From Bdellovibrionales bacterium (GTDB taxonomy: Bacteria; Bdellovibrionota; Bdellovibrionia; Bdellovibrionales; UBA1609): a stretch of 64,000 bases of DNA. The stretch covers positions 2,646-66,645 of the forward strand of contig JALZUS010000018.1 in NCBI GenBank assembly GCA_023299885.1, written 5' to 3'. This document shows positions 1 through 64,000 of the stretch, in pieces. The position numbers and the translations under genes were made by a program. Numbering within the stretch: position 1 is the first letter of the stretch; each line of letters starts with the position of its first letter. The notes under the pieces were generated by a model. It was not told where the DNA came from. It made no database searches and saw nothing but the letters and a program-made list of their open reading frames with translations.

Positions 1-1791
1 TGGCATCTCAAACTGTTCAAAACATTTAGACCAAAAATATCTCTGGCCCTTAGCCTGCTCTCTAAACATTTTTTCACCTGAAATATAAATTGAGTTATTT
101 ATAGCTGCAATTTCTCTAGCAATAGAGTTTTCTTTATAATCTAAATCAATAACATACTTTGGAGACCATTTTTTAGGGATAACACTATTATAATTGCCCG
201 CCGCCCATATAAGCACATCGCAGCTCGACCTCTTTTTACTGCCAAGCCTTGGCTTAGCTTCTCTTGCCGAGTAATAAGAAGTTAAAACAGGCAAAACACT
301 TCTCATAGCTGTTAAGGTTCCACCGCCACCCCACACAACAATGCTTTTATTTTCTATATCTATATTTTTGAATAGGCTTTTTAAACCCTGCACATCAGTA
401 TTTTCACCATAGGTTTTTTTAGAAAAATATATGGTGTTTACGGATACTACTTTTTTTACAGTTTCAGATTTGTGGCTTAAAATTTCTAAGAATGTTTTTT
501 TATAAGGGCTAGTAATTGCCGCAGCCTTTAAGCCTATTTTTCTTAAAAAACTTAAGTCTTTAAATTCTACAGAAGATATTTTTAAAACCGGACAATCTTT
601 ATTATGAAAAAACTGTCGGTGCTCTAAGGGGGTATAGCTATGCTTTATGTTAGACCCTAAAATAGCAGCAAATTGTTTTGTTTGCTTAGGCCTCATCACA
701 AAGTCACTAACATAAGGCTGATCCAGGGCACTTCCATTATTTATTTTTGCAAAATTAATTTTCATTTGAGATTGCAACAAACGATACCACTCCCACCGAC
801 CATTAATAGATCTTGGCAATAGTGACCTACCTGTTTTATTTTCAGCCCACCAATCATGGTAAGTCTCTAAGTCTTTAAAGCTATTTACTTCTGGAGAGAC
901 TTTTAAATGATAATGATTTTGGTATTTATTAAGCCTACCCAAGCTTTCACTGATAGAACCTGAAATATTATGTAACGATAAAATATCAATATCTTTAGGG
1001 GGCTCGCCTAACTCTATAGCCCAATCTTTTTTTATAGTTTCTGGTAACTCGCCTTTAAACGATAAATCTCTATAACTAAAAAGTATTTTATCTTTTGGTA
1101 AAGTATTGATAGCTGTTTTAATTTGATCATCAGTTAATAAATCATCTCGCAATTCAAAAAAGCGCACTGGCCAATGTGACTTATCAGAATACCAATCCGT
1201 AAAATTTTTAAAATGTTGAGGTAAAAGTGTTATCGAAAAATTAGGCCCTCTAGATTCATTTTTTTTAAAGTAAAAGCTAATGAGCTCAGAAATATTACTT
1301 CCGGAAGAGAGCTGTCCAGATTCACCCTGCAAACCTTCTGGCAAAGTAATAACTTTATCGGCCCAATCTGTATATCTTTTTTCACGCTCTTCATAGCGCT
1401 CAAAATACTCTTGCAAAGAACTTACAGAAGCATCAAGCCTAGGCCTATTAGTAAAAATACGGCCTTCTTTATCTGAGTCTCTTCTTAAAAAAATAATTTT
1501 AGCATTTTCAGGGATTTCTCGGTTATAACCGGCACCAACAGCTATATAAAGACTGATATTATTGTGATTAGTATTTTTTATGACAGTAAATAAAGCTTTT
1601 CTTTCTTGCTCTCTAAAATAATTTTCAGAGTAATCATCAAATATTTGAGTGATCTTAAGGCCTGTTTGCTTTTCTATTTCTAAATCTAAATCTAAAAACT
1701 TTTTACTACTGTCTTCGCGGTAAAACTCTGAAAGTTGTTTTAAAAAAGATGTTTTACCTACACCCCTATGTCCTACAATTAAATAAATCAC
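1..1791 (-). CDS. Trifunctional fusion: shikimate kinase / type I 3-dehydroquinate dehydratase-like / shikimate 5-dehydrogenase (AroK-AroD-AroE); 3' end runs off the window
   Basis: Absent from the ORF track because it has no stop inside the window. My minus-strand translation from the GTG at 1791 stays open for 597 codons down to base 1. N-terminus has Walker A GHRGVGKTS (shikimate kinase). Middle region FFELRDD, LSLHNIS, HLKVSPEV and SALDQP aligns with type I dehydroquinase ELRxD, SHHDF, PKIALMP and APGQ. C-terminus has GSNIKHSYTPLEH, ITSPYK, GENTD and WGGGGT (AroE motifs). The GTG start overlaps the aroA stop (GTGA). Confidence 0.8.
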   Translation of the reverse strand, partial: MIYLIVGHRGVGKTSFLKQLSEFYREDSSKKFLDLDLEIEKQTGLKITQIFDDYSENYFREQERKALFTVIKNTNHNNISLYIAVGAGYNREIPENAKIIFLRRDSDKEGRIFTNRPRLDASVSSLQEYFERYEEREKRYTDWADKVITLPEGLQGESGQLSSGSNISELISFYFKKNESRGPNFSITLLPQHFKNFTDWYSDKSHWPVRFFELRDDLLTDDQIKTAINTLPKDKILFSYRDLSFKGELPETIKKDWAIELGEPPKDIDILSLHNISGSISESLGRLNKYQNHYHLKVSPEVNSFKDLETYHDWWAENKTGRSLLPRSINGRWEWYRLLQSQMKINFAKINNGSALDQPYVSDFVMRPKQTKQFAAILGSNIKHSYTPLEHRQFFHNKDCPVLKISSVEFKDLSFLRKIGLKAAAITSPYKKTFLEILSHKSETVKKVVSVNTIYFSKKTYGENTDVQGLKSLFKNIDIENKSIVVWGGGGTLTAMRSVLPVLTSYYSAREAKPRLGSKKRSSCDVLIWAAGNYNSVIPKKWSPKYVIDLDYKENSIAREIAAINNSIYISGEKMFREQAKGQRYFWSKCFEQFEMP

Positions 1792-2957
1792 TTTACGCCT
1801 ACGCAGTCCCAAAACTCCGGGAAGCTCTTATTAACCACATCTTTATCCACAATTTCTATGCGAGTACCCATGGCATTAAGTATCCCTGCTGCCATAGCCA
1901 TTCTATGATCTTTATCCGGATTAAAAACAAAACTATAATTAGACAGCTCTTTATCAGTAGACCCTTTTACAATAAAGCCATCCTCTTTAACTTCTACATC
2001 TCGGCCAATTTCCCTTAAAAGCTCAGCTGTTTTTAAAATTCGATTGGATTCTTTATAAGCTAAATGCTTTGCGCCATACAAATGACTTTCACCTTCAGCA
2101 AAAGCACATAAAACCCCTAGTACAGGAAACAAATCAGGTGACTGGCCAATATCAAAGGCAACAGCTTGAAGAGGGCTTTTAGAAACTGATAACACTTCGT
2201 CTTCTAAAGATATATCAACACCCATTAACTTAAGAATATCCACAAAGACTTTATCTGGCTGCAAGCTGTTTTCTGGAAAGCTTTTTAAACGACAGCTCCC
2301 ATGCAAAGCACCCAAAGCGGCTAAACTAAACATAGAGCTCATGTCTGGCTCCAAAGTATAGAAATGCTGCTGGGGTTTAGATTTTAAAATTGTATATTCA
2401 TTGCCTGATACTTTTATTTTCATACCCAGTTCTTTCACAAGACCTAGAGTCATATTTAAATAAGAATCAGAAACAGCTGATTTACTTTTATTAAAATGAA
2501 GATCAAAATCTAAATCCCAAGAGCTTAAGATAAGAGCCGACACAAATTGACTTGTTTTAGATGCATCTACATAAACAGCATCACCCATAGGCTTCCAACC
2601 ATTAGAATTAATTTTAAGGCTATTGCCAATAATAGCAGCCTCTACACCTAGCTGCCTTAATAATTTAACTAGGCCTTCTTGAGGCCTAGAAAAAAGCCTT
2701 TCACTACCCGTTAAAGTATATTGGCCTGGTACTCTCGACACCCTTAATGCTAAAAACCTTAAAGTTGTACCACCATCTCCGCAGTAAAACTCAGACTGAC
2801 CACCAATTAAATCTGATAAAGCTTTTTTAAGGTGAACTACATCTTCTGATCCAGAGGCACCCTGCACATAAAGTTCATTATTAAAGCTAGAAGCTATCAG
2901 CGCTCTATTTAACAAAGATTTAGAACTACTCAACTGACCTACAAAATTAAAACTCAT
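1788..2957 (-). CDS. aroA: 3-phosphoshikimate 1-carboxyvinyltransferase (EPSP synthase)
   Basis: 389-aa ORF with SSSKSLLNRALIAS near the N-terminus and KESNRI plus DHRMAMAAG near the C-terminus, all typical EPSP synthase motifs. The start overlaps the aroB stop (ATGA). Confidence 0.9.
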   Translation of the reverse strand: MSFNFVGQLSSSKSLLNRALIASSFNNELYVQGASGSEDVVHLKKALSDLIGGQSEFYCGDGGTTLRFLALRVSRVPGQYTLTGSERLFSRPQEGLVKLLRQLGVEAAIIGNSLKINSNGWKPMGDAVYVDASKTSQFVSALILSSWDLDFDLHFNKSKSAVSDSYLNMTLGLVKELGMKIKVSGNEYTILKSKPQQHFYTLEPDMSSMFSLAALGALHGSCRLKSFPENSLQPDKVFVDILKLMGVDISLEDEVLSVSKSPLQAVAFDIGQSPDLFPVLGVLCAFAEGESHLYGAKHLAYKESNRILKTAELLREIGRDVEVKEDGFIVKGSTDKELSNYSFVFNPDKDHRMAMAAGILNAMGTRIEIVDKDVVNKSFPEFWDCVGVK

Positions 2958-3958
2958 TTTTCAACCCAACCTTGGCGAATGGCCTCATCCATTATCTCGA
3001 CAAAACTTACTGGTTTGATTTCAGGCTTTAAGCTTTTATTAATAAATACAAAGTTAACCTCGTCATGGCTTACTTTTTTCTTGTCTTGTAGCAATAGATT
3101 TTTAAATAGGCCCTGAGCTAAAGGTAAAAGAGATTTTCCTTCTTCTGATTGTTGCATTGGTATTTTTCTCTCTAAAGCTTTTTTTTGAATTGATAAATCT
3201 ACATCAAATTTTTTCTCGCTCCATATTAAAGAGAAATGTAACCCCTGACCTACAGCCCACCCATGTGGTAGTCTATGCATAACTTCAAAAGCATGCCCAA
3301 GGGTATGACCCAAATTTAAAACTTGCCGGTCACCCAGCTTTTCATAAGGGTCTTTTTCAACCCATTTATATTTTTCTTCAACAAGTCCTGGAAGTTGCTC
3401 CCATAAATTTTTATCTGCATAAGTATCGATAGAAATTAAAAGCATTTTAAATGCCTCTCCCCAAGCCTGCCGTTTTAAGTTTTCGGGGTTTAACTCTAGC
3501 AACTCTTTAATGATTAGAATTTTTTCAGCTTTATAAAAACTACCTATTTGATTTTTGTAGCTACCACTATTTAAAGCCGTTTTACCACCATGTGATGAAT
3601 CTATAGCTGCTAGCCATGTTGTAGGTATGTGAATCAATGGCACGCCTCTTTTTAAGGTACTTGCTACAAACCCACCGAAATCACCAACAGTACCACCGCC
3701 CATAACTATAATTTTTGAATTTTTAAATGAAAGACTTTTAGAGGCTTCTAAAATTTTATCCATATGCTGTGGAAAAGAAGACAAATCCTTTAAAGACTCA
3801 CCGGCCTCTACAGCATAAGAGCAAGTGAAAGTATCAATAAATTGTTTTGCTTTATCAAAAGTCAGTAAGTGCTTATCGAAAATTAAAAAATGATCAGATA
3901 GTTCTTTTAGCTCGCTCAGTTGATTAATATAAAAAACATCTGAAACTAATGAGGACAT
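2954..3958 (-). CDS. aroB: 3-dehydroquinate synthase
   Basis: 334-aa ORF with the glycine-rich nucleotide loop GGGTVGDFGGFVAS and the metal-binding LNLGHTLGHAFE and HGWAV His motifs of the DHQ synthase family. Confidence 0.9.
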   Translation of the reverse strand: MSSLVSDVFYINQLSELKELSDHFLIFDKHLLTFDKAKQFIDTFTCSYAVEAGESLKDLSSFPQHMDKILEASKSLSFKNSKIIVMGGGTVGDFGGFVASTLKRGVPLIHIPTTWLAAIDSSHGGKTALNSGSYKNQIGSFYKAEKILIIKELLELNPENLKRQAWGEAFKMLLISIDTYADKNLWEQLPGLVEEKYKWVEKDPYEKLGDRQVLNLGHTLGHAFEVMHRLPHGWAVGQGLHFSLIWSEKKFDVDLSIQKKALERKIPMQQSEEGKSLLPLAQGLFKNLLLQDKKKVSHDEVNFVFINKSLKPEIKPVSFVEIMDEAIRQGWVEK

Positions 3959-3960
3959 AC

Positions 3961-4815
3961 TTAGTCACTGCCTCTTAATTTTGGATCAAGAGCATCTCTA
4001 AGCCCATCGCCCATTAAATTAAAACATAAAACTAAAACTAAAATACATAATCCAGGCATAGTAACTAACCAAGAGGCAGTCTCTAAATAGTCTTTAGAGT
4101 CTGTAAGCATAACGCCCCACTCAGGTGTTGGCGCCTGTGCGCCCATCCCTAAAAACCCTAGAGCGGCAACATTTAAAATACCATCACTAAAACCTAAAGA
4201 TGTTTGAACAATAATTGGAGCTAAGCAGTTAGGTAAAATATTAAGAACCGCTTTTCTAAAGTGACTTGCCCCAAAATTTGTATTGGCCATAACATATGAT
4301 TTTTGTTTTTCGGCCATAACAGCAGCACGGATAATCCTAATAAAGTTTGGCAAAGCAACAACACTCACAGCAATAATTCCGTTAATGAGTGATGGGCCTA
4401 ATAAAGCCACAATAACAATAGCTAATAAGATACTAGGCAATGACATAATGACATCAACTAACCTCATAATAAATGCATCTACTTTACCGCCAAAATAGCC
4501 AGCTGATACACCTAGCAACAAACCAAAAATAAGATCTAATACAACAACCATTAAGCCTACGCCAAAGGAAACTCGAGTCCCATAAATGAGGCGGCTTAAA
4601 AAGTCCCTACCTATATCATCAGTCCCTAGTAAATGTAGGTTTCCATTGGCAGCATAAGACATAGGCTGTAATTTATAGGCGTCTTCAAAAATTTCATTAG
4701 GACTATAAGGCGCCAGTAAAGGAGCAAAGATAGCCACAAATAAAAAGCAAATTAATAAAAACAAGGCTACTGTAGCCCCTTTATTTTTAGTGAAATTTTT
4801 AAAAAATGTTTTCAA
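3961..4815 (-). CDS. Dipeptide/oligopeptide ABC transporter permease (DppC/OppC-like)
   Basis: 284-aa polytopic membrane ORF. Has the LGTDDIGRDFLSRLIYG signature of the DppC/OppC N-terminal region. Lies directly downstream of the DppB-like permease. Confidence 0.85.
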   Translation of the reverse strand: MKTFFKNFTKNKGATVALFLLICFLFVAIFAPLLAPYSPNEIFEDAYKLQPMSYAANGNLHLLGTDDIGRDFLSRLIYGTRVSFGVGLMVVVLDLIFGLLLGVSAGYFGGKVDAFIMRLVDVIMSLPSILLAIVIVALLGPSLINGIIAVSVVALPNFIRIIRAAVMAEKQKSYVMANTNFGASHFRKAVLNILPNCLAPIIVQTSLGFSDGILNVAALGFLGMGAQAPTPEWGVMLTDSKDYLETASWLVTMPGLCILVLVLCFNLMGDGLRDALDPKLRGSD

Positions 4816-4857
4816 TATCTACTCCGGCACTTTAAGCCAACAACACAAAATAACAGT

Positions 4858-5874
4858 TTAAGTATTAGAATCTCTTAGCGTTGGATTCACAATAATATAA
4901 GTAATATCCACCATTAAATTTACAAAAATAATAACACAAGCAATTAATAAAATTGAACCTTGTACAATTGGATAGTCTCTCGCCTCTACAGCCGTCACTA
5001 ACCAACGCCCTATGCCCGGCCAAGAAAAAATTGTTTCAGTAAGAATAGCTCCAGTTAAAACAGCGCCTAATAATAAACCAATAACAGTCACAATTGGGAT
5101 CAACGCATTTCTTAAAGCATGAATTACAACAACTGCTTTTAAAGTTAAACCTTTTGATTTTGCAGTTCTAATATAATCTTCACCTAAAACTTCTAATAAA
5201 CTAGAACGGGTCATTCTTGCTATACTTGCAAGTGGCACAGTTGCCAAAACAAAGGCTGGTAAAATTAAATGATGGACTGCGCTTTTAAAAGCTAACCAAG
5301 GCTCGTCGCTAAACCAAGAGTCTATCAAAAGAAGACCTGTAACGCGATTAATGTCATACATAACACTAATCCTGCCAGAAACAGGCGTCCACCCCTTATT
5401 AACCGAGAAAAACATAATTAAAACGAGGGCCCACCAAAAGATAGGCATAGAGTAGCCTACTAAAGACGTCCCCATAAGCGTGTAGTCCCACGGCGTGTTT
5501 CGCTTTACAGCTGCAATAATCCCTATAGGTATACCTATCAAAATAGCAAGGAACATACCTAGGAACCCAAGCTCTATTGTCGCAGGAAATCTTGCAAAAA
5601 ATTCTTTAATTACAGGTTCTCTAGAAACAATAGAGTTTCCAAAGTCACCAGTCATAGCTTTACCAACAAATGAAAAATACTGTTGAATGACAGGTTTATC
5701 TAAACCTAAGTTGGCCTGCATTTCTAAATACATTTCTTCAGAAACACCACGCTCACCAAACATAGCCAAGATAGGATCACCAGGAACCAATCTTATAAAT
5801 GCAAAGGCAACTAAACTAACACCGAACAAAGTCGGTAAAGAAGCGATAAGCCTCTTTACAATTAATTTAAACAT
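4858..5874 (-). CDS. Dipeptide/oligopeptide ABC transporter permease (DppB/OppB-like)
   Basis: 338-aa polytopic ORF. The N-terminal KRL..LPTLFGVS..F..RLVPGDP pattern and the YIRTAKSKGL loop are typical of DppB/OppB permeases. Confidence 0.85.
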   Translation of the reverse strand: MFKLIVKRLIASLPTLFGVSLVAFAFIRLVPGDPILAMFGERGVSEEMYLEMQANLGLDKPVIQQYFSFVGKAMTGDFGNSIVSREPVIKEFFARFPATIELGFLGMFLAILIGIPIGIIAAVKRNTPWDYTLMGTSLVGYSMPIFWWALVLIMFFSVNKGWTPVSGRISVMYDINRVTGLLLIDSWFSDEPWLAFKSAVHHLILPAFVLATVPLASIARMTRSSLLEVLGEDYIRTAKSKGLTLKAVVVIHALRNALIPIVTVIGLLLGAVLTGAILTETIFSWPGIGRWLVTAVEARDYPIVQGSILLIACVIIFVNLMVDITYIIVNPTLRDSNT

Positions 5875-7460
5875 TATTGGATATCAACACCGTAAAAGAT
5901 ATCAGAACCAAATGGACTTTGCGTGTAACCAGTTACACCTTTTGCCATAGCTTTAAAAACTTTTGAATGAGCAATAGTAACCCAAGGCACCTGCTGTTTA
6001 AAAATAGCCTGAGCTTCTTTGTAATGCTTAGAGCGAAAACCAATATCAGTACTTACTTTTGCGCGCTCAACATGAAATTGGTATTTTTTATTACACCAAC
6101 GAGCATAGTTACTACCCGCTTTAACTGCAGCACATCCCAATAAAGTATTAAGGAAATTATCAGGATCACCATTGTCACCCGTCCAACCCAGCTGAAGCAT
6201 ATCATGCTCCCCTGCAGACGCCTTCTTTAAATACTCAGTCCACTTAAATGTTACTAGTTTTACTTTGATACCTACTTTAGCTAAATCAGCCTGCATCATT
6301 TCACCCATCTTTTTACCCGATGGGTTATATGGGCGGCTTACAGGTAAAGTCCAAATTGTTGTTTCAAAACCATTTTCTAATCCAGCTTTTTTTAATAACT
6401 TCTTTGCCTTTTCAGGATCAAAATCATAACCCTTAGTTGCTTTTTGGTAAGACCACATTGTCGGTGGTATTGGGTTCTTAGCTACTGTTGCATTGCCTAA
6501 GTAAATAGCCTTCATGTAAGCTTCTCTGTTAAGAGCATGATTAATAGCTTGCCTTACTAATACATTATCAAAAGGCTTCTTTTCAGTATTCATAGCGAGG
6601 TAACCTACGTTTAACCCTGGCTGACTAATTACTTTTAATTTTTTATTAGCTCTTATACTTGCAATATCTGTTACAGATGGTTCATTCACAAAGTGACACT
6701 CTCCTGCTTTAAGCTTTTGAGTTCTAACACTTTTATCTGTTGTAATACTGAAAATTAGGTTATCAATTTTTGCTTTACCTTCGTAGTAACCAACATGAGC
6801 TGTGTATCTAATAAGAGTATCTTTAACATACTTTTTAAATACAAAAGGGCCGGTTCCCACTGGAAGCATATCAATTTTTTCTTTTTGTTTTTTAGCCGCT
6901 AAATGGTCTCCGTACTCTGCTGATAAGATACTTGCAAAGTCCATTGCTAAGTTAGCCAAGAAAGGAGCCTCTGGGCGAGTTAGTATAAATTTAATTTTAT
7001 ACTCATCAAGCTTTTCTACTTTTGAAATAACTTTGCCCATGTCCATACTTCTGAAGTATTCATATGTACCACCGTTAACTAAATGGTATGGGTGGCTTTT
7101 ATCCATCATCCTGTTAAAAGAAAATAAAACATCGTCAGCATTAAATGTACGCTTAGGTGTATAGTTTTCTGTTGTGTGAAATTGAACACCTTTTCTTAAA
7201 TCAAAAGTAAATTCTTTACCATCTTTTGAAACAGTCCATTTAGTGGCTAAACCTGGGCTTACTTTTGTGCTCCCCTGTTTAAATTCTACAAGGCGGTTAT
7301 AGATTGTGCGCGAGCTTGCATTAAAAGTAGCTCCATCTGTACCTAACTGAGGATTAAAAATCTTTGGGCTAGCCTCAGAGCAATAAACAAAAGTTTTCTT
7401 TTTTGCTGCCGATAAATTAAAAGCCATAAATAAACTTATTAGAAAAGTTATTAAACGCAT
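5874..7460 (-). CDS. ABC transporter substrate-binding protein, family 5 (DppA/OppA-like)
   Basis: 528-aa ORF with a signal peptide (MRLITFLISLFMAFNLSAA). Length and sequence are typical of peptide/nickel-binding family 5 proteins. It is the first gene of the permease operon and overlaps the next gene by 1 nt. Confidence 0.85.
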   Translation of the reverse strand: MRLITFLISLFMAFNLSAAKKKTFVYCSEASPKIFNPQLGTDGATFNASSRTIYNRLVEFKQGSTKVSPGLATKWTVSKDGKEFTFDLRKGVQFHTTENYTPKRTFNADDVLFSFNRMMDKSHPYHLVNGGTYEYFRSMDMGKVISKVEKLDEYKIKFILTRPEAPFLANLAMDFASILSAEYGDHLAAKKQKEKIDMLPVGTGPFVFKKYVKDTLIRYTAHVGYYEGKAKIDNLIFSITTDKSVRTQKLKAGECHFVNEPSVTDIASIRANKKLKVISQPGLNVGYLAMNTEKKPFDNVLVRQAINHALNREAYMKAIYLGNATVAKNPIPPTMWSYQKATKGYDFDPEKAKKLLKKAGLENGFETTIWTLPVSRPYNPSGKKMGEMMQADLAKVGIKVKLVTFKWTEYLKKASAGEHDMLQLGWTGDNGDPDNFLNTLLGCAAVKAGSNYARWCNKKYQFHVERAKVSTDIGFRSKHYKEAQAIFKQQVPWVTIAHSKVFKAMAKGVTGYTQSPFGSDIFYGVDIQ

Positions 7461-7592
7461 TTTTTCTCCTTGTATAATAGCTAAATTTTTATTGGATGAT
7501 CATATCTATATAATGATGCTATGAGTAGCATCTCTATAAAATTTATAACCCTTAAATAGACCCATTATGGGTACGAAATATATTTAATAACC

Positions 7593-8273
7593 CTATAAAG
7601 ACCAGTCTATTGGGGTTTGAGTCTGTTTTTTTAAATACTGGTTTGCTTCTGAAAAGTGTTCACAACCCAAAAAGCCTCTATAGGCCGACAATGGTGACGG
7701 ATGCACAGACTCTAAGACCTTGTGCTTATCTCTATCGATATGCTTCCCCTTTTTTTGAGCATAAGCCCCCCAAAGCATAAATACTGTATTTTTTGTCTGC
7801 GTATTAATAATTTCAATTATCTTATCTGTGAAAGATTCCCATCCTTTTTTTTGGTGTGACCCTGCCTTATGAGCCTCTACAGTAAGAATAGAGTTTAGCA
7901 ATAACACACCTTGCTCAGCCCAAGCTGTTAAGTCCCCATGCTGAGGAGCCTTAAAACCTAGCTTTGATGATTCGAGCTCTTTATATATATTTCGTAAAGA
8001 TGGAGGTATTTTTATGCCTTTGGGTACTGAAAAACTCAAACCGTGGGCTTGGTTAGTATTATGATAAGGGTCTTGTCCCAATATAACGACCTTTACAGAA
8101 TCAGGGCTTACAAAGTTAAAAGCCCTAAAGAGGTCTTTTTTTGCAGGGAATATTTCTTTACCCTCCTTAAGCTCGCTATCCAAAAAATTCTGCAGAGAGA
8201 TAAAGTAATCTTTAGTTAGCTCTTCTTTTAAAAAAGGCTTCCAAGGCTTAGGGATTTGTTTTTTTAAGTCCAT
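7593..8273 (-). CDS. ung: Uracil-DNA glycosylase, family 1
   Basis: 226 aa with GQDPYH (water-activating loop), the GVLLLN region and the HPSPLSA Leu-intercalation loop. Confidence 0.92.
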   Translation of the reverse strand: MDLKKQIPKPWKPFLKEELTKDYFISLQNFLDSELKEGKEIFPAKKDLFRAFNFVSPDSVKVVILGQDPYHNTNQAHGLSFSVPKGIKIPPSLRNIYKELESSKLGFKAPQHGDLTAWAEQGVLLLNSILTVEAHKAGSHQKKGWESFTDKIIEIINTQTKNTVFMLWGAYAQKKGKHIDRDKHKVLESVHPSPLSAYRGFLGCEHFSEANQYLKKQTQTPIDWSL

Positions 8274-8310
8274 AAAAGAGAGATAAACATAGATATTAAA
8301 AGAAGAGAAT

Positions 8311-8343
8311 AGTATTAAATGCCTAGATTTTAGGCTTAATACT
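8311..8343. promoter_or_regulatory. Imperfect 13-bp-arm inverted repeat in the ung/lexA divergent promoter region (candidate operator or hairpin)
   Basis: AGTATTAA-AT-GCCTA-GATTT-TAGGC-TTAATACT read directly from the sequence. It lies 38-70 nt upstream of both start codons. Confidence 0.3.
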
Positions 8344-8380
8344 TAACAAGCACTTTACTTACACCTTTTTTACACGTATT

Positions 8381-9139
8381 TTGAACATTATGAACGAACA
8401 AGCACTCCCCCTTACCCCAAAAGAAAAAGATGTTTTAAAATTTATAGAAAGCTATTTTAGCAGTGAGGGCACATCGCCCACTTATACAGAGATTAAGTCT
8501 CATTTTGGATGGAACTCTTACAACTCTGTACAAAAATTTCTCAAACAACTTCAGAGAAAAAATTATATCTTTTTGCCTGGTGGTAACCAAAAAAGAGCCA
8601 TTCAACTTTTACAAGCTTCTGATAGCGTGCTTGCCGCTAGTCGAAATATCATAAGAGGTCATTTCGACAAAACAACTCATAGAAAAAACTTAAACAAACC
8701 AAGCGCTCTTAAACCTTTATCTACACAAAATGAAACAGCACCTATTGGAGAAATATTTAGCCTTCCGCTATTAGGAAGTGTTGCTGCTGGACAACCTATA
8801 GAGTCCTACCTCCATGATGAATTTATTGATGTGCCGGCTACATTAGTTAAAAACCCAAGTAAAAGCTATGCTTTAAAAGTGAGTGGAAGCTCTATGATTG
8901 GTGATGGCATATTTGATGGTGATTTTATTTTTGTACAAGAAAAAGATCATGCTTTTAACGGAGATATGATAGTCGCCATGGTTAATGGCGAAGCTACAGT
9001 TAAAAGGTATTACAAAAACATAGAAAAGCAGCTCATCGAGCTTAGGCCCTCTAACCCCAGCATGGACAGCATGTGGTTTGAAGCCTCAGAGGTTAAAATC
9101 ACTGGGCTTGTTGTAGGCCTTATGAGAAAGTTTTTTTAA
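8381..9139 (+). CDS. lexA: LexA repressor (S24 peptidase) with an unusually long linker
   Basis: N-terminal winged-helix region, cleavage site VAA-GQP, catalytic Ser in SGSSMIG and Lys in ATVKRY. The start may be the TTG at 8381 or the ATG at 8390. Confidence 0.9.
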   Translation: MNIMNEQALPLTPKEKDVLKFIESYFSSEGTSPTYTEIKSHFGWNSYNSVQKFLKQLQRKNYIFLPGGNQKRAIQLLQASDSVLAASRNIIRGHFDKTTHRKNLNKPSALKPLSTQNETAPIGEIFSLPLLGSVAAGQPIESYLHDEFIDVPATLVKNPSKSYALKVSGSSMIGDGIFDGDFIFVQEKDHAFNGDMIVAMVNGEATVKRYYKNIEKQLIELRPSNPSMDSMWFEASEVKITGLVVGLMRKFF

Positions 9140-9189
9140 AAGCTTAAATTTAATTGTCCCGACACTAAGACTCTGTTAACTCTAGCTTT

Positions 9190-9630
9190 ATGAGCAAAGA
9201 AACTATAACAATCCAGAAGAAAAAACCGATGAGCCTTTTTGACAAGATTGGCGTTTGGTGCAGCGGCATATGCGTTGTGCATTGTATTCTACTTCCTGTT
9301 TTTGTTTTAAGCTTTCCTGTGCTCAGTAAATACCATGAGCAACTCGATGAGCTTTGGCATAGTGTATTTGCAATAGCCTCTTCTTTATTTTTTATTTTAG
9401 CTTTTTCTATGGGATACAAACACCACAAAAACATACAGCCGCTTATTATAGGTGTTATTGGGTGTGGCCTACTTGCTGTTTCATACTTTTTCCACGATAG
9501 CTTGCCAGAATACCTAGAGGTCTTAACAGTTATTTTAGGCGGACTCTTTTTAATGGGCGGCCACTTCTGGAACCATCATTGCGGCCATTGCCACCACGAC
9601 CATTCACCTATAGAAAAATGCCAACACTAA
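9190..9630 (+). CDS. MerC-family membrane protein with a Cys/His-rich C-terminal tail
   Basis: 146 aa, about 4 TM segments, CSGICVVHC in TM1 (MerC-like metal-binding motif), and a tail HHCGHCHHDHSPIEKCQH. Confidence 0.6.
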   Translation: MSKETITIQKKKPMSLFDKIGVWCSGICVVHCILLPVFVLSFPVLSKYHEQLDELWHSVFAIASSLFFILAFSMGYKHHKNIQPLIIGVIGCGLLAVSYFFHDSLPEYLEVLTVILGGLFLMGGHFWNHHCGHCHHDHSPIEKCQH

Positions 9631-9646
9631 TTTAAAAATATAGCTT

Positions 9647-10717
9647 TTAGATTTCATCAAAATTAAGCGTAATATTTTTGCTAGCTGGTTTTGCCTGACA
9701 AGAAAGGCTTTCTTTTTCTTGAATATTATCATCAGTTAAAATCCCTAAATCCTCTTGAATAACAGCACCATCAGTCACTTTACACATACAAGCCATGCAA
9801 GCTCCATTCATACAAGAAAAAGGCACATCTACATCAGAAGCTACAAGCTGATCTAAAATTGAATCATACTTAGAGTCCCAAGCAATAGTTTGCTCTTCAC
9901 CAGAGCTTATAATTTTAATTTGCGCTTGATTTGTTACTGATGCATTCGTTACATCACCAATCATGGTGCCTTCACCAAAGGATAAATCTTCATCTTTTGA
10001 CACTGGTGTCGCAAAAGACTCTTTATGGATTTTATTTTTATCGACACCGTCATTCAATAAATAAGACTCTATGGTCTCCATATAACCCTCAGGGCCGCAC
10101 ATATAAAAAGAGCCTTCTAAACTAACAACAGACTTTAAACTTGTCGGCGTAGGTCGGCCACATAGAGTTTTATGACCAGAGTCTTCTTGAGTGAAAGAAT
10201 AAATAACCTCTAACTGACCGCTATACTTTTCTTTTAAATTCTCTAGCTCATTAAAAAATATAACATCATTTTTTGTTTTGTTTAGATAGTAGAGTTTAGC
10301 ATTACTATTTGTCTCGTTAAGTACCGACTTCAAAATAGAATACATAGGGGTTATACCACTCCCCGCCGCAAAAAAAGTATACTGATGACCATTAATAATT
10401 CCATCCTCTGGCAACAGCTTGCCGGCTGGTGGCGCTACTAATAATTTTTTACCTTCAACAATATTATCTACTAAAAATGTCGACATCCTACCATTTTCAA
10501 TTTTTTTAACAGTAATGGCATACTTGTTTTCTGATGGCTCTGAAGAAAACGAATAACTTCTTATAACTTCTTCTCCGTTTATAAGCGATTTAATCCCTAT
10601 AAACTGCCCCGGCCTATAGGTGAATTTATTTTTAATATCTTCTGGGATATCAAAAAATAAAGTCACAGCGTCTTTTGTTTCTTGTCGTTTTTCTTTAATA
10701 CTTAATGGATAAAACAT
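9647..10717 (-). CDS. FNR-family oxidoreductase with C-terminal plant-type 2Fe-2S ferredoxin domain (PaaE-like)
   Basis: 356 aa with RSYS FAD-binding motif, GSGITP NAD(P)-binding motif, and a C-terminal C-x4-C-x2-C (SCMNGACMACMC) plus a distal Cys. Confidence 0.75.
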   Translation of the reverse strand: MFYPLSIKEKRQETKDAVTLFFDIPEDIKNKFTYRPGQFIGIKSLINGEEVIRSYSFSSEPSENKYAITVKKIENGRMSTFLVDNIVEGKKLLVAPPAGKLLPEDGIINGHQYTFFAAGSGITPMYSILKSVLNETNSNAKLYYLNKTKNDVIFFNELENLKEKYSGQLEVIYSFTQEDSGHKTLCGRPTPTSLKSVVSLEGSFYMCGPEGYMETIESYLLNDGVDKNKIHKESFATPVSKDEDLSFGEGTMIGDVTNASVTNQAQIKIISSGEEQTIAWDSKYDSILDQLVASDVDVPFSCMNGACMACMCKVTDGAVIQEDLGILTDDNIQEKESLSCQAKPASKNITLNFDEI

Positions 10718-10720
10718 GTC

Positions 10721-11527
10721 TTAACCTATTTCTATATCTTTGTGTTTTTTTGTTGGGCCATATAATACAGGGAGCTTTCCAGAAAAATCAATTTTCAAAA
10801 CACCACCTGGAACATTCACTACTATATTGTTTGTTTTAATTTTTTTATGAGCGCTGTAGGCCGCTGCCACAGCGCCCGTACCGCAAGCTAAAGTAAAATT
10901 CTCTACACCACGCTCAAATGAAATAGAGTCTATTTCGTTATTTTTTATATATTTAAGAAAAGTAATATTAGCACCACGTGGAGGCAAACGGTCAGTCTCT
11001 CTTAGCTGTTTACATATAAGAGTTAAGCTTTCTGTGTCCTCTAAATTAAAATTATTTTGGTCAACATCTATAACAAAATGAGGCACACCAGAATCTATTA
11101 AGTCGCCAACAACCAAACTATTATTTACCTGCTCTTTGTGGTTAACAAGCTCTTCATTTAATACTGACATTTCGACTTTTGAAAACCCTTCGCTCTGAGG
11201 TATACACTTTATAGAGCCTGATAGTGTTTTTAAGTGAAATACAGATTCTGCAAGCCCATTAGCACTCACAAATGAAGCTACACAACGAGCAGCATTCCCA
11301 CACATCTCGGCCCTTGAGCCATCATTATTATAAAAGTCCCATTCAAACTCTGAAGGGCTTAATTTACTTAGGGTTAAAAAACCATCCACCTTATGCTGCT
11401 GACAAAGATCAATCACTAGCTTTGGGTACTTGGCCCTCATAGCTTCAACAGAGGCCACCTCTGCGCCTATAAGGCTACATATAATAAAGCTATTACCAGT
11501 GCCTGACCATATTTCTGCATTTAACAT
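10721..11527 (-). CDS. dapF: Diaminopimelate epimerase
   Basis: 268 aa with both catalytic Cys motifs, NNDGSRAEMCGNAARC and ACGTGAVAAA. Confidence 0.9.
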   Translation of the reverse strand: MLNAEIWSGTGNSFIICSLIGAEVASVEAMRAKYPKLVIDLCQQHKVDGFLTLSKLSPSEFEWDFYNNDGSRAEMCGNAARCVASFVSANGLAESVFHLKTLSGSIKCIPQSEGFSKVEMSVLNEELVNHKEQVNNSLVVGDLIDSGVPHFVIDVDQNNFNLEDTESLTLICKQLRETDRLPPRGANITFLKYIKNNEIDSISFERGVENFTLACGTGAVAAAYSAHKKIKTNNIVVNVPGGVLKIDFSGKLPVLYGPTKKHKDIEIG

Positions 11528-11699
11528 GGGTTAGTTATAACAGGATCAGCCAAAATACCCAAATTGAATAGTTATCGATGACAAATTTTGTCTATTTATC
11601 ACAAGTTTGCCAGCTCAATAACAATACTTTACCTGTAATTATATGGCCCTCAACTTGCTTTAAAAGACGTAGAACTAAACACAAATAACCGGAGGAATA

Positions 11700-12704
11700 A
11701 TGACCCAAATCTCTAAACTGATGAAAACAAGCTTAATAGTGGCTATGTCTCTATTTTTAATAAACTGTGGAGGATCTTCAGACGAAGAAAAACTTGTTAA
11801 AGAGCATAACAGCCTAGCACAAGAAATAAATGCAATGGGTACACCAGACACTGATTGGTCTGAGGCAGAAATAGAAAGCTATATTGCTAAGCTAGATAGG
11901 CTAGATATTTTAGTTTATGAAGCCGATTCAGATCCAGCAATTATTGGGAGCTTTGGCAACGCTTCTGTTATCTCTAATAAAAGAGATAATGCGTATAGAG
12001 TATTAAGTGAAAAAAGGTCTTTATTAGACTACCGAAAAAAATCAGAAAAACTACAGACTATGCTTACTGAGTTTGCAACAGAATATGATAACACTTTAAA
12101 AGAGTTACAAACTATAGATCCAACTAGTAAAGTTGAATTGAATAGCTATATAGTTAAAATAGAAAAATCTAAAAGTAATTCAAAACAAATTAAAGAACTT
12201 CTTAATAACATTAGCAGACTACAAAACACTGACCTAAAAGATAAGACTTTATCTCTTTTAAAAAATGCTGATGATCAGCTATCTGAAATTGAAGAGGCTA
12301 TTAAAATACAGCTTAATGAGCTTTCTAAAGAAACTAGTGAAGCTGAAGTTAATACTGAAAAGAAAAGCATTGAATTGCTTTTAGCTTCTCTAGCTAAAAG
12401 TTCAATAGAACTAGGCCCATCTTACGAAAAAATTGATTCAATGAATCGAGAAGAGTTAGTAGCTTTATACAATGAGACCGTAAAGCTACAAGGCGATGTT
12501 GATATACTTGAAAATATGATTTCATCAGATGATGGGATTTCTCAGTCTAAAAAAGATAATCTATTAACTCTTTTAGATGGAGCTAAAAAGCAGTTTGAAA
12601 TTGCCGAACAGGACCTTACAGCTAAAATGTCTTCTTTAGAAATTAACACTGTTGAAGTTGATAGCCCTATTAAAATAGAGGGCTTAGAAGAAGCTGCAGA
12701 GTAA
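11700..12704 (+). CDS. Coiled-coil lipoprotein, function unknown
   Basis: 334 aa. Signal peptide ends LFLINC-GGSS (lipobox-like). Strong GGAGGA RBS. The remainder is Glu/Lys/Leu-rich and predicted helical. Confidence 0.7.
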   Translation: MTQISKLMKTSLIVAMSLFLINCGGSSDEEKLVKEHNSLAQEINAMGTPDTDWSEAEIESYIAKLDRLDILVYEADSDPAIIGSFGNASVISNKRDNAYRVLSEKRSLLDYRKKSEKLQTMLTEFATEYDNTLKELQTIDPTSKVELNSYIVKIEKSKSNSKQIKELLNNISRLQNTDLKDKTLSLLKNADDQLSEIEEAIKIQLNELSKETSEAEVNTEKKSIELLLASLAKSSIELGPSYEKIDSMNREELVALYNETVKLQGDVDILENMISSDDGISQSKKDNLLTLLDGAKKQFEIAEQDLTAKMSSLEINTVEVDSPIKIEGLEEAAE

Positions 12705-12725
12705 TCTAATCAACTTTTATAAGAT

Positions 12726-12757
12726 AAAAAGCCAAGCTATAGTAGCTTGGCTTTTTA
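12726..12757 (+). terminator. Rho-independent terminator
   Basis: AAAAAGCCAAGCT-ATAGT-AGCTTGGCTTTTT, a perfect 13-bp stem including the A/T flanks, directly after the stop at 12704. Confidence 0.8.
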
Positions 12758-12872
12758 TTGTCCAAAAGGGGCACCTGTAAAAACCCTATACACAGAAAAA
12801 CGCTGTAATTGCCTTTATTTACAGTTAAGCATGGCATAGTTATCGCTATATAAAGAGGTAAAGGAACGCTAT

Positions 12873-12998
12873 ATGAAACACTTAAAAAGTAATCACAGAA
12901 TAAAAATTCAACTTAAAAAGAAAGAGGTTAATTTAGATATTGCCCTCGCTTCATTAAAACGTATTCAAAAAATATTAATTGAAAAAAAGAAAAAATAA
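12873..12998 (+). CDS. Small basic protein, 41 aa (MKHLKSNHRIKIQLKKKEVNLDIALASLKRIQKILIEKKKK); not in ORF track
   Basis: ATG preceded by AGGAACGCTAT (SD-like AAGGAA with a 6-nt spacer). Open frame counted codon by codon to the TAA at 12996-12998. Confidence 0.4.
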   Translation: MKHLKSNHRIKIQLKKKEVNLDIALASLKRIQKILIEKKKK

Positions 12999-13017
12999 TT
13001 ACACAGAGGAACGTACT

Positions 13018-13104
13018 ATGAAAAGAAAAGACGCCGAGTTATCAATGTTTGCCTTTACTGCTTTTATCATTATTGGGTTTATGCTTATACCTGTTATGGG
13101 ATAA
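13018..13104 (+). CDS. Small hydrophobic peptide, 28 aa (MKRKDAELSMFAFTAFIIIGFMLIPVMG), single TM; not in ORF track
   Basis: ATG preceded by AGGAACGTACT, nearly the same initiation region as the previous mini-ORF. Followed by a strong terminator at 13124-13156. Confidence 0.4.
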   Translation: MKRKDAELSMFAFTAFIIIGFMLIPVMG

Positions 13105-13123
13105 AATTAGTTTAAAAAAGGCA

Positions 13124-13156
13124 TAAAAAAACCGAGCACTCAGGCTCGGTTTTTAT
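13124..13156. terminator. Bidirectional rho-independent terminator
   Basis: AAAAAA-ACCGAGC-ACTCAG-GCTCGGT-TTTTAT, between the plus-strand mini-ORFs and the minus-strand OMP gene. Confidence 0.75.
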
Positions 13157-13175
13157 GTTTAAGCTATAAACAAGC

Positions 13176-14108
13176 TTAGAACATTGTGTAGCTAGCAGTT
13201 AAGAAAAAACCGTGATCAACTTGGAAGTTGCTACCGTTAATGAACGGAAGTTGCTCAGCCTTATAAGCATAACGTAAAGTTAAGAACTCATTTAACTTAG
13301 ACTCTAAACCAGCGTTGATAATTACATCAGTAAGATCAATTTCGCTTTTATCAGCAGCTTCTAAAGCAGCGTCATCAGTGCTGTAAGATAATGGAGTGTA
13401 AGTTTCTACACTTGCATAAATTTTAGCAGTTTCGCTTAATTTTTCGTTGAAGTATAAACCTAATTTAACACCGTAAGAATCTGAATCGAATCTATCAGAA
13501 ACTGTACCAGTTGCACCGTCAACAACTACGTCAAAAGCACCTTCAGCCATAGTTTGCTTAGCAAAAACACCAGCTTTACCATGTAAATGTCTGCTGTCTG
13601 TTTTAATGAACTGAGCTAAAACACCGATTGACTCAGCTAAAGTTAAGATACCGAAAGCTTCAGTTGATTCAAAAGCGTCTGTTGTAGCTGTTTGAGTACC
13701 CGTGTAAGCAACAGGAGCTGCAGTCTTAACTAAAGTTTTGAAAAGATTAGTTTTAGCTTCTGCTTCAGCATAAAACTTTAACCAGCTAATAGATGGTAGC
13801 TCATGGTTGTACTCAGTTGATAAGATTAACTCATCAGCACCTTTAACAAACTCATCAAATGCAGCATTTTTTGAAATGCTCTCGTTGATTTTAAGAGTGT
13901 TCTTCCAAGCATGGTTGCCTGCAGCGTAATCTAGGTTACCAGTAAGGTTACCAGATAAAAATACTGACTCGCCATCTTGAGCTGAAGGGTTGTTGTCTGT
14001 TGACTGAACGTTTGCAGCTGCACCTAAAGATAAGCCTTTTGTCCAACCAGCGTTTGCTACTGCTGACATTGATAATGCCGCAAGTATAACTAATAGATTT
14101 TTTAACAT
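13176..14108 (-). CDS. Outer-membrane beta-barrel protein (porin-like), function unknown
   Basis: 310 aa. Signal peptide MLKNLLVILAALSMSAVANA, alternating amphipathic pattern, C-terminal aromatic ...SYTMF. Confidence 0.7.
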   Translation of the reverse strand: MLKNLLVILAALSMSAVANAGWTKGLSLGAAANVQSTDNNPSAQDGESVFLSGNLTGNLDYAAGNHAWKNTLKINESISKNAAFDEFVKGADELILSTEYNHELPSISWLKFYAEAEAKTNLFKTLVKTAAPVAYTGTQTATTDAFESTEAFGILTLAESIGVLAQFIKTDSRHLHGKAGVFAKQTMAEGAFDVVVDGATGTVSDRFDSDSYGVKLGLYFNEKLSETAKIYASVETYTPLSYSTDDAALEAADKSEIDLTDVIINAGLESKLNEFLTLRYAYKAEQLPFINGSNFQVDHGFFLTASYTMF

Positions 14109-14331
14109 AAATCGTCTCCTTGTTGTTTTGTTATTATTATTTTCTTTACTTGCTAATTAAGCTACTAGTCCTTTAGATAGTCAAGCTGACCACGCAGAGA
14201 CCATTAAGTAAGTTTTAAGCAGCCCTAAACTGTATTTTTTAATACACACAAATTGTCTATTTTTGATGCATATCAAGGCATCAAAGTGAATTAAATTACA
14301 CAATTTGAGCACCTTATAATATAATAAAAAA

Positions 14332-14901
14332 ATGAAAAACAATAAGTTAATTAGCTTTGTAGCTTTAATACTAATGCTTTCTTTAGGATTAATTGCCTAT
14401 GCCAGCAAAAGCAAAGTCAGTACTAAAACAATAAGTTCAAAAAAATACTCTAAGGAAAAACCTTTTATGAAACCATCCGATAAAGACTTAAAAGATAAAC
14501 TTTCAAGCATCCAATATAAAGTGACGCAAAAAGACGCCACAGAGCCTCCTTTTAAAAATGAATACTGGGACAATAAAGAGCCCGGGATTTATGTGGATGT
14601 TGTCTCTGGAGAGCCATTATTTGCTTCTACTCATAAGTTTAAGTCTGGCACAGGATGGCCTAGCTTTTACGACACTATTGCCAAAGAGAATATAGTTACA
14701 AAAGTAGATAAAAGCCTTTTTAGAACCCGCACAGAGGTCCGCTCAAAAAATGCTGACTCTCATCTTGGCCATGTATTTGAAGATGGGCCCGACAAAACAG
14801 GCCTTCGCTACTGCATGAACTCAGCAGCTATGCGCTTTATCCACAAAGATAAAATGAAAGAAGAAGGTTACGAAGAGTACCTTAAATTACTAGAAGAATA
14901 G
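14332..14901 (+). CDS. msrB: Peptide-methionine (R)-S-oxide reductase with N-terminal export signal
   Basis: 189 aa with GTGWPSF and the catalytic RYCMNSAA motif. N-terminal hydrophobic leader. Confidence 0.9.
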
Positions 14902-14907
14902 CTAACG

Positions 14908-16410
14908 CTACTCTTCTGATTTATCTTCTGAAGCCTCATCAAGTTCGCTCATTTTTGGCGGCCTTAATGATGGGAAAAAGATGACGTCTCTAATATTTAA
15001 TGAGTCTGTAAGTAAAGCGGTAATACGCTCAACACCTATGCCGATACCTGAAATAGGCGGCATGCCGTACTCCATCGCTAATAGGAAGTCTTCTTCCATC
15101 ATCATGGCCTCATCATCACCTTGCTTAGCAAGGTCAGCTTGCTCTAATAATCTACTAGTTTGGTCTACAGGGTCTACTAACTCCGAGTACCCTTTTACAA
15201 GCTCCCAGCCATTTGCAACTACCTGAAACATATCAAGCTTATTTGGATCAGCATCTGAACGCCTAGCCAGTGGTACGAGTGGAGCCGGATGCATAGTTAA
15301 AAAACACGGCTGAACCATTTTAGGTCTACAGAATTTTTTATAAAGACCATCTACCAATTGACCATAACCAATGTACTTGTCTAGCGGCATATCCAAGCCT
15401 TTATCTTTAATCGCTGCCTTTAAAGACTCAAAGTCTGTGTGCTTATCTAAATCTATACCACTATTTTCTAAAACAAATTCTGAGTATTTATACTCAGGCC
15501 AATCTCCTGAAAAGTCTAATTCAACTCCTTGATAGTTTACTTTCAAACCACCAGTAGCTACCTGAACCATGCCCTGTATAAGCTTTTTCATAAAGTCCAT
15601 GTTGTCGCGGTAATCCCAGTAAGCCGCATACGACTCAAGCATAGTAAATTCTTGTAAATGAGAAGGATCAATCCCTTCGTTTCTGAAACATTTTCCAATT
15701 TCAAAAACTTTTTCATAACCACCGGCAATCAAACGTTTTAAATAAGTCTCAGGGGCAATTCTCATATAAAGTGGCACATCTAGTGCATTATGATGTGTCT
15801 CAAAAGGCCTTGCGGAAGCTCCACTTGAAGCGCTCTGAAGTATTGGCGTCTCAACCTCTAAAAACCCGTGCTCGTTATAAAAATTTCTCATAAAATGAAG
15901 TACTTTATGCCTCACTTCAAAGCGATCGCGAGTGTCCTGATTCATTGTTAAATCTAAAAAGCGAAACCTAGCTTTTAGCTCTGGATCCTGAAGACCATGC
16001 CATTTTTCAGGCAAAGGCCTAAGGCCTTTAGATAAAAGGATGCAGCTTTCTGCACCTAAAGTCTTCTCACCTTTGTTAGTGGTAAACATTTTTCCACTAA
16101 CACCTATATGGTCACCAATATCTAAATTTTTAGTAATAAATTTAAAGTCATCTTTGCCAAGCCTATCAACGCTAAGAGCCAGTTGAATTTTTCCTCGAGC
16201 ATCTTGAATATGCGCAAAGGCTAACTTACCCATAACTCTCATAGACATTAAGCGGCCCGCTAAAGCAACATTTGGTATTTCATCGTCTAATTTTTTAGCT
16301 TCAGTACTAAAGTGTGTTTTTTCAAACTTACCAGGATATCCCACCTGACGCTCTCTCCAGTTATTAAGCTTATCTGCTCTTACTTTGTAGTATTCATTTT
16401 TATTAGACAT
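14908..16410 (-). CDS. lysS: Lysine--tRNA ligase, class II
   Basis: 500 aa with an OB anticodon-binding N-domain and class II motifs (FRNEG..., GIGIGVERI) typical of LysS. Confidence 0.92.
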   Translation of the reverse strand: MSNKNEYYKVRADKLNNWRERQVGYPGKFEKTHFSTEAKKLDDEIPNVALAGRLMSMRVMGKLAFAHIQDARGKIQLALSVDRLGKDDFKFITKNLDIGDHIGVSGKMFTTNKGEKTLGAESCILLSKGLRPLPEKWHGLQDPELKARFRFLDLTMNQDTRDRFEVRHKVLHFMRNFYNEHGFLEVETPILQSASSGASARPFETHHNALDVPLYMRIAPETYLKRLIAGGYEKVFEIGKCFRNEGIDPSHLQEFTMLESYAAYWDYRDNMDFMKKLIQGMVQVATGGLKVNYQGVELDFSGDWPEYKYSEFVLENSGIDLDKHTDFESLKAAIKDKGLDMPLDKYIGYGQLVDGLYKKFCRPKMVQPCFLTMHPAPLVPLARRSDADPNKLDMFQVVANGWELVKGYSELVDPVDQTSRLLEQADLAKQGDDEAMMMEEDFLLAMEYGMPPISGIGIGVERITALLTDSLNIRDVIFFPSLRPPKMSELDEASEDKSEE

Positions 16411-16503
16411 TTTTGTTCCTTTGACTGACGTTAGTTTATACTACTTAATAGGCAGCTTTATCAATAAGCTTTAGACACAAAGGATTGAATTTTTTAATAA
16501 AAA

Positions 16504-18435
16504 ATGCTGTCCTTATGCACATCTAAGCACTTCCCCCGAGAGAGTTCCACAGTGAGAATAGCCAAAAAAATAATACTTATACTTTTCGTCTTTTTAGTGT
16601 CAGCGACTCATGCCAAAAGCTCTGAAGACTTATCAAATACTCTGATTCGTGATGATATCAATAAATTACTTACAGCAAACAACCTACCTAATAAACTTAT
16701 AAACTATGAAGTGAAACAATCTAAGGCCAACAAAGTTTTTATTGAATGCACAAAAGAGTTTAAATTTAATTTGAAGGTCGAAGCCACAACTGAAGAATGG
16801 CCCTCTGTTTTATACTATGGCCTGCAAAAGCTTGGCTTTTTGTTTCCTCACCCAAGGTGGTCACTTGCCCCAAAACTTGGAGAAATTAATAAGAAAGGCT
16901 GCTTTAAAACTCATTACTGGAAACCTAGGCTAAATTTGCGTGGCTTTCATCTGCACAACCAACACCCCAACGAATGGGTGCATGGTTTTTTCATGAACAA
17001 GCCTAAGATTGCTGAGGATTATATTCGGTGGCTTGTAAGAAATGGGCAAAATTACCTACAAATTCAAATGATTGATTTTAAAGGAAAGAAAAATATTAGT
17101 AATTTCAAAAACCAGCTCAAGTTTGCAAAAGCCATGGGGCTTAAAGTAGGCCTATCTGTTAGCTTTGCCCTTGTACAACAAGAAAGCCAGTCATTAATAC
17201 CACTCATATCAGCTATTACAGGACTAGGCGACAAACACTTCTTGAAAAAAAATATTCAGCAACTAATTAAAGACTATAGCTTTGATCACCTTATTGCTGA
17301 ACTAGGCACAACAGAGTTTAGCTCAACTCATTATAAACGTACTCTAAATTGGATGAATAAGACTTCTGAACTTTTAGAGAGCCACAATAAAAAACTCTAC
17401 ATAAAAGTTCATGTTTCTTCGAATCAGTCAGATAAAAAATTTGGGAACTTTAATTTCTTGCCTGCACATGCGAATAAAAATGTTGGCATCTTACCGCATA
17501 CAGTTTTTTTCTACGGGCTAAAAGATACAAGCGCACCCATGTACGGCCAAAAAAACTTTTCTAGCATTAAAGACTTTATGCTGAAGGAAGCTAGCAAGCG
17601 AGATGTTATTTATTATCCAGAAACCAGTTATTTTATTGGTATGGATATCGATGTCCCCCTGCTCTTAACAGATTATTTATTAGCCAGACATCAAGACCTC
17701 TTATTTTTAGAGGATAATAAAATTAATAAACAAGTTAATTTTACAACAGGAATGGAGCTAGGATACTGGCTTTTTGATTGGACCCTAGCTTTAATGACTC
17801 AGAAAAACACTAACTATAATATTGGTCTTAAACTACTTGGCGAAGATTTAGAGGCCTGGGATAAAGTCATTAATTACCAAAAAACTTATTTCAATAAAAA
17901 TCAGGCTATTCAGTCTATCACTGCTTCTAATTTAATGGATGAAGTAAACTCTAAACACAGAATACATAAAAGGAACTTACTAAAAGAACTCGAAAAAAAT
18001 GAGACTGAACGCTACAAAGAAGAAAAAATTCTAGAAGAGGCTGTCAGAAATCAACCACCCTTACATAAGATAAAAAACAAAGAACTTAAGCAACTTCTAG
18101 AAGTCACCTTCTTAAGGGTTTCGCATGCTTATTATTTAAGAAAGGCTATTAAGTATAAATCACTATTAGGATACAGGTCTAAGCTTTTAAAGAAGGCCAC
18201 CAATACTAGAGTCCAAGCCCATAAAATTATATTAAAATATATAAAAAATTATAACCGATACCCGGATGCTTTTATTTTTCAAAAGCATCGTAACCCTACA
18301 AGCTATCAGTTTGGTTATGGATGGACTGCTTCAAACTTACATTATTGGGTACGCGAAGAAGAGATGGTTAAAAAAAACAAGTATTACCCTTGGTTTAAAA
18401 ATATTTATAACCCTTTTAGAATTTTACTCTTTTAA
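16504..18435 (+). CDS. Large secreted protein of unknown function
   Basis: 643-aa ORF. A hydrophobic leader IILILFVFLVSATHA follows a possible internal GTG start at 16552. No motif recognised. Confidence 0.6.
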   Translation: MLSLCTSKHFPRESSTVRIAKKIILILFVFLVSATHAKSSEDLSNTLIRDDINKLLTANNLPNKLINYEVKQSKANKVFIECTKEFKFNLKVEATTEEWPSVLYYGLQKLGFLFPHPRWSLAPKLGEINKKGCFKTHYWKPRLNLRGFHLHNQHPNEWVHGFFMNKPKIAEDYIRWLVRNGQNYLQIQMIDFKGKKNISNFKNQLKFAKAMGLKVGLSVSFALVQQESQSLIPLISAITGLGDKHFLKKNIQQLIKDYSFDHLIAELGTTEFSSTHYKRTLNWMNKTSELLESHNKKLYIKVHVSSNQSDKKFGNFNFLPAHANKNVGILPHTVFFYGLKDTSAPMYGQKNFSSIKDFMLKEASKRDVIYYPETSYFIGMDIDVPLLLTDYLLARHQDLLFLEDNKINKQVNFTTGMELGYWLFDWTLALMTQKNTNYNIGLKLLGEDLEAWDKVINYQKTYFNKNQAIQSITASNLMDEVNSKHRIHKRNLLKELEKNETERYKEEKILEEAVRNQPPLHKIKNKELKQLLEVTFLRVSHAYYLRKAIKYKSLLGYRSKLLKKATNTRVQAHKIILKYIKNYNRYPDAFIFQKHRNPTSYQFGYGWTASNLHYWVREEEMVKKNKYYPWFKNIYNPFRILLF

Positions 18436-19373
18436 TCGAGCATATACCTCTGAGGATTTACAGGGACATCTCCCCATTTAATTTCATAGTAAAGCTGGTG
18501 ATCATCAGCCTGCCCCGTATTACCGGCTGTAGCAATAACATCTCCACGCTTTACTAAGTAATCAAGCTTCACATTAGCCTCAGCTAAATACCCATACTTT
18601 GTTTTTAGTGAAGGGCTATGACTAACAACCACATAATTACCTAGATTTTTATTGTAACCAACATACTCTACTCGGCCATCAGCTGTAGCTAAAACATCTT
18701 GCCCATGAGTTGCTGCGATATCTACACCCTGATGAAATGATGGTTTCCCAGTTAAAGCATTTGTTTTATATCCGAACTCATTAACAATAACTCCCCCACT
18801 AATTGGATTTTTTGTTGGTGTCGTATTTATTAATGAAGGACTATTTTCTACATCTGTAAGTATTTTTTCTATTTCAACAGCCTTTAACTCTGACTGCGTT
18901 AAAGTTTGATCAACTTCTAAGGACAAACTAGATATATCCCTATCAGCTTCTCGATATATTTCTTTGGCCGTCACTAATTGTTTGTTTGTTTTTTTAAAAA
19001 AAGACCAATCCTTAAAACCTTCTTTTTTTTTCTTTTTTGGCTCCGGCTCTTCACTATTGGGCTGAAGATTAGCTAAAACTCTTAATTTTGAAGAAAAGCT
19101 TTCTACCCTATCTAAACTTTGATTTAGTTTATCTAATTTACCCTCTAGCTCGTAAAACTTTTGTTTATATATAGTGTTTTCTACCTGCAGCCTTTGTGCG
19201 CGCGTTGAACTATACAGTAATTGAAAGTAATCGACTAAAAAAGCACATAACAAACCTGAAACTAAAACACTAAAAGCGAGCAAAATTTTAAATTTTGATG
19301 CAGACAAAGTAAATGTTTTAGTGGCTTCATTTGTGTTTGCTGAAACAAGCACAGTGTATTTTTTATTTTTCAT
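18432..19373 (-). CDS. EnvC/NlpD-like coiled-coil protein with degenerate M23 (LytM) domain
   Basis: 313 aa with an N-terminal TM and a coiled coil. The LytM domain keeps HQGVDIA (HxxxD). The canonical PHLHFE is replaced by DHQLYYE, and the mid-domain His is Tyr (KYGYL). Confidence 0.75.
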   Translation of the reverse strand: MKNKKYTVLVSANTNEATKTFTLSASKFKILLAFSVLVSGLLCAFLVDYFQLLYSSTRAQRLQVENTIYKQKFYELEGKLDKLNQSLDRVESFSSKLRVLANLQPNSEEPEPKKKKKEGFKDWSFFKKTNKQLVTAKEIYREADRDISSLSLEVDQTLTQSELKAVEIEKILTDVENSPSLINTTPTKNPISGGVIVNEFGYKTNALTGKPSFHQGVDIAATHGQDVLATADGRVEYVGYNKNLGNYVVVSHSPSLKTKYGYLAEANVKLDYLVKRGDVIATAGNTGQADDHQLYYEIKWGDVPVNPQRYMLD

Positions 19374-19378
19374 GGCTT

Positions 19379-20101
19379 CTATATACTCTCTACATAAATA
19401 ACGGAAATATTATCATCACCGCCAGCTTTTTTCGCTAACTCAATAGACTTTTCTACAACATCATAACCTGAGTAAGCATTACAAATATCCTGCACAGCTT
19501 TATCTTCAACTAATCCGCAAAGCCCATCTGAGCAAAACAAAAAGTTTTCATTCGGCTTAATTTCTCTAACAAAAACATCAGCTCTTAATGTTCTTTCAAA
19601 ACCTACACTTCGAGTGATAACATTTTTTCCTGACAGATGCTCTATTTCACTTTCGTTAATCATTCCTGCTCGCAGCTGCTCATTAATTAACGAATGGTCT
19701 TCTGTTATTTTCCACAAACTATCTCTAGAAAATAAATAGGCCCTAGAATCCCCCACATTACCAATGTACATATTACTGCCTTTGCTAATTCCTAAGACCA
19801 TGGTTGTACCCATACCTTTTAGCTCAGGCTGCTCTTCTGCTTTTTTGTAAATCGCGGCATTAGCCGCAATAAATATTTTTTTTATAAGCTCGCTACAATC
19901 TAAGTTTGGCGTATTGATAAATTTAGCAACTAGAGCTTGGGCGCACTCGACAGCTATGGCAGAAGCTACTTCCCCACCGCTGTGCCCACCCATTCCATCA
20001 GCAACTACATAAAGACCTAAGTCCTTATCAATAAGGATTGAGTCTTGATTAGACTTTCGTCTTAGACCTACGTCAGTGGCGCCAAATGCTTGAATTCCCA
20101 T
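19379..20101 (-). CDS. PP2C-family Ser/Thr protein phosphatase
   Basis: 240 aa with RKSNQD, ADGMGGH and GGDDN metal-binding motifs of PPM phosphatases. Confidence 0.88.
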   Translation of the reverse strand: MGIQAFGATDVGLRRKSNQDSILIDKDLGLYVVADGMGGHSGGEVASAIAVECAQALVAKFINTPNLDCSELIKKIFIAANAAIYKKAEEQPELKGMGTTMVLGISKGSNMYIGNVGDSRAYLFSRDSLWKITEDHSLINEQLRAGMINESEIEHLSGKNVITRSVGFERTLRADVFVREIKPNENFLFCSDGLCGLVEDKAVQDICNAYSGYDVVEKSIELAKKAGGDDNISVIYVESI

Positions 20102-20273
20102 GTAGGCATTCTACTAATGATCAGATTGAAATGACAACCAAGAAATCTTAATCCTAGCAGCACCTAGGCCCTTTTATGACTAATTTAAGACAGGCACTCT
20201 TTAAGCACCAATAGCTTAGGTATCTGCTTAAGTATCTGGGCCAAAAGTCCGATTCTAATACTGGAGGCTTAGA

Positions 20274-21164
20274 GTGAAATCGAATAAAAAAATGACATTT
20301 ATAATTATCTTTTCTTTGATTTTACACATCATAGTTTTTAAGACTCTAGAGAGACAGCAATTCAAAAAGATTACACAAGCTGCAATTAACGAACTTATTG
20401 AGTTTGAAATTAGCAATGCCATCCTTAGCAACGACTCTCAGATTGTTGAGCAAGATGAAAAATCTTTAAATAATGAAAAGCCTGATGAAACAAAATACCT
20501 TAGCGCTTTTAATCAGCGAGTTTTAAAAGAAACAAAAGCAACTAATAATGGAGAGTATAATAATTCTGCAGGCCAAGGTAAATCAAAATCAAGCCAAGAA
20601 AAATCCTCTCATAAAGGTCTTAAAAAGAACTCTTCTAACAGAAAAAAGAAATCCATATTTGCCAAAAAAGTGAACCTTAAAAAGAATGATATTATAAAAT
20701 TGTCTGACTTATCACCAAATGCTTTTGACCCCGGCGCAGGAGAAATATCTTCAGGAAACAATAAAGAAGTGAGTCGCACATCTGACTACTTAAAAGATGT
20801 TGAAGACGGAGCTCAAACATATTTAAATACTCGAGAGTTTATATACTATGCCTATTATAAAAGAATACGCAGTAAAATTCGCTATCACTGGGAAGACCGT
20901 ATAAAACAAAAAGTTACAGAAATTATTAAAGACCAAAATATTGCTATAGCTAGACGAACACGACTTACAAAAGTAATTATTGTGCTAAATGACAATGGTC
21001 GACTCGTAGGCGTTCAAATTGTAGGCAGAAGCGGCATAGAAGACCTTGATGACGCCGCTGTCGAGGCCTTTAAAGAGGCTGAGCCCTTCCCTAATCCACC
21101 AAAAGATTTAGTGGAATCTGATGGCCGAATTCGCATTAACTGGGACTTTGTTCTCGACTCTTAA
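20274..21164 (+). CDS. TonB C-terminal domain-containing membrane protein
   Basis: 296 aa with an N-terminal TM and a Lys/Ser-rich spacer. The C-terminus V.IVGRSGIEDLDDAAVEAFKEAEPFPNPP resembles TonB_C. Confidence 0.6.
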   Translation: MKSNKKMTFIIIFSLILHIIVFKTLERQQFKKITQAAINELIEFEISNAILSNDSQIVEQDEKSLNNEKPDETKYLSAFNQRVLKETKATNNGEYNNSAGQGKSKSSQEKSSHKGLKKNSSNRKKKSIFAKKVNLKKNDIIKLSDLSPNAFDPGAGEISSGNNKEVSRTSDYLKDVEDGAQTYLNTREFIYYAYYKRIRSKIRYHWEDRIKQKVTEIIKDQNIAIARRTRLTKVIIVLNDNGRLVGVQIVGRSGIEDLDDAAVEAFKEAEPFPNPPKDLVESDGRIRINWDFVLDS

Positions 21165-21307
21165 ACTTTACTAATTTGAACTAGCTTTAAACCATTAGAA
21201 TCATTTAGCTTTCGCCTAATTCGTTCACCTTAAAATCCTCTTGCCCCAAGGTATAATTCTATATAACTTCGTTAGTCTAAACATATAGACAACGAGGACC
21301 AAAATAT

Positions 21308-24094
21308 ATGGCAAAACCAACTAAAAAAACCCTAGATACAATCGTCCAGCGAGCTCACTATTTAGCTAATCAAATGATTTTTATGGCTAACAACAGAAAA
21401 AACAAACAAAAGGGCGACCCGAAAATTGGCGGACACTCTTCTGGCAGCTCAAGCGCTATTCATATTACTGGCGCTCTACATATGCTTGTGAAAAGTGGGT
21501 TTGATCATATAGCAAACAAACCTCATGCCTCACCAGCTGACCATGCTTACTCTTACCTTTTGGATTTACAACTTGATAAAGACAACCAACCACTGTCATT
21601 GGATGATAAAAATATAGCGATGTCTGGACTTCGTGCCTTTTCACAAAATGGAGAGCCTGTATTTCAATCGTATCACTCAGCCTACGACCCAGACAGGCAT
21701 AACTTTTTCCCGTCAGGCACAGTTGGTATTCCACCTGTTAACGCTGGCTACTTAGCCTTAGCTTACCGATTTACAAAAGACCATGGATACAAAACACCAG
21801 ATGCACATTTTTGGGCTATCATTGGTGATTCAGAATTTAGAGAAGGTTCTTTATTTGAAGCCGTACCTGATTTTGCTGAGCGTGAGCTTGGCAACCTAAC
21901 TTGGATTGTTGATTACAACAGACAAAGCTTAGATGGCCACAGAATTACAAACCAGGAAGTTATGTCTGGCACAGATGCTTACCGAATTGAGCGCACAATG
22001 ATTGCCAACGGCTGGGAAGTGATTCATGTACAGCACGGCAACTTAAGGCTTGAAGCTTTTAAGAAAGCTGGCGGCAAAGAGCTTCAAGACTGGATGGAAA
22101 ATAAGCTAACAGACTATGAGCTACAATCTTTACTTCTTGTTAAAGACCCTAAAGAGCTCGTCAGCTTCCTTACAAAAAATCATCAAAAAGAAATTGGCGA
22201 ATACTTAAAGTCTGAAAAGCCCGAAAATATCTATGCAATGATTCGCGATTTTGGTGGTCACGATATTTTAGCACTAGAAAAAGCTATGCTAGATTCTAAA
22301 AAGAGCACTAATAGGCCTACTATGATTATTGTCCACACCTTAAAGGGATGGAACCTTGAAATGGCAGCCCAGCAGGGCAACCACTCTTCGCTGCCTTCTC
22401 TTGCGGAAATGGAAAGCTTAAGAGAAAGCACTGGCCTTGAGAAAGAAACTTATTTTGGCGAATTTGATAAAAAAACAGCTGAAGGAAAATTCTTATCTAC
22501 AAGGGGATCAGATCTTTTAAAAGAGATTCACAAACAACACTCTATCAAAGACGATAACGAAAAAGCTTTTACTGAAAAAGCAACAGCCAACTGGCCTACA
22601 TCATTAGACATAAACCTAAAGATGGCTAGCTACCCACACACACAATGGATGCTTGGGCAGCTCACAGCAAAGTTTACTCGTATTGCAAACACTCCTTTAA
22701 ATGAAAAAGAACTTGTTAAAGGACAAAAACCTTTAAACGAAAGAGAGCTTGCCTGGAAAGAGCAAGCTGAGCTTTTTGTATCTATGGCACCAGATGTGGG
22801 GACAAGCACAAATTTAAACCCGGCAATGGATGGTAAAATTTTTGGTGCTATCGAAACAGAAGATTTCGAAACAGAGCTTGATGTTAAAAACAGAAAACTA
22901 CCTGACTTGATTCCTGGAGAAGATAATAGTGACCGCTTTTTAAGGTTTGAAATTGCCGAAGCCAACGTAATGTCTTGCCTTGGCTCTTTTGGTAAAATTA
23001 AAGACTTATTGGGCATTCCTTTATTACCATTAATGACAGTGTATGACTTTTTTATTAAGCGTGCGCATGACCAGTATTTTTATGACCTTTACTGGAACTC
23101 TAGTTTTATATGCGCTGGAACACCAGCCGGCGTAACACTTTCACCAGAAGGCGCACAGCATGGATGGAAATCAGACTTCCAAATACCTGGGCAAGTTACA
23201 TGGGAACCCTTCTTTTGCCGTGAACTAGATTGGATTTTTTGTGAAAGCGTTAAAAGACATTATATTGGCGACAACAAAGATAGAAATGGTGTTTTACTAA
23301 GAGGCGTTACTAGAGGTATCCAGCAAAAAGACTTTGCTAAGTACCTAAAAAGACAAACACGCTTTAAAACTTCAAATGAAACTCTTTTCTTATCAGACTA
23401 CCCATTAGCTAATGCAACAGAAGAATCAACAGCAGCTAATATCTCTGATGATGAAATGTTTGAATTTATCCGCCAAGATGTTTTAGAGGGCGGCTATAAA
23501 CTAATTGATTATGAAGGCTACGCTAACTATGAGCCTGGAGATAATGTTGTAAATATTTTTGCGCTTGGTGCTCTTGGCACAGAAGCTATTGATGCTTCTA
23601 ACAAGCTTTTAGCTGAAGGCATCTACGCTAATGTAATTATAGTAACAAGCCCTGATTTGCTTATTGGTAACCTTGGTGAAGTTAATAACTACAACCACCT
23701 TAAGAATGCTTTAGGTATAAACTCTGCCCTTCACCTACAACCACACTTTGATGGATCAATGAACCACGCAGAACTATTAACAGTCTCTGGCAGGCGTATA
23801 CCCATCGTAAGTGTTCATGATGGCGAACCAGGATTGCTTGATAACATTGGGTCTATCATTGGCACAAAGCATGAAGCCTTAGCTGTAAGAAAGCATTCTA
23901 AGTGTGGACGCCCTGTAGATATTTATAAGTTTCATGGGATAGATGGAGATTCTGTAGTTGAAGCCTCTAAAAAGGTTTTAGCAGAAACAGCTCTTGAAGA
24001 AGTTCGCGTTAGCCAAGACTTATTACGACAAATTAATGCTGGCAGCGGAAGCTCTGTAACAAGAGCTGATCTTTTACCAGAACAAAATCATTAG
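21308..24094 (+). CDS. Homodimeric-type 2-oxoacid (pyruvate) dehydrogenase E1 component-like, ThDP-dependent
   Basis: 928 aa. ThDP motif IGDSEFREGS...NLTWIVDYNRQSLDG parallels E. coli AceE GDGEMDEPES...VINCNLQRLDG. Length fits AceE. No E2 or E3 gene in the window. Confidence 0.6.
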   Translation: MAKPTKKTLDTIVQRAHYLANQMIFMANNRKNKQKGDPKIGGHSSGSSSAIHITGALHMLVKSGFDHIANKPHASPADHAYSYLLDLQLDKDNQPLSLDDKNIAMSGLRAFSQNGEPVFQSYHSAYDPDRHNFFPSGTVGIPPVNAGYLALAYRFTKDHGYKTPDAHFWAIIGDSEFREGSLFEAVPDFAERELGNLTWIVDYNRQSLDGHRITNQEVMSGTDAYRIERTMIANGWEVIHVQHGNLRLEAFKKAGGKELQDWMENKLTDYELQSLLLVKDPKELVSFLTKNHQKEIGEYLKSEKPENIYAMIRDFGGHDILALEKAMLDSKKSTNRPTMIIVHTLKGWNLEMAAQQGNHSSLPSLAEMESLRESTGLEKETYFGEFDKKTAEGKFLSTRGSDLLKEIHKQHSIKDDNEKAFTEKATANWPTSLDINLKMASYPHTQWMLGQLTAKFTRIANTPLNEKELVKGQKPLNERELAWKEQAELFVSMAPDVGTSTNLNPAMDGKIFGAIETEDFETELDVKNRKLPDLIPGEDNSDRFLRFEIAEANVMSCLGSFGKIKDLLGIPLLPLMTVYDFFIKRAHDQYFYDLYWNSSFICAGTPAGVTLSPEGAQHGWKSDFQIPGQVTWEPFFCRELDWIFCESVKRHYIGDNKDRNGVLLRGVTRGIQQKDFAKYLKRQTRFKTSNETLFLSDYPLANATEESTAANISDDEMFEFIRQDVLEGGYKLIDYEGYANYEPGDNVVNIFALGALGTEAIDASNKLLAEGIYANVIIVTSPDLLIGNLGEVNNYNHLKNALGINSALHLQPHFDGSMNHAELLTVSGRRIPIVSVHDGEPGLLDNIGSIIGTKHEALAVRKHSKCGRPVDIYKFHGIDGDSVVEASKKVLAETALEEVRVSQDLLRQINAGSGSSVTRADLLPEQNH

Positions 24095-24112
24095 AAAAAA
24101 TTGCTCAGTAAA

Positions 24113-24793
24113 CTAAAAAAGTTTCTGAGCAATAGTCATACCTTCAGAGGTTGGGAAAAGCATAGAGTTGTATTTTTCTTTATCAGCCAACCTCTTATTA
24201 AACTCCTGCATTATTTTTATTCTGTTTTTACTTTCAGAAGAGTTTTCTGAGTCGTACACTCCACCAAATAAAAAAGTATTATCGCCAATAATAAGACCAC
24301 CTTTTTTAATGCTAGTTTCAGCCCAATCTAAGTATTTAACATAAGCCCCTTTATTGGCATCAATAAAACACATATCAAAAGGCGCTTTTGCGCTTAAGTG
24401 ATTTAGGTGCCCCATGGCATCTCCAGACAATACTTCAAGCTTATGCGACATATTAAAAGCTTCGAAATTTTTGCTGATAATTTCAGAGCGCTCCTCTGAA
24501 ATCTCTAGGCAATATATTTTACCATCTTCTGGCAAAGCCCCAGCCATCCAAACCGCGGAGTAGCCCAATAAACTTCCAATTTCGACAATATTTTTAGCCC
24601 CTATAAACTTTGTGTAGAAACTAAGCATTTGCCCCTCTAGTGAGCTTAAGCTCATATGATCAAAGCCCTCAGCCTCCATTTGTAGGCGTATTTGTTTATG
24701 CACTGACTGCTCTTCAGCAAATAGATTTGCAATATATTCATCCCTAGCTGGGTTTTCAGTTTCTTTTCTCATAAGCTTTCTCCAGAAGGCCAA
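24113..24793 (-). CDS. Class I SAM-dependent O-methyltransferase (caffeoyl-CoA OMT family)
   Basis: 226 aa with VEIGSLLGYSAVWMA (SAM motif I) and FDMCFIDANK (metal/SAM region). Confidence 0.8.
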   Translation of the reverse strand: MAFWRKLMRKETENPARDEYIANLFAEEQSVHKQIRLQMEAEGFDHMSLSSLEGQMLSFYTKFIGAKNIVEIGSLLGYSAVWMAGALPEDGKIYCLEISEERSEIISKNFEAFNMSHKLEVLSGDAMGHLNHLSAKAPFDMCFIDANKGAYVKYLDWAETSIKKGGLIIGDNTFLFGGVYDSENSSESKNRIKIMQEFNKRLADKEKYNSMLFPTSEGMTIAQKLF

Positions 24794-24987
24794 TCTGCCA
24801 GTCGCTTAGTTCATTGGCAAACTATAGATATACAACAAATTTCCTATGGAATATTTTACTCGGATGATGCCAAAAAGGCCCCTCCTCAGGCCTAGCTTAG
24901 CTTACAGAGAGGCGCCAAATGCCTCTAAATTGCATATAATCTATAAATCCTATATATAGATATATCTAACCCTGACAGAGGAAACAC

Positions 24988-26718
24988 ATGTCTGAAAACT
25001 TATTAAGTGTAAAAAACCTTTCGATCGATTTTAAAACTGATGACGGCTTAGTTAAGGCTGTTAAAAATATTTCTTTTGATATACCAAAAGGAAAAACAGT
25101 AGGCCTTGTTGGCGAATCTGGCTCTGGAAAAAGTGTATCTTCTTTAGCTGTGATGGGCTTAATCCCATCGCCTCCAGGAATAATTTCTAGTGGTGAAATT
25201 TTATATCAAGGAACTGATCTTTTAAAATGTAATGAAAAACAAATGAGAGAAGTTCGTGGTAACGAAATCTCAATGATTTTCCAAGAGCCAATGACAAGTC
25301 TTAACCCTGTCTTTACTGTTGGCGACCAAATTTCTGAAAGTTTAATTTTACACCAAGGCCTTTCAAAAAAAGAAGCCTTAGACAGATCAATAGAATTACT
25401 TCAGCAAGTGGGCATCCCTGACCCAATGACAAGAGTGATGTCTTACCCACACGAAATGTCTGGCGGACAAAGACAAAGAGTTATGATTGCAATGGCTATT
25501 GCTTGTCGCCCTCAACTTTTAATTGCTGATGAACCAACGACGGCACTTGATGTAACAATTCAAAAACAAATCTTAGAGCTTTTACATGACCTCCAATCAC
25601 AATACGGAATGAGTATGCTATTTATTACTCATGACCTTGGAGTGATTGCAGATATCGCTGATGAAGTGGTTGTAATGTACAGAGGCGATATCGTAGAAAA
25701 AAACAAGACAGAAGCTATCTTTACGCAATCGAACCACCCTTACACAAAAGGTCTTATTGCTTGCAGACCCTCTTTAGATAAAAACCCAGAGCGCTTAGCT
25801 ACTGTTAGTGATTTTATGACTGAAGACGGTAAAGAAATTACTGTTGAAAACCCAGCTATTAAACGTGAAAAAGCAGAGCGTCCAATTTCTGAAACTGAAA
25901 ATCCAGTAATTTTAGAAGTTAAAAACATTAAAAAGCATTTCCCATTAAAAAAAGGCGTTTTAGGTAATACCAAGTCATGGGTTAAAGCTGTTGATGACGT
26001 TAGCTTTAAAGTAAGAAAAGGCCGTACAATGGGCCTAGTGGGAGAATCAGGCTGTGGTAAAACGACTTTAGGTCGCACTATCTTACGCCTTATTGAGCCT
26101 ACTGCTGGAAGCATTTTCTATAAAGGCCAAGACATTACAAATATTTCTAAATCAGAGTTACGTGAACTTAGAAAAAACATTCAAATTATTTTCCAGGACC
26201 CTTACGCTTCTTTAAACCCAAGAATGACTATTGGTGCTGCCATCATGGAGCCTATGATTATTCATGGTATAGGCGCTAATAAAAAAGAGCGTATGGAAAT
26301 TGCAGGCGACTTACTTGATAAAGTGGACCTTAACCGCAATATGATTAACAGATACCCGCATGAGTTTTCTGGCGGACAAAGACAACGTATTTGTATTGCA
26401 AGAGCCTTAGCTGTTAAACCTGAATTTATTGTTTGTGATGAATCTGTTTCGGCACTAGATGTTTCTGTACAGTCACAAATTTTAAACTTACTTAATGATT
26501 TACAAGAAGAGTTTGATTTAACTTATATCTTTATTTCTCATGATTTAGCTGTTGTTAAGTTTATCTCTGATGAGCTCATCGTTATGAACAAGGGGGTTAT
26601 TGTTGAAGAAGCAACTGCTTTAGAAATTTATAAAAACCCTAAAGATGACTATACTAAAAAGTTGTTAAGCGCGATCCCTAAAGGAATCCCTAAGACACTT
26701 TTAGATAAGCAGAACTAA
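24988..26718 (+). CDS. Duplicated ABC ATPase (fused DppD/DppF-like peptide transporter ATP-binding protein)
   Basis: 576 aa with two full cassettes: GESGSGKS plus LSGGQRQR-type MSGGQRQR plus LLIADEPTT, and GESGCGKT plus FSGGQRQR plus FIVCDESVS. Confidence 0.9.
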
Positions 26719-26737
26719 TACAGTCTACTTTACAAAC

Positions 26738-26771
26738 AAAAAAGCCAGGAGATTTTCCTGGCTTTTTTTTA
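26738..26771. terminator. Bidirectional rho-independent terminator
   Basis: AAAAAAGCCAGGA-GATTT-TCCTGGCTTTTTTTT between convergent genes. Confidence 0.8.
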
Positions 26772-27329
26772 TTTACCCACCCACAAGGCCATTTTAATAT
26801 TATCGACATACTCGCCACTTGAGAGCTTATATTTTTTAATCTCTAAGCTTTCTTCAACAAAGCCATGCTTTTTATATAAGCTTCTAGCTTTTATATTACT
26901 GGAAAAAACTTCTAGGTTAAACTTTTCTATACCTTTTGACTTTCTATAATAGTCCACTAATAAGCCTAAAGCTGCATCGCCCACTCCCTGCCCCCAAAAC
27001 TCTTGGGATACAGACATACCTAAATCACAATTATGATCTAATTTTTTACGGTGCTCAAAAGTTCTAGCCGTTATGAGTCCTATTATTTCATGATTATACT
27101 TAGCTAATAGAAATAAGGCATTTTTAGAATCATTGACCTTCTGAATATATTTTTTCTCTTCATCAATAGTCATTATGGTCTCGCCAGGAGTAATCAATAA
27201 AAATTCAGACTCAGCGACAATACTATTTAAATGCGAAAGAACCTTTGCCGCTTCCTCTGGTTGCGCCGATACAATTTCTATATCTAAACCTTTTGATGTT
27301 GTTATTTTTTTAGGCTCTACAATAGCCAC
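26769..27329 (-). CDS. GNAT-family N-acetyltransferase
   Basis: 186 aa with a WGQGVGDAAL (Q/RxxGxG/A-like acetyl-CoA loop) and RimJ/RimL-like length. Confidence 0.75.
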   Translation of the reverse strand: MAIVEPKKITTSKGLDIEIVSAQPEEAAKVLSHLNSIVAESEFLLITPGETIMTIDEEKKYIQKVNDSKNALFLLAKYNHEIIGLITARTFEHRKKLDHNCDLGMSVSQEFWGQGVGDAALGLLVDYYRKSKGIEKFNLEVFSSNIKARSLYKKHGFVEESLEIKKYKLSSGEYVDNIKMALWVGK

Positions 27330-27335
27330 GACAAC

Positions 27336-28316
27336 CTACCTTTCAAACTTTATAATGGTGCGCCCATAAAGCTGCCTATTTATAAGCTTTTCTGAATATT
27401 CAAAAACATCTTCTAATTTTATTTTATTAACTCTAATCTCTTCTAAGTTATTTGGCATATAGGTACCTGCAAGCTTCTCCCATATAAGTTTGCGCAAAGG
27501 CATTGGGCAATTCGTAGAGCTAATACCAATTAGACTGACCCCTCTTAAAATAAAAGGCATGACTGTTGTTTTTATTTTATGGCCACCAGCTAAACCAATA
27601 CTAGCTACACTCCCCCATAAATTAATATGTGGTAATAGCTGCGAAAGTAGTTCACCACCCACGTTATCAATAATAGCGCCAAACATAGCTTTACCTAAGG
27701 GCTTAGTATCTAGTTGTAAATCATTTACAGACATAACTTTACTTGCACCCAAAGTTTTTAAAAAACCTTCATGCTGGCTACGGCCAGTTACAGCCCAAAC
27801 TTCATAACCTAGCTTTGATAAAATATTAATAGCAATGGCACCAACACCACCACTAGCACCAGTGACAAGAACTGGGCCGCTATTAATATTCAGCCCATTC
27901 TCTTCTAGCCTATGTATTGCTAAACCAGCAGTAAAGCCCGCTGTCCCCAAAATCATTGCTTTTTGTCGGCACAGGTTTTTTGGGATAGGAATCACATACT
28001 CCCCAGGGATATCCACATACTGGGAGTAACCTCCACTAAAGTTTTCACCCAAACCGCAGCCTGTTACTAAAACCTTATCGCCCTCTTTAATACTTTCAAA
28101 GTTAGAATCTATGACAGCACCACTCACATCAATACCTGGCACAATAGGAAAACTTCTAAAAATTTTACCCTTACCCGTAATACCTAATGCATCTTTGTAA
28201 TTTAAGCTTGAGTAGTATGACTGCACACGAACGTAATTTGGTTTTAAAGATCCCAAATCAACTTCTTTAATTATTGGCTTATTCTCTTTTTCTGCATAAA
28301 TAGCTTTTGATTTCAT
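27336..28316 (-). CDS. yhdH: YhdH/AcuI-family NADPH-dependent MDR oxidoreductase (acrylyl-CoA reductase-like)
   Basis: 326 aa, near-collinear with E. coli YhdH: SSLNYKDALGITGKGKI, PGIDVSG, GTAGFTA, VTGASGGVG, TTVMPFILRGVSL. Confidence 0.85.
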   Translation of the reverse strand: MKSKAIYAEKENKPIIKEVDLGSLKPNYVRVQSYYSSLNYKDALGITGKGKIFRSFPIVPGIDVSGAVIDSNFESIKEGDKVLVTGCGLGENFSGGYSQYVDIPGEYVIPIPKNLCRQKAMILGTAGFTAGLAIHRLEENGLNINSGPVLVTGASGGVGAIAINILSKLGYEVWAVTGRSQHEGFLKTLGASKVMSVNDLQLDTKPLGKAMFGAIIDNVGGELLSQLLPHINLWGSVASIGLAGGHKIKTTVMPFILRGVSLIGISSTNCPMPLRKLIWEKLAGTYMPNNLEEIRVNKIKLEDVFEYSEKLINRQLYGRTIIKFER

Positions 28317-28320
28317 CTTA

Positions 28321-28779
28321 TTAAGTTAACGATTTTAAAAGTCCATTACAAGAGTCTTCTAAAAGGTCCATTACATAATCAAACCTATCGTTATAGTAAG
28401 GGTCTGGGACCTCATTAATGCCTTCATGAATAGTACAATACCCCAGCATCATCTGAATCTTTTTAACATCTTCAGGAGTTTCAGCTTTAGCTAATACATT
28501 TTTATAATTAGACTGATCCATAACTATTAATAAATCAAAATTTTCAAAGTCTTCTTTAACAAAAGGTCGTGATAAACTCTCTAAACTGTAACCTCTCTCA
28601 AAAGCCGCCTCACGCATTCTTGAATCTGAAGGCTGCCCCTGATGATATCCACTTGTACCAGAGGAGTCGCATTGAATTTGGCTTTCAAGACCACCTTCTT
28701 TAATTAGCTTTTTAAATATACCTTCTGCCGCAGGCGACCTACATATATTTCCTAAGCATATAAATAATATTTTTTTCAT
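28321..28779 (-). CDS. Low-molecular-weight protein-tyrosine phosphatase
   Basis: P-loop CLGNICRSP immediately after MKKILFI, and DPYY near the C-terminus. I prefer the ATG at 28779 over the ORF-track start at 28830. Confidence 0.88.
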   Translation of the reverse strand: MKKILFICLGNICRSPAAEGIFKKLIKEGGLESQIQCDSSGTSGYHQGQPSDSRMREAAFERGYSLESLSRPFVKEDFENFDLLIVMDQSNYKNVLAKAETPEDVKKIQMMLGYCTIHEGINEVPDPYYNDRFDYVMDLLEDSCNGLLKSLT

Positions 28780-28824
28780 AGATAAAGACTGCCACAGGCC
28801 TTTTGTTTGTGGCAATATCTCTTT

Positions 28825-29493
28825 ATGCAAAAAATAGGACCACTAAATTCACTCACTAATACTAAACCTAATTCTAAAATAGCTTTTGTTATTTTACATG
28901 GATATGGGGCTGATGCTTCTGACCTTTACCCTTTATCTAATGTCATTGATACTGAGGCTGACTTTATTTTTTTAGAAGCCCCATTAAACTTAAACCTTGG
29001 TGGTGGATTCATGGGCAAGGCATGGTTTAGCATAGACCAAGCAGAACTTATGCAGCCCGAGAGAAAAGACTTTTCTTATAAAACTTCTGATGAAATGCAT
29101 AGTGCCACAGATAAAGTTATTGAAAGCTTAAGTGAAATAGCTAAAAACTATAGCGAAATATACTTAGGTGGCTTTAGCCAAGGCGCCATGATTAGCGCAA
29201 ATACTTTTATTACTTCTTTTGCAAAAGACTTAAATTTACCTATTACAAAATTAATATTGATGTCTGGAGCAAGAATTAACTTAGACTTTTGGAAAACGCA
29301 TTTAGCTACTTGCCCACAAATTTCATTATTTAGCTGCCACGGCACTCAAGACTCCGTACTCCCCTTTAAATTTGGTGAAGGGCTTTTTAGTTTTTTAAGC
29401 TCTCATTTAAAAGGTCAGTTTGTTCGTTTTGATGATGGGCACACCATTCCTAACGGAGCTTTAGGGAAACTCAACGATTGGTTGAAAAGCTAA
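28825..29493 (+). CDS. Alpha/beta hydrolase, phospholipase/carboxylesterase family
   Basis: HGYGAD, the nucleophile elbow GFSQGA, and a C-terminal catalytic His (GHTI). The ATG at 28825 is preferred to the TTG at 28807. Confidence 0.8.
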   Translation: MQKIGPLNSLTNTKPNSKIAFVILHGYGADASDLYPLSNVIDTEADFIFLEAPLNLNLGGGFMGKAWFSIDQAELMQPERKDFSYKTSDEMHSATDKVIESLSEIAKNYSEIYLGGFSQGAMISANTFITSFAKDLNLPITKLILMSGARINLDFWKTHLATCPQISLFSCHGTQDSVLPFKFGEGLFSFLSSHLKGQFVRFDDGHTIPNGALGKLNDWLKS

Positions 29494-29609
29494 TGATTAC
29501 GAGGATTTAACTTAAATTAGCCTTTGTATTATTTTCGATAACAATCATAAAGTTTTCTAAATAACTTATTACTTTTGATATTTTAAAGCTGGCTATTCAT
29601 TATAAGCCC

Positions 29610-31679
29610 ATGATCAAATTAATATTAAGCTTAGTCTCAATACTTTTAACTTATCAAATGGCTAAAGCGAGCACATGTGCTGATGCTCTAGAGTCTGCAA
29701 TGCAAAGCTCATTTATCTTTACTAACTTAAGCACAAGCCAGCTAGAAAGTAATTTAAAAAGAGAGGCTCAAAAGCAAATTAGTGCCTTCAACCAATTAGC
29801 TAGCAATAAAGAAACACCCAGTTTTAAAAATACTATTGATGCCTATATGAGTGTTACTAGCATAGGAAACAATACTATCGGTGAAATTTATACGCTTTAC
29901 TATAATACTAAAAGTAAAGAAATCTTGAATTTATTTACTACAATGAAAGATCATGAAAATAAGTTTAATAGTTTAAAGAGGGAGAGTTTAGAATTTTTCA
30001 ATAGAGTTGATCTTGTCTTTAACAATATGTCTGGCTTAACTAATGAAGAAAAAGCTATTGTGACTGACTTAAGGAACTCACTTTTAGAAAGTGGAGTCAA
30101 TTTAGATGCAGCAAATAAAGAAAAGCTTACTGATTTAAATACCAAAAAAACACAGCTGATTAGCCTGTTTAAAAATAATATGTCTCAAGCTAAAAAAGAA
30201 TTTAGTTTTGAGATAAAAAATATAAAAGAGCTATCCGGATTACCTAAAAACTTTATAAAAAGTATTCAACAAGTAGACAAAAAAACAAAGAGAGTAACTT
30301 ATAAGCTCAATGCTTCTAACCCACATCGCATGACTGTATTAACCTACGCCGACTCTGATGCTTTAAGAAAAAGCTTTACTATGAAAAGAGCTGAGATAGC
30401 TGCACATGGAGCCAATGAAAATAGAAGTGTTATTTTAGACCTTATGAAAGTAAAACAAGAGATAGCGGCTTTGCTAGGATTTAAAAGCCCAGCACAGCAA
30501 AAATTAATTACTAAAATGGCTAAAACTCCTGAAAAAGTTTATAGTTTTTTAAATCAAAGAATTTCTGACAATATTCAACTAGCAAAAACAGAACTAAAAG
30601 AACTTCAAGAGTTTAAAGACCAAGCGACTCAAAGTAATGAGCCCATAAAACCTTGGCAAATAATGTACTGGGCTAACAAACTTAAAGTTGAAAAATATTC
30701 TTTTAAAGAGTCTGAAGTTAAAAACTATTTCTCTTTAGACAATAGCCTCAACGGTATGTTTCTAATAGCCAATAAACTTTATGGCATTACAGCTACCGAA
30801 GTAAACACTATCAAAACTTTTCATGAAGATGTAAAAGTATATGAAATAAAAGATAGTAGCGGAAAAGTGCTTGCACATATGCATGCCGATTTTTTCTCTA
30901 GAGAGGGAACTAAAGAGAGTGGTGCTTGGGCTATGCCGCTTAAGCCACACAGCTATAAAAAGGGTGTACGCCAACCTTATACAGTCAGCATAAGCACCAA
31001 TTATATTAAAAGCGATAATACTCTGCTAACGCTCAGAGAAGCTGAAACACTATTTCATGAGTTTGGCCACGCCCTTCATGGCATACTTTCTGAAACAAAA
31101 TATAATTACTTCTCTGGCACATCTGTAAAGCGTGATTTTGTTGAATTGCCTTCACAATTTATGGAATTTTATATTTGGGAAAAAGAAAGCTTGGATCTGT
31201 TTGCGACACACTATAAAACAGGTAAAAAAATGCCTGATGAACTTTTTGAAAAAATGGTGGCTGCAAAAGAATTTCGTAAAAGTAGCAATATATTAAGACA
31301 AACAAAACTTTCTTTACTCGATATGAACTGGCATGACACAAAGAATCTTCCCCTATCAAACAGCTATGAAAGTATTCTGGAGTTTGAAGCTAAGGCTATG
31401 GCTCTTGCAGACATTAATAATAGCGCAGCCTTAAGCCTTAGCAGCGTAGGTTTTAGTCATATTTTAGAAGGCTATTCGGCTGGTTATTATGGCTATGCTT
31501 GGGCTGACCTTTTAGCAGAAGACGCCTTTAGTGCCTTCAAAGAAACTGGCAACATCTTTAATCCTAAAGTAGCTAAAAAGTTTAGAAAGCTACTTGCTGC
31601 TGGCGGCTCCATAGATCCTCTAGAGCTTTACACACTATTTAGAGGCCAAGCACCAAGCTTTATTGGTGACAACAACTAA
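29610..31679 (+). CDS. M3-family zinc metallopeptidase (Dcp/oligopeptidase A-like), secreted
   Basis: 689 aa with a signal peptide and HEFGHALH zinc motif, with a downstream E in the FVELPSQ region. Confidence 0.85.
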   Translation: MIKLILSLVSILLTYQMAKASTCADALESAMQSSFIFTNLSTSQLESNLKREAQKQISAFNQLASNKETPSFKNTIDAYMSVTSIGNNTIGEIYTLYYNTKSKEILNLFTTMKDHENKFNSLKRESLEFFNRVDLVFNNMSGLTNEEKAIVTDLRNSLLESGVNLDAANKEKLTDLNTKKTQLISLFKNNMSQAKKEFSFEIKNIKELSGLPKNFIKSIQQVDKKTKRVTYKLNASNPHRMTVLTYADSDALRKSFTMKRAEIAAHGANENRSVILDLMKVKQEIAALLGFKSPAQQKLITKMAKTPEKVYSFLNQRISDNIQLAKTELKELQEFKDQATQSNEPIKPWQIMYWANKLKVEKYSFKESEVKNYFSLDNSLNGMFLIANKLYGITATEVNTIKTFHEDVKVYEIKDSSGKVLAHMHADFFSREGTKESGAWAMPLKPHSYKKGVRQPYTVSISTNYIKSDNTLLTLREAETLFHEFGHALHGILSETKYNYFSGTSVKRDFVELPSQFMEFYIWEKESLDLFATHYKTGKKMPDELFEKMVAAKEFRKSSNILRQTKLSLLDMNWHDTKNLPLSNSYESILEFEAKAMALADINNSAALSLSSVGFSHILEGYSAGYYGYAWADLLAEDAFSAFKETGNIFNPKVAKKFRKLLAAGGSIDPLELYTLFRGQAPSFIGDNN

Positions 31680-31702
31680 TTTTAATACAAATATACATAG
31701 CT

Positions 31703-32437
31703 ATGGAATTAGTAAAAACAATGGATATAGAAATTTTAGGAACCGTCTCTGTTTATTTAGGGATTGGCCTGCAAGTAGCTTTTTCATTACTACTTGGCGG
31801 AATGGTTGGCTATGACCGAGAGAAAAAATTAAAATCTGCTGGCATAAAAACAAATATTTTAATTTGCCTTGGCGCTACACTTTATACTTCTGTCGGAGTA
31901 CTTATGTCGGCTAGCTCTATAGCCGCTGGCGGAGTCGCAGACCCTGCACGTATGGCCGCACAAATTGTAAGTGGTATTGGATTTTTAGGGGCCGGTGCTA
32001 TTATCCAGGGCCGTGGCGGAGTTATTGGATTAACAACTGCAGCCACTATTTGGGTCGTTGCTGCATTAGGCTTTACTATTGGTACAGGGTATCCCTTTAC
32101 AGCCTTTGGATTAACTATTGTTGTTTTATCTATTTTAAAACTAATTAGTCCACTCTACAGTCTTTTTGAAGGCGAAAGAGCTATGGAACATTTTGAATTA
32201 GAAGTCTCTTCACGTGGAACTACAAAAAAAAATGTGCTTAGCTTTTTAAAAGCTGAAGGCATTACTATTGATGAAGTCAGAGAAGAAGAGTGGGACTACG
32301 GTCGCACTGGCAGACAACTACTTACCTGCTGCTTTACAACACATTATAAAAAAATAGACCGTGCTGTTTATAATATTGAAAGCCTTATTAAAGTAGAAGA
32401 TGTCGCTTATCATACCCTAATCGATAGCGAACATTAA
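31703..32437 (+). CDS. MgtC/SapB-family membrane protein
   Basis: 244 aa. N-terminal 5-TM MgtC core (GYDREKK..AGIKTN..GIGFLGAGAI) plus a soluble C-terminal domain. Confidence 0.8.
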   Translation: MELVKTMDIEILGTVSVYLGIGLQVAFSLLLGGMVGYDREKKLKSAGIKTNILICLGATLYTSVGVLMSASSIAAGGVADPARMAAQIVSGIGFLGAGAIIQGRGGVIGLTTAATIWVVAALGFTIGTGYPFTAFGLTIVVLSILKLISPLYSLFEGERAMEHFELEVSSRGTTKKNVLSFLKAEGITIDEVREEEWDYGRTGRQLLTCCFTTHYKKIDRAVYNIESLIKVEDVAYHTLIDSEH

Positions 32438-32454
32438 AAAAGCATACACTTAAA

Positions 32455-32491
32455 GCAAAAAAAAGAGAGCTCACTGGCTCTCTTTTTTTTA
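32455..32491. terminator. Bidirectional rho-independent terminator
   Basis: A-run, GAGAGC-TCACTG-GCTCTC, T-run, between the convergent MgtC gene and the giant Cys-rich gene. Confidence 0.8.
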
Positions 32492-32504
32492 TTTGTTTTA
32501 ATGA

Positions 32505-35500
32505 TTATTTAAGCTGAAAGTTATTGTTAAGCTCTGTCCAGCCGCCGCCGCCGCCGCCGCCGCTAGTTGTGCCGCCGCCAGTCGTAGTTGTGCCACCACT
32601 AGTTGTAGTTTGTGTGCTTCCGTCATCAGCTTCACAAATATAGAACTCTACTCTGTCAGACTTATCATCATCTGTTTTTTGTAAGTGATTATGTGACCTT
32701 ACGCCTTTATCACCTTGTAAATCATAACAATGATAGTCGCCATCTTCTTTATGAATATTAACGCCCAAGTAACTTAAACCTTTCGATCCACCAACTGTTT
32801 CATCAGATATACATATCTGAGTCCTAGGGCCCGCCGTATCTGTTGGCTGGCCTCTGTCTTCTGATGAACCAGAAGGAACAGGGAAATTGTATGTAGCAAT
32901 TGGCCTATAACCACTTACTCTAGCACATGCTGCTGCATACGATAATGAACCATTACTACCACTTGCTTTAATATACTTTTCTTTACAAGTACCGTTAATT
33001 AATACCTGAGTTGAAGAACATACTGTTTCACATCTGTTTCCAACACGCTTGTATCCTGAATCACAGCTTATGTATTCACAAGCTCCTTTTACAGTGCCGT
33101 TAGCACCACAGTTAAAACCGTATGTAGAGTTTGCATCATAACTTGGAGTCGCACAGCTTTGTGGATTAGGCTTAGTCGCATCACAAGCTACTGGTAAACA
33201 TGTATTTCCAGTACCACCTGCATAACCTGTTTTACACTCACAAGATTTATTACCTACAGCAACTTCATTAGCGCCACAAGATTTAATACATGCATTACCT
33301 TCTTTAGTGTAACCAGCGCTACAGCTAAATGTACATGCACCATAACCCGTACCTGTTGCATTACAAACTCTTGAATTAACCCCATTAGTAATCACAGGAC
33401 ATCCAGAAGTATTTACTTTATTTGGACTACATATAGCTGGCAAACATTGGCTACCAACCTTTACGTGACCAGCGTTACAACTTACAAAGTCACATGAACC
33501 AAGTGCTGTGCCTGTTGAATTACAAGTCTGCGAATAAGATGCGTTACTAATTGGCCCACTACAAGATTGAGTTGTTGAACCATTTTGACCACAAATCACT
33601 TTTTGACATACTCCTGCCACCATTAAGAAGCCAGCATTACAAGATGGAGTACAAGAGCCATAAGAGCCAGAAGCACTACATGTTTTTGTACCTGATGCAT
33701 TCGCTAATCCTGGGCTACATGCTACTGCAGCAGTACCTGGGCTACATTCACGAACAACCCATGTGTAAGACGCGATACCAATTTGATTAGAAGTATCTCT
33801 AACTTGTAAATAAGCTGTATGAGTACCTACTGATAAATCCGAAGTATTCACAGAAGCAGTGAAGTTAGTTGGATTACCAGAAACTGGAGCCCAACCTGTC
33901 CATAAAGCGCCCGGAAGCCTTGTTCTGTACCCATTAATACCTACATTATCTGTACCAGAAAAACCCAAAGAAGCATTAGTTTCTATTGTTGGGTTTGATG
34001 GTGTAGATGTAAATGTAGCCACTGGCTTAGCATTATCTGTACATGCAGTTTTAGCTGCATTCACAGTATAGCCGCTAGCACAAGTAACTACAGAACAAGA
34101 ACCATAAGCTGATCCATCAGCACTACATGTTTGAGCCGTACTTGATGCGTTAGCAATCGTACATGCTGATTGGCTTAGTACGCTATTAGGCGAACAAGCA
34201 TGTATAGTCCAAGTATACGATTCACTATGAACTTTATTAGATGTATCTCTACCTTCAACAGTAATAGTATAAGTCCCTGGCGATAAATCACCAGTATTTA
34301 CAGAGCCTGCATAGCTTGCAGGAGACCCCGCTATTGCTGACCATGAACCAAAAGAACCACCTGGTAACTTAACCCTAAAATCTTTAACCCCAACATTATC
34401 AGTAATATTAAAGCCTACATTTCCTGTAGTATTTGTTGTTGGGTTTGATGGCGTCGAGTTTAATGTAACAACAGGATTTTGATTATCACCACACACGCCG
34501 TTCACGTTTGTATGACCAGGCGTTGTACAACTTGAAGCCACACATGCTGTGTTTGCAGAGTTAGGGGCATATACAACACCATCAGATGTTCCACATGTTA
34601 CCACAGTACAAGCATCATAAGCTGAACCTGCCGCATTACATGTTTGAGATGTTGTTGTCGCATTAGCAATCGTACATGTTGATGGGCTCATTACACTTTT
34701 AGGTGCACATAGTTGAATAACCCAACTGTAGTCTGCGATATTATTTTTATTAGAAGTATCTCTAACCTGTACTCTTATTTTATGAGTACCAGGCGATAAG
34801 TCACTAGAGCTTAAAGACCCAGAGAAAGACTTTGGGTTACCGCTTACAGCAGTAAATGAAGTCCAAGCAGCGCCAGGCACTAAATATCTGTAGTCTTTAA
34901 TTCCAACGTTATCTGTTAAGTTGAAACTTGCGTTACCACTTCTGTCCGTTGTTGGGTTTGATGGCGTTGAGCTAAAAGAAGCAACAGGATCTTCATCATC
35001 GATACAAGCTATACCTGCTGCATTTGAAGTGTATCCAGAATCACAACTGACTAACTCACAAGAACCTGGAGTTCCTGAAGCAGAACAAGTTGATGAACCC
35101 GATCCATTAGCAATATCACATGATGATACAGTACCAGGAACACATTCTGTTGGCTCACAAGCTGTGCCTGCAGCGTTTAATAAATAACCCGAGTTACAAT
35201 CAATAATTGTACATGGAGACCGGCCACCATTATCACAAGTAATTTGCCCTGTTCCATTTGTTATCGGACATAAAACATTTTGGAAAGATGATGCGTTACA
35301 AGAGTTTGGATCTACTGGGTCACAGTATTGGATTCCATTCTGCTCGTAACCATTAAAACAGTTTAGAGCTTGAGAGCCTGGTTCAGCTTCACAGTTACCA
35401 TACTGATTTGTATTTGTATCACAAAGCTGTACTCCTGTACCGGTTTGTGGCTCGCCAGTGCTACTACCTACATGACAGATTTGCTGAGGACCATTTGCAC

Positions 35501-36566
35501 AACCCGGAGTATGAGATTCGTATGGCAAACACACTAAACTATTATTATTAATTGCATTCGGATAGAAACCAACCGGGCAAAATCCACCAAGATTATTTGT
35601 TACCGGAGCTGTATTACATACTGGCTCACCATTAGCGTAACCAATAATATGATCGCCTGCCGGACATGTGCCGTTAAAGTCGCCTGTTGTGTTTGGTAAA
35701 ACTTCACAGTTTACAGTATTACCAACTGTATTTAATAAATACATTCCCGCTGGACAGATATGTGAAATATTATTTACTGGTAATTGATCACAAGAAGAAG
35801 ATGAAATTAAGAACTCGCCAGCACCACATGTAATATCTGAAGTACTTGGAGTAAATAGCTCTTGGCATACAGCTGCGCCTGAGGCATCAGTACCCACTAA
35901 AGCTTGTCCAGTTGAACATGATAAAGAATCTGTCGCTGACAAATCTACATCTACACATGTTGGAGTTACATTACCACTCTCATCAGTAACTATATTTACT
36001 AATTCTTGAGGGATTGGACATACCGTATTAATTGTTGGAGTTACTGGAGGAGTTACACCTGCACAAGCAGTGATTTCTTCACAAACAGCAGATCCACTAG
36101 TGTCTATTCCACGTAAGTAGTCAGTAGTGTCAGAACAAGATATGCCATTCGCTCCTGGGTGAGGTTGGCAAATAATAGCACTATTGGCTCCAATTGAACT
36201 TAAGCTTGAACCATTACTACAAAGTATACTGTCACCTGATGGTGGAAATTGACAGTTATCTAAACAGTGAGCCACGTCATTTTCAGAGTCATACTCATAT
36301 AATGTAGAACCAGCTGGGCATAAAGCTCCATTTGCCTGAGTAAGGTCAGCACATAATACAATACCTTCTAAGTCGGTACCAACAGCCACCTGATTATCTC
36401 CACAAGTATTTTGGCCAACAGCAACAACAGAACCACTACTAGAATCTAAAGTGCCAAAACGAGCCTGCGAGCAGTTATTATATATAAAAGGTATACAGAG
36501 CGCCATTGCGACGAATGCACCTAATAATGCCTGTCTTCCGTTAAACATTGCAGAAACTGCTTTCAT
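32505..36566 (-). CDS. Giant cysteine-rich modular surface lipoprotein (1353 aa), function unknown
   Basis: Signal peptide ends IPFIYNNC-SQ. GGAGG RBS 8 nt upstream. Contains about ten 2-Cys mini-repeats, eight or nine 5-Cys modules of roughly 40 aa, three Ig-like repeats, a conserved C-terminal domain and a Gly/Thr tail. Clear paralog of 36912-39092. Confidence 0.8.
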   Translation of the reverse strand: MKAVSAMFNGRQALLGAFVAMALCIPFIYNNCSQARFGTLDSSSGSVVAVGQNTCGDNQVAVGTDLEGIVLCADLTQANGALCPAGSTLYEYDSENDVAHCLDNCQFPPSGDSILCSNGSSLSSIGANSAIICQPHPGANGISCSDTTDYLRGIDTSGSAVCEEITACAGVTPPVTPTINTVCPIPQELVNIVTDESGNVTPTCVDVDLSATDSLSCSTGQALVGTDASGAAVCQELFTPSTSDITCGAGEFLISSSSCDQLPVNNISHICPAGMYLLNTVGNTVNCEVLPNTTGDFNGTCPAGDHIIGYANGEPVCNTAPVTNNLGGFCPVGFYPNAINNNSLVCLPYESHTPGCANGPQQICHVGSSTGEPQTGTGVQLCDTNTNQYGNCEAEPGSQALNCFNGYEQNGIQYCDPVDPNSCNASSFQNVLCPITNGTGQITCDNGGRSPCTIIDCNSGYLLNAAGTACEPTECVPGTVSSCDIANGSGSSTCSASGTPGSCELVSCDSGYTSNAAGIACIDDEDPVASFSSTPSNPTTDRSGNASFNLTDNVGIKDYRYLVPGAAWTSFTAVSGNPKSFSGSLSSSDLSPGTHKIRVQVRDTSNKNNIADYSWVIQLCAPKSVMSPSTCTIANATTTSQTCNAAGSAYDACTVVTCGTSDGVVYAPNSANTACVASSCTTPGHTNVNGVCGDNQNPVVTLNSTPSNPTTNTTGNVGFNITDNVGVKDFRVKLPGGSFGSWSAIAGSPASYAGSVNTGDLSPGTYTITVEGRDTSNKVHSESYTWTIHACSPNSVLSQSACTIANASSTAQTCSADGSAYGSCSVVTCASGYTVNAAKTACTDNAKPVATFTSTPSNPTIETNASLGFSGTDNVGINGYRTRLPGALWTGWAPVSGNPTNFTASVNTSDLSVGTHTAYLQVRDTSNQIGIASYTWVVRECSPGTAAVACSPGLANASGTKTCSASGSYGSCTPSCNAGFLMVAGVCQKVICGQNGSTTQSCSGPISNASYSQTCNSTGTALGSCDFVSCNAGHVKVGSQCLPAICSPNKVNTSGCPVITNGVNSRVCNATGTGYGACTFSCSAGYTKEGNACIKSCGANEVAVGNKSCECKTGYAGGTGNTCLPVACDATKPNPQSCATPSYDANSTYGFNCGANGTVKGACEYISCDSGYKRVGNRCETVCSSTQVLINGTCKEKYIKASGSNGSLSYAAACARVSGYRPIATYNFPVPSGSSEDRGQPTDTAGPRTQICISDETVGGSKGLSYLGVNIHKEDGDYHCYDLQGDKGVRSHNHLQKTDDDKSDRVEFYICEADDGSTQTTTSGGTTTTGGGTTSGGGGGGGWTELNNNFQLK
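32541..32561 (-). repeat. (GCC)7 trinucleotide repeat encoding a Gly7 run in the tail of the giant protein
   Basis: gccgccgccgccgccgccgcc read directly. It is in frame (GGC codons on the minus strand). Confidence 0.9.
33603..35000 (-). repeat. Three in-frame tandem repeats of about 435-510 bp, each an Ig-like module plus a 5-Cys module, inside the giant gene
   Basis: Protein repeats span aa 523-693, 694-843 and 844-988. Each starts D-x-x-x-PV..STPSNPT and ends after C..G[YF]......C. The DNA landmark GTTGGGTTTGATGG[CT]GT recurs near 33988, 34437 and 34950. Confidence 0.85.
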
Positions 36567-36686
36567 AAAGAATCCTCCCAGGATTTAATAATTTTCAAGA
36601 TACGTACTAGTGTTTTAATTATTACGGGACGCACCCGTACCTATATTAGACACTTACCCAATAAGTATCGGTTAAGAGTGGCTCAT

Positions 36687-36716
36687 ACTTAAACAGCTGT
36701 GAGTACAAAATGAGAC
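36687..36716 (-). promoter_or_regulatory. Bipartite motif GTCTCAT-N13-CTGTTTAAGT (minus-strand reading) upstream of the 1353-aa gene
   Basis: Plus strand reads ACTTAAACAG-N13-ATGAGAC. Both half-sites and the spacing recur identically at 39155-39184 upstream of the paralog. Confidence 0.45.
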
Positions 36717-36911
36717 AAATGTCGGAGTTTTCTAGATTTTAATCTCAGAAGTTCATCATTTTGACAGGACTTTGGGTTATCTAATTTTGAGGTTTCAAAT
36801 ATCATTTAGAGACAACATTTAAGCTAAACTGTCTCGGTTAAAGATAAACCAAAAAAAAAGACCCTTTAAAAGGATCTTTTTTTAAAAAATTTGAATTTAT
36901 TAAGATATAGA

Positions 36912-39092
36912 CTACCTTAACTGGATAGTATTAAAACCATCTATAGATGAGCTAGATCCACCGCCACCCGATGATGGTGCAGGCTGTACTACAGGCGCAG
37001 TTATTCCAAGGCTTATACATCTTCCTACGAAAGATGAGTAAAATGTACCCGGAGCACATGTAATACTTGTTGGTATTGTCCCAGGTGAAATCGTAGCTGG
37101 TGAGATTCTTTCCGAAGAACACCTGTAATGAGTGGCTCTATCAGTAGAGTCATCATCTGTTTTCTGGTTCTGATAAATTAAGTCATAACAATGATAATCA
37201 CCATTATCTTTATGCACATTCACTCCTCTAAGAGCACCACTACGGTCTACTTCAGAAGAACGACATATATCAATAGACGCATCAACAAGCGTTACTGTTG
37301 ATTGGCCATCATCTTTACCACTATTGTTATGAGGAACGTTAAAGTTTCTTGTAGATAAAGCTTTATATCCAGCTCTGCTACATGCAGTTGCATACGAGTA
37401 GTCACCATTATTTCCAGACACCCATACGTATTTATCTACACATATGTTACCTTCTAAATTCTGCAAGCTTCCACAAATTGGTACACATCTTCCATCAGAA
37501 ACTTTTTCACCAGCTTCACATGTTAAACGCACAGTCCATCTGTAGTCTGATATTGCAATATTACCAGCTGAGTCTCTTGCAATAGCTCTGAATATGTAAA
37601 GGCCAGGCTCTAGTGCAGTATAGCTTTCAGCGCCAGAAACTACTGTTCCTGCTTCAGATGTTTTACAGTCTTCTTCATCTGTCCAAATTCCATTTGGACT
37701 TCTTAGGCGACAAACTAAGTTTGTTACTCTTACTTCATCTACTGCTTTTATAGTTATATTTGCAAAGTTATCATCTGTTGATACAGCAGGTCTTTCATTA
37801 ATTGTAATAACAGGCGCTGTAGTATCTGCAGGTGTAGGAGCTGGCTCATTTGGAACTGCAACAGCCACTGACACACATAAGCCTAAACTATTTAGCTCAT
37901 AACCTACAAAACACGAACTAACTTCACAAGCCCCATAAGCCGTACCATTACTATTACAAGTTCTTGAACCTAACCCGTTATTAACTGCACACAATTGATT
38001 GCTAGATGGCGCACAGACTTGATCGTTATATGAATGTTGTAAGCACTCTAATCCATTATTAAAAATAGCATGAGGATAAGTTCCATTAGAACAAGCCTCA
38101 TTGAAGTTTCCAGTTGCGGGTAATACTTCACATATAACTTGTTCACCCGCATACCCAATAATGTATTGGCCCGGGGCACATGTACCATTAAACCTATAAG
38201 CAGAATCTTCTAAATTTTTACAACTTGGAAGACCATTAACAACACCTACAGAGTAAGAGCCCGCCGGACAAACATGTGAGTCATTTTTTTGTGGCAATGG
38301 CTTACATACTAATTCACCATTGACTGCATCTAAGAATAATCCTGGAGAACAATTTTTAGTTCCTAAATTTTGCGTGCCAGTAAAAATTGTCTGACATATA
38401 ATTTGATTTTGACTTACACCTACATAAGCTTGACCTGCTGGACATAATGCATTGATTGGAGAAAAAACTATTTCTCTACAAACAGCCTCTTTACCATTAG
38501 CACCATCAATAATATCTATAAGCTCTTCATTACCAGGGCACTCAATATTAAGTTCAGTTTCTGTGCCAGGGCAAGCCACTAGTACTTCCATTTGAGGTCT
38601 GTTATCTAAATCAAAACCTAATAAATAATGTGAAAGTGAAGAACCCACTAAGCCAACATGAGAAGGATGACTTTGGCAAATTACAGAATTATTTACACCA
38701 ACAGAAATTAAATTTCTACCATTTGGACATAATGAATTGTTTGTGTTTCCTGCAAACTCACAATTTTTTAAACATTGTGCTGTATTGATTGCACCATCAT
38801 AATCGTAAAGTGTTTCACCCACTGGGCAAAGTTGACCTTCATGTGGGATTTTTTGTGCGCAAAGGACATTACCATTAACATCCACACCTACTGCCACCTG
38901 GTTTGATAAACAAAGGTTTGTGTTTGTCTGCACAACACCTGCATTGCTTTCCGTGGCTTCTACACCAAACTGAGCTTGGCCACAGTTATTATAAACAAAC
39001 GGAATTGTTAAAGCCATCATAACAAAACCCACATACATAATTTTCTTTTTAATAAACCCTGAGTTGTTATTTAAATATGATAATTTTCTCAT
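36912..39092 (-). CDS. Cysteine-rich modular surface lipoprotein (726 aa), paralog of the 1353-aa protein
   Basis: Leader ends IPFVYNNC-GQ. The N-terminal ~400 aa and the C-terminal domain are collinear with the larger paralog. It has one Ig-like module and one 5-Cys module. The tail is GGGGSSSSIDGFNTIQLR. Confidence 0.8.
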   Translation of the reverse strand: MRKLSYLNNNSGFIKKKIMYVGFVMMALTIPFVYNNCGQAQFGVEATESNAGVVQTNTNLCLSNQVAVGVDVNGNVLCAQKIPHEGQLCPVGETLYDYDGAINTAQCLKNCEFAGNTNNSLCPNGRNLISVGVNNSVICQSHPSHVGLVGSSLSHYLLGFDLDNRPQMEVLVACPGTETELNIECPGNEELIDIIDGANGKEAVCREIVFSPINALCPAGQAYVGVSQNQIICQTIFTGTQNLGTKNCSPGLFLDAVNGELVCKPLPQKNDSHVCPAGSYSVGVVNGLPSCKNLEDSAYRFNGTCAPGQYIIGYAGEQVICEVLPATGNFNEACSNGTYPHAIFNNGLECLQHSYNDQVCAPSSNQLCAVNNGLGSRTCNSNGTAYGACEVSSCFVGYELNSLGLCVSVAVAVPNEPAPTPADTTAPVITINERPAVSTDDNFANITIKAVDEVRVTNLVCRLRSPNGIWTDEEDCKTSEAGTVVSGAESYTALEPGLYIFRAIARDSAGNIAISDYRWTVRLTCEAGEKVSDGRCVPICGSLQNLEGNICVDKYVWVSGNNGDYSYATACSRAGYKALSTRNFNVPHNNSGKDDGQSTVTLVDASIDICRSSEVDRSGALRGVNVHKDNGDYHCYDLIYQNQKTDDDSTDRATHYRCSSERISPATISPGTIPTSITCAPGTFYSSFVGRCISLGITAPVVQPAPSSGGGGSSSSIDGFNTIQLR

Positions 39093-39154
39093 AATGATAT
39101 CCCTTCGCTAAGCACACAGGCCTGCAAATGTCATTTCGGGAAAAAGTGATCCAA

Positions 39155-39184
39155 ACTTAAACAGAAAATGTAATTTTATGAGAC
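39155..39184 (-). promoter_or_regulatory. Second copy of the bipartite motif GTCTCAT-N13-CTGTTTAAGT, upstream of the 726-aa paralog
   Basis: Plus strand reads ACTTAAACAG-AAAATGTAATTTT-ATGAGAC, about 65 nt upstream of the ATG at 39092. Confidence 0.45.
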
Positions 39185-39330
39185 CTTGGTCTACTGAGTA
39201 ATACAGCCAGCTTTTGCCTGCAATGTTTGACTGCCAACCAAGCCTTTTGAGAGAATCACTGTTGCAGAAATGTTACGAAATCAAAAATAGACTGAGACAC
39301 TCAATCTATTTAATTAAAAAGGAGAATCTC

Positions 39331-40875
39331 TTGAAATACATAAAAATAGGACTGTTAGCTTTATCACTACTTACAGTTAATACAGTACAAGCCAATGTTG
39401 TGGGCGCAGACACTCATAACTTTAACCCATTAGTTAACGGCATTGATTTTGTGACTGTTAAGTCATCTGAAACTTTAGATGCAGGCTATATTAACTTAGG
39501 AGCATTTATTGATTATTCAGTAAACTCGCTACCAACATACAACCAAACTGTAGGCGGCGTCTTACAAACTGTAGAGCCTGATGACAGCTTACTCCATTTA
39601 GACCTACATGCAGCTTTAGGTTTAACGAACTGGTGGGATATTGGTATTAATATTGCCAATGTTGTATCTCAAACAACTGAGCAAGAGCTACAAAATGGTT
39701 TTTTTGCTGATAAAGGATTAACAGATGTAATGCTTTATACAAAAATTAGGTTTTTAGGTAATGATAAAGGTGGAGCCGCTTTAGCTTTATCTGTTAATTT
39801 ACCACAAACTAAAAACTCTCCATTTTTAGGTTTAAACTCGCCCGCACCATCAGATGACTACAATCAAGACCCTATAATTAATATAGAGCTTGCTGTTGAT
39901 AAAGATTTTGGTAAGTGGTCTGCCGGCGCTAACGTTGGTTACAGAATGCGTAATCCAGGAAAAAACAAATCATCTATAGGAATTTTCAATGAAAGCAGCG
40001 CTGATGATGATGAAGTTACTCTTAACCCAGTCGGTGAGCAAATTTTAGCTTCTGCGGCACTTGCTTACAAAATGACTGATAAAACAAGAATTATTGGTGA
40101 GTACTTTACAAGTTTTTTAGCCGGCGACCCTGAAAACGTAGGCGGAACATCTAGCGGTACATCAAGCACTGAAGAGCAACTCTCTAAAACATTCACTACT
40201 GGAGAACTCTTACTTGGTTTAAGACATGACATTAAGCCCAACCTTCATTTGCATGCAGGCGCATCAACAGCTCTACAAGAGGGTACATCATCTCCAGACT
40301 ATAGAGTTTATGGTGGGGTTAACTACAGATTTGGTAAGCTTTGGGGTGGAGCCGTAGCAGCGGCAGCAGTACCGGTTGAAGAAATCGTAGAAGAAGTTAT
40401 CGAAGAGCCTTATGTAGAAGAGCCAGTAATAGAAGAGCCTATTGTTCAAGAGCCAATAGCTCCGGCACAACCAATTATTGCTGATGCTAATGACACTAAT
40501 GTTTTTGGCAATGCTCCATCACAAAAAGTTGAGATCTACAGCTTTAGAAACCTAAACTTCAGAACAAACTCTGCAAAGATTCCTTCTGAATTTAGAGCAA
40601 GGCTTTCTGAGCTGACTCAATATGTGAACCAATCGCCTGTTTTCCAAAGACTTATTGTACATGGACATACAGATTCTCGTGGTTCTAGCCAATACAATGC
40701 AGCTTTATCACAGCGTCGCGCCGATATGGTAAGAAGAGCCCTGACACAGGTTTATGGCCTACCCGCTGAAAAGCTTTCATCCATAGGCCATGGCGAAGAC
40801 CAACCTATTGCTGATAACGAAACTCCAGATGGCTTATTATCAAACCGTCGTGTTGAGTTTGAAATTTTCAGATAA
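39331..40875 (+). CDS. OmpA-family outer-membrane protein: N-terminal beta-barrel, acidic Glu/Pro linker, C-terminal OmpA peptidoglycan-binding domain
   Basis: I prefer the TTG at 39331, preceded by AAGGAG with a 7-nt spacer, giving the leader LKYIKIGLLALSLLTVNTVQA. The C-terminus carries NFRTNSAKI...HGHTDSRGS..YNAALSQRRA...NRRVEFEI (OmpA_C). The ORF-track start at 39214 adds 39 non-signal residues. Confidence 0.8.
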   Translation: MKYIKIGLLALSLLTVNTVQANVVGADTHNFNPLVNGIDFVTVKSSETLDAGYINLGAFIDYSVNSLPTYNQTVGGVLQTVEPDDSLLHLDLHAALGLTNWWDIGINIANVVSQTTEQELQNGFFADKGLTDVMLYTKIRFLGNDKGGAALALSVNLPQTKNSPFLGLNSPAPSDDYNQDPIINIELAVDKDFGKWSAGANVGYRMRNPGKNKSSIGIFNESSADDDEVTLNPVGEQILASAALAYKMTDKTRIIGEYFTSFLAGDPENVGGTSSGTSSTEEQLSKTFTTGELLLGLRHDIKPNLHLHAGASTALQEGTSSPDYRVYGGVNYRFGKLWGGAVAAAAVPVEEIVEEVIEEPYVEEPVIEEPIVQEPIAPAQPIIADANDTNVFGNAPSQKVEIYSFRNLNFRTNSAKIPSEFRARLSELTQYVNQSPVFQRLIVHGHTDSRGSSQYNAALSQRRADMVRRALTQVYGLPAEKLSSIGHGEDQPIADNETPDGLLSNRRVEFEIFR

Positions 40876-40901
40876 GACTTAATATATTTTAAATAACCTT
40901 A

Positions 40902-40930
40902 AAGGCGAGCTACACAGCTCGCCTTTTTTA
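40902..40930 (+). terminator. Rho-independent terminator
   Basis: AGGCGAGC-TACACA-GCTCGCCT followed by TTTTT. Confidence 0.8.
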
Positions 40931-40944
40931 ATTTATAAAAACCT

Positions 40945-41601
40945 ATGGAAAATAACCAAGAAATTTTAGTTAAGCACCTAAGCCAACCGCCCTCTTTAAG
41001 AAATGAAGAGTGGCACCACAAAGCTTTCGAGCTTATGGTCGACGCCAATGTTACAATAGAGAATGACGATCCTAAAGCAGGCCCCGATGGCATGCCTTAC
41101 ATGCTCGCTTCAATAAAAATAGACTCTAAAGAGCCCTGTCAAAAACTTTGCAGGTGGCTTTATGAAAAAGGAATTGGCCTTGTCGTTAACCCTCAAAAAC
41201 AAGATCCTGATTTTGTATTTTCTTATGGAATGATTTGGAGCTTTTTAGCTACAAATAGTTTCTTACCTAAAACTGCAGCTAGCGAAGAAGAAAAAAAAGA
41301 TATCGAAGTTACTCCTGGACAGCAATACTACTTTGGCGATTTAACTGATGATATTATCCCAAAAACCCCACGTGACTTAATAAAAGAATTTTTTAAGCAA
41401 TCAAAAATAATAACACCACAAGTAAAGCTTATGAGTGCTGACCAACAGTCTTTTGATATTTGTTTTTCTAGAGAAAGTCTTAACGGCCTTACAGAAAAAG
41501 AAGAAGCCAATCTTATGGAAAAATTATACTGGTTTATGCCCAGGCATTATTCTTTAGCTATTGTAACTGCCAAAGGCTTACCTGAGTTTTTAAACCTTTA
41601 A
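40945..41601 (+). CDS. Hypothetical protein
   Basis: 218-aa ORF with coding-like composition and no recognised motif. Confidence 0.55.
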   Translation: MENNQEILVKHLSQPPSLRNEEWHHKAFELMVDANVTIENDDPKAGPDGMPYMLASIKIDSKEPCQKLCRWLYEKGIGLVVNPQKQDPDFVFSYGMIWSFLATNSFLPKTAASEEEKKDIEVTPGQQYYFGDLTDDIIPKTPRDLIKEFFKQSKIITPQVKLMSADQQSFDICFSRESLNGLTEKEEANLMEKLYWFMPRHYSLAIVTAKGLPEFLNL

Positions 41602-41626
41602 TAAGTTTATCTGCTTGGTTTTAAAT

Positions 41627-41992
41627 CTATCTTGGCATTAAATCTGCGACACATTGGCGCCAGTACTCTGGAGCCTCTTCGCTAAATTTAACAATCACTT
41701 CAAAAACACCATTGCCCATATGTTTTGTTTCAAAGACTTCACCATCTAAGTCTAAATCCATACTTGGTATATAAAAGGCCACTTGCTCTCCAATAATAGA
41801 ATCCAAATTAAGATTATTTCTAAGGTCTGCTACAGTAATGTTTTCACGCTTAATAGTTAAAATTAAACCCTCTTCATTAAGCTCTCTTACTGCTGCTTGG
41901 TTAGCAACAACGACATAGTCGTGTAGTAATGTTATTTCAGAAATATGAATATCATAGTTACGTTTTAAATTTTCAAATCCCACAATCATCAA
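41627..41992 (-). CDS. Hypothetical protein
   Basis: 121-aa ORF with no recognised motif. Confidence 0.5.
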   Translation of the reverse strand: MMIVGFENLKRNYDIHISEITLLHDYVVVANQAAVRELNEEGLILTIKRENITVADLRNNLNLDSIIGEQVAFYIPSMDLDLDGEVFETKHMGNGVFEVIVKFSEEAPEYWRQCVADLMPR

Positions 41993-42157
41993 TCCTTTGT
42001 TGTTTTAATATTGAGCTTTTTATAATTGGCTCTTATTTCTACTTCTTGTTACACCTAGACTATCGGCAAGTTTTAAAAACAATAAAAGGAATTTATAAAC
42101 TAATTTTAATATATGAGGGCTTTTACAAGCATTATAATAAAACTGTTTCAATATAAT

Positions 42158-42192
42158 ACAAAAACACTCCGGTAATGTGACCAGAGTGTTTC
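42158..42192 (-). terminator. Rho-independent terminator downstream of nadA
   Basis: On the minus strand: AACACTC, a 14-nt loop, GAGTGTT, then TTTTG. Confidence 0.55.
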
Positions 42193-42226
42193 TATTAACT
42201 ATTCAATTTTTTAGTTTCAGACTTAT

Positions 42227-43168
42227 TTAATCCCAGTTAACTGGTTTACCAGCTGTGATATCCATCATTCTATCAAGCGGCAATCGAGCGCGTTCCATAA
42301 GTGCTGCATCAATTTCCACAGCAGGAGATAGCGTTTCTAAAGCCTGTTTAATTTTTTCAAGACTATTTAGCTTCATATAAGGACACTCATTACACGCACA
42401 AGAGCCTTCTGCCGGGGCCTGTATTAACGTCGCCGTAGGATTTCTTTTTTGCATTTCATGAAAAATACCTATTTCAGTAGCCACAATAAATTTTTGAGAA
42501 GGGTTATCTTCAACTTGCTTCAATAAGAATGACGTAGAACCAATAGCATCAGCATACTGTAAGATCTCTTCCATACATTCTGGATGGGCAATTACTTTTG
42601 CGTCTGGATGCTCTAGCTTTAATTGGTGTAATTTCTTTTCAGAAAATAAAACATGAACCTGACAAGAGCCTGGATATAAAATCATTTCTCTATTAAGTTT
42701 TCTTGATAACCAGCCGCCAAGGTTTTGATCGGGTGCAAATAATATCTGCTTATCTTTAGGAATGGCATTAATAATTTTTTCAGCATTACTAGAAGTACAT
42801 ATAACATCAGACAAGCTCTTTACATCTGCACTGCTGTTAACATAAGTAACACAGATAGCATCAGGATAAGACTCTCTCCATTTTTTAAATTTTTCATAAG
42901 GTGAATGATCTACCAATGAACAGCCGGCATTTAAATCAGGAACAAGTACTGTTTTTTCTGGAGAAAGTAATTTTACACTCTCACCCATAAATACAACACC
43001 CGCCATTAAAACAACTGGGTTGTCAGCTTCTTGGCCTTTTTGCGCTAATGACAAACTATCACCAACATAATCAGCTATATCTTGAATTTCACCCTCTTGA
43101 TAAAAGTGACCCAAAATAAGGGCATTATGTTTTTCTTTAAGTGCTTTTATTTCGTCTTTTATACTCAT
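42227..43168 (-). CDS. nadA: Quinolinate synthase
   Basis: 313 aa with the NadA three-fold pattern, the HFYQ region, AHPEC and the Fe-S cysteines (CSLV.., C..H, SCACNECPYM). Confidence 0.9.
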   Translation of the reverse strand: MSIKDEIKALKEKHNALILGHFYQEGEIQDIADYVGDSLSLAQKGQEADNPVVLMAGVVFMGESVKLLSPEKTVLVPDLNAGCSLVDHSPYEKFKKWRESYPDAICVTYVNSSADVKSLSDVICTSSNAEKIINAIPKDKQILFAPDQNLGGWLSRKLNREMILYPGSCQVHVLFSEKKLHQLKLEHPDAKVIAHPECMEEILQYADAIGSTSFLLKQVEDNPSQKFIVATEIGIFHEMQKRNPTATLIQAPAEGSCACNECPYMKLNSLEKIKQALETLSPAVEIDAALMERARLPLDRMMDITAGKPVNWD

Positions 43169-43758
43169 TATAAGCTTCCGCCTTTCATAAGTGTAATAAT
43201 ACTTTTTGACACAGATTTCAAAGATTCAAAGACAGCTTTACCCCTAATAGCCTCTGCTTCGAATTCAGCAGCATTATACTTATTTAAAACCTTGCTAAGC
43301 TCAGGCACGGGCATACTGTTTGGAAGCTCTCTTTTGTTATACTGGATAACATGAGGAATTTTTTTAAGCTCGTAACCCTGCTTCTGTAAGTTAAGCTCAA
43401 GGTTACTCATAGACTCTAAATTCTCTTCAAGTCTTTCTTTTTGTGAGTCCGCAACAAAAATAATTCCGTCTAAACCCTTAAGTATTAATCGCCTAGAAGA
43501 ATCAAAAACAACCTGCCCTGGTACAGAGTACAAATGAAAGCGAGCCTTAAAGCCTCTAATTTCACCAATACTCATTGGTAAAAAATCAAAAAAAACAGTG
43601 CGCTCTAAGTCTCCAGGGAGCTCAACAATTTCTGATTTATTTTCCCCATTTGTTTTTTCATAAATCCATTGGACATTAGTTGTTTTGCCACTTAATGAAG
43701 GACCGTAATACACAATTTTAAAATGTATCTCTTTGGTTTTATGATTTATAAAAGACAT
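43168..43758 (-). CDS. mglA: MglA-type Ras-like small GTPase
   Basis: 196 aa, near-collinear with Myxococcus MglA: MSFIN..., P-loop YYGPSLSGKTTN, FFDFLP, RFHLYSVPGQV, IQYNKRELP. It overlaps the nadA start by 1 nt. Confidence 0.88.
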   Translation of the reverse strand: MSFINHKTKEIHFKIVYYGPSLSGKTTNVQWIYEKTNGENKSEIVELPGDLERTVFFDFLPMSIGEIRGFKARFHLYSVPGQVVFDSSRRLILKGLDGIIFVADSQKERLEENLESMSNLELNLQKQGYELKKIPHVIQYNKRELPNSMPVPELSKVLNKYNAAEFEAEAIRGKAVFESLKSVSKSIITLMKGGSL

Positions 43759-43782
43759 TATTTATTTTCCGTTCTTAAAAAC

Positions 43783-44403
43783 TTAAAGGACAATTCTGTT
43801 TTCTAAAGCTTTACCTAATGTACGGTGGTCGACATAATCAATATGCCCACCAATAGGAACTCCATGCGCAATTCGGCTTACTTGTATATCAAATTCACTC
43901 AAAGCTTTTGCTAAGTATAAAGCTGTTGTGTCCCCTTCAAGGTTTGCATCCAATGCAAGAATAACTTCCTTAATAGGCTCTTCGCCATCAGTAGCCTGAC
44001 TTTTTATCCTACTTATTAGCTGCTTAATTCTTAAGTCGTCAGGACCAACACCATCTAATGGGTTAATAGCCCCGTGTAAAACATGATACCTGCCCTTAAA
44101 TGCTCCCGAAGACTCAAGCTGTTGAATATCTGCAGGATCTTCAACAACGCAAAACATATCATTACGGCGGTCAACATCGACACAATAATAGCAATCACCT
44201 TCGTTTTCTGTGTACGTATAACAAGTAGGACACTCATTAATGAGCTCTTTGACTTGTTTAATAGCTTCTCTGAATTCTTCTGTGAAATTATTTTTAGAGC
44301 GCAAAACATAATAAGCAAGCCTTTGAGCTGTCTTTTTACCAATTCCTGGCAACCTAGAAAAGGATTCAACTAGCCTTTCAAAGCTAGGGATTTTATCCAT
44401 CAT
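43783..44403 (-). CDS. recR: Recombination protein RecR
   Basis: 206 aa with an N-terminal HhH (LPGIGKKTAQRLA), a C4 zinc finger (CPTC...CYYC) and a Toprim domain. Confidence 0.92.
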   Translation of the reverse strand: MMDKIPSFERLVESFSRLPGIGKKTAQRLAYYVLRSKNNFTEEFREAIKQVKELINECPTCYTYTENEGDCYYCVDVDRRNDMFCVVEDPADIQQLESSGAFKGRYHVLHGAINPLDGVGPDDLRIKQLISRIKSQATDGEEPIKEVILALDANLEGDTTALYLAKALSEFDIQVSRIAHGVPIGGHIDYVDHRTLGKALENRIVL

Positions 44404-44732
44404 CCAAGTAAACCTGGCATAGACATGCCGCCTGTTACTTTATTCATTTCTTTATCAGAATACTCTTTAGCTGTTTTTAAAGCTTCGTTAGTTGCCACAA
44501 CAATCATATCTTGAAGCATCTCAACATCATCAGCACCAGAAACTACACCATCAGCAACAGTAATTGATAAAACTTCGTTCTTACCATTCACCTTTACTTT
44601 TACTGCATCACCGCTAGCGGCACCTTCAAATTCCATTTCCGCTAACTGCTCTTGGATTTTTTTCATTTTATTTTGCATTTGATTCGCTTGCTGCATTAAC
44701 TTCTGCATTCCGCCGCCGCCAAAACCCTTCAT
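44400..44732 (-). CDS. ybaB: YbaB/EbfC-family nucleoid-associated protein
   Basis: 110 aa. The MQKLMQQANQMQ...GAASGDAVKV pattern and the conserved position between dnaX and recR. Confidence 0.9.
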   Translation of the reverse strand: MKGFGGGGMQKLMQQANQMQNKMKKIQEQLAEMEFEGAASGDAVKVKVNGKNEVLSITVADGVVSGADDVEMLQDMIVVATNEALKTAKEYSDKEMNKVTGGMSMPGLLG

Positions 44733-44735
44733 TGA

Positions 44736-46475
44736 TTACTCCTTTATTTGCATATTTTTTACTGAAAAATATTTCTTAGCTTCTTTCACTAAGGGGTGAT
44801 TCTCTATTTTGTTTTTAATTTCTTCATCTGCCAACTTCTTTTTTTCTACACTGACCTGCATTGGTGTTAAGTCAGCATCCTCGACCTCTTCACCTACAAC
44901 AACATCCACTTCTAACCTTTTGTTCCAAAAAGTAAACAGGTAGTTAGATAGCTTACGCTTAAATTCTTCTTTTTCTATTTGAGTGTGTAAAAACTCTTGA
45001 GGTGATGAAATTACAATTTTTTTACCATCTTGGCTTGCCACAAAAGTATGCTCAAGCTTTGCTCCCATAGCACTATTTAATTTCGCCACCTTCTTTACAA
45101 GGTCTCCCCACTTAGCGTTCTCTTTAATCTCTTCATGAGGGAAACTGGGCATCGGCGCAGGACCAACCTCCGCAACAGGCATTGGCGCCTCAGGCATTGG
45201 AGGCATCGAAGCTGCTGAATTATCTTTTTTTGCTTGAACCTGCTTAAGCTGATCTATGGCACTTGCTCTTTTAGGGGCTTGAATTGGCTTTTGGATTGGC
45301 TCTTGGCTTAAATTAGTGTTTTTTTTTACGCTTGTTTGGGTTGCTACATTACTTGCTAATAAAGATTCGATACGCGGGGCATGAAAAAGCCTTAATAATA
45401 AAACTTCTAGAACTAAACTTGGTGTTTGTGAGCGCGCTAAATCATTAGCGCCCTTTAAACACATATCAAACATCATATGGATATCTGACTCTGACATTTT
45501 TTTAGAAAGCTCAGAAAGCTCCTTAACTTCTGATTGCGGCAAATCTACTAGCCCATCAGAGCTACCCGCTAAACTTTCGCCAGAAACTTTTATCATCAGT
45601 AAATTTCTAATTTCTTCTAAAAACTCTTGTACAAAAACTCGTGGCTCAACACCTGAGTAAAAAAGCTTATTTAAATTATCTAGTAGCAAGGCTTTATCTT
45701 GCCCCACTAAAGATTGCAGCAAATGAACTAATAGCTCTCTTTGCGTTAATCCTAAAGACTCTACTACTTTATCTACTGTGATTTCACCGCCACAGTAAGA
45801 TAAAACTTGCTCTAATAAACTAAGGGCATCACGCATAGAGCCTTGGCCTTGTTTAGCTACTAGCCACAGGGCTTCAGTTTCAAACTTTACTTTTTCTGCT
45901 TTTAAAATTTCTTCTATGCGTTCACTTATTTTTTTAAGAGCAATTCTTCTAAAATCATAACGCTGGCAACGAGATAAAATAGTTTTTGGTATTTTATGAA
46001 CTTCTGTTGTGGCCAAAACAAAAACAACATGCTCTGGAGGCTCTTCTAAAGTTTTTAAAAGCGCATTAAAAGCGCTTGATGAAAGCATATGCACTTCATC
46101 AATAATATAAACTTTGTACTTACCCGAAGACGGCATATAGCTTACGTTGTCACGAAGCTCTCTAATGGCATCAACACCATTATTACTAGCACCATCAATT
46201 TCTAAAATATCAACATGAGACCCATCAGAAACACCCAAGCAATCGTCACACTTATGGCAAGCTTGAGAGTCTTTAACATTGGTGCACTTTAAAATTTTTG
46301 CATAAATACGAGCCGAAGAAGTTTTACCTGTACCACGTGGGCCAGTAAACAATAACGCTTGCGGAGTGCGGCCAGACGACAAAGCATTCATAAGAGTACT
46401 ACTAATACTCTCTTGCCCCACTAAATCGTTAAACGATTGTGGTCTCCATTTTAATGCTATTGATTGATAAGCCAA
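44736..46475 (-). CDS. dnaX: DNA polymerase III subunit tau (possible gamma product by recoding)
   Basis: 579 aa with Walker A GPRGTGKTS, the zinc module C..C.DC, DEVHML, SRCQRYDF, then a Pro-rich linker and a tau-specific C-terminus. Confidence 0.92.
   Translation of the reverse strand: MAYQSIALKWRPQSFNDLVGQESISSTLMNALSSGRTPQALLFTGPRGTGKTSSARIYAKILKCTNVKDSQACHKCDDCLGVSDGSHVDILEIDGASNNGVDAIRELRDNVSYMPSSGKYKVYIIDEVHMLSSSAFNALLKTLEEPPEHVVFVLATTEVHKIPKTILSRCQRYDFRRIALKKISERIEEILKAEKVKFETEALWLVAKQGQGSMRDALSLLEQVLSYCGGEITVDKVVESLGLTQRELLVHLLQSLVGQDKALLLDNLNKLFYSGVEPRVFVQEFLEEIRNLLMIKVSGESLAGSSDGLVDLPQSEVKELSELSKKMSESDIHMMFDMCLKGANDLARSQTPSLVLEVLLLRLFHAPRIESLLASNVATQTSVKKNTNLSQEPIQKPIQAPKRASAIDQLKQVQAKKDNSAASMPPMPEAPMPVAEVGPAPMPSFPHEEIKENAKWGDLVKKVAKLNSAMGAKLEHTFVASQDGKKIVISSPQEFLHTQIEKEEFKRKLSNYLFTFWNKRLEVDVVVGEEVEDADLTPMQVSVEKKKLADEEIKNKIENHPLVKEAKKYFSVKNMQIKE
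45319..45327 (-). other. A9 homopolymer (GTA AAA AAA AAC) in dnaX: candidate frameshift or transcriptional-slippage site
   Basis: Nine T on the plus strand, at codons 383-386. The -1 frame gives K-H-stop and the +1 frame gives T-L-I-stop, both read directly. Confidence 0.4.
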
Positions 46476-46502
46476 CTATTTAAACTCCAGCAAATGTGCT
46501 CG

Positions 46503-46608
46503 AAAAAAGTGGGGCCGGCCGGTCATATCACATAGGTCTTTTGCTACCGTTGCTTCCTTCCGGACCTGGCGGAATTCACAAAAGCGTCTATTGTATGGGA
46601 CCAACCCC
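46503..46608 (-). ncRNA. ffs: Signal recognition particle RNA (4.5S, small type)
   Basis: The minus strand reads GGGGUUGGUCCC...CCGCCAGGUCCGGAAGGAAGCAACGGUAGC...GACCGGCCGGCCCC followed by a U-run. The conserved domain IV motif AGGUCCGGAAGGAAGCA and 5'/3' pairing are present. It lies directly upstream of dnaX. Confidence 0.88.
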
Positions 46609-46682
46609 AAGACAGGTATAGCACTTACAGAAGCGTTGTCCCCAGAGCATAAACACTGCGTTATAGAGATGCATATGGCTTT

Positions 46683-47501
46683 TTGATGTTAAGATTAAGC
46701 ATGCTTCAAATGGACTTTTTAAATGACCTCTTTCGCAATAAAAAAAAGAAAGATATTGCTTTTGATTTAAGCATATTTGAAGGCTTTCCATTAAAAATCA
46801 CCTATAAGCCCTATTATCGCAAAATTGCGATAGCCATGCCCATAAATGGCGTAATTACTGTGACTACTGGTAAATCAACACCACAAACAGAAATAATGGC
46901 TTTTTTAAATTCTAATAGAGACTGGATTTTAAAAGCACAAGAAGAAATTGCCGCGGTAAAAACACAGTTTCCAAAGGTAGAGTTCAATAATTTTGACACC
47001 CTCTTTTGGCGCGGCCAAACTCTAAAGCTATACTACCTCAACAAAGACAAAAAAAATAACTTCCTCCCATCGACAGAATATCTCTCTTGCTCAGGCCCTA
47101 AACCTCAATCAGAGAGCCACAGACAGCAAGTAATAAAAGATTTAAAAACCTTTTATAAAACTGAAGCTATTATCGAAATAGGCGATCTATTGCAGGTTTG
47201 GTCTCAGAAAATGGAGCTTTACCCTTCAAGAGTTAGCTATCGCCTACAAAAATCAAAATGGGGAAGCTGCGGATCTAATGGCCATATTTCTATGAATTGG
47301 GGCCTCATTACCTGCCCTAAAAAAATTACTGAATATGTTGTCATTCATGAGCTTGCTCACTTAAAACATCAAAACCACTCTAAAAACTTTTGGAGCCTGG
47401 TAGAAAGATACTGCCCTGACTATAAAGAGCGAAAGACTTGGCTTAAGAACAATAACTATATCTGTGATTTCCTACAAAATAAGTCACAACTACATCCTTA
47501 G
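46683..47501 (+). CDS. YgjP/DUF45-family (M48-like) metal-dependent hydrolase
   Basis: 272 aa with YVVIHELAHLKHQNHSKNFW (HExxH plus the downstream H typical of DUF45/SprT-like). The exact start is uncertain. Confidence 0.75.
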   Translation: MMLRLSMLQMDFLNDLFRNKKKKDIAFDLSIFEGFPLKITYKPYYRKIAIAMPINGVITVTTGKSTPQTEIMAFLNSNRDWILKAQEEIAAVKTQFPKVEFNNFDTLFWRGQTLKLYYLNKDKKNNFLPSTEYLSCSGPKPQSESHRQQVIKDLKTFYKTEAIIEIGDLLQVWSQKMELYPSRVSYRLQKSKWGSCGSNGHISMNWGLITCPKKITEYVVIHELAHLKHQNHSKNFWSLVERYCPDYKERKTWLKNNNYICDFLQNKSQLHP

Positions 47502-47624
47502 GACCAAAGTCCTTAACAACCCTGTTTTGTTTTAAAAAAAGAGACTCTTATTAAAGACTTAGCTATATTAAACACATATAGAGTTTGCCATGGATTTGGC
47601 CCATAAATAATAAAGGACTATTAA

Positions 47625-48500
47625 ATGCAACAAGAAATGCTCATAAAGACACAAAGCCAGTCACCAACACTTTCTGCCTACACTGACTACCGTAAATATC
47701 TTTCTGATTTTTATGATTACAAACGCAAGCAAACAAGCCATATGCTAAGGCCCTACTCTTACACTGACTTTAGTGCAGCTGCTGACATTAAATCTCCTAC
47801 TTATTTAAAATTAATTATTAACGGGCAACGTAACCTCGCTATTAAAACTGCAGATAAATTTTCTAAAGCATTAGGCCACGACAAAGCCGACAAAAATGAG
47901 TTTGAAGCACTTATTAATTACAACCAAGCAAAAGACCCTTTAGAGCGCAACAGGTGCCTTAAAAAACTTTCTGATTTGCGTATACAAAAAAAACTTAATC
48001 AGGGGCAACTCAAGTCTGAAGAAATGGAACGCTTACCTAGCTGGGTTTACTGGGCTCTTCACTCTATGACAGCTCTAGAAAACCCATCAACAAATATTGA
48101 TGTCCTTCATGAAAAACTAAAACAAAGAGCTACCAAGAAAGAAATACAGCAAAGCTTAGATTTACTGATAGAAAACAATGACATTATTGTTGATGGTGAT
48201 ACTTTTTCAAAAAACACTAAAGCCATCTCAGGGATGAATACTATTCCTAAAGAGGTTATTAAAAAAATCCAAGCTGAGCTTATTTACCTTGGGATGGAGT
48301 CTTTAATTAATGACGACCCCAGCGAACGCGAATTTGGAGCTTTTACAATCGCCATGACAGAAAAAGAATTTAATGAGGCTAAGTTTGAAATAAGGCAGTT
48401 TAGAAAAAAGCTGTACTCTAAAATGCTACAAAAACGTGAAGAGTCTAAGGGTGAAAAAATTTACCAAATGAATTTTCAATTATTTCCTTTGAGTGAATAA
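47625..48500 (+). CDS. Putative DNA-binding protein resembling the TIGR02147/DUF4423 family
   Basis: 291 aa. The N-terminal YTDYRKYLSDFYDYKRK...S.TDFS......SPTYLKLIINGQRNL pattern matches what I recall of that family. Family assignment is from memory only. Confidence 0.45.
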   Translation: MQQEMLIKTQSQSPTLSAYTDYRKYLSDFYDYKRKQTSHMLRPYSYTDFSAAADIKSPTYLKLIINGQRNLAIKTADKFSKALGHDKADKNEFEALINYNQAKDPLERNRCLKKLSDLRIQKKLNQGQLKSEEMERLPSWVYWALHSMTALENPSTNIDVLHEKLKQRATKKEIQQSLDLLIENNDIIVDGDTFSKNTKAISGMNTIPKEVIKKIQAELIYLGMESLINDDPSEREFGAFTIAMTEKEFNEAKFEIRQFRKKLYSKMLQKREESKGEKIYQMNFQLFPLSE

Positions 48501-48502
48501 GC

Positions 48503-48853
48503 TTGCCACCTAAAAACGAAAACCCTCTCTTTGCCAACACTATTAAGCTTGTGCTGGCTATCCCAAAAGGAAAAGTAGCAACCTATGGCGGCATAGCCAG
48601 GCTTGCAGACTCTATTGGAAGCGCTAGGTATGTTAGCTATATACTGAGCTCGTCATCAAAAAAGTATAGCCTTCCCTGGCATAGGGTAATTTCTGCTAGC
48701 GGAAAAATAGCCAATCATAAAACTACCAACACACAGTACAGGCTTTTAAAAAAAGAAGGGGTTGAAATTATACGCGGTAAAATTGACCTCGATATATACG
48801 AATGGAAACCTAACAAAACCGCCACTAAAAAAATATTAAAAGCTTTTCAATAA
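48503..48853 (+). CDS. Alkyltransferase-like protein (MGMT DNA-binding domain with the active-site Cys replaced by Trp)
   Basis: 116 aa. IPKGKVATYGGIA plus LPWHRVISASG in place of the canonical PCHRV. TTG start. Confidence 0.8.
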   Translation: MPPKNENPLFANTIKLVLAIPKGKVATYGGIARLADSIGSARYVSYILSSSSKKYSLPWHRVISASGKIANHKTTNTQYRLLKKEGVEIIRGKIDLDIYEWKPNKTATKKILKAFQ

Positions 48854-50338
48854 AGAAATAGCACATGAAGGCTCTGCAGATATAGCCACTGGAGCTTCAA
48901 CAATATTTCTCTTTTTATTAGCCGCCAAACGATAACCATTATTTACTTCTGGTATTAAAACTAAACTTGTCTCTTTAATTTTTGAAAAATTTTGCTGTGC
49001 CAACTCAAATGAATTTTGGTCTTGCTCCCTTACAGAATAAAGAGTGTCATAAGTTAACGCCACAAGACTATTGTAAGCACTAATTAACTCTTTTCGTTTA
49101 CTAATATGAGACTTAATGTATGACCTGTACCCTGCTTTTTCAAACTTAACGAGCCCAGTTCTTTGCAACCTAAAAGGTATTGTTAATTTAGAAACAGCCG
49201 TGTTTTCAAGAACGATACTCATTCTTTGTTTTAAAACTTTAATTTGTAAAAGTAATTCACCGTACTCTGATTTATTATCACTAGAATTACTTACCGAATA
49301 GCTCACTAGCTCTTTAAATTTATCTTCATTTTTTTGAATTTCAGCTATTAAAAGACCATGGTAAATAGGGATACTACTGCCAGCTTTTTTTAATAGTTCA
49401 AGTCTTTTAGTATCATTATTAAGTATTTTTATTAACACTTTCCTACTTAAAAACTTCTCTACATCTATATTTAAATTATCTAGTTTGTTTTGAAAAAAAG
49501 TATCTTTAATACTTATTAGCTTATTTATAAAAACCCTATGCATTTCTTTTTTTGTTAATTTTAAAGCGTTGCCTTCCACAGGTAAAACTATACGACCGTC
49601 TCCAGCTGTTACAGAGTAATAACCTAAATTGTTACTGCTTTCATAGCCCATGTATCCTCTGTTAAATTTATCTAACTGAGCATAACTGTAGCCATACTTT
49701 CTCTTGCTTTTTAACCAACGGCTAAATGTTTCAAACGGAAGCATACCAATAACCGTTACAGCTCCAAACGGGATAGCAGCAATAGTAGCGCCCAGGGCTG
49801 GCATAACTAATGATATTAAAGCGCCCGCTGCCATAGTCGTTGTACTTACAATCACTGCTGCTGCAGCTGTTACCGGAAGCTTATGAGTAATGATTCTAGA
49901 AATTTCATCTTTAAAAAGACCCATCTGAAACATATAAGTAACAGTGGCCCTAGTTATTTTTCTTACAACTTCTTTTTTCTCAGATGGTGTTAAATTTATT
50001 GGTGTATTCGTTTGTTGAGACTCTACAACCACTCTTTCAACAGCTCTTTCCACTATAACTTCAGTAGTGACTTCTACAATCTCTTTAACTTCAGCAGCTA
50101 CCTTTTCATTAGCTGCAGCAACTTCTGCCTTAACCTGAACGAGCTCTTCTATTTTCTCTGTTACCTTTTCCTTGGCGTAAGAAGGCAAAGGCGCATTAAA
50201 AACAAATATAATGGCCAAAGCCACTCTCATTAGTTTTGCTGTCGATTTCTTTGAAAAATGACATTTTTTGTCTGCTGAGCGGTCTCTTAACCTACTGAAA
50301 ACACTATTGATTTGAGATAAGTCTATTTTTTTCATCAT
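48836..50338 (-). CDS. Membrane protein of unknown function
   Basis: 500-aa ORF with a leader-like hydrophobic segment, a Glu/Val-rich coiled segment and two central TM helices. No motif recognised. Its 3' end overlaps the convergent gene by 18 nt. Confidence 0.6.
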   Translation of the reverse strand: MMKKIDLSQINSVFSRLRDRSADKKCHFSKKSTAKLMRVALAIIFVFNAPLPSYAKEKVTEKIEELVQVKAEVAAANEKVAAEVKEIVEVTTEVIVERAVERVVVESQQTNTPINLTPSEKKEVVRKITRATVTYMFQMGLFKDEISRIITHKLPVTAAAAVIVSTTTMAAGALISLVMPALGATIAAIPFGAVTVIGMLPFETFSRWLKSKRKYGYSYAQLDKFNRGYMGYESSNNLGYYSVTAGDGRIVLPVEGNALKLTKKEMHRVFINKLISIKDTFFQNKLDNLNIDVEKFLSRKVLIKILNNDTKRLELLKKAGSSIPIYHGLLIAEIQKNEDKFKELVSYSVSNSSDNKSEYGELLLQIKVLKQRMSIVLENTAVSKLTIPFRLQRTGLVKFEKAGYRSYIKSHISKRKELISAYNSLVALTYDTLYSVREQDQNSFELAQQNFSKIKETSLVLIPEVNNGYRLAANKKRNIVEAPVAISAEPSCAISLLKSF

Positions 50339-50445
50339 AATGACTTAGAATTGCAAAGCTAAGTCCAGACTTTATACAAACAAAAAAGCTAAGACTCCCC
50401 TTTTAGGCAACACTTATGCTACAGTAACAAAGTATTTTTACTGTT

Positions 50446-50796
50446 GGGGGCGATACGGCTTCGACGTGGGTACCGAAGCTTAAGGAGCATGCAGGGGCGC
50501 AAGAGGTCCTCTTTAAAAACTTGCACAATTTTAATCGGCAACGATTTACAATTAGCTGCATAGTATTATGTAGCCATGGATCATTGGGGTGGTAGCGCCC
50601 TTTGTGAAATGTCACTTTAGTTACCTCGACCTAGTGGATTCTTCGAGACAATAGGTTTAAATAAATTTTGAGGAAGGGTTTATCAAAGGGTGTTCGTCCT
50701 CGCTGGTAAGCCGACATGAAATGGCAGAACTAAGCATGTAGCCGCCTTAATGTGAACGACTTGCGGACGCGGGTTCAATTCCCGCCGCCTCCACCA
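50446..50796 (+). ncRNA. ssrA: tmRNA (transfer-messenger RNA)
   Basis: 5' GGGGGCGAUACGGCUUCGACG and GCAUGC. Tag ORF GGC AAC GAU UUA CAA UUA GCU GCA UAG (50537-50563) encodes GNDLQLAA. 3' T-arm and acceptor GGACGCGGGUUCAAUUCCCGCCGCCUCCACCA. Confidence 0.93.
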
Positions 50797-50823
50797 ACTT
50801 TTTAAAACAATCATAAAAAAACT

Positions 50824-51042
50824 ATGAACTACAGAGAGTCTCATAGTGCTCTTAAAAAAAAGAATACGTTATGGAAAATACAAAGGCACATCACTTACCC
50901 AAGCCTTATTTGGCTTAATCCTTCTAGAAAAAAATTACCCTATGGAAAAATTAACAAGCTCTTGGGCTTGCTCTATAAAATGAAAACTAATGAACTCAAG
51001 CACTTGTTCAGCCAATTACAAATCATAAATGTATTAAAATAA
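50824..51042 (+). pseudogene. Frameshifted remnant of a DUF3820-family gene (paralog of 53341-53589)
   Basis: Similarity to the intact copy is split over three frames: ESLIVLLKKRIRYGKYKGTSL (+1 relative to the ATG at 50824), LPKPYLA-stop (+2), and WLNPSRKKLPYGKINKLLGLLYKMKTNELKHL (frame 0). The intact copy reads ADLIALVETKMPYGKYKGMALIDLPEPYVVWYFGNGLPKGKLGHLLGLLYEIKTNGLEYL. Confidence 0.5.
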
Positions 51043-51259
51043 ATAATTTTTGAGACACTTTGAAATCCTGTAAACACTTTACTTTACGAATACTTACTCA
51101 AAATCAGTAAACAAATAACAATTATCAGAATGAAACAAAATTTATTTGCTTCATTGAATTGTGAAGAAAACTTCATCAAAAAAATTAAACTTTAACTCTG
51201 TTAGAACCGATAGTATAAATAGCTACAGTAAAATGTAGATATTTATATCAGGAGGTAAA

Positions 51260-52255
51260 ATGAAATATTTAATACTTTTAGCATTGGCTACCTTAGTGGC
51301 TTGTGAAAACTCTAGATTTGGAATAGAGGATCAAACATCAGTTACAAGAAGCAGTATTGCTTGGGAAGGAGAGCCAGCTTTAGCTGACCTCACAGCATCA
51401 TCAGGCGGAGCTTATGAGCTAGGACTTGCAGCGATAGATCTAACTAGCACCACTCCCGTCACTCTTTCAATTATAGATCCATCAACATCTTCCACTTTAT
51501 TTAAAGGTGATTTTTTACCTGGCGACGACATAAGCTCAGCAATACCAACCAATACTTCTGGATTGAGTAACTTTGCAACTGATATCCAGCCATATTTTGA
51601 AACAGGCAGTATTCTAGACGATGCCTCTGCTCTAACGTTTAGAAAAAAGGATTGGGCAGTAAATAGCGGTCAATTTCAGTCACTTTTCAACCCGGCCAAT
51701 CCATTAGATTTAGATACTTCTGGGGATGTAGCAATACCATTACAATTTCAGCTAACAACATCTGGATCAACAGCAACTATTACATTGCCTGTCAGATACA
51801 GGCTTTCTTTCGAAAACACAAGCACAGACGGCTCTGGAGTTGGTGGAGCTTTTCCATTAACATTCCCTAATGTATTCACAGTCGGTGGCTTAATTCGCTC
51901 TGACACAATAGGCCTTCTAGGTGTTACAGGATTTTCAGAAAGCTGTGGACCTGGAACAGAGCACTATAATATGGATTCAACTATGTCCCCAGCAACAACT
52001 ACCACAGCAACAAAAGTTGCTGGAGTTTGGGTCCCCTTCGCTGGAACAGCTCAATCAAGATTCACTACTGCGATCCTAACAACTTTAGGAGCAACACAGT
52101 CATTTAACCAAAATTTTGGAACTCATTGCGTACACAGAATGGGGGGCTTCTCACAGCTTAATGAGTTTTTAGATGTTCGCTATGAAGCAATACGCCTAAC
52201 TGACGATGGAACAAACTTTCTTGAAATTGCATTTTCTGTTTTTGAAGCTTTTTAA
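51260..52255 (+). CDS. Lipoprotein of unknown function
   Basis: 331 aa. Leader MKYLILLALATLVAC-ENS (canonical lipobox). AGGAGG RBS. Thr/Ser-rich mature part. Confidence 0.7.
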   Translation: MKYLILLALATLVACENSRFGIEDQTSVTRSSIAWEGEPALADLTASSGGAYELGLAAIDLTSTTPVTLSIIDPSTSSTLFKGDFLPGDDISSAIPTNTSGLSNFATDIQPYFETGSILDDASALTFRKKDWAVNSGQFQSLFNPANPLDLDTSGDVAIPLQFQLTTSGSTATITLPVRYRLSFENTSTDGSGVGGAFPLTFPNVFTVGGLIRSDTIGLLGVTGFSESCGPGTEHYNMDSTMSPATTTTATKVAGVWVPFAGTAQSRFTTAILTTLGATQSFNQNFGTHCVHRMGGFSQLNEFLDVRYEAIRLTDDGTNFLEIAFSVFEAF

Positions 52256-52274
52256 AAAATAGAAAATATTATTT

Positions 52275-52309
52275 AAAAAAGGCTTAGATATTAATCTAAG
52301 CCTTTTTTA
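52275..52309 (+). terminator. Rho-independent terminator
   Basis: AGGCTTAGAT-ATTA-ATCTAAGCCT (perfect 10-bp stem) followed by TTTTT. Confidence 0.85.
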
Positions 52310-52361
52310 ATAATATTTTTAAAAAACTTGTTTTTATTGCCACCATATAGATAATGTATCA

Positions 52362-53129
52362 ATGCGCCTCCTACTCACGCCACTCACTCTCTTACTGTTT
52401 CTCCCCCTAAACCTTTTTGCTCACGGCATGAGTGAAGAGGCTAAACTTACCATTATCAATGGTGGTTTTTTACAATATTTAGTTTTAGGGGCCGAGCATA
52501 TGCTAACAGGCTATGACCATTTACTTTTTTTATTTGGCGTTATATTTTTCTTAAAAAACTTTAAGGAAATAATAAAGTTTATATCTATCTTTACATTAGG
52601 CCATAGCATTACCCTTATTGGTGCTACCTTTATGGGAATCACTGCTAACTATTGGCTGATTGATGCTGTTATTGCTTTAAGCGTTTGCTACAAAGGATTT
52701 GATAACAATGGTTACTTTCAAAGCTATCTTGGCTTTAAAAAATCCCCGCCCATTACCCTTATGGTTTTTATCTTTGGTTTAATTCACGGCTTTGGGCTCT
52801 CTACACGATTACAACAGCTACCCCTTGGCGAAAAAGGCATGGCTTTATTTAGCCAAATCATCTCTTTTAATTTTGGGGTAGAGCTTGGGCAAATTTCAGC
52901 CCTTGTTATTATGCTTTTGATAATGACTGAGATAAAAAAGCTTAAAAACTTTAAGCGCCTCTCAAAAGTCTTAAATGACGGGCTTATACTAGCAGGCTTT
53001 ATGCTGCTCATAATGCAACTTCATGGTTATTTCCATAGTATAAACCCTGATGATTTTAAATTTAGCGAAGACAACCACATACATCATCACTTAGAAATAG
53101 ATAATAAAATAGATAAGGAGCATTTATGA
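52362..53129 (+). CDS. HupE/UreJ-family membrane protein (putative Ni/Co permease)
   Basis: 255 aa with a signal-like leader ending in HG, the signature GAEHMLTGYDHLLFLFGV, and multiple TM segments with GHS and HGFG motifs. Confidence 0.75.
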   Translation: MRLLLTPLTLLLFLPLNLFAHGMSEEAKLTIINGGFLQYLVLGAEHMLTGYDHLLFLFGVIFFLKNFKEIIKFISIFTLGHSITLIGATFMGITANYWLIDAVIALSVCYKGFDNNGYFQSYLGFKKSPPITLMVFIFGLIHGFGLSTRLQQLPLGEKGMALFSQIISFNFGVELGQISALVIMLLIMTEIKKLKNFKRLSKVLNDGLILAGFMLLIMQLHGYFHSINPDDFKFSEDNHIHHHLEIDNKIDKEHL

Positions 53130-53332
53130 AAAATATAGCAATAGCTTTAGGACTAATTCTTTTACTAGGTGGCGGCTTTTACTTTTACAAAAACAACCAA
53201 GCCCCGATAGAACTGCACCAACACTCGCATGATGACCACAACCACGGCGACCACTCACATGGTGAGCACAATCATGATAACCATAACAGCCATAGCGACT
53301 CTCATGACGACCACGATCACCATAATCACTAA
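53126..53332 (+). CDS. Membrane-anchored histidine-rich peptide (68 aa), putative metal-binding partner of HupE-like protein
   Basis: An N-terminal TM (IAIALGLILLLGGGFYF) followed by HQHSHDDHNHGDHSHGEHNHDNHNSHSDSHDDHDHHNH. The start overlaps the upstream stop (ATGA). Confidence 0.65.
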   Translation: MKNIAIALGLILLLGGGFYFYKNNQAPIELHQHSHDDHNHGDHSHGEHNHDNHNSHSDSHDDHDHHNH

Positions 53333-53340
53333 CTTATAAT

Positions 53341-53589
53341 ATGTTAGAACAAAACCCAGCAGACCTTATTGCCCTTGTAGAAACTAAAATGCCTTATGGC
53401 AAATACAAGGGCATGGCTTTAATCGACCTCCCCGAACCTTATGTGGTTTGGTATTTTGGCAACGGGCTCCCAAAAGGCAAACTGGGCCACCTCTTAGGCT
53501 TACTCTACGAAATTAAAACCAATGGCTTAGAATACCTTCTTAACCCATTAAGAGGCTCTAGTAGCCAACATTATATAAAAAGTGAATAG
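53341..53589 (+). CDS. DUF3820-family protein
   Basis: 82 aa. The MPYGKYKG..LIDLPEPYVVWY....LP.GKLG.LL.....IKTNGLE pattern is characteristic of DUF3820. Confidence 0.75.
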   Translation: MLEQNPADLIALVETKMPYGKYKGMALIDLPEPYVVWYFGNGLPKGKLGHLLGLLYEIKTNGLEYLLNPLRGSSSQHYIKSE

Positions 53590-53598
53590 ACCTACATC

Positions 53599-54372
53599 TT
53601 GAAAAAATTTAATTACATTATCAATATACAATTTTTAGGCTTTAGATACAGTGGCTGGCAAAAACAGCCCAACGCTAAAACTGTACAAGAAATGATAGAT
53701 AAAACTTTCTTTTGCATCTTTGAGCATCATAATTTTAAAACATTAGGCGCCAGTAGAACAGACTCTAAAGTATCTGCTAATCAGTTTCCTTTTCAGCTGC
53801 TAATAAACGAATCTCTAGATACAGAAAAGCTTTTAACTAATTTAGAAAAAAACTTACCACCAGATATTAGAGTTTTATCTGTAACTACAGCTGACCCTAG
53901 TTTTAGTGTAATTAGCCAAGCTAAAACAAAACAATACCAGTATGTTTTTTGCTTTGGAAAAATACCTCACTCTTTCTGCGCGCCCTTTATGGTTTACTTT
54001 AAAGGCGACCTTGATATCGAAAAAATGAAAGAAGGCGCCGGGCTATTTACAGGAACGTATAACTTTAAAAATTATTGTTACAAACCCAACGAAAGAACTC
54101 AGCTTACCCGAACAGTTACTAAAAGCCGTATTATTAAAAATACGGTTTACCAATCTAACTTTTTCCCAGAGGACTCATGGATTTTTGAGATAGAAGGCCC
54201 GGGCTTTTTAAGGCATCAAATCCGATTAATGATGGGGGCACTTGTTAGCGTAGGCACTGGCAAACTATCAATTGATGACCTCAAAAAAAGTTTAGAAGAC
54301 ACAACAAGTGTAGACAGTAACTACATAGTGCCATCCTCTGGGCTTATATTAAATAAAGTTGATTTTTCCTGA
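53599..54372 (+). CDS. TruA-family tRNA pseudouridine synthase
   Basis: 257 aa with FLGFRYSGWQKQ and the catalytic-Asp motif GASRTDSKVSA, plus the FLRHQIRLMMG region. TTG start. Confidence 0.8.
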   Translation: MKKFNYIINIQFLGFRYSGWQKQPNAKTVQEMIDKTFFCIFEHHNFKTLGASRTDSKVSANQFPFQLLINESLDTEKLLTNLEKNLPPDIRVLSVTTADPSFSVISQAKTKQYQYVFCFGKIPHSFCAPFMVYFKGDLDIEKMKEGAGLFTGTYNFKNYCYKPNERTQLTRTVTKSRIIKNTVYQSNFFPEDSWIFEIEGPGFLRHQIRLMMGALVSVGTGKLSIDDLKKSLEDTTSVDSNYIVPSSGLILNKVDFS

Positions 54373-54410
54373 AGCTATACTCTTAAGGCTTTTACAGGCA
54401 AAATAAAACT

Positions 54411-55112
54411 ATGGACATAGAAAGCTATCTACGAAAAAAACAAGCTCTAAAAAAACACTTCAGGGCAGACAGAAAGCTTTGTACCGATTGCCGACAACCA
54501 AACTTCAATTGCTTTTGTGAACACATCCGTAAATTTGACCCAAACATAGAGTTTGTTATTTTAATACATCCTCTTGAAACAAAGCGCAGAATTGCTACAG
54601 GCCGCATGTCTTACCTTAGCCTGGAGAACTCTCATATTTTAAAAGGTGCTTCGTTCTCAGGCCACAAAAAAATAACAGCCCTCGTAAATCAACCAGGTTA
54701 TCAAAACATAGTGTTATCACCTGGCTCGGAGGCTACGAACTTAACTAATTGCTCCGGCAAGCAACTGCGTGAACATTTCCCTAGATATAAAAAATTACGA
54801 GTTTTTGTTCTTGATAGCACATGGAGCACTGCCAATAAAATGTTTAAAGGAACTCCTCAGCTTCATAAACTTAAAAGATACTTTTATGTTCCAACAGAAG
54901 CCTCAAACATAAGAGTAAGAAAGCAGCCCAGCAGTAACTGCCACTGCACCCTTGAAGCTATACATCATGTTATTGAGCTTTTAGGACCAAGCCAGGGCTT
55001 TGATACAGCAACGCGATTACATGATAATTTACTTAAACCTTTTAATTGGATGGTAGAGCAACAAATAAAAAGAATAAAAAAAAATAAAAACTGGAGAACT
55101 TATGAGCGATAA
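54411..55112 (+). CDS. DTW-domain protein (tRNA-uridine aminocarboxypropyltransferase family)
   Basis: 233 aa with an N-terminal C-x2-C-x7-C-x-C cluster (CTDCRQPNFNCFC) and the DSTW motif. Confidence 0.8.
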   Translation: MDIESYLRKKQALKKHFRADRKLCTDCRQPNFNCFCEHIRKFDPNIEFVILIHPLETKRRIATGRMSYLSLENSHILKGASFSGHKKITALVNQPGYQNIVLSPGSEATNLTNCSGKQLREHFPRYKKLRVFVLDSTWSTANKMFKGTPQLHKLKRYFYVPTEASNIRVRKQPSSNCHCTLEAIHHVIELLGPSQGFDTATRLHDNLLKPFNWMVEQQIKRIKKNKNWRTYER

Positions 55113-55995
55113 GCTAATACCCTGGGATAAATCTGAAAAAACAGACTGGCTAAATAGCCAATCCATAAAACGTTCTTACAAAGAAGATGTTGTATCTAAA
55201 ATAATAGCCTTAGAAAATGACTTTGATGTTACACAATATGGGGCTCTTTCCTACGCCCCCAACAAGTACCCGCTTTTTATTATTAAGAACAAAACTTTTG
55301 AATCTGAAAAAAAGAATATCCTTATAACCGGTGGCGTACATGGATACGAAACGAGTGGAGTTATCGGGGCTTTAAAATTTTTAAATGAAAAAGCTAGCAA
55401 CTACATATCAAAATTTAATATCATTTGCGCTCCATGCATAAGCCCGTGGGCTTATGAAACGATTAACCGCTGGAACCCAAATACAATTGACCCAAACAGA
55501 TCTTTTACTAAAAATAGCCCCTCAGAAGAATGTCAGCTTATCATGCAAGAAATTGAAAAAATGAATATTAGTTTTTATGCACATATAGATCTGCATGAAA
55601 CAACGGATACAGACAATACTGTTTTTAGGCCAGCACTTGAAAAAAGAGATGGTGTTAAGCAAAAAGAATGGGGTATCCCTGATGGCTTTTATCTTGTTGG
55701 TGATTCTGAAAACCCAAATGATAAATTTCAAAAAGCCATTATTGATTCTGTAAGAGAAGTAACGCATATTGCACCAGCTGACGAAGCTGGTAAAATTATA
55801 GGCAAGCCAATAACGCAAGAAGGTGTCATTAACTACCCTATAAAAAAATTGAATCTATGTGCTAGTTTTTCAAATGCAGACTATTGCTCGACAACTGAAG
55901 TTTTCCCTGACAGCCCAAAAGTAAATGACAATGATTGTGCTAATGCACAAGTAGCAGCCATTACCGGCGGATTAGACTATTTATTAAGCCTTTAG
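55102..55995 (+). CDS. M14-family zinc carboxypeptidase-like protein
   Basis: 297 aa with zinc ligands GGVHGYETSG (HxxE) and IDLHETTD. Confidence 0.7.
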   Translation: MSDKLIPWDKSEKTDWLNSQSIKRSYKEDVVSKIIALENDFDVTQYGALSYAPNKYPLFIIKNKTFESEKKNILITGGVHGYETSGVIGALKFLNEKASNYISKFNIICAPCISPWAYETINRWNPNTIDPNRSFTKNSPSEECQLIMQEIEKMNISFYAHIDLHETTDTDNTVFRPALEKRDGVKQKEWGIPDGFYLVGDSENPNDKFQKAIIDSVREVTHIAPADEAGKIIGKPITQEGVINYPIKKLNLCASFSNADYCSTTEVFPDSPKVNDNDCANAQVAAITGGLDYLLSL

Positions 55996-56073
55996 GGGCT
56001 GCGTCACCCCCTATACCCCTTGTAAATAGGCCCTATTCCTCTCACAATTAAGCCATAACAATAGGAGATTATT

Positions 56074-56406
56074 ATGGCTGAAGAAGCAAAAGGTTTAAAA
56101 AAACCAGTAAAATTACAAGACGAGCTAGCTAGCATGCTTGGCACATCAGAACTTCCAAGAACGGAAATCACTAAAAAGCTTTGGGAATACATCAAAGAAA
56201 ATGGCCTACAAACTAAAACTGAAAATGGTAAAGCTGAAAACGCTGGTAAATATATTGTTGCTGACGCTACATTATTACCAATCTTTAAAAAGACTAAGTC
56301 TACAAGTAAGTCTGGTAAATTAACTGACCTTACAGGACTAAAAGAAGGCCAAACAATCAACATGATGCAAATGGCAGCTGTTGTTGGCGCAAACATAGTA
56401 AAATAA
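56074..56406 (+). CDS. SWIB/MDM2-domain protein
   Basis: 110 aa. LASMLGTSELPRTEITKKLWEYIKENGLQ is the canonical SWIB core. Confidence 0.8.
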   Translation: MAEEAKGLKKPVKLQDELASMLGTSELPRTEITKKLWEYIKENGLQTKTENGKAENAGKYIVADATLLPIFKKTKSTSKSGKLTDLTGLKEGQTINMMQMAAVVGANIVK

Positions 56407-56463
56407 TTTTAAATACTTACCTGGTTTGTTATTAAGCAGACCGGGTTAGCGATAGGCTTTAAA

Positions 56464-56679
56464 TTGAGTGACCCATTAGAAGGAAAAACATTAGAGTTTA
56501 TACTCACAGAGCTTGTAAACCATCTTGGCTTTAAAGAGCTTGGCAACATTATCGATATCCGTTGCTTTAATAACGAACCCAGCATCAAATCTAGCTTAAA
56601 ATTTTTAAGGAAAACTCCTTGGGCCCGAGCCAAAGTAGAAGAGCTTTATCTTTATGAAATTTTAGATGTGCTCGATTAA
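56464..56679 (+). CDS. VF530/DUF2132-family small DNA-binding-like protein
   Basis: 71 aa. DPLEGKTLEFILTELVNHLGFKELG..I.IRCF...PSIKSSLKFLRKTPWARAKVEELY matches the family pattern. TTG start. Confidence 0.7.
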   Translation: MSDPLEGKTLEFILTELVNHLGFKELGNIIDIRCFNNEPSIKSSLKFLRKTPWARAKVEELYLYEILDVLD

Positions 56680-58496
56680 ATAGAGCTCACAAATTCTAAA
56701 AAAACTTTCTTATGTTTTTCTAAGTCTAAATCTGGTGAAACCGCCACGCGCACAATATAATCTTTATCGCCCTCTTTAGTAGTTCCTTGCGTAGATGTTG
56801 CTGGCACGGTCCAATAGCATCCCTTTAACTGGCCATAGCTAACACAGTGCTGACTTTCATTAGGAATATTATTAATCATTAGCTTTATTAACTTATGATT
56901 CAGTTCTCTTTTATAATCTTCTTTTTCCTGAGCCGTATTACCTTCTGTTGGCAAATCTAATGAGAATACAGATGGCGTAAATCCTTGGCTTGCAAGCTCT
57001 TCAGATACAAAATTAATTTTAGAATTTGGTAGAATTTCTATAATATAATTCACAAAGCTTCTTGTGTTTTTATAAGCTTCATCAATCCTTTGAAGCATCG
57101 ATGGAAGCTGTTCCGATAAAATATCAATTTGTAAACTTGTCGCTTCGTTGTCACAAATTTTAATATGTTTATCAATTTTTTCTATCAATCTTTCTGCTTT
57201 TTTATTAGCGACACAGTAGCCGGCCGTACACTGACCACCACTTGGAAATTTAGACCCACTCACATAAGAAATAGTTTGTACTGATGACAACACAGCACTA
57301 TCACTTAAAAAATCAACATTGGGACAAAAAGTTTGATCTAATATAAAAACAGGATTAATTGCAGTATCGCCCTCTTTTGTTTTACGGCTCTTACTTAATA
57401 CAGCTGCTAATTTAACGAGGTCAGGTACTTCTACCCTAGGGTTTGTTGGTATTTCTGCAATAATATAAGGAACCGCATTCTGTTCTGCCACCTTTGATAA
57501 AATCTTTTCAAGACTACTCACCATATCATTGCCATCGTCTACATGGAGGTCGACCACTTCTGCGTTTTCAACACAAGCAGTAACCCGCCTTGCTTGGTCA
57601 TTTGTTCCTCCATAGCAATTAGGTGGCACAATTATTTTTATTTTTTTCCCTGGAAATTTTTGAATAGCATCATCCATTAGCCCCATAAGAATTGCATACT
57701 GTATAGATAAGCCACTAGATCCTAACACTGCCTGCGTGTCAGCTTTTGTTATTTTTTTTATAGATTCTAAAACTAAAGTTTTATTTTTTTGTGAAGTTAT
57801 TGGCTCGCTATGGCCCTCACTAATAATTGCATTTAAAGCTATTAAACAGTTAGCTGGAGTCATTGCTATGGACTCCCTACGCCTTACATGCTGAATCTCA
57901 GAAATATAACTTTTATCTACATGGCTTCCTACTAAAATAATACTACCAAGCCCCTCAATTATATTTACTAGAAAGTCTGCGGACAATACCTTTTCACCAG
58001 TATTTAAAACTACAGTGCTACCATCAAAAAATGGCAAGCTATCAAAAGATTCAACTTTTACTAATTCAAAGTTATAGCCATATACTGTCCTTAAACCCTC
58101 TACATCAAAACATGATGGCAACTCATTTTTATATACAATTTGAGTTTTTTTGTTTTTTAATAAATTATGTCTTAAAACTGCATAAATAGGCATAGCAATA
58201 GATGAAAAGCTAATTACATTTTGCGCTTGTAGGTTGTTTTCTTTTGCTACTAACCATTCAAGTAAACATGAGAGTGGGTGCCCCAACCTTATGTAGTCAT
58301 AAGCTGTTGGCAGCTGACTGAGGCCTTCTTTTGAAATACTACCAGCAGTAAATAGTGCCTCTAGCGCTTCTGTAAATTCTACTTTAGCCAAGCTTTCATT
58401 ATAAATATCTAATCTGTGCGTTGTCTTTGTAAGCCAGTCTTCTGGCATAGCATTAAGTACATTTTTTACATCAATAAGTAGCTGCTTGTTTTTCAT
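56676..58496 (-). CDS. Cys/Met-metabolism-type PLP-dependent enzyme with a ~270-aa N-terminal extension
   Basis: The C-terminal half carries GSSGLSIQYA, YGGTND, EIPTNPRVEVPDL, LDQTFCP and SGSKFPSGG (PLP Lys). I prefer the ATG at 58496 (MKNKQLL), because the ORF-track start at 58631 would overlap rluF. Confidence 0.65.
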   Translation of the reverse strand: MKNKQLLIDVKNVLNAMPEDWLTKTTHRLDIYNESLAKVEFTEALEALFTAGSISKEGLSQLPTAYDYIRLGHPLSCLLEWLVAKENNLQAQNVISFSSIAMPIYAVLRHNLLKNKKTQIVYKNELPSCFDVEGLRTVYGYNFELVKVESFDSLPFFDGSTVVLNTGEKVLSADFLVNIIEGLGSIILVGSHVDKSYISEIQHVRRRESIAMTPANCLIALNAIISEGHSEPITSQKNKTLVLESIKKITKADTQAVLGSSGLSIQYAILMGLMDDAIQKFPGKKIKIIVPPNCYGGTNDQARRVTACVENAEVVDLHVDDGNDMVSSLEKILSKVAEQNAVPYIIAEIPTNPRVEVPDLVKLAAVLSKSRKTKEGDTAINPVFILDQTFCPNVDFLSDSAVLSSVQTISYVSGSKFPSGGQCTAGYCVANKKAERLIEKIDKHIKICDNEATSLQIDILSEQLPSMLQRIDEAYKNTRSFVNYIIEILPNSKINFVSEELASQGFTPSVFSLDLPTEGNTAQEKEDYKRELNHKLIKLMINNIPNESQHCVSYGQLKGCYWTVPATSTQGTTKEGDKDYIVRVAVSPDLDLEKHKKVFLEFVSSI

Positions 58497-58593
58497 CTTA
58501 TACACCTTTGAGTAGGGCCTTAAGATACATGAATTTAATTTAATTTGAAAGTTTTGATGTTCACATCCACTAAAAACAAGGCTATTAAAAACC

Positions 58594-59535
58594 ATGATTA
58601 AAGGTAAGTCTGTAGGTCTTAACAAGTACATCGCTCAAAGCGGTATCTGCTCGCGCAGAAAGGCCGACGAGTACATTAAAGACGGACGAGTTAAAATTAA
58701 TAAAAGAAAAGCTAAGATTGCAGACCGCGTAAAAGCTGGTGATATTGTTATGGTGAATGGCCAAACTATAGAGCCAGAAGAAGCACAACCTTTTGTCTTT
58801 ATAGCCCTTAATAAACCAGCAGGAATTGTATCCACAACAGAACCCACAGAGCGTAATAATATTGTAAGCTACACTAACTATCCTTTCAGAATATTTCCTA
58901 TTGGACGTCTAGACAAAGACTCTACCGGGCTTATATTTTTAACTAATGATGGCGATATTGTTAATAAAGTTTTACGAGCAGGCAACAATCATGAAAAAGA
59001 ATATATAGTTACTGTTGATAAGCCCATTACCGATGAATTCATTACTGACATGTCTAGAGGCGTTCCTGTACTAGGCGTTATTACAAAAAAATGTAAAGTT
59101 GAAAAAATATCTACTAAAAAATTTAGAATTATACTCGTACAAGGCCTTAACCGCCAAATAAGACGAATGAGTGAATACTTTGGTTACGAGGTCACCGACT
59201 TACAGCGCATACGCATTATGCATGTCAATATCGATGGCTTACCCGAAGGAGATTTCAGGCCCCTTACTGAAGACGAACTAAAAACTTTATTCAGCCTTGT
59301 TAAAGACTCATCTTCTGAAGACAACCCAAAAAAGAGCACAGCTAAGAAAAATACCGACAAGAAAAGTACAACTAAAAAAAATATATCCAAGAAGAGTTCA
59401 AACAAGAAAAAAACTAATGCAAAAGTTGAATCTTTTGAAGACTATGAGTTTAGTAGAAATAATAATAAAAGATCTAACCGCCCCTCTTCTAAAAAAGTAA
59501 GTAAAAAACCCGGCAGAAAAAAACGCCGCAGGTAA
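58594..59535 (+). CDS. rluF: 23S rRNA pseudouridine synthase RluF with a Lys-rich C-terminal tail
   Basis: 313 aa, collinear with E. coli RluF: [20 protein letters not shown] (S4), [47 protein letters not shown]. Confidence 0.88.
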
Positions 59536-59548
59536 TAGGTAAAAAATC

Positions 59549-60928
59549 ATGAATGAAACATTTAATACATTAAATTTAAACCCTCAGATCCTTAAAGCAC
59601 TAGATGTTCTTAGCTATAAAACTATGACACCTATTCAACAAAGCAGTCTTCCACATATTTTATCTGGTTCTGATATTATTGCTCAGGCTAAAACAGGCTC
59701 CGGGAAAACAGCAGCTTTTGCTCTAGGCTTACTTAACAGCCTCGACCTTAATAAAGAAGCCATCCATGGCCTTATACTCTGCCCCACAAGGGAACTTGCT
59801 GAGCAAGTCGCCTCAGAAACCCGCAAGCTTGCTAGCTTTTTACCTAATGCAAAAATATTAACTTTATGTGGTGGCGTACATGAGTCCATTCAAGAAAAGT
59901 CATTGCAATCTCATACTCATATTGCTGTTGGTACACCTGGACGTATTTTACGACTTCTTGAAAAAGGTGCACTAGATATTAGTGACTTAAATGTTTTCAC
60001 CTTAGACGAAGCTGATAGAATGCTTGATATGGGTTTTACAGATGAAATTAATGAAATTTTTAACTTTGTACCCAAGAAGGCACAGTCCTTATTATTTTCG
60101 GCCACCTACCCAGACAATATAAAAACTCTTGGCCAACATATATTAAAAAAACCTAAAGAAATTAAAGTAGATACTCAAGATATAGACAATAAAATTATTG
60201 ATGTTTTTTATAAAGTAAGAAAAACACAAGATAAAAATAATTTACTCTATAAAATACTCAGTGAGTATCAGCCCAAAAATGCTATTATATTTTGCCGCAC
60301 AAAAAAGGAAACAGCAGATGTTACAGATTTTTTAACAGGACGTAATATATTTGCAGGCTGCCTGAATGGAGACCTTGAGCAAGATGAACGTACAGAAATT
60401 TTAACTAAATTTTCAAATGGTAGCCTCTCAATACTTGTCGCTACAGATGTTGCCGCAAGAGGCCTCGACATAGCCAATCTAGAAGCTGTTATTAATCACA
60501 ATATGCCTTCCGGTGCTGATAATTACCTACATCGTATTGGCCGAACCGGACGAGCCGGAAAAACAGGCCTTGCTTTTAGCTTTTACAACCAAGAAGAAGA
60601 TTTTAGGCTAGAAGAAATAGAAGGACTCAGAGGAAAAGAATGCGTTATTAAAAACTCTGATGATCTTCCTTACACAAAAAAATATAAAAAAATACCACCC
60701 ATGGTGACACTCTATATAAGCGGCGGGAAAAAAAATAAGCTCCGCCCTGGCGATATAGTCGGAGCCCTCATAGGTGAAGCCAACCTGAAGCCTGAAGACA
60801 TTGGCGACATTAACATACAACCTGTGTTTAGCTTTGTTGCTGTCAAAAAGGCACATGCTAACAGAGCCATTAAAGGCTTAAGTGCCGGGCGAATTAAAAA
60901 AAAGAAATACAAAGTTGGCTTAGCTTAA
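59549..60928 (+). CDS. dbpA: ATP-dependent DEAD-box RNA helicase DbpA
   Basis: 459 aa with the Q motif, AQAKTGSGKT, DEAD, SAT, HRIGRTGRAG, and the C-terminal DbpA RNA-binding domain (GKKNKLRPGDIVGA). Confidence 0.88.
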   Translation: MNETFNTLNLNPQILKALDVLSYKTMTPIQQSSLPHILSGSDIIAQAKTGSGKTAAFALGLLNSLDLNKEAIHGLILCPTRELAEQVASETRKLASFLPNAKILTLCGGVHESIQEKSLQSHTHIAVGTPGRILRLLEKGALDISDLNVFTLDEADRMLDMGFTDEINEIFNFVPKKAQSLLFSATYPDNIKTLGQHILKKPKEIKVDTQDIDNKIIDVFYKVRKTQDKNNLLYKILSEYQPKNAIIFCRTKKETADVTDFLTGRNIFAGCLNGDLEQDERTEILTKFSNGSLSILVATDVAARGLDIANLEAVINHNMPSGADNYLHRIGRTGRAGKTGLAFSFYNQEEDFRLEEIEGLRGKECVIKNSDDLPYTKKYKKIPPMVTLYISGGKKNKLRPGDIVGALIGEANLKPEDIGDINIQPVFSFVAVKKAHANRAIKGLSAGRIKKKKYKVGLA

Positions 60929-60948
60929 TTAAAAAGTAGAAAGATATT

Positions 60949-61404
60949 ATGCTAAATATTTATATAGATGCAGATGCCTGCCCCGTTAAAGATGAAACCT
61001 ATAAAGTCGCTAAAAGATATAACCTTTTGACTTATGTTGTGGCTAACCAATATTTAAATATACCCATGGACATCAATATCCGCATGGAAGCTGTCAGCGG
61101 GTCTTTTGATGCTGCAGATGATTGGATTGTAGAAAAATCGCAAGCGAATGATATTGTTATTACATCAGATATTTTACTAGCTCAGCGCTGTGTGGAAAAA
61201 GCTGTGAAAGTTGTGAATCCAAAGGGCCATGAATATAACGAAGACAATATCGGGACCGCTGTGAGTGGTCGTGAAACTGCCGAACATATGAGGCAAACGG
61301 GGCATAAAGGAACAGGCCCCTCAGCCATGACAAAAACTGATAAATCAAATTTTTTATCTAAATTGGATCAAGTGATCCAAAAAATTAAAAAAGAAAACGG
61401 ATAA
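60949..61404 (+). CDS. yaiI: YaiI/YqxD-family protein (UPF0178)
   Basis: 151 aa. IYIDADACPVK at the N-terminus and the D.AD.WI and VIT.DI.LA pattern. Confidence 0.8.
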   Translation: MLNIYIDADACPVKDETYKVAKRYNLLTYVVANQYLNIPMDINIRMEAVSGSFDAADDWIVEKSQANDIVITSDILLAQRCVEKAVKVVNPKGHEYNEDNIGTAVSGRETAEHMRQTGHKGTGPSAMTKTDKSNFLSKLDQVIQKIKKENG

Positions 61405-61407
61405 CTA

Positions 61408-62304
61408 ATGAACGACATACTTAATAAATTAATTCACCCTACTTCAAAATTAGACTTTATGGATTGCTATGAGGACAATAGACCTTTTGTAGCGCACGAC
61501 ATTACAGACCTCGATGCAATCTTTAACCTCCCTTTTTTAAAATCTTTTAATGAGCTTATAAGCTTTTGGCCAAAAGATGTTGAAGTTTACCCTAAACATT
61601 TAGCTGATGAAGAAGGAGCACTGAAAACCTCGCCTCAAGAGGCTAAGAAAATTTTTAATAGTGAAGGTCGCGGACTCCTATTTAATGATGCCAACCTTAT
61701 CTCCGAAGTATTACAAGGCCACCTTAACCAGCTCCGCAAGGACTTGGGTCTACCTTCAATGACTTTTTCTAGAAACCTTATTTATGCCACTAAAGAAGGG
61801 CGTGGCACTGACACCCACTTTGATCAAAATATTAATTTTGTTATTCAAATCCATGGTGAAAAAAAATGGTGGGTAGCGCCCAATAAACATATAGAAAACC
61901 CGCAGGTAAGACATACTCTAGGGCAAGAACTAAATCCTGAGCTAGAGCTTTACACAGAGCTCCCGCTACCTACTGAAATGCCAGCAGAGGCTACAGAGTT
62001 TTTACTTAAGCCAGGATCAATGCTTTTTGTACCTAGAGGCTCTTGGCATAAAACAGAAGCACTAACAGATGCTCTTTCATTAAATTTTACTTTTTCAGCA
62101 CCTACATGGGTTGATATTTTTACTATGGCTTTAAAAGGAAGGCTTACGCAGTCGTCGGTATGGAGACGTACAGCTAACTTTATGTCTGACCCTAAAAGGT
62201 TTGATGAAGCCGCTGATGAATTCAATATGCTTTTAGAGTCCTTAAATGATGAGATACCCCACTGGAAGGCTGAAGATATTTTAGAAGCTATGGAAGCTGA
62301 ATAA
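61408..62304 (+). CDS. JmjC/cupin-domain 2-oxoglutarate/Fe(II) oxygenase-like protein
   Basis: 298 aa with GTDTHFDQ (HxD) and, downstream, GSWHKTEA (His), in a cupin-length spacing. Confidence 0.65.
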   Translation: MNDILNKLIHPTSKLDFMDCYEDNRPFVAHDITDLDAIFNLPFLKSFNELISFWPKDVEVYPKHLADEEGALKTSPQEAKKIFNSEGRGLLFNDANLISEVLQGHLNQLRKDLGLPSMTFSRNLIYATKEGRGTDTHFDQNINFVIQIHGEKKWWVAPNKHIENPQVRHTLGQELNPELELYTELPLPTEMPAEATEFLLKPGSMLFVPRGSWHKTEALTDALSLNFTFSAPTWVDIFTMALKGRLTQSSVWRRTANFMSDPKRFDEAADEFNMLLESLNDEIPHWKAEDILEAMEAE

Positions 62305-62306
62305 GA

Positions 62307-62744
62307 TTACCCTTCACTGCCCCACTGTACATTTTTAACATCAAGCTCTATATCTTTGCCGTCAATAGATTCTAAAATAGGACCAATACGAACAGCATAG
62401 CTTTTATTTTTTGGAGCCAGGTAATAATAATTAACATTATCATTCTTTACTTTTAACTGCGTAAGATGACCCCATGGCTCTTTAGTAACCAATGTAAGCC
62501 TTGGGTAGTCGACCTCTTCATTAGAAAAATCAATAGAGTGCTCTTTGATAGTCTCTTCGCCTTCAAAATTTTGAAGCCAAATGACTGGTACAGTTATCTT
62601 TTGATCTGAAGTCTTAAAAAAATCGATATTATAGTTTTCGCCTTCTTTTGAAACTTTAACAGTTTTATCTGATAAAGTTTTAAGCCTTAAAAACTGTGTC
62701 CCACCCTGAAATATAAACTTATTAAATCTAGCTTTTTGCTTCAT
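62307..62744 (-). CDS. Hypothetical protein
   Basis: 145-aa ORF with no motif recognised. Confidence 0.5.
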   Translation of the reverse strand: MKQKARFNKFIFQGGTQFLRLKTLSDKTVKVSKEGENYNIDFFKTSDQKITVPVIWLQNFEGEETIKEHSIDFSNEEVDYPRLTLVTKEPWGHLTQLKVKNDNVNYYYLAPKNKSYAVRIGPILESIDGKDIELDVKNVQWGSEG

Positions 62745-62756
62745 AATTGAAATTCC

Positions 62757-63410
62757 TTAAAATGGGCAAACTTCCATGCCTTTTTGAAAAGCTTGGCTTT
62801 GTGACAAGTTTTCTACCCAAGCCTTAACATGCTTAAAGTCATTAAGCCCCAAATGATCAGTGGCTTTGTAAAATTTTTCTAAACCGAGCACCCAAGGCGC
62901 CAGTGAAAAATCAGCAATCGAAAGCTCATCACCCGCAATATACTTGTTTTTAGAAAGCTGAGCATCCATTACAGCCAATAATCTTTTTGTTTCTGTTGCA
63001 TATCTTTCCACTGGATAAGGATGATCACATTTCTTTTTAGCATATTTATAAAAGTGACCAAACTGTCCAAACATAGGGCCAGCACCACCAACTTGAAAAA
63101 AGAGCCACTGTAAAACTTTAGATCTTTTAGCCGTATCTTTTGGCAAGAACCTTCCTGACTTTTCAGCTAGGTAAACTAATATAGCACCCGACTCCATTAC
63201 AGATAAAGGCTTGCCGTCATCCCCCACAGGATCAACAATTGCTGGTATTTTTGAATTTGGATTAATTTTAACAAACTCATCCTTAAACTGATCACCTTTT
63301 ATAATATCTATTTTATGAGCATCATAAGCTAAGCCCATCTCTTCTAGAGCGATAGAAATTTTTTGCCCATTAGGAGTTGCTAACGAATATAGCTGTATTT
63401 TGTTTTCCAT
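62757..63410 (-). CDS. Glutathione S-transferase, YfcG/YghU (Nu-class)-like
   Basis: 217 aa. LYSLATPNGQKISIALEEMGL plus NPNSKIPAIVD plus ESGAILVYLAEK are typical of this GST clade. Confidence 0.85.
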   Translation of the reverse strand: MENKIQLYSLATPNGQKISIALEEMGLAYDAHKIDIIKGDQFKDEFVKINPNSKIPAIVDPVGDDGKPLSVMESGAILVYLAEKSGRFLPKDTAKRSKVLQWLFFQVGGAGPMFGQFGHFYKYAKKKCDHPYPVERYATETKRLLAVMDAQLSKNKYIAGDELSIADFSLAPWVLGLEKFYKATDHLGLNDFKHVKAWVENLSQSQAFQKGMEVCPF

Positions 63411-63418
63411 TATTTTCC

Positions 63419-64000
63419 TTAGTGTGAACTTTTTATTTTTATTTCAGATTGCAATGTACGGTTTACCGGACAACGCTCAGCAATTTCATAAAGCCTTTTT
63501 TCTTGAGCCTCATCAAATTCACCTGTTATAGAAATATGCTTTTCTATAACATCTACCTTGCCGCTTTCTGTTTCACACTCATCACAGTCTTTTGCATATA
63601 TTTTTTTATGAGATAAATCGACAAGCACTTCATCAAGCTTTATCCCTTTTCTTTCAGCATACATTTTAATAGTCATAGATGTGCAAGCACCAAGACCTGC
63701 CAAAACTAGGTCATAAGGATTCATTCCTAAATTATCACCTTTATAAGACTTTGGCTCATCAGCTATGATGTGGTGATCTTTTGTATAAATATCTTGTGTA
63801 AATTTAGAGTCTATTCTTGATTTTGTAAGAACATGATTTTTTTCAATTTTCATTTCTTCTTTTGGCTCTGCCTCCATATAACGACCAGCCCAAGCACTGA
63901 TAACATCCCCTGCATATTTTGCATTGCTTCGTTTCATCAACAAGTGATCTGCGTTGTCTAAAGTAACAAAGCTTTTTGGATGCTTTGCAGTCACAAAAAT
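63419..64000 (-). CDS. OsmC-family peroxiredoxin-like domain fused to the end of an alpha/beta-hydrolase domain; 5' end outside the window
   Basis: The frame stays open to base 64000, so the GTG at 63994 is probably internal. The C-terminus carries GMNPYDLVLAGLGACTSMTIKMYAERK (OsmC). The N-terminal residues ..LDNADHLL look like the catalytic-His end of a hydrolase fold. Confidence 0.7.
   Translation of the reverse strand: MFVTAKHPKSFVTLDNADHLLMKRSNAKYAGDVISAWAGRYMEAEPKEEMKIEKNHVLTKSRIDSKFTQDIYTKDHHIIADEPKSYKGDNLGMNPYDLVLAGLGACTSMTIKMYAERKGIKLDEVLVDLSHKKIYAKDCDECETESGKVDVIEKHISITGEFDEAQEKRLYEIAERCPVNRTLQSEIKIKSSH

What the first reader, a model, noticed from the sequence alone, without database searches (positions are those of the whole stretch)
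1..3958. Shikimate genes in the exact domain order of the eukaryotic pentafunctional AROM protein, with the last three fused
Seen in the sequence: on the minus strand the order is aroB (3958-2954), aroA (2957-1788), then a single open frame carrying AroK, AroD-like and AroE domains (1791 to beyond base 1). The gene junctions are the 4-nt overlaps ATGA and GTGA.

Established: the fungal and protist AROM polypeptide has the domain order DHQ synthase, EPSP synthase, shikimate kinase, dehydroquinase, shikimate dehydrogenase. Bacterial aro genes are usually monofunctional and dispersed.

Inference: this translationally coupled B-A-(K-D-E) arrangement is either a bacterial relative or an intermediate of the arom supergene, or a convergent one. 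The K-D-E fusion was invisible in the supplied ORF track because it has no stop inside the window.
Basis: partly seen in the sequence, partly recalled or inferred. Interest (0 to 1): 0.6.

Follow-up and report, generated by a model that had tools for sequence, protein, structure and literature searches.

The report
Bacterial three-enzyme shikimate fusion, AROM-like order
An uncultured relative of the predatory bacterium Bdellovibrio has its chorismate-pathway genes in the same order as the fungal five-enzyme AROM protein, with three enzymes fused into one protein. One of the three is a dehydroquinase too diverged for standard annotation to detect. The arrangement is common to the whole bacterial order, and nothing here shows it is related to AROM by descent.

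Summary
On the minus strand lie aroB (2954-3958), aroA (1788-2957) and one open frame (1-1791). They are joined by ATGA and GTGA overlaps.

The contig continues to the left of the window. The frame stops two codons beyond base 1, giving a 599-aa protein, and aroC follows it.

The protein has three parts:
- a shikimate kinase;
- a compact, very divergent type I dehydroquinase that Pfam and NCBIfam miss;
- a shikimate dehydrogenase.

All three active-site residue sets are invariant in 68 homologues.

In 301 Bdellovibrionota genomes, 84 carry this fusion, 104 carry type II dehydroquinase and 10 carry canonical type I. No genome has more than one of the three. So the middle domain is very probably the pathway's dehydroquinase.

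The fusion is not special to this window. It is conserved across Bdellovibrionales and is deposited in databases as 'shikimate kinase'. Relatives also have aroA-K-D-E and aroB-aroA fusions, always in AROM order. No bacterial five-domain protein was found.

Trees of DHQS, EPSPS, SDH and their concatenation never place the bacterial clan beside AROM. AU tests do not exclude that placement either (p 0.15-0.27).

The genome appears to use chorismate for menaquinone rather than for aromatic amino acids.

This scan has already reported the same family in at least 32 other genomes.

The parts
2954..3958 (-). aroB, 3-dehydroquinate synthase (334 aa). Its stop overlaps the aroA start (ATGA). Its ATG lies 2 nt after the dppC stop.
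   Evidence: Pfam DHQ_synthase 102.9 bits plus DHQS_C 52.3 bits. TIGR01357 186.6 bits. Best solved relatives are bacterial DHQS 1xag and 1ujn at about 112 bits. Junctions shown.
1788..2957 (-). aroA, a compact class I EPSP synthase (389 aa). Its stop overlaps the GTG start of the fusion gene (GTGA).
   Evidence: Pfam EPSP_synthase 186.2 bits. TIGR01356 251.9 bits. Best solved relatives are class I bacterial enzymes (5xwb, E. coli 1g6s, 118-122 bits). Junction shown.
1..1791 (-). aroK-aroD-aroE fusion gene. The protein is 599 aa, of which 597 codons lie in the window. The last 2 codons and the TAA stop lie just left of base 1.
   Evidence: It is 100% identical to database cluster P0002 and has at least 265 homologues of about 600 aa. 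AlphaFold2 model pLDDT 93.2, pTM 0.92. The best Foldseek matches are AROM 6hqv and the SK+DHQase+SDH piece of C. albicans Aro1, 7tbv.
1312..1791 (-). Shikimate kinase domain (residues 1-~160). It has the P-loop G7-H-R-G-x-G-K13-T, plus D34/D36, R60, G86-A-G88, R116 and R136.
   Evidence: Pfam SKI 53.2 bits against a cut-off of 22.1. The named residues are invariant in 68 homologues. Solved shikimate kinases match.
697..1251 (-). Divergent, compact type I 3-dehydroquinate dehydratase domain (residues ~181-365). It has E213-x-R215-x-D217, R241, S272-x-H274, K297 (the presumed Schiff-base lysine), R337 and D357-Q358-P359.
   Evidence: There is no Pfam or NCBIfam hit. The family profile aligns continuously over DHQase plus SDH of plant DHQ-SDH 2gpt (181-591, E 1e-19). 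The domain profile hits type I DHQase 2ocz (E 0.009) with the Glu/Arg, Arg, His and Lys motifs in register. The domain model has pLDDT 92.8, and its top Foldseek hits are type I dehydroquinases 2ox1, 5swv and 2egz (TM 0.55-0.60). These residues are invariant in the family. There is no other dehydroquinase in this genome. The distribution in the phylum is complementary.
1..684 (-). Shikimate dehydrogenase domain (residues ~370-599) with a shortened Rossmann half. It has H384-S385-x-T387-P388, K431, N452-T453, D466, G488-G-G-G491 and R510.
   Evidence: Pfam Shikimate_dh_N 31.1 bits against a cut-off of 27. TIGR00507 scores 66 bits, below its cut-off. The family profile aligns full length to solved AroE 2hk9 (367-595, 81.6 bits). 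The named residues are invariant or nearly so.
3961..7460 (-). Context: dppC (3961-4815), dppB (4858-5874) and dppA (5874-7460). These are dipeptide ABC importer genes on the same strand, directly upstream of aroB.
   Evidence: Pfam and NCBIfam hits. There is a 2-nt gap between dppC and aroB. The dpp-aroB linkage is also seen in L014 and L018.

Best explanation
The window's left end carries most of a chorismate-pathway operon, aroB-aroA-aroKDE, and aroC follows just outside the window. The genes are tightly packed, with 4-nt start/stop overlaps, so they are probably translationally coupled (inferred).

The third gene encodes one 599-aa protein that is predicted to catalyse pathway steps 3, 4 and 5. 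These are dehydroquinate to dehydroshikimate (a cryptic, compact type I dehydroquinase using a Schiff-base lysine, K297, and H274), then dehydroshikimate to shikimate (an NADPH-dependent AroE-type domain), then shikimate to shikimate 3-phosphate (the N-terminal AroK-type kinase).

Together with an unlinked type I-beta DAHP synthase, the genome has all seven steps. The only chorismate-using enzyme found is an isochorismate-synthase-like gene next to the DAHP synthase and ubiE/menG. Phe and Trp branch markers were not found. So the pathway most likely feeds menaquinone.

The fusion is an ancestral trait of Bdellovibrionales and some other Bdellovibrionota, not a peculiarity of this genome. Relatives differ only in which neighbouring genes are joined: B | A | KDE, B | A-KDE, or B-A | KDE. 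The junction is a few residues long and one frame shift apart.

The identity of order with eukaryotic AROM is real. It is most likely a parallel outcome, or too ancient to trace, and nothing here demonstrates shared descent.
For: Gene structure and overlaps.

Domain identities.

Fold: the full-length model has pLDDT 93.2 and matches the AROM SK-DHQase-SDH module and plant DHQ-SDH (TM 0.54/0.63). The middle domain alone matches type I dehydroquinases best.

Active sites: all three residue sets are invariant in 68 homologues of 36-74% identity.

Pathway hole: there is no PF01487 or PF01220 match in this 92%-complete genome.

Complementary distribution in 301 Bdellovibrionota genomes: K-D-E in 84, type II DHQase in 104, canonical type I in 10, and none with two of these. 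The single genome of the window's own family that lacks K-D-E has aroQ.

Other steps and downstream use: DAHP synthase and aroC are present. One chorismate-binding enzyme is found and it is isochorismate-synthase-like. No prephenate dehydratase or IGPS is found. A related contig continues aroC-menB-menF-menD.

Conserved order aroB-aroA-KDE-aroC.

Fusion variants.

Fusion state changes at least twice within the clan.

Trees.
Against: No enzyme activity, transcript or protein has been observed. Everything is inferred from sequence, predicted structure and distribution.

The middle domain fails both curated dehydroquinase models. It matches solved type I enzymes only weakly (E 0.009 by profile; TM 0.55-0.60).

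The SDH domain scores far below NCBIfam equivalog cut-offs and has a shortened nucleotide-binding half.

The genome is 92% complete, so the absence of aroD/aroQ, pheA and trpC is not proven for this genome.

The statement about parallel origin rests on weakly resolved backbones and very long stems (1.2-3.1 substitutions per site). The AU tests do not reject a Bdello+AROM clan.
Confidence: 0.82

Rival explanations
1. The bacterial cluster and eukaryotic AROM share descent. Either AROM was built from an operon of this type (B-A-K-D-E order, progressively fused), or an AROM gene was transferred to an ancestor of Bdellovibrionota and then split.
For: The order of five activities is identical and differs from the pathway order. 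All intermediate fusion grades exist in bacteria in that order: B|A|KDE, B|A-KDE, B-A|KDE. The top Foldseek and profile hits of the fusion are AROM chains. AU tests do not reject a Bdello+AROM clan in any data set (p 0.145-0.269). One quick search even preferred that clan.
Against: Careful ML trees of EPSPS, DHQS, SDH and the concatenation all separate the two clans. The EPSPS split has 100/95 support. AROM's high rank comes from summing three domains. For aroA and aroB, and in the single-sequence search of the fusion, bacterial enzymes score higher. AROM's dehydroquinase is canonical (197 bits to Pfam), whereas the bacterial one is unrecognisable to Pfam. Domain orientation differs from AROM (TM 0.25-0.31). 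No bacterial five-domain protein was found.
Confidence: 0.13
2. The middle domain is a catalytically dead spacer or scaffold, as reported for the dehydroquinase domain of Candida albicans Aro1 (recalled from the literature, not checked here). On this reading, step 3 is done by an unrecognised enzyme elsewhere, or the intermediate is taken from prey.
For: There is no Pfam or NCBIfam dehydroquinase hit. The match to solved type I enzymes is only marginal. The domain is about 20-40 residues shorter than typical type I enzymes.
Against: The residues equivalent to the type I Glu/Arg pair, substrate Arg, general-base His and Schiff-base Lys are invariant across 68 sequences that are only 36-41% identical overall. 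The distribution is perfectly complementary with aroQ and canonical aroD in 301 genomes. The pathway's six other steps are retained.
Confidence: 0.06
3. The single long frame is an assembly or frameshift artefact that joins separate aroK, aroD and aroE genes.
For: The genome is a fragmented assembly of 86 contigs.
Against: The same full-length architecture occurs in at least 265 independent database clusters, including complete Bdellovibrio genomes, and in 84 of 301 genomes. The identical protein is on record (P0002). The confident single-chain model has pTM 0.92.
Confidence: 0.01

Closest known systems
Eukaryotic pentafunctional AROM / Aro1 polypeptide (fungi, protists; PDB 6hqv, 7u5s, 7tbv)
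   Same: The five activities are the same and lie in the same N-to-C or 5'-to-3' order: DHQS, EPSPS, SK, type I DHQase, SDH. The SK-DHQase-SDH module is contiguous on one chain. AROM chains are the top structural and profile matches of the fusion.
   Different: Here there are three genes, not one polypeptide. Relatives have two, but none was found with five domains. Identity is only 14-16% in structural alignment, and domain orientation differs (TM 0.25-0.31). AROM's dehydroquinase is canonical whereas this one escapes Pfam. Trees do not join the two groups. aroC is part of the bacterial cluster.
Bifunctional DHQase-SDH of plants and of Chlamydiae/Planctomycetota (PDB 2gpt, 2o7s, 6bmb; NCBIfam PRK09310)
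   Same: A type I dehydroquinase is fused directly upstream of shikimate dehydrogenase. This is the best global structural agreement (TMq 0.54, TMt 0.63 over about 500 columns), and the profile alignment runs continuously over residues 181-591. In the SDH tree the bacterial clan attaches near bacterial D-E fusions, though weakly.
   Different: This protein has an additional N-terminal shikimate kinase, a much more diverged and shorter dehydroquinase, and a shortened Rossmann domain. It scores only 51 bits against a PRK09310 cut-off of 598.
Other bacterial shikimate fusions (AroK-AroB PRK13951/PRK14021; AroA-Cmk; TyrA-AroA)
   Same: Neighbouring pathway enzymes are joined in one chain. The kinase domain is of AroK type.
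   Different: The partners and order are different. None of these includes a dehydroquinase, and none reproduces the AROM order (one search shows only partial, below-cut-off matches).
The Bdellovibrionota K-D-E family itself, as deposited in public databases ('shikimate kinase', 'shikimate synthase', 'shikimate dehydrogenase')
   Same: The window's protein is a member, at 36-74% identity over its full length. It has the same three domains, the same invariant residues and the same operon.
   Different: This copy comes from a small (1.84 Mb), AT-rich (about 35% GC) uncultured lineage. Its nearest database relative is 74% identical. No paper describing the family was found in the held library.

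Membership tests
Shikimate kinase (AroK/AroL, Pfam PF01202) | Match to the curated family model above its gathering score | tested here: met
   SKI scores 53.2 bits against a cut-off of 22.1, over residues 9-149.
Shikimate kinase (AroK/AroL, Pfam PF01202) | P-loop GxxGxGK[ST], plus the shikimate-binding Asp, Arg and Gly-rich motif | tested here: met
   G7 H8 R9 G10 G12 K13, D34, D36, R60, G86, G88, R116 and R136 are invariant in 68 homologues. The mapping onto known SK residues is from my knowledge of the family.
Type I 3-dehydroquinate dehydratase (AroD, Pfam PF01487) | Match to the curated family model | tested here: not met
   No PF01487 hit at E <= 0.01 for the protein, nor at E <= 1 in a six-frame search of the genome. 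No NCBIfam aroD hit on this stretch.
Type I 3-dehydroquinate dehydratase (AroD, Pfam PF01487) | TIM-barrel fold of type I dehydroquinases | tested here: met
   The domain model (pLDDT 92.8) has type I dehydroquinases as its best Foldseek hits: 2ox1 (E 7e-4, TM 0.56/0.60), 5swv and 2egz (TM 0.60/0.58). The agreement is moderate, because this is a compact variant.
Type I 3-dehydroquinate dehydratase (AroD, Pfam PF01487) | Schiff-base Lys, general-base His, and Glu/Arg and Arg of the substrate pocket | tested here: met
   The profile alignment to 2ocz puts ElRdD on EWRAD, SfR on TLR, SlH on SYH and lKlA on VKIA. E213, R215, D217, R241, H274 and K297 are invariant.
Type I 3-dehydroquinate dehydratase (AroD, Pfam PF01487) | Dehydroquinase activity | not testable with these tools
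   Supported indirectly. No other dehydroquinase is present in this genome. There is zero overlap with aroQ or canonical aroD in 301 genomes.
Shikimate dehydrogenase (AroE) | Substrate-binding N domain (PF08501) with catalytic Lys and Asp | tested here: met
   Shikimate_dh_N scores 31.1 bits against a cut-off of 27. K431 (in TSPxK) and D466 (in NTD) are invariant.
Shikimate dehydrogenase (AroE) | Rossmann NADP-binding domain with a glycine-rich loop; curated equivalog score | tested here: inconclusive
   G488-G491 is invariant, and the full-length profile aligns to AroE 2hk9. However, there is no PF01488 or PF18317 hit, and TIGR00507 scores 66 bits against a cut-off of 200. The domain is shortened.
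Pentafunctional AROM polypeptide (Aro1) | All five domains on one polypeptide | tested here: not met
   There are three separate genes with stops. No five-domain bacterial relative was found with a concatenated query.
Pentafunctional AROM polypeptide (Aro1) | Order DHQS-EPSPS-SK-DHQase-SDH | tested here: met
   The gene and domain order is aroB, aroA, K-D-E. The AROM order is taken from PMC6851490.
Pentafunctional AROM polypeptide (Aro1) | Phylogenetic membership in the AROM clade for each domain | tested here: not met
   AROM (18 sequences) and the Bdello-type sequences each form a separate, fully supported clan. They are not adjacent in the EPSPS, DHQS, SDH or concatenated trees. The constraint is not rejected by the AU test (p 0.145-0.269).
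Bifunctional DHQase-SDH (plant / PRK09310 type) | Type I DHQase directly N-terminal to SDH, with a similar didomain arrangement | tested here: met
   The profile alignment is continuous over 181-591 against 2gpt residues 12-497. TMq is 0.54 and TMt 0.63. The curated PRK09310 cut-off is not reached (51 against 598).

The most novel reading that the evidence does not exclude
The Bdellovibrionota aro supergene and eukaryotic AROM share a common ancestor. On this reading AROM was assembled by stepwise fusion of a bacterial operon already ordered aroB-aroA-aroK-aroD-aroE. The bacterial series B|A|KDE, B|A-KDE and B-A|KDE would then preserve living intermediates of that process.
Probability: 0.12. 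Interest if true: 0.8.

Novelty: new variant of a known kind. Interest (0 to 1): 0.4.

Why it matters
The finding matters for three reasons.

1. It closes an annotation hole. Bdellovibrio and its relatives appear to lack any dehydroquinase in standard annotation, yet they keep the other six steps. The cryptic domain explains this, and the deposited names ('shikimate kinase') understate a three-enzyme protein.

2. The phylum offers a natural series of fusion states of the same genes in the AROM order. This series could be used to test experimentally what fusion buys, for example channelling, stoichiometry or stability.

3. If the AROM order arose twice, that argues for a structural or regulatory constraint on domain order. 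If it arose once, the series bears on the origin of a textbook eukaryotic supergene.

For this particular window the finding is an ordinary member of that family.

Tried and rejected
**Searches that gave little or nothing**
- Pfam and NCBIfam scans gave no dehydroquinase hit.
- A single-sequence search of solved structures showed nothing for the middle domain.
- The paper searches gave nothing on this family. Richards et al. 2006 (PMC1563581) is not held.
- My last homologous-protein search, made with an AROM EPSPS domain to fish out the nearest bacterial enzymes, returned only fragments of fungal AROM genes. It was wasted.
- A first degenerate DNA pattern had too few specified bases.
- The promoter/terminator scan showed nothing above shuffled expectation in the cluster.

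**Ideas considered and rejected**
- A 1366-aa open frame in L017 looked like a possible bacterial penta-fusion. However, aroB lies in another frame there, so it is aroB plus A-K-D-E.
- The quick EPSPS tree and its AU test gave a misleading sign, with the constrained tree scoring better. The careful search reversed it.
- I did not build a tree of the dehydroquinase or kinase domains. The former is too diverged to align reliably, and with only three clans a D-E tree carries no topological information.
- I did not look for RNA evidence for this uncultured genome.

Full report
**1. What is in the sequence**

The window is C18:2646-66645 of a 1.84-Mb, 86-contig, about 92%-complete genome. GC content is about 35%.

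On the minus strand, the ORF listing finds aroB at 2954-3958, aroA at 1788-2957, and a frame that runs from 1812/1791 off the left end. Reading the contig beyond the window shows three things:
- The frame stops two codons past base 1.
- The protein is 599 aa counted from the GTG that overlaps the aroA stop.
- A chorismate synthase gene follows on the same strand after 12-21 nt. It passes the NCBIfam cut-off.

The GTG start is supported by the family consensus, which begins MIxxxVGHRG. Upstream, dppA-dppB-dppC end 2 nt before the aroB ATG.

**2. The three domains**

Pfam recognises SKI (residues 9-149) and Shikimate_dh_N (377-454). It finds nothing for residues 160-370. NCBIfam behaves the same way.

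A search of 5.8 billion protein clusters found at least 265 full-length homologues of about 600 aa. Nearly all those that carry a name are from Bdellovibrio, Bdellovibrionales or Oligoflexia. They are deposited as 'shikimate kinase', 'shikimate synthase' or 'shikimate dehydrogenase'.

In an alignment of 68 of them (36-74% identical to the query), the invariant columns include the following:
- the kinase P-loop and substrate residues;
- in the middle region, E213, R215, D217, R241, S272, H274, K297 and R337;
- in the dehydrogenase, S385, K431, N452, D466 and G488-G491.

A profile of the whole family aligns continuously from residue 181 to 591 with the plant dehydroquinase-shikimate dehydrogenase 2gpt (E 1e-19). 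A profile of the middle region alone hits the type I dehydroquinase 2ocz. The hit is marginal (E 0.009), but four motifs are in register: ElRdD on EWRAD, SfR on TLR, SlH on SYH and lKlA on VKIA. From my knowledge of type I dehydroquinases, those positions are the Glu/Arg pair, the substrate arginine, the general-base histidine and the Schiff-base lysine.

AlphaFold2 on the family alignment gives a confident model (pLDDT 93.2, pTM 0.92). Its best Foldseek matches are these:
- Chaetomium AROM 6hqv (E 4e-25);
- the SK+DHQase+SDH fragment of Candida Aro1, 7tbv, over about 700 columns;
- plant DHQ-SDH, with the best global superposition (TM 0.54/0.63).

The middle domain folded alone (pLDDT 92.8) has type I dehydroquinases as its top hits, at TM 0.55-0.60. 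It is therefore a compact, strongly diverged type I dehydroquinase barrel. It does not pass the family's curated model.

**3. Does the middle domain do the job?**

The genome has no match to either dehydroquinase family. It does have the rest of the pathway: a type I-beta DAHP synthase on another contig, plus aroB, aroA, aroC and the kinase and dehydrogenase domains.

The same 301 sampled Bdellovibrionota genomes were searched three times:
- The K-D-E protein is in 84 of them, including 17 of 18 in the window's family and 35 of 35 in the neighbouring family.
- Type II dehydroquinase is in 104.
- Canonical type I is in 10.

Comparing the handle lists, no genome has two of the three. The one genome of the window's family without K-D-E (G241) has aroQ, and so does G140 of family f5. 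Related genomes are not independent samples, so I attach no statistic. The pattern is nevertheless what replacement of one dehydroquinase by another predicts.

**4. What the pathway is for here**

Only one chorismate-binding enzyme is found. It is isochorismate-synthase-like and lies next to the DAHP synthase and a ubiE/menG methyltransferase. Prephenate dehydratase and indole-glycerol-phosphate synthase were not found, with the caveat of 92% completeness. On a related metagenomic contig the cluster continues aroC-menB-menF-menD. I infer that chorismate mainly feeds menaquinone.

**5. The arrangement in relatives**

The order aroB-aroA-KDE-aroC is kept in every Bdellovibrio-like locus examined. 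A virtual query made by concatenating the three window proteins found the following:
- A-K-D-E fusions of about 970 aa in Bdellovibrionaceae and Pseudobdellovibrionaceae assemblies;
- B-A fusions of about 750 aa;
- no bacterial five-domain protein.

Loci from three further families show aroB followed by an A-K-D-E fusion. One contig has a B-A fusion followed by a divergent K-D-E. That K-D-E was confirmed by profile comparison (probability 99.9 over 561 columns, with the catalytic motifs kept). True B-A fusions also occur in a family that uses aroQ and lacks K-D-E.

In the window, aroA ends ...KSFPEFWDCVGVK and the next protein begins IYLIVGHRG. In the fused relatives the same two blocks are contiguous. 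Fusion and fission are therefore one small indel apart. On the EPSPS tree, the A-K-D-E forms fall in two clades that are paraphyletic to the unfused forms. The state has therefore changed at least twice.

**6. Relation to AROM**

The AROM sample came from an HMMER scan of 1.84 billion representatives with a fungal AROM fragment. Spot checks show that the sample includes a fungus, a ciliate, two rhizarians and a EukProt transcriptome. One cluster turned out to lie on giant-virus-like contigs.

A broad, named bacterial sample of class I EPSPS came from a degenerate-motif scan of species genomes. DHQS, dehydroquinase and SDH genes were then taken from 30 of those genomes.

Careful IQ-TREE analyses (LG+C20+F+G4 by PMSF) gave the same picture each time:

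| Data set | Rows | Placement of the two clans | AU p for a joint clan |
|---|---|---|---|
| EPSPS | 113 | All 23 Bdello-type sequences form one clan (100/100) and AROM forms one clan (100/100). They are separated, with the Bdello clan beside Bacteroidota. The split {Bdello + Bacteroidota + 1} versus {AROM + rest} has 100/95 support. | 0.145 |
| DHQS | 61 | Separated | 0.189 |
| SDH domain | 66 | Separated. The Bdello stem is 3.1 substitutions per site and attaches weakly near bacterial D-E fusions. | 0.269 |
| B+A+E concatenated | 44 taxa, 1076 columns | Separated | 0.263 |

Similarity ranking against solved structures likewise puts bacterial enzymes ahead of AROM for aroA and aroB, and in the single-sequence search of the fusion.

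There is thus no positive evidence of kinship. The backbones are weak and the stems long, so kinship cannot be excluded. I put it at about 0.12-0.13.

**7. Comparison with what is known, and novelty**

The protein works like the C-terminal three fifths of AROM and like plant DHQ-SDH with a kinase added. It is not a member of AROM, for three reasons: it has separate genes, it lies in a separate clan, and its domain packing differs.

The family exists in public databases under incomplete names. I found no paper on it in the held library. That library lacks most subscription journals, and the key paper on AROM origins could not be read.

This scan has reported the same family, its four-domain variant and the B-A plus K-D-E variant before, in at least 32 other genomes and with similar conclusions. 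I consulted those notes only after forming my reading, and I re-derived the points I use.

The window's copy is an ordinary member of an interesting, under-described family.

Noticed in passing
L222:10001-14368 (ENA ERZ17158617 contig, 67 kb) and L221:855-5222: An intact 1455-aa pentafunctional AROM gene sits among giant-virus-type genes at dense, intron-free spacing. The neighbours include a DUF5906 D5-like primase-helicase, RFC1/Rad17, DUF5871, P11_C and DNMK. The cluster (P0276/P0407) has 30 members on contigs up to 292 kb. This looks like a Nucleocytoviricota-like genome carrying the whole AROM enzyme.
   Followed up: partly
window 3959-7460 (-); also L014:2-1487 and L018:6928-9094: dppA-dppB-dppC end 2 nt before the aroB start codon. 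dppC-aroB adjacency recurs in G086, and a dppF-like ABC ATPase lies directly upstream of aroB in G211. A peptide-importer/shikimate linkage therefore seems conserved in this order.
   Followed up: partly
L014:525-3354 (G086, same family as the window): aroB is followed directly by the K-D-E gene, with no aroA between them. aroA must lie elsewhere in that genome.
   Followed up: no
G273:C1:1733808-1735832, G243:C1:710938-712959, G058, G194 (family f19, genus g74): True aroB-aroA fusions (736-aa open frames without stops) occur in a Bdellovibrionota family that has type II dehydroquinase and no K-D-E fusion.
   Followed up: partly
L182, L184, L186, L188, L189: Canonical type I dehydroquinase lies in 490-560-aa open frames together with shikimate dehydrogenase, forming D-E fusions. 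These are found in Scalinduaceae, Nitrospinales, Gemmataceae and Phycisphaerae genomes.
   Followed up: no
own genome, contig C3 (L004:290-2982): An isochorismate-synthase-like gene, the type I-beta DAHP synthase and ubiE/menG lie side by side. This forms a second small chorismate/menaquinone cluster away from the window.
   Followed up: partly
L002:397-1482 (+), left of the window: A 361-aa response-regulator receiver fused to a histidine-kinase-like C-terminal half lies convergent to aroC (translation). It was not examined.
   Followed up: no

Follow-up and report, generated by a model that had tools for sequence, protein, structure and literature searches.

Two tandem exported, disulfide-rich modular proteins of an uncultured Bdellovibrionota bacterium

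Described surface proteins and the tandem locus

The Lig proteins of Leptospira are surface proteins with Ig-like repeats. OmpL47 was also reported as a surface-exposed Leptospira protein (PMC2698987). In Bdellovibrio bacteriovorus, the MIDAS-family proteins Bd0875 and Bd1483 are lipobox-anchored surface adhesins for which an outer-membrane anchor was proposed, with a C-terminus that protrudes toward the prey (PMC11003981). The same species carries mosaic adhesive trimer (MAT) fibres, phage-like trimeric structures of the predator surface with variable tips, which are implicated in prey recognition (PMC10769870).

The window analysed here, a stretch of DNA of 64,000 nucleotides, belongs to an uncultured metagenome-assembled genome (MAG) of a relative of the predatory Bdellovibrio. 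A sequence-only reading had assumed a predatory bacterium; taxonomy analysis of the sequence confirmed the Bdellovibrionota origin, and predation is assumed from this affiliation. Two open reading frames, genes A and B, were recovered exactly at the coordinates given by that reading (Table 1). Their products are exported all-beta modular proteins rich in disulfides and form a tandem pair of paralogues within a small family. The proposed paralogy is borne out by BLASTP matches at both ends, with the first 426 aa 38% identical (E 4e-75) and the C-terminal part about 32% identical (E 1e-29). AF2 predicted both proteins as all-beta except for the signal-peptide helix. Their common order comprises the signal, about ten Cys-bracketed beta-hairpins (HP), six-Cys modules (M), Ig-like modules (Ig), a C-terminal head domain of ~130 aa with four Cys, and a Gly-rich linker that leads to a short conserved tail. 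With local HMMs, A reads HP-M-M-M-Ig-M-Ig-M-Ig-M-M-M-M-head-tail and B reads HP-M-Ig-head-hairpin-tail. It had been stated that A and B differ only in the number of internal modules, which is wrong: B alone has an additional Cys hairpin after the C-terminal domain, and A alone has a T/G-rich linker, an EGF-like C-x-C unit at residues 1097-1123 and two additional small hairpins. The description of A as giant was also rejected, 1353 aa not being giant, and the labels abundant and surface-exposed found no support. Disulfide stapling, suggested earlier, is supported by the even Cys counts of the mature chains, 88 in A and 38 in B, and by the joint gain or loss of Cys pairs among relatives.

Gene A has a Shine-Dalgarno sequence, GGGAGGA, 7 nt upstream of its ATG, and B a similar AAGGGA upstream of its own. 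A terminator-like hairpin with a T-run lies directly 3' of B, which implies that each gene is transcribed as its own unit. A second one, between A and a convergent MgtC-family gene, is flanked by an A-run and, on its opposite side, by a T-run and could thus work bidirectionally.

Table 1. Coordinates of the genes, modules and neighbouring features in the window
Feature	Position	Strand	Basis
Gene A, 1353 aa, 90 Cys	32505..36566	-	ORF
A signal peptide, residues 1-32, ends I-Y-N-N-C32	36471..36566	-	Sequence; Cys family-invariant
A hairpin array, residues 55-346, 10 Cys-bracketed units and additional pair C105/C168	35529..36404	-	Cys positions, relatives, AF2, HMM
A six-Cys modules 1-3, residues 356-521	35004..35501	-	Cys pattern
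A Ig-like module 1, residues 522-619	34710..35003	-	Repeat comparison; sub-threshold Y_Y_Y match at 580-617
A six-Cys module 4 and small hairpin (680-692), residues 620-692	34491..34709	-	Cys pattern
A Ig-like module 2, residues 693-790	34197..34490	-	Repeat comparison
A six-Cys module 5, residues 791-842	34041..34196	-	Cys pattern
A Ig-like module 3, residues 843-940	33747..34040	-	Repeat comparison
A six-Cys modules 6-9, residues 941-1179, including the EGF-like unit	33030..33746	-	Cys pattern
A head domain, residues 1180-1315, 4 Cys, motifs G-D-Y-H-C-Y-D and Q-K-T-D-D-D-x-x-D-R	32622..33029	-	Alignment, local HMM
A residues 1316-1353, Thr/Gly-rich linker, (GGC)n-encoded Gly run, tail ...N-N-F-Q-L-K	32508..32621	-	Sequence
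Gene B, 726 aa, 39 Cys	36912..39092	-	ORF
B signal peptide, residues 1-37, ends V-Y-N-N-C37	38982..39092	-	Sequence
B hairpin array, residues 61-350, additional pair C111/C174	38043..38912	-	Cys positions; AF2 pLDDT 72
B sole six-Cys module, residues 360-406	37875..38015	-	Cys pattern
B Ig-like module, residues 421-524	37521..37832	-	AF2 pLDDT 70-88; Foldseek
B head domain, residues 536-662, homologous to that of A	37107..37487	-	Alignment, local HMM
B residues 663-726, Cys hairpin (679-692), Pro/Gly/Ser linker, tail ...N-T-I-Q-L-R	36915..37106	-	Sequence
Terminator-like hairpin and T-run, 3' of B	36853..36883	-	Sequence
Terminator-like hairpin between A and the MgtC-family gene	32457..32490	.	
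Outer-membrane-type protein, 514 aa, C-terminal OmpA domain, divergent	39331..40875	+	Pfam OmpA, 66 bits

Modules and distribution of the family

The about ten Cys-bracketed mini-repeats noticed earlier correspond to ten units in A (55-72, 83-101, 116-133, 144-162, 183-204, 217-234, 247-259, 271-287, 301-317 and 330-346) and, in B, to nine units that keep the Cys pair plus unit 4, whose two Cys have been lost. The Cys residues of the array are invariant in 13 relatives, with losses and gains coming in pairs. In the AlphaFold model, built on a 12-sequence alignment (pLDDT 72), every unit folds into a beta-hairpin, and an HMM built from hairpins 5, 7 and 8 recovered the untrained hairpins 3 and 6 with scores over the best of 200 shuffles. 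In a Myxococcota protein, hairpin arrays stand ahead of a fibrinogen-like binding domain.

The module originally read as carrying five Cys has six, canonically spaced C-x7-C-x10-C-x9-C-x4-C-x10-C, over 46-60 aa; its copy numbers, nine in A and one in B, stood. The Ig-like copy numbers, three and one, were likewise reproduced, with about 50% identity among the copies of A and about 30% between these and that of B. AF2 modelled the Ig-like module of B with confidence, and Foldseek matched it to Ig folds of the PKD, HPI S-layer and Y_Y_Y types; both proteins fall below every Ig-family threshold (Y_Y_Y 25.0 bits, cut-off 26.6). In the relatives P0007 and P0017 the module passes NCBIfam NF047446 (OmpL47-type) with 72.6 and 68.1 bits (cut-off 40). 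The module is an Ig-like domain of an ordinary bacterial kind, which in relatives resembles OmpL47/Big_13.

The common C-terminal domain, also recognized earlier, is 46% identical between A and B in a trimmed alignment of 127-137 aa. Its AF2 pLDDT of about 25 gave no usable model and the head of A had no match in Pfam or PDB, so position alone suggests its putative role in binding.

For the C-terminal domain, the six-Cys module and the hairpin array alike, no significant match came from Pfam, NCBIfam, PHROGs, PDB sequences or Foldseek against PDB, in line with the earlier reading, which could assign them to no family. When 1.84 billion representative proteins were searched exhaustively, the full N-terminal region recurred in about a dozen other representatives, and the few with a named source are all Bdellovibrionota MAG proteins. 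On its own, the six-Cys module turned up in over 100 further proteins of lipoprotein-like type; none of eight module-array proteins scanned had a Pfam or NCBIfam match on it, and neither of two clusters looked up was named. Full-length relatives follow the plan HP-M(1-3)-[Ig-M]n-head, with a sole exception lacking the first module. All Cys are conserved among relatives at 26-41% identity, the long N-terminus of B is conserved in P0002, and the heads are of at least five non-homologous kinds, among them DUF5648 and one that weakly matches Gly_rich_2. The family had been thought to be evolving by module amplification: module number does vary among relatives (one to nine six-Cys modules, none in P0078; zero to three Ig-like modules), but the super-repeats share 67-79% DNA identity, so the amplification is old and not ongoing.

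Export signal, anchoring and alternative explanations

As anticipated, A and B carry an export signal of Sec type, in which a hydrophobic core precedes a [FY]-[QTN]-N-C box whose Cys is invariant in the family. Their earlier designation as lipoproteins depends on this non-canonical box. It occupies the position of a lipobox, but Y-N-N-C does not comply with the PROSITE lipobox rule, departing by Asn at -1 and, in A and B, additionally by Tyr at -3 and Asn at -2. N-C is the ending of 64 of the 96 related signal-like N-termini, and canonical [GAS]-C that of 26. Asn at -1 also occurs in two unrelated lipoprotein-like ORFs, one of the window at 11700-12704 (LFLIN-C-GGSSDEE) and L001 (FLIAN-C-SPP). 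Among spirochaetes, lipoboxes such as F-F-Q-S-C or F-L-G-N-C look similar to F-Q-N-C, which is no more than a lead. We infer that the box Cys is probably lipidated through a Lgt/LspA-type variant lipobox.

We lean toward reading A and B as N-terminally anchored, disulfide-stapled stalks that would present exchangeable binding heads, as adhesin-like or recognition proteins. The lipidated Cys would anchor the N-terminus in the outer membrane, and the hairpin, six-Cys and Ig-like modules would form a protease-resistant stalk of adjustable length, keeping the C-terminal domain, the putative ligand-binding head, off the membrane; diversification would involve swapped heads and altered stalk length. 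The adhesin-like design proposed at the outset gained from the relatives, where a conserved stalk is combined with at least five unrelated heads, a pattern that fits adhesins or recognition proteins undergoing diversification. In a Bdellovibrio-like predator the ligand could be a prey-surface or envelope component, and a role in prey recognition is plausible as speculation.

It is rather unlikely that A and B are periplasm-facing outer-membrane lipoproteins, acting as structural spacers or tethers together with the OmpA-domain neighbour and peptidoglycan, although Gram-negative lipoproteins face the periplasm by default and disulfides are formed there. The divergent OmpA-domain gene is conserved beside B, P0002 (82% identity) and the distant P0004 (36%), and these OmpA proteins are thus 36-82% identical as against only about 31% for the Cys-rich proteins. 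Other sub-clades, however, have a trypsin-like gene or a two-component system in place of the OmpA-type neighbour, so the context provides no single functional link; a tether would hardly swap among at least five unrelated C-terminal domains, and 700-1350 aa of extended beta modules seem, by estimate rather than computation, too long for the periplasm. Release of A and B as soluble effectors or toxins into the medium or prey, after a signal peptidase I cut behind N-C-[GS]-[QR]-A, appears improbable. The [GS]-[QR]-A after the Cys in A, B and several relatives does resemble the small -3/-1 residues of such a site, and Asn at -1 is disfavoured by canonical signal peptidase II. Yet N-C is conserved family-wide and Ala at +4 is not (NCSKLQ, NCGRVG, NCSGGN, NCAVPT), a Cys discarded with the signal peptide would hardly be expected to stay invariant, canonical lipoboxes occur at the matching position in related proteins, and no catalytic or toxin domain was detected in A or B with Pfam, NCBIfam, PDB or PHROGs.

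The modules might also be no more than diverged forms of eukaryote-type Cys-rich families that already have names (EGF/cEGF, Sushi/CCP, TNFR, ephrin-receptor-like), with nothing new at the domain level, which we find quite improbable. In its C-terminal half the six-Cys module reads C-x4-C-[ND]-x-G-[YF]-x-L-x3-G-x-C, which is similar to the CNxGY sub-motif of cEGF and Sushi, and C-P-x-G-x-Y recalls TNFR and GCC2_GCC3 repeats. Matches to cEGF in relatives (16.7 and 28.6 bits) are short, covering only about 15 residues, and the profile matches in PDB (Sushi, E 0.015; factor IX EGF, E 1.3) are non-significant and span only half of the module. In A and B, moreover, Pfam and NCBIfam gave nothing at E<=1 over the hairpins and six-Cys modules, the Cys4-Cys5 spacing is x4 and not x1 as in EGF, a hairpin unit has two Cys and not four to six, and Foldseek found no PDB match for the hairpin array with the first module (best E 0.33, TM<=0.14). 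Decay of A and/or B, or an assembly artefact behind the long ORFs, is extremely unlikely. A sister-sample contig carries a nonsense change, GGA to TGA, at codon 1260 of A, within the head, and an indel in (GGC)n that makes the Gly run polymorphic in length; if the nonsense codon is real, the head of A would be dispensable in that population. The change takes off only the last 94 residues, however, and the window has both ORFs intact, which also lie on an independent 96.8-kb contig, with every Cys kept across relatives and with ribosome-binding sites and terminators present.

Comparison with known systems

Three parts, namely the six-Cys module, the hairpin array and the head, match none of the described families and appear to be new; the Ig-like module was already known. 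Like EGF-like/cEGF and Sushi domains, the six-Cys module is small (about 45 aa), with two beta-hairpins and a C-N-x-G-Y-x-L-x-G sub-motif, and EGF also has six Cys; its Cys spacing differs, and HMM and PDB-profile matches are non-significant. Lipoprotein-like proteins with LVIVD repeats (P0006, P0008, P0010, P0016) or RCC1 repeats (P0023, P0073) also contain the six-Cys module, up to about 18-26 copies per array, behind an N-terminus of the A/B kind with FQNC or a canonical lipobox, but have neither the N-terminal hairpin region nor the head. The Leptospira Ig-repeat proteins have in common with the family that tandem Ig-like domains come after a lipoprotein-like signal, and lack the Cys-hairpin array, six-Cys modules and head.

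Bd0875 and Bd1483 are from the same phylum and have, like A and B, an N-terminal signal with a Cys box and a proposed outer-membrane anchor. They are single vWA/MIDAS domains, whereas A and B, whose lipobox is non-canonical and which are known here from sequence alone, are long Cys-rich modular stalks unrelated in sequence and fold. The MAT fibres resemble A and B in design, having a conserved elongated body, diversified chimeric C-terminal tips and several paralogues; they are trimeric and phage-like, whereas A and B are predicted to be of monomer type and disulfide-stapled, with 0 PHROGs matches, and are not homologous to them. In their adhesin-like design A and B may be considered analogous, rather than homologous, to the known Bdellovibrio adhesins.

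Two tandem paralogues of a rare Bdellovibrionota family

A and B are exported, Cys-paired, all-beta modular proteins of 1353 and 726 aa from a family in which the N-terminal region is conserved while the number of stalk modules and the C-terminal domain vary. ORF calling reproduced exactly the coordinates of both genes in the sequence-only reading, and the tandem paralogy proposed there was confirmed by BLASTP, in which the first 426 residues are 38% identical (E 4e-75) and a second collinear match covers the C-terminal part. After trimming, the C-terminal domains (127-137 aa) are 46% identical. Cys makes up 90 residues of A (6.7%) and 39 of B (5.4%); without the signal peptide and the Cys at its end, the mature chains contain 88 and 38, both even numbers. 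The closest relative of A is B and vice versa, at 39-41% identity versus 33% or less to other members, and the two have in common an extra Cys pair, the C-terminal head and the tail; the duplication is therefore specific to their lineage. Within A, a super-repeat of Ig-like and six-Cys modules (450/513 nt) occurs in three copies with 67-79% DNA identity; the module amplification noticed earlier is therefore real but old, and not ongoing as had been supposed. A strong Shine-Dalgarno sequence, GGGAGGA, precedes A, and AAGGGA lies upstream of B as its counterpart. Since terminator-like hairpins follow both B and A, the two genes look like separate transcription units.

The family is defined by a region of about 300 aa containing 18-20 Cys whose places in the alignment do not vary, located after an [FY]-x-N-C signal and followed by six-Cys and Ig-like modules. 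A and B show this arrangement and can be aligned over their whole length with 11 further members (local family HMM E-values of 2e-127 and 6.5e-145). Of 5.8 billion proteins, five were returned by a word-indexed search, A and B themselves among them. An exhaustive HMMER search with the N-terminal profile against 1.84 billion representatives yielded 336 proteins at E<=1e-3, most of which match through the six-Cys module only, with about a dozen further representatives having the full hairpin region. Named relatives are hypothetical proteins from MAGs of Bdellovibrionaceae or Pseudobdellovibrionaceae. A scan of 185,579 GTDB species genomes with narrow search patterns returned one locus, in a Bdellovibrio sp. 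MAG, which is no proof of absence from cultured BALOs. A literature search found no described Cys-rich lipoprotein family of Bdellovibrio. The window lies on a 96.8-kb metagenome scaffold, and its LysS shares 70-72% identity with proteins of "Bdellovibrionales bacterium" MAGs and 68% with one from a Halobacteriovoraceae MAG. The host is an uncultured member of the Bdellovibrionota and, judging from its taxonomy, probably predatory.

All full-length members follow the plan hairpin array, one to three six-Cys modules, a variable number of Ig-like plus six-Cys pairs, and a C-terminal region; the relative P0007 is without the first module. At least five unrelated kinds of C-terminal region can be told apart. 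The head studied here is shared by A, B, P0002, P0011 and an ORF of locus L001; a second group comprises P0005 and P0007, and a third P0013, P0017, which carries DUF5648, and P0018, whose match is sub-threshold. A fourth is represented by P0015, which matches Gly_rich_2 weakly, and a fifth by P0004.

Features of the locus and of compared proteins and loci (window positions unless a locus, L, or residues are named)
Feature	Position	Strand	Remarks
Gene A	32505-36566	-	ORF, 1353 aa
Gene B	36912-39092	-	ORF, 726 aa
N-C box signal of B	38982-39092		
N-C box signal of A	36471-36566		
Terminator-like hairpin	36883-36853		after B
Terminator-like hairpin	32457-32490		after A; A-run and T-run at its flanks
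Six-Cys modules 1-3 of A	residues 356-415, 423-470, 475-521		
Six-Cys modules 4-5 of A	residues 620-675, 791-842		
Six-Cys modules 6-9 of A	residues 941-987, 992-1041, 1046-1093, 1128-1179		
Six-Cys module of B	residues 360-406		single
C-terminal tails NNFQLK, NTIQLR, QNFNLR (A, B, P0002)	32508-32540, 36915-36945; L005 about 4230-4273		
Variant sites in A: codon 1260, (GCC)n	about 32787-32789, 32541-32563; L002 8292 and about 8534		(GCC)n read on the + strand
OmpA-type gene	39331-40875	+	514 aa, C-terminal OmpA domain; divergent from B
OmpA-type orthologues	L004 8203-9705; L005 183-1727		
Trypsin-like genes	L006 118-981; L008 7078-7950		58% identical to each other
ORF, 218 aa	40945-41601	+	downstream of OmpA-type gene
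tmRNA gene	50446-50796	+	tag peptide GNDLQLAA
Small SRP RNA gene	46509-46607	-	
Lipoprotein-like ORF, LFLIN-C-GGSSDEE	11700-12704		Asn at -1
Lipoprotein-like ORF, FLIAN-C-SPP	L001 2271-3404		Asn at -1
Tandem hairpins, P0027/P0157	residues about 505-710 and 1060-1275		regular, about 29 aa
Tandem hairpins, P0058	residues 755-1010		regular, about 29 aa

Hairpins, six-Cys modules, Ig-like domains and heads

In the N-terminal 300 or so residues of the mature protein there are ten units, 13-22 residues long, that each start and end with a Cys; they typically read C-P-x-G-x-x-[LIVY]-x-G-x4-G-x3-C and recur with a period of about 28-30 aa. Every unit forms a two-stranded hairpin in the AlphaFold2 model (12-sequence alignment, pLDDT 72). 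The Cys residues of the units are invariant across 13 aligned family members save for two exceptions, both concerning pairs. Both Cys of unit 4 are gone in B and P0002, and an additional pair (C105/C168 in A) is restricted to A, B and P0002 in this alignment; gain and loss in pairs is as predicted for disulfide partners. With an HMM built from hairpins 5, 7 and 8, two units kept out of the training, hairpins 3 and 6, outscored all of 200 shuffles, and the other untrained hairpins scored more weakly. The hairpin is an old, divergent repeat.

A profile of the N-terminal region had no significant match among PDB sequences, and Foldseek of its model against the PDB gave none either (best E 0.33, TM<=0.14). 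The sole BFVD match at E<=0.001, an Edafosvirus orphan, was dismissed as repeat-pattern noise (TM 0.12, rmsd 32 Å). The Myxococcus-type cysteine-rich repeat TIGR02232 was not matched by A or B in an NCBIfam scan at E<=1. Cys-bracketed hairpins also occur as regular tandem repeats in a Myxococcota protein (P0027/P0157), which in addition has repeats of collagen type and ends in a fibrinogen-like YCDxxxxGGGW domain, and in P0058, another large protein. These repeats have no Pfam or NCBIfam model, and they make the hairpin a wider, unnamed repeat preceding binding domains.

The second module had been described with five Cys; the module is real and its copy numbers, nine in A and one in B, were upheld, but a sixth Cys lies 7-10 residues upstream. 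The canonical spacing C-x7-C-x10-C-x9-C-x4-C-x10-C was found in 189 of 319 six-Cys instances (122 proteins). A profile of 60 module sequences gave only insignificant half-module matches in the PDB (Sushi, E 0.015; factor IX EGF, E 1.3). EGF-like and cEGF domains (PF00008, PF12662) have no Pfam match in A or B at E<=1, and the cEGF matches in relatives are short, covering about 15 residues only. EGF domains have the connectivity 1-3, 2-4, 5-6 and a C-x-C between Cys4 and Cys5; this last feature contrasts with the 7-10-9-4-10 spacing seen here. Arrays of the six-Cys module, with up to about 18-26 copies, are present in otherwise unrelated lipoprotein-like proteins, including carriers of LVIVD repeats (P0006, P0008, P0010, P0016) and RCC1-like proteins (P0023, P0026, P0073). 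The module had no Pfam or NCBIfam match in the array proteins scanned, among them P0006, P0016, P0023 and P0073.

The third module is an ordinary bacterial Ig-like domain. Its three copies in A are about 50% identical to one another, and the single copy in B is about 30% identical to them. The Ig fold expected from the sequence was recovered by AlphaFold2 as a beta-sandwich at residues 425-523 of B (pLDDT 70-88), the sole confidently modelled part of the full-length B model. Its Foldseek matches are to PKD (6aem, TMt 0.74, rmsd 3.1), S-layer HPI and CARDB folds and to the Ig domain of BT4663, whose fold is of the Y_Y_Y type, with 8cka reaching E 8e-5. In A the Ig modules reach 25.0 bits for Y_Y_Y, below the cut-off of 26.6, and that of B has no Pfam match. 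They are homologous, by a local HMM, to the Ig modules of relatives, which pass the curated cut-offs of NF047446 and Big_13; those of P0007 and P0017 pass NF047446, the OmpL47-type domain of NCBIfam.

Neither A, B nor the isolated head gave anything above threshold in Pfam, NCBIfam or PHROGs; at E<=1 the single NCBIfam match of A and B was TIGR03769 (E 0.043). The isolated heads of the window proteins had no Pfam match at E<=10, and the head had none among PDB sequences at E<=10. The full-length AlphaFold2 model of B (5 sequences, pLDDT 47.5) left the head region unmodelled. When the head alignment was used in a word-indexed search, the 86-aa fragment of A itself was the only match and known carriers were missed, the search being insensitive for the head. 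Scans of metagenome contigs for head and N-terminal motifs gave no relatives; the 12-sequence alignment was too divergent for patterns. Together with the PDB and Foldseek results, these negatives leave standing the earlier view that hairpin, Cys-rich module and C-terminal domain are assignable to no family.

In A, B and P0002, a linker rich in Gly and Ser leads to the C-terminal sequence N-x-[FI]-[QN]-L-[KR]-COOH, an ending absent from all other ORFs of the window and of the compared loci. This conserved tail may be a recognition or sorting tag. The string GGGGGGGW-T-E-L in the tail of A was rejected as a fibrinogen-like YCDxxxxGGGW motif, with no NF040941 match and no equivalent in B or P0002. 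Enrichment of N-glycosylation sequons, marginal in A (31 observed versus 23±4 expected) and not seen in B, was also dropped.

A non-canonical box at the signal-peptide end

The N-terminus of B reads ...KKKIMYVGFVMMALTIPFVYNN and that of A ...GRQALLGAFVAMALCIPFIYNN before the Cys. All relatives share this layout, in which the n-region carries positive charge and the hydrophobic h-region, free of charges, runs right up to the Cys; in every member a hydrophobic core of 15-20 residues is followed by [FY]-[QTN]-N-C-[GSA]. The Cys itself is invariant. The box is F-Q-N-C in most relatives or Y-T-N-C, with Asn at -1, and Y-N-N-C in A and B, which fail the PROSITE PS51257-type rule [LVI]-[ASTVI]-[GAS]-C. 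The earlier assignment of A and B as lipoproteins is thus favoured by the layout of the signal and its invariant Cys, and opposed by the canonical lipobox rule. Among module-sharing proteins with signal-like N-termini, 64 of 96 have the N-C end and 26 of 96 carry the canonical [GAS]-C there instead. Asn at -1 is also found in unrelated lipoprotein-like ORFs of the window and of locus L001. Because the Cys rather than Ala at +4, a potential SPase I site, is conserved, and given the canonical boxes at the same position and the unrelated N-C ORFs, the N-C (or FQNC) box is probably a lineage-typical lipobox variant. No description of it was found in a literature search. Leptospira lipoboxes such as FFQSC and FLGNC resemble it and offer a lead. 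The box would be overlooked by standard lipoprotein rules and predictors; if it is a true lipidation or sorting signal, current inventories for this phylum systematically miss lipoproteins.

Genomic context, candidate function and known systems

A gene with a C-terminal OmpA domain adjoins B, P0002 and the distant P0004, its orthologues being 82% (P0002) and 36% (P0004) identical; the N-terminal 400 or so residues of the OmpA-type protein have no Pfam match. In the P0005/P0011 sub-clade, a gene for a secreted trypsin-like protease lies directly upstream on the same strand instead, and P0018 is next to a two-component system. With neighbours differing among sub-clades, the context points to the cell envelope and to no single partner. 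The window also contains, downstream of the OmpA-type gene, an ORF with no Pfam family that is a single-member cluster representative, as well as genes for tmRNA and the small SRP RNA.

These neighbours bear on one alternative, in which A and B are periplasmic structural tethers acting with the OmpA-type protein. A secreted protein cleaved by SPase I is another reading of the same N-terminus, countered by the conservation pattern of the box, in which the Cys is kept and Ala +4 is not. The modules might also be divergent EGF or Sushi domains and nothing new; whole-module HMM searches and PDB profiles gave no significant match and the Cys spacing differs, which makes the EGF-like/cEGF assignment unlikely. 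Gene decay is a further alternative, and a very unlikely one. A sister-sample contig (ERZ23499647), 99.93% identical over 7.3 kb, carries a GGA to TGA change (G to T) by which codon Gly1260 of A becomes a stop, with loss of the last 94 aa, and a GGC run for the poly-Gly linker of A that is 3 nt shorter; both could be real variation or consensus error.

The function we propose for A and B is drawn from sequence. Through lipidation of its N-terminal Cys the chain would be held in the outer membrane. A rigid, protease-resistant stalk would be formed by the Ig domains together with the six-Cys modules and stapled hairpins, and the C-terminal head would be the distal, ligand-binding part. The observations of the sequence-only reading stand with small corrections, and its interpretation only in part. 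As a protein kind, a modular Cys-rich lipoprotein-like adhesin candidate belongs to a familiar category; what is new are the unnamed modules, the head and the N-C box, in a rare swappable-head family so far seen only in Bdellovibrionota. Through this locus, one head domain and two reusable Cys-rich modules come to light that Pfam, NCBIfam and the PDB lack.

How Bdellovibrio-like predators recognize and hold prey is only partly understood, and a conserved disulfide-stapled stalk with swappable heads is the architecture expected of recognition proteins. To our knowledge, MAT fibres and MIDAS lipoprotein adhesins are the systems described for this to date. A far-reaching reading, which we consider rather unlikely, would see in the hairpin array and in the six-Cys module two disulfide-stapled fold families new to science, together building a monomeric, length-adjustable, Bdellovibrionota-specific surface fibre, exported and anchored via a lineage-specific lipoprotein signal, the FQNC box, which dozens of other module-bearing proteins share, with swappable heads as prey-recognition determinants in a second system independent of MAT fibres. 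The lipobox adhesin Bd0875 has a C-terminus that protrudes at the predator-prey junction (PMC11003981), and the MAT fibres of B. bacteriovorus have a phage-like trimeric architecture with diversified tips (PMC10769870). A and B were rejected as a MAT fibre type, having no PHROGs match and AlphaFold2 models that are all-beta, without long helices except the signal peptide. They have no homology to either system, although the logic proposed for them is the same as that of Bd0875 and the MAT fibres.
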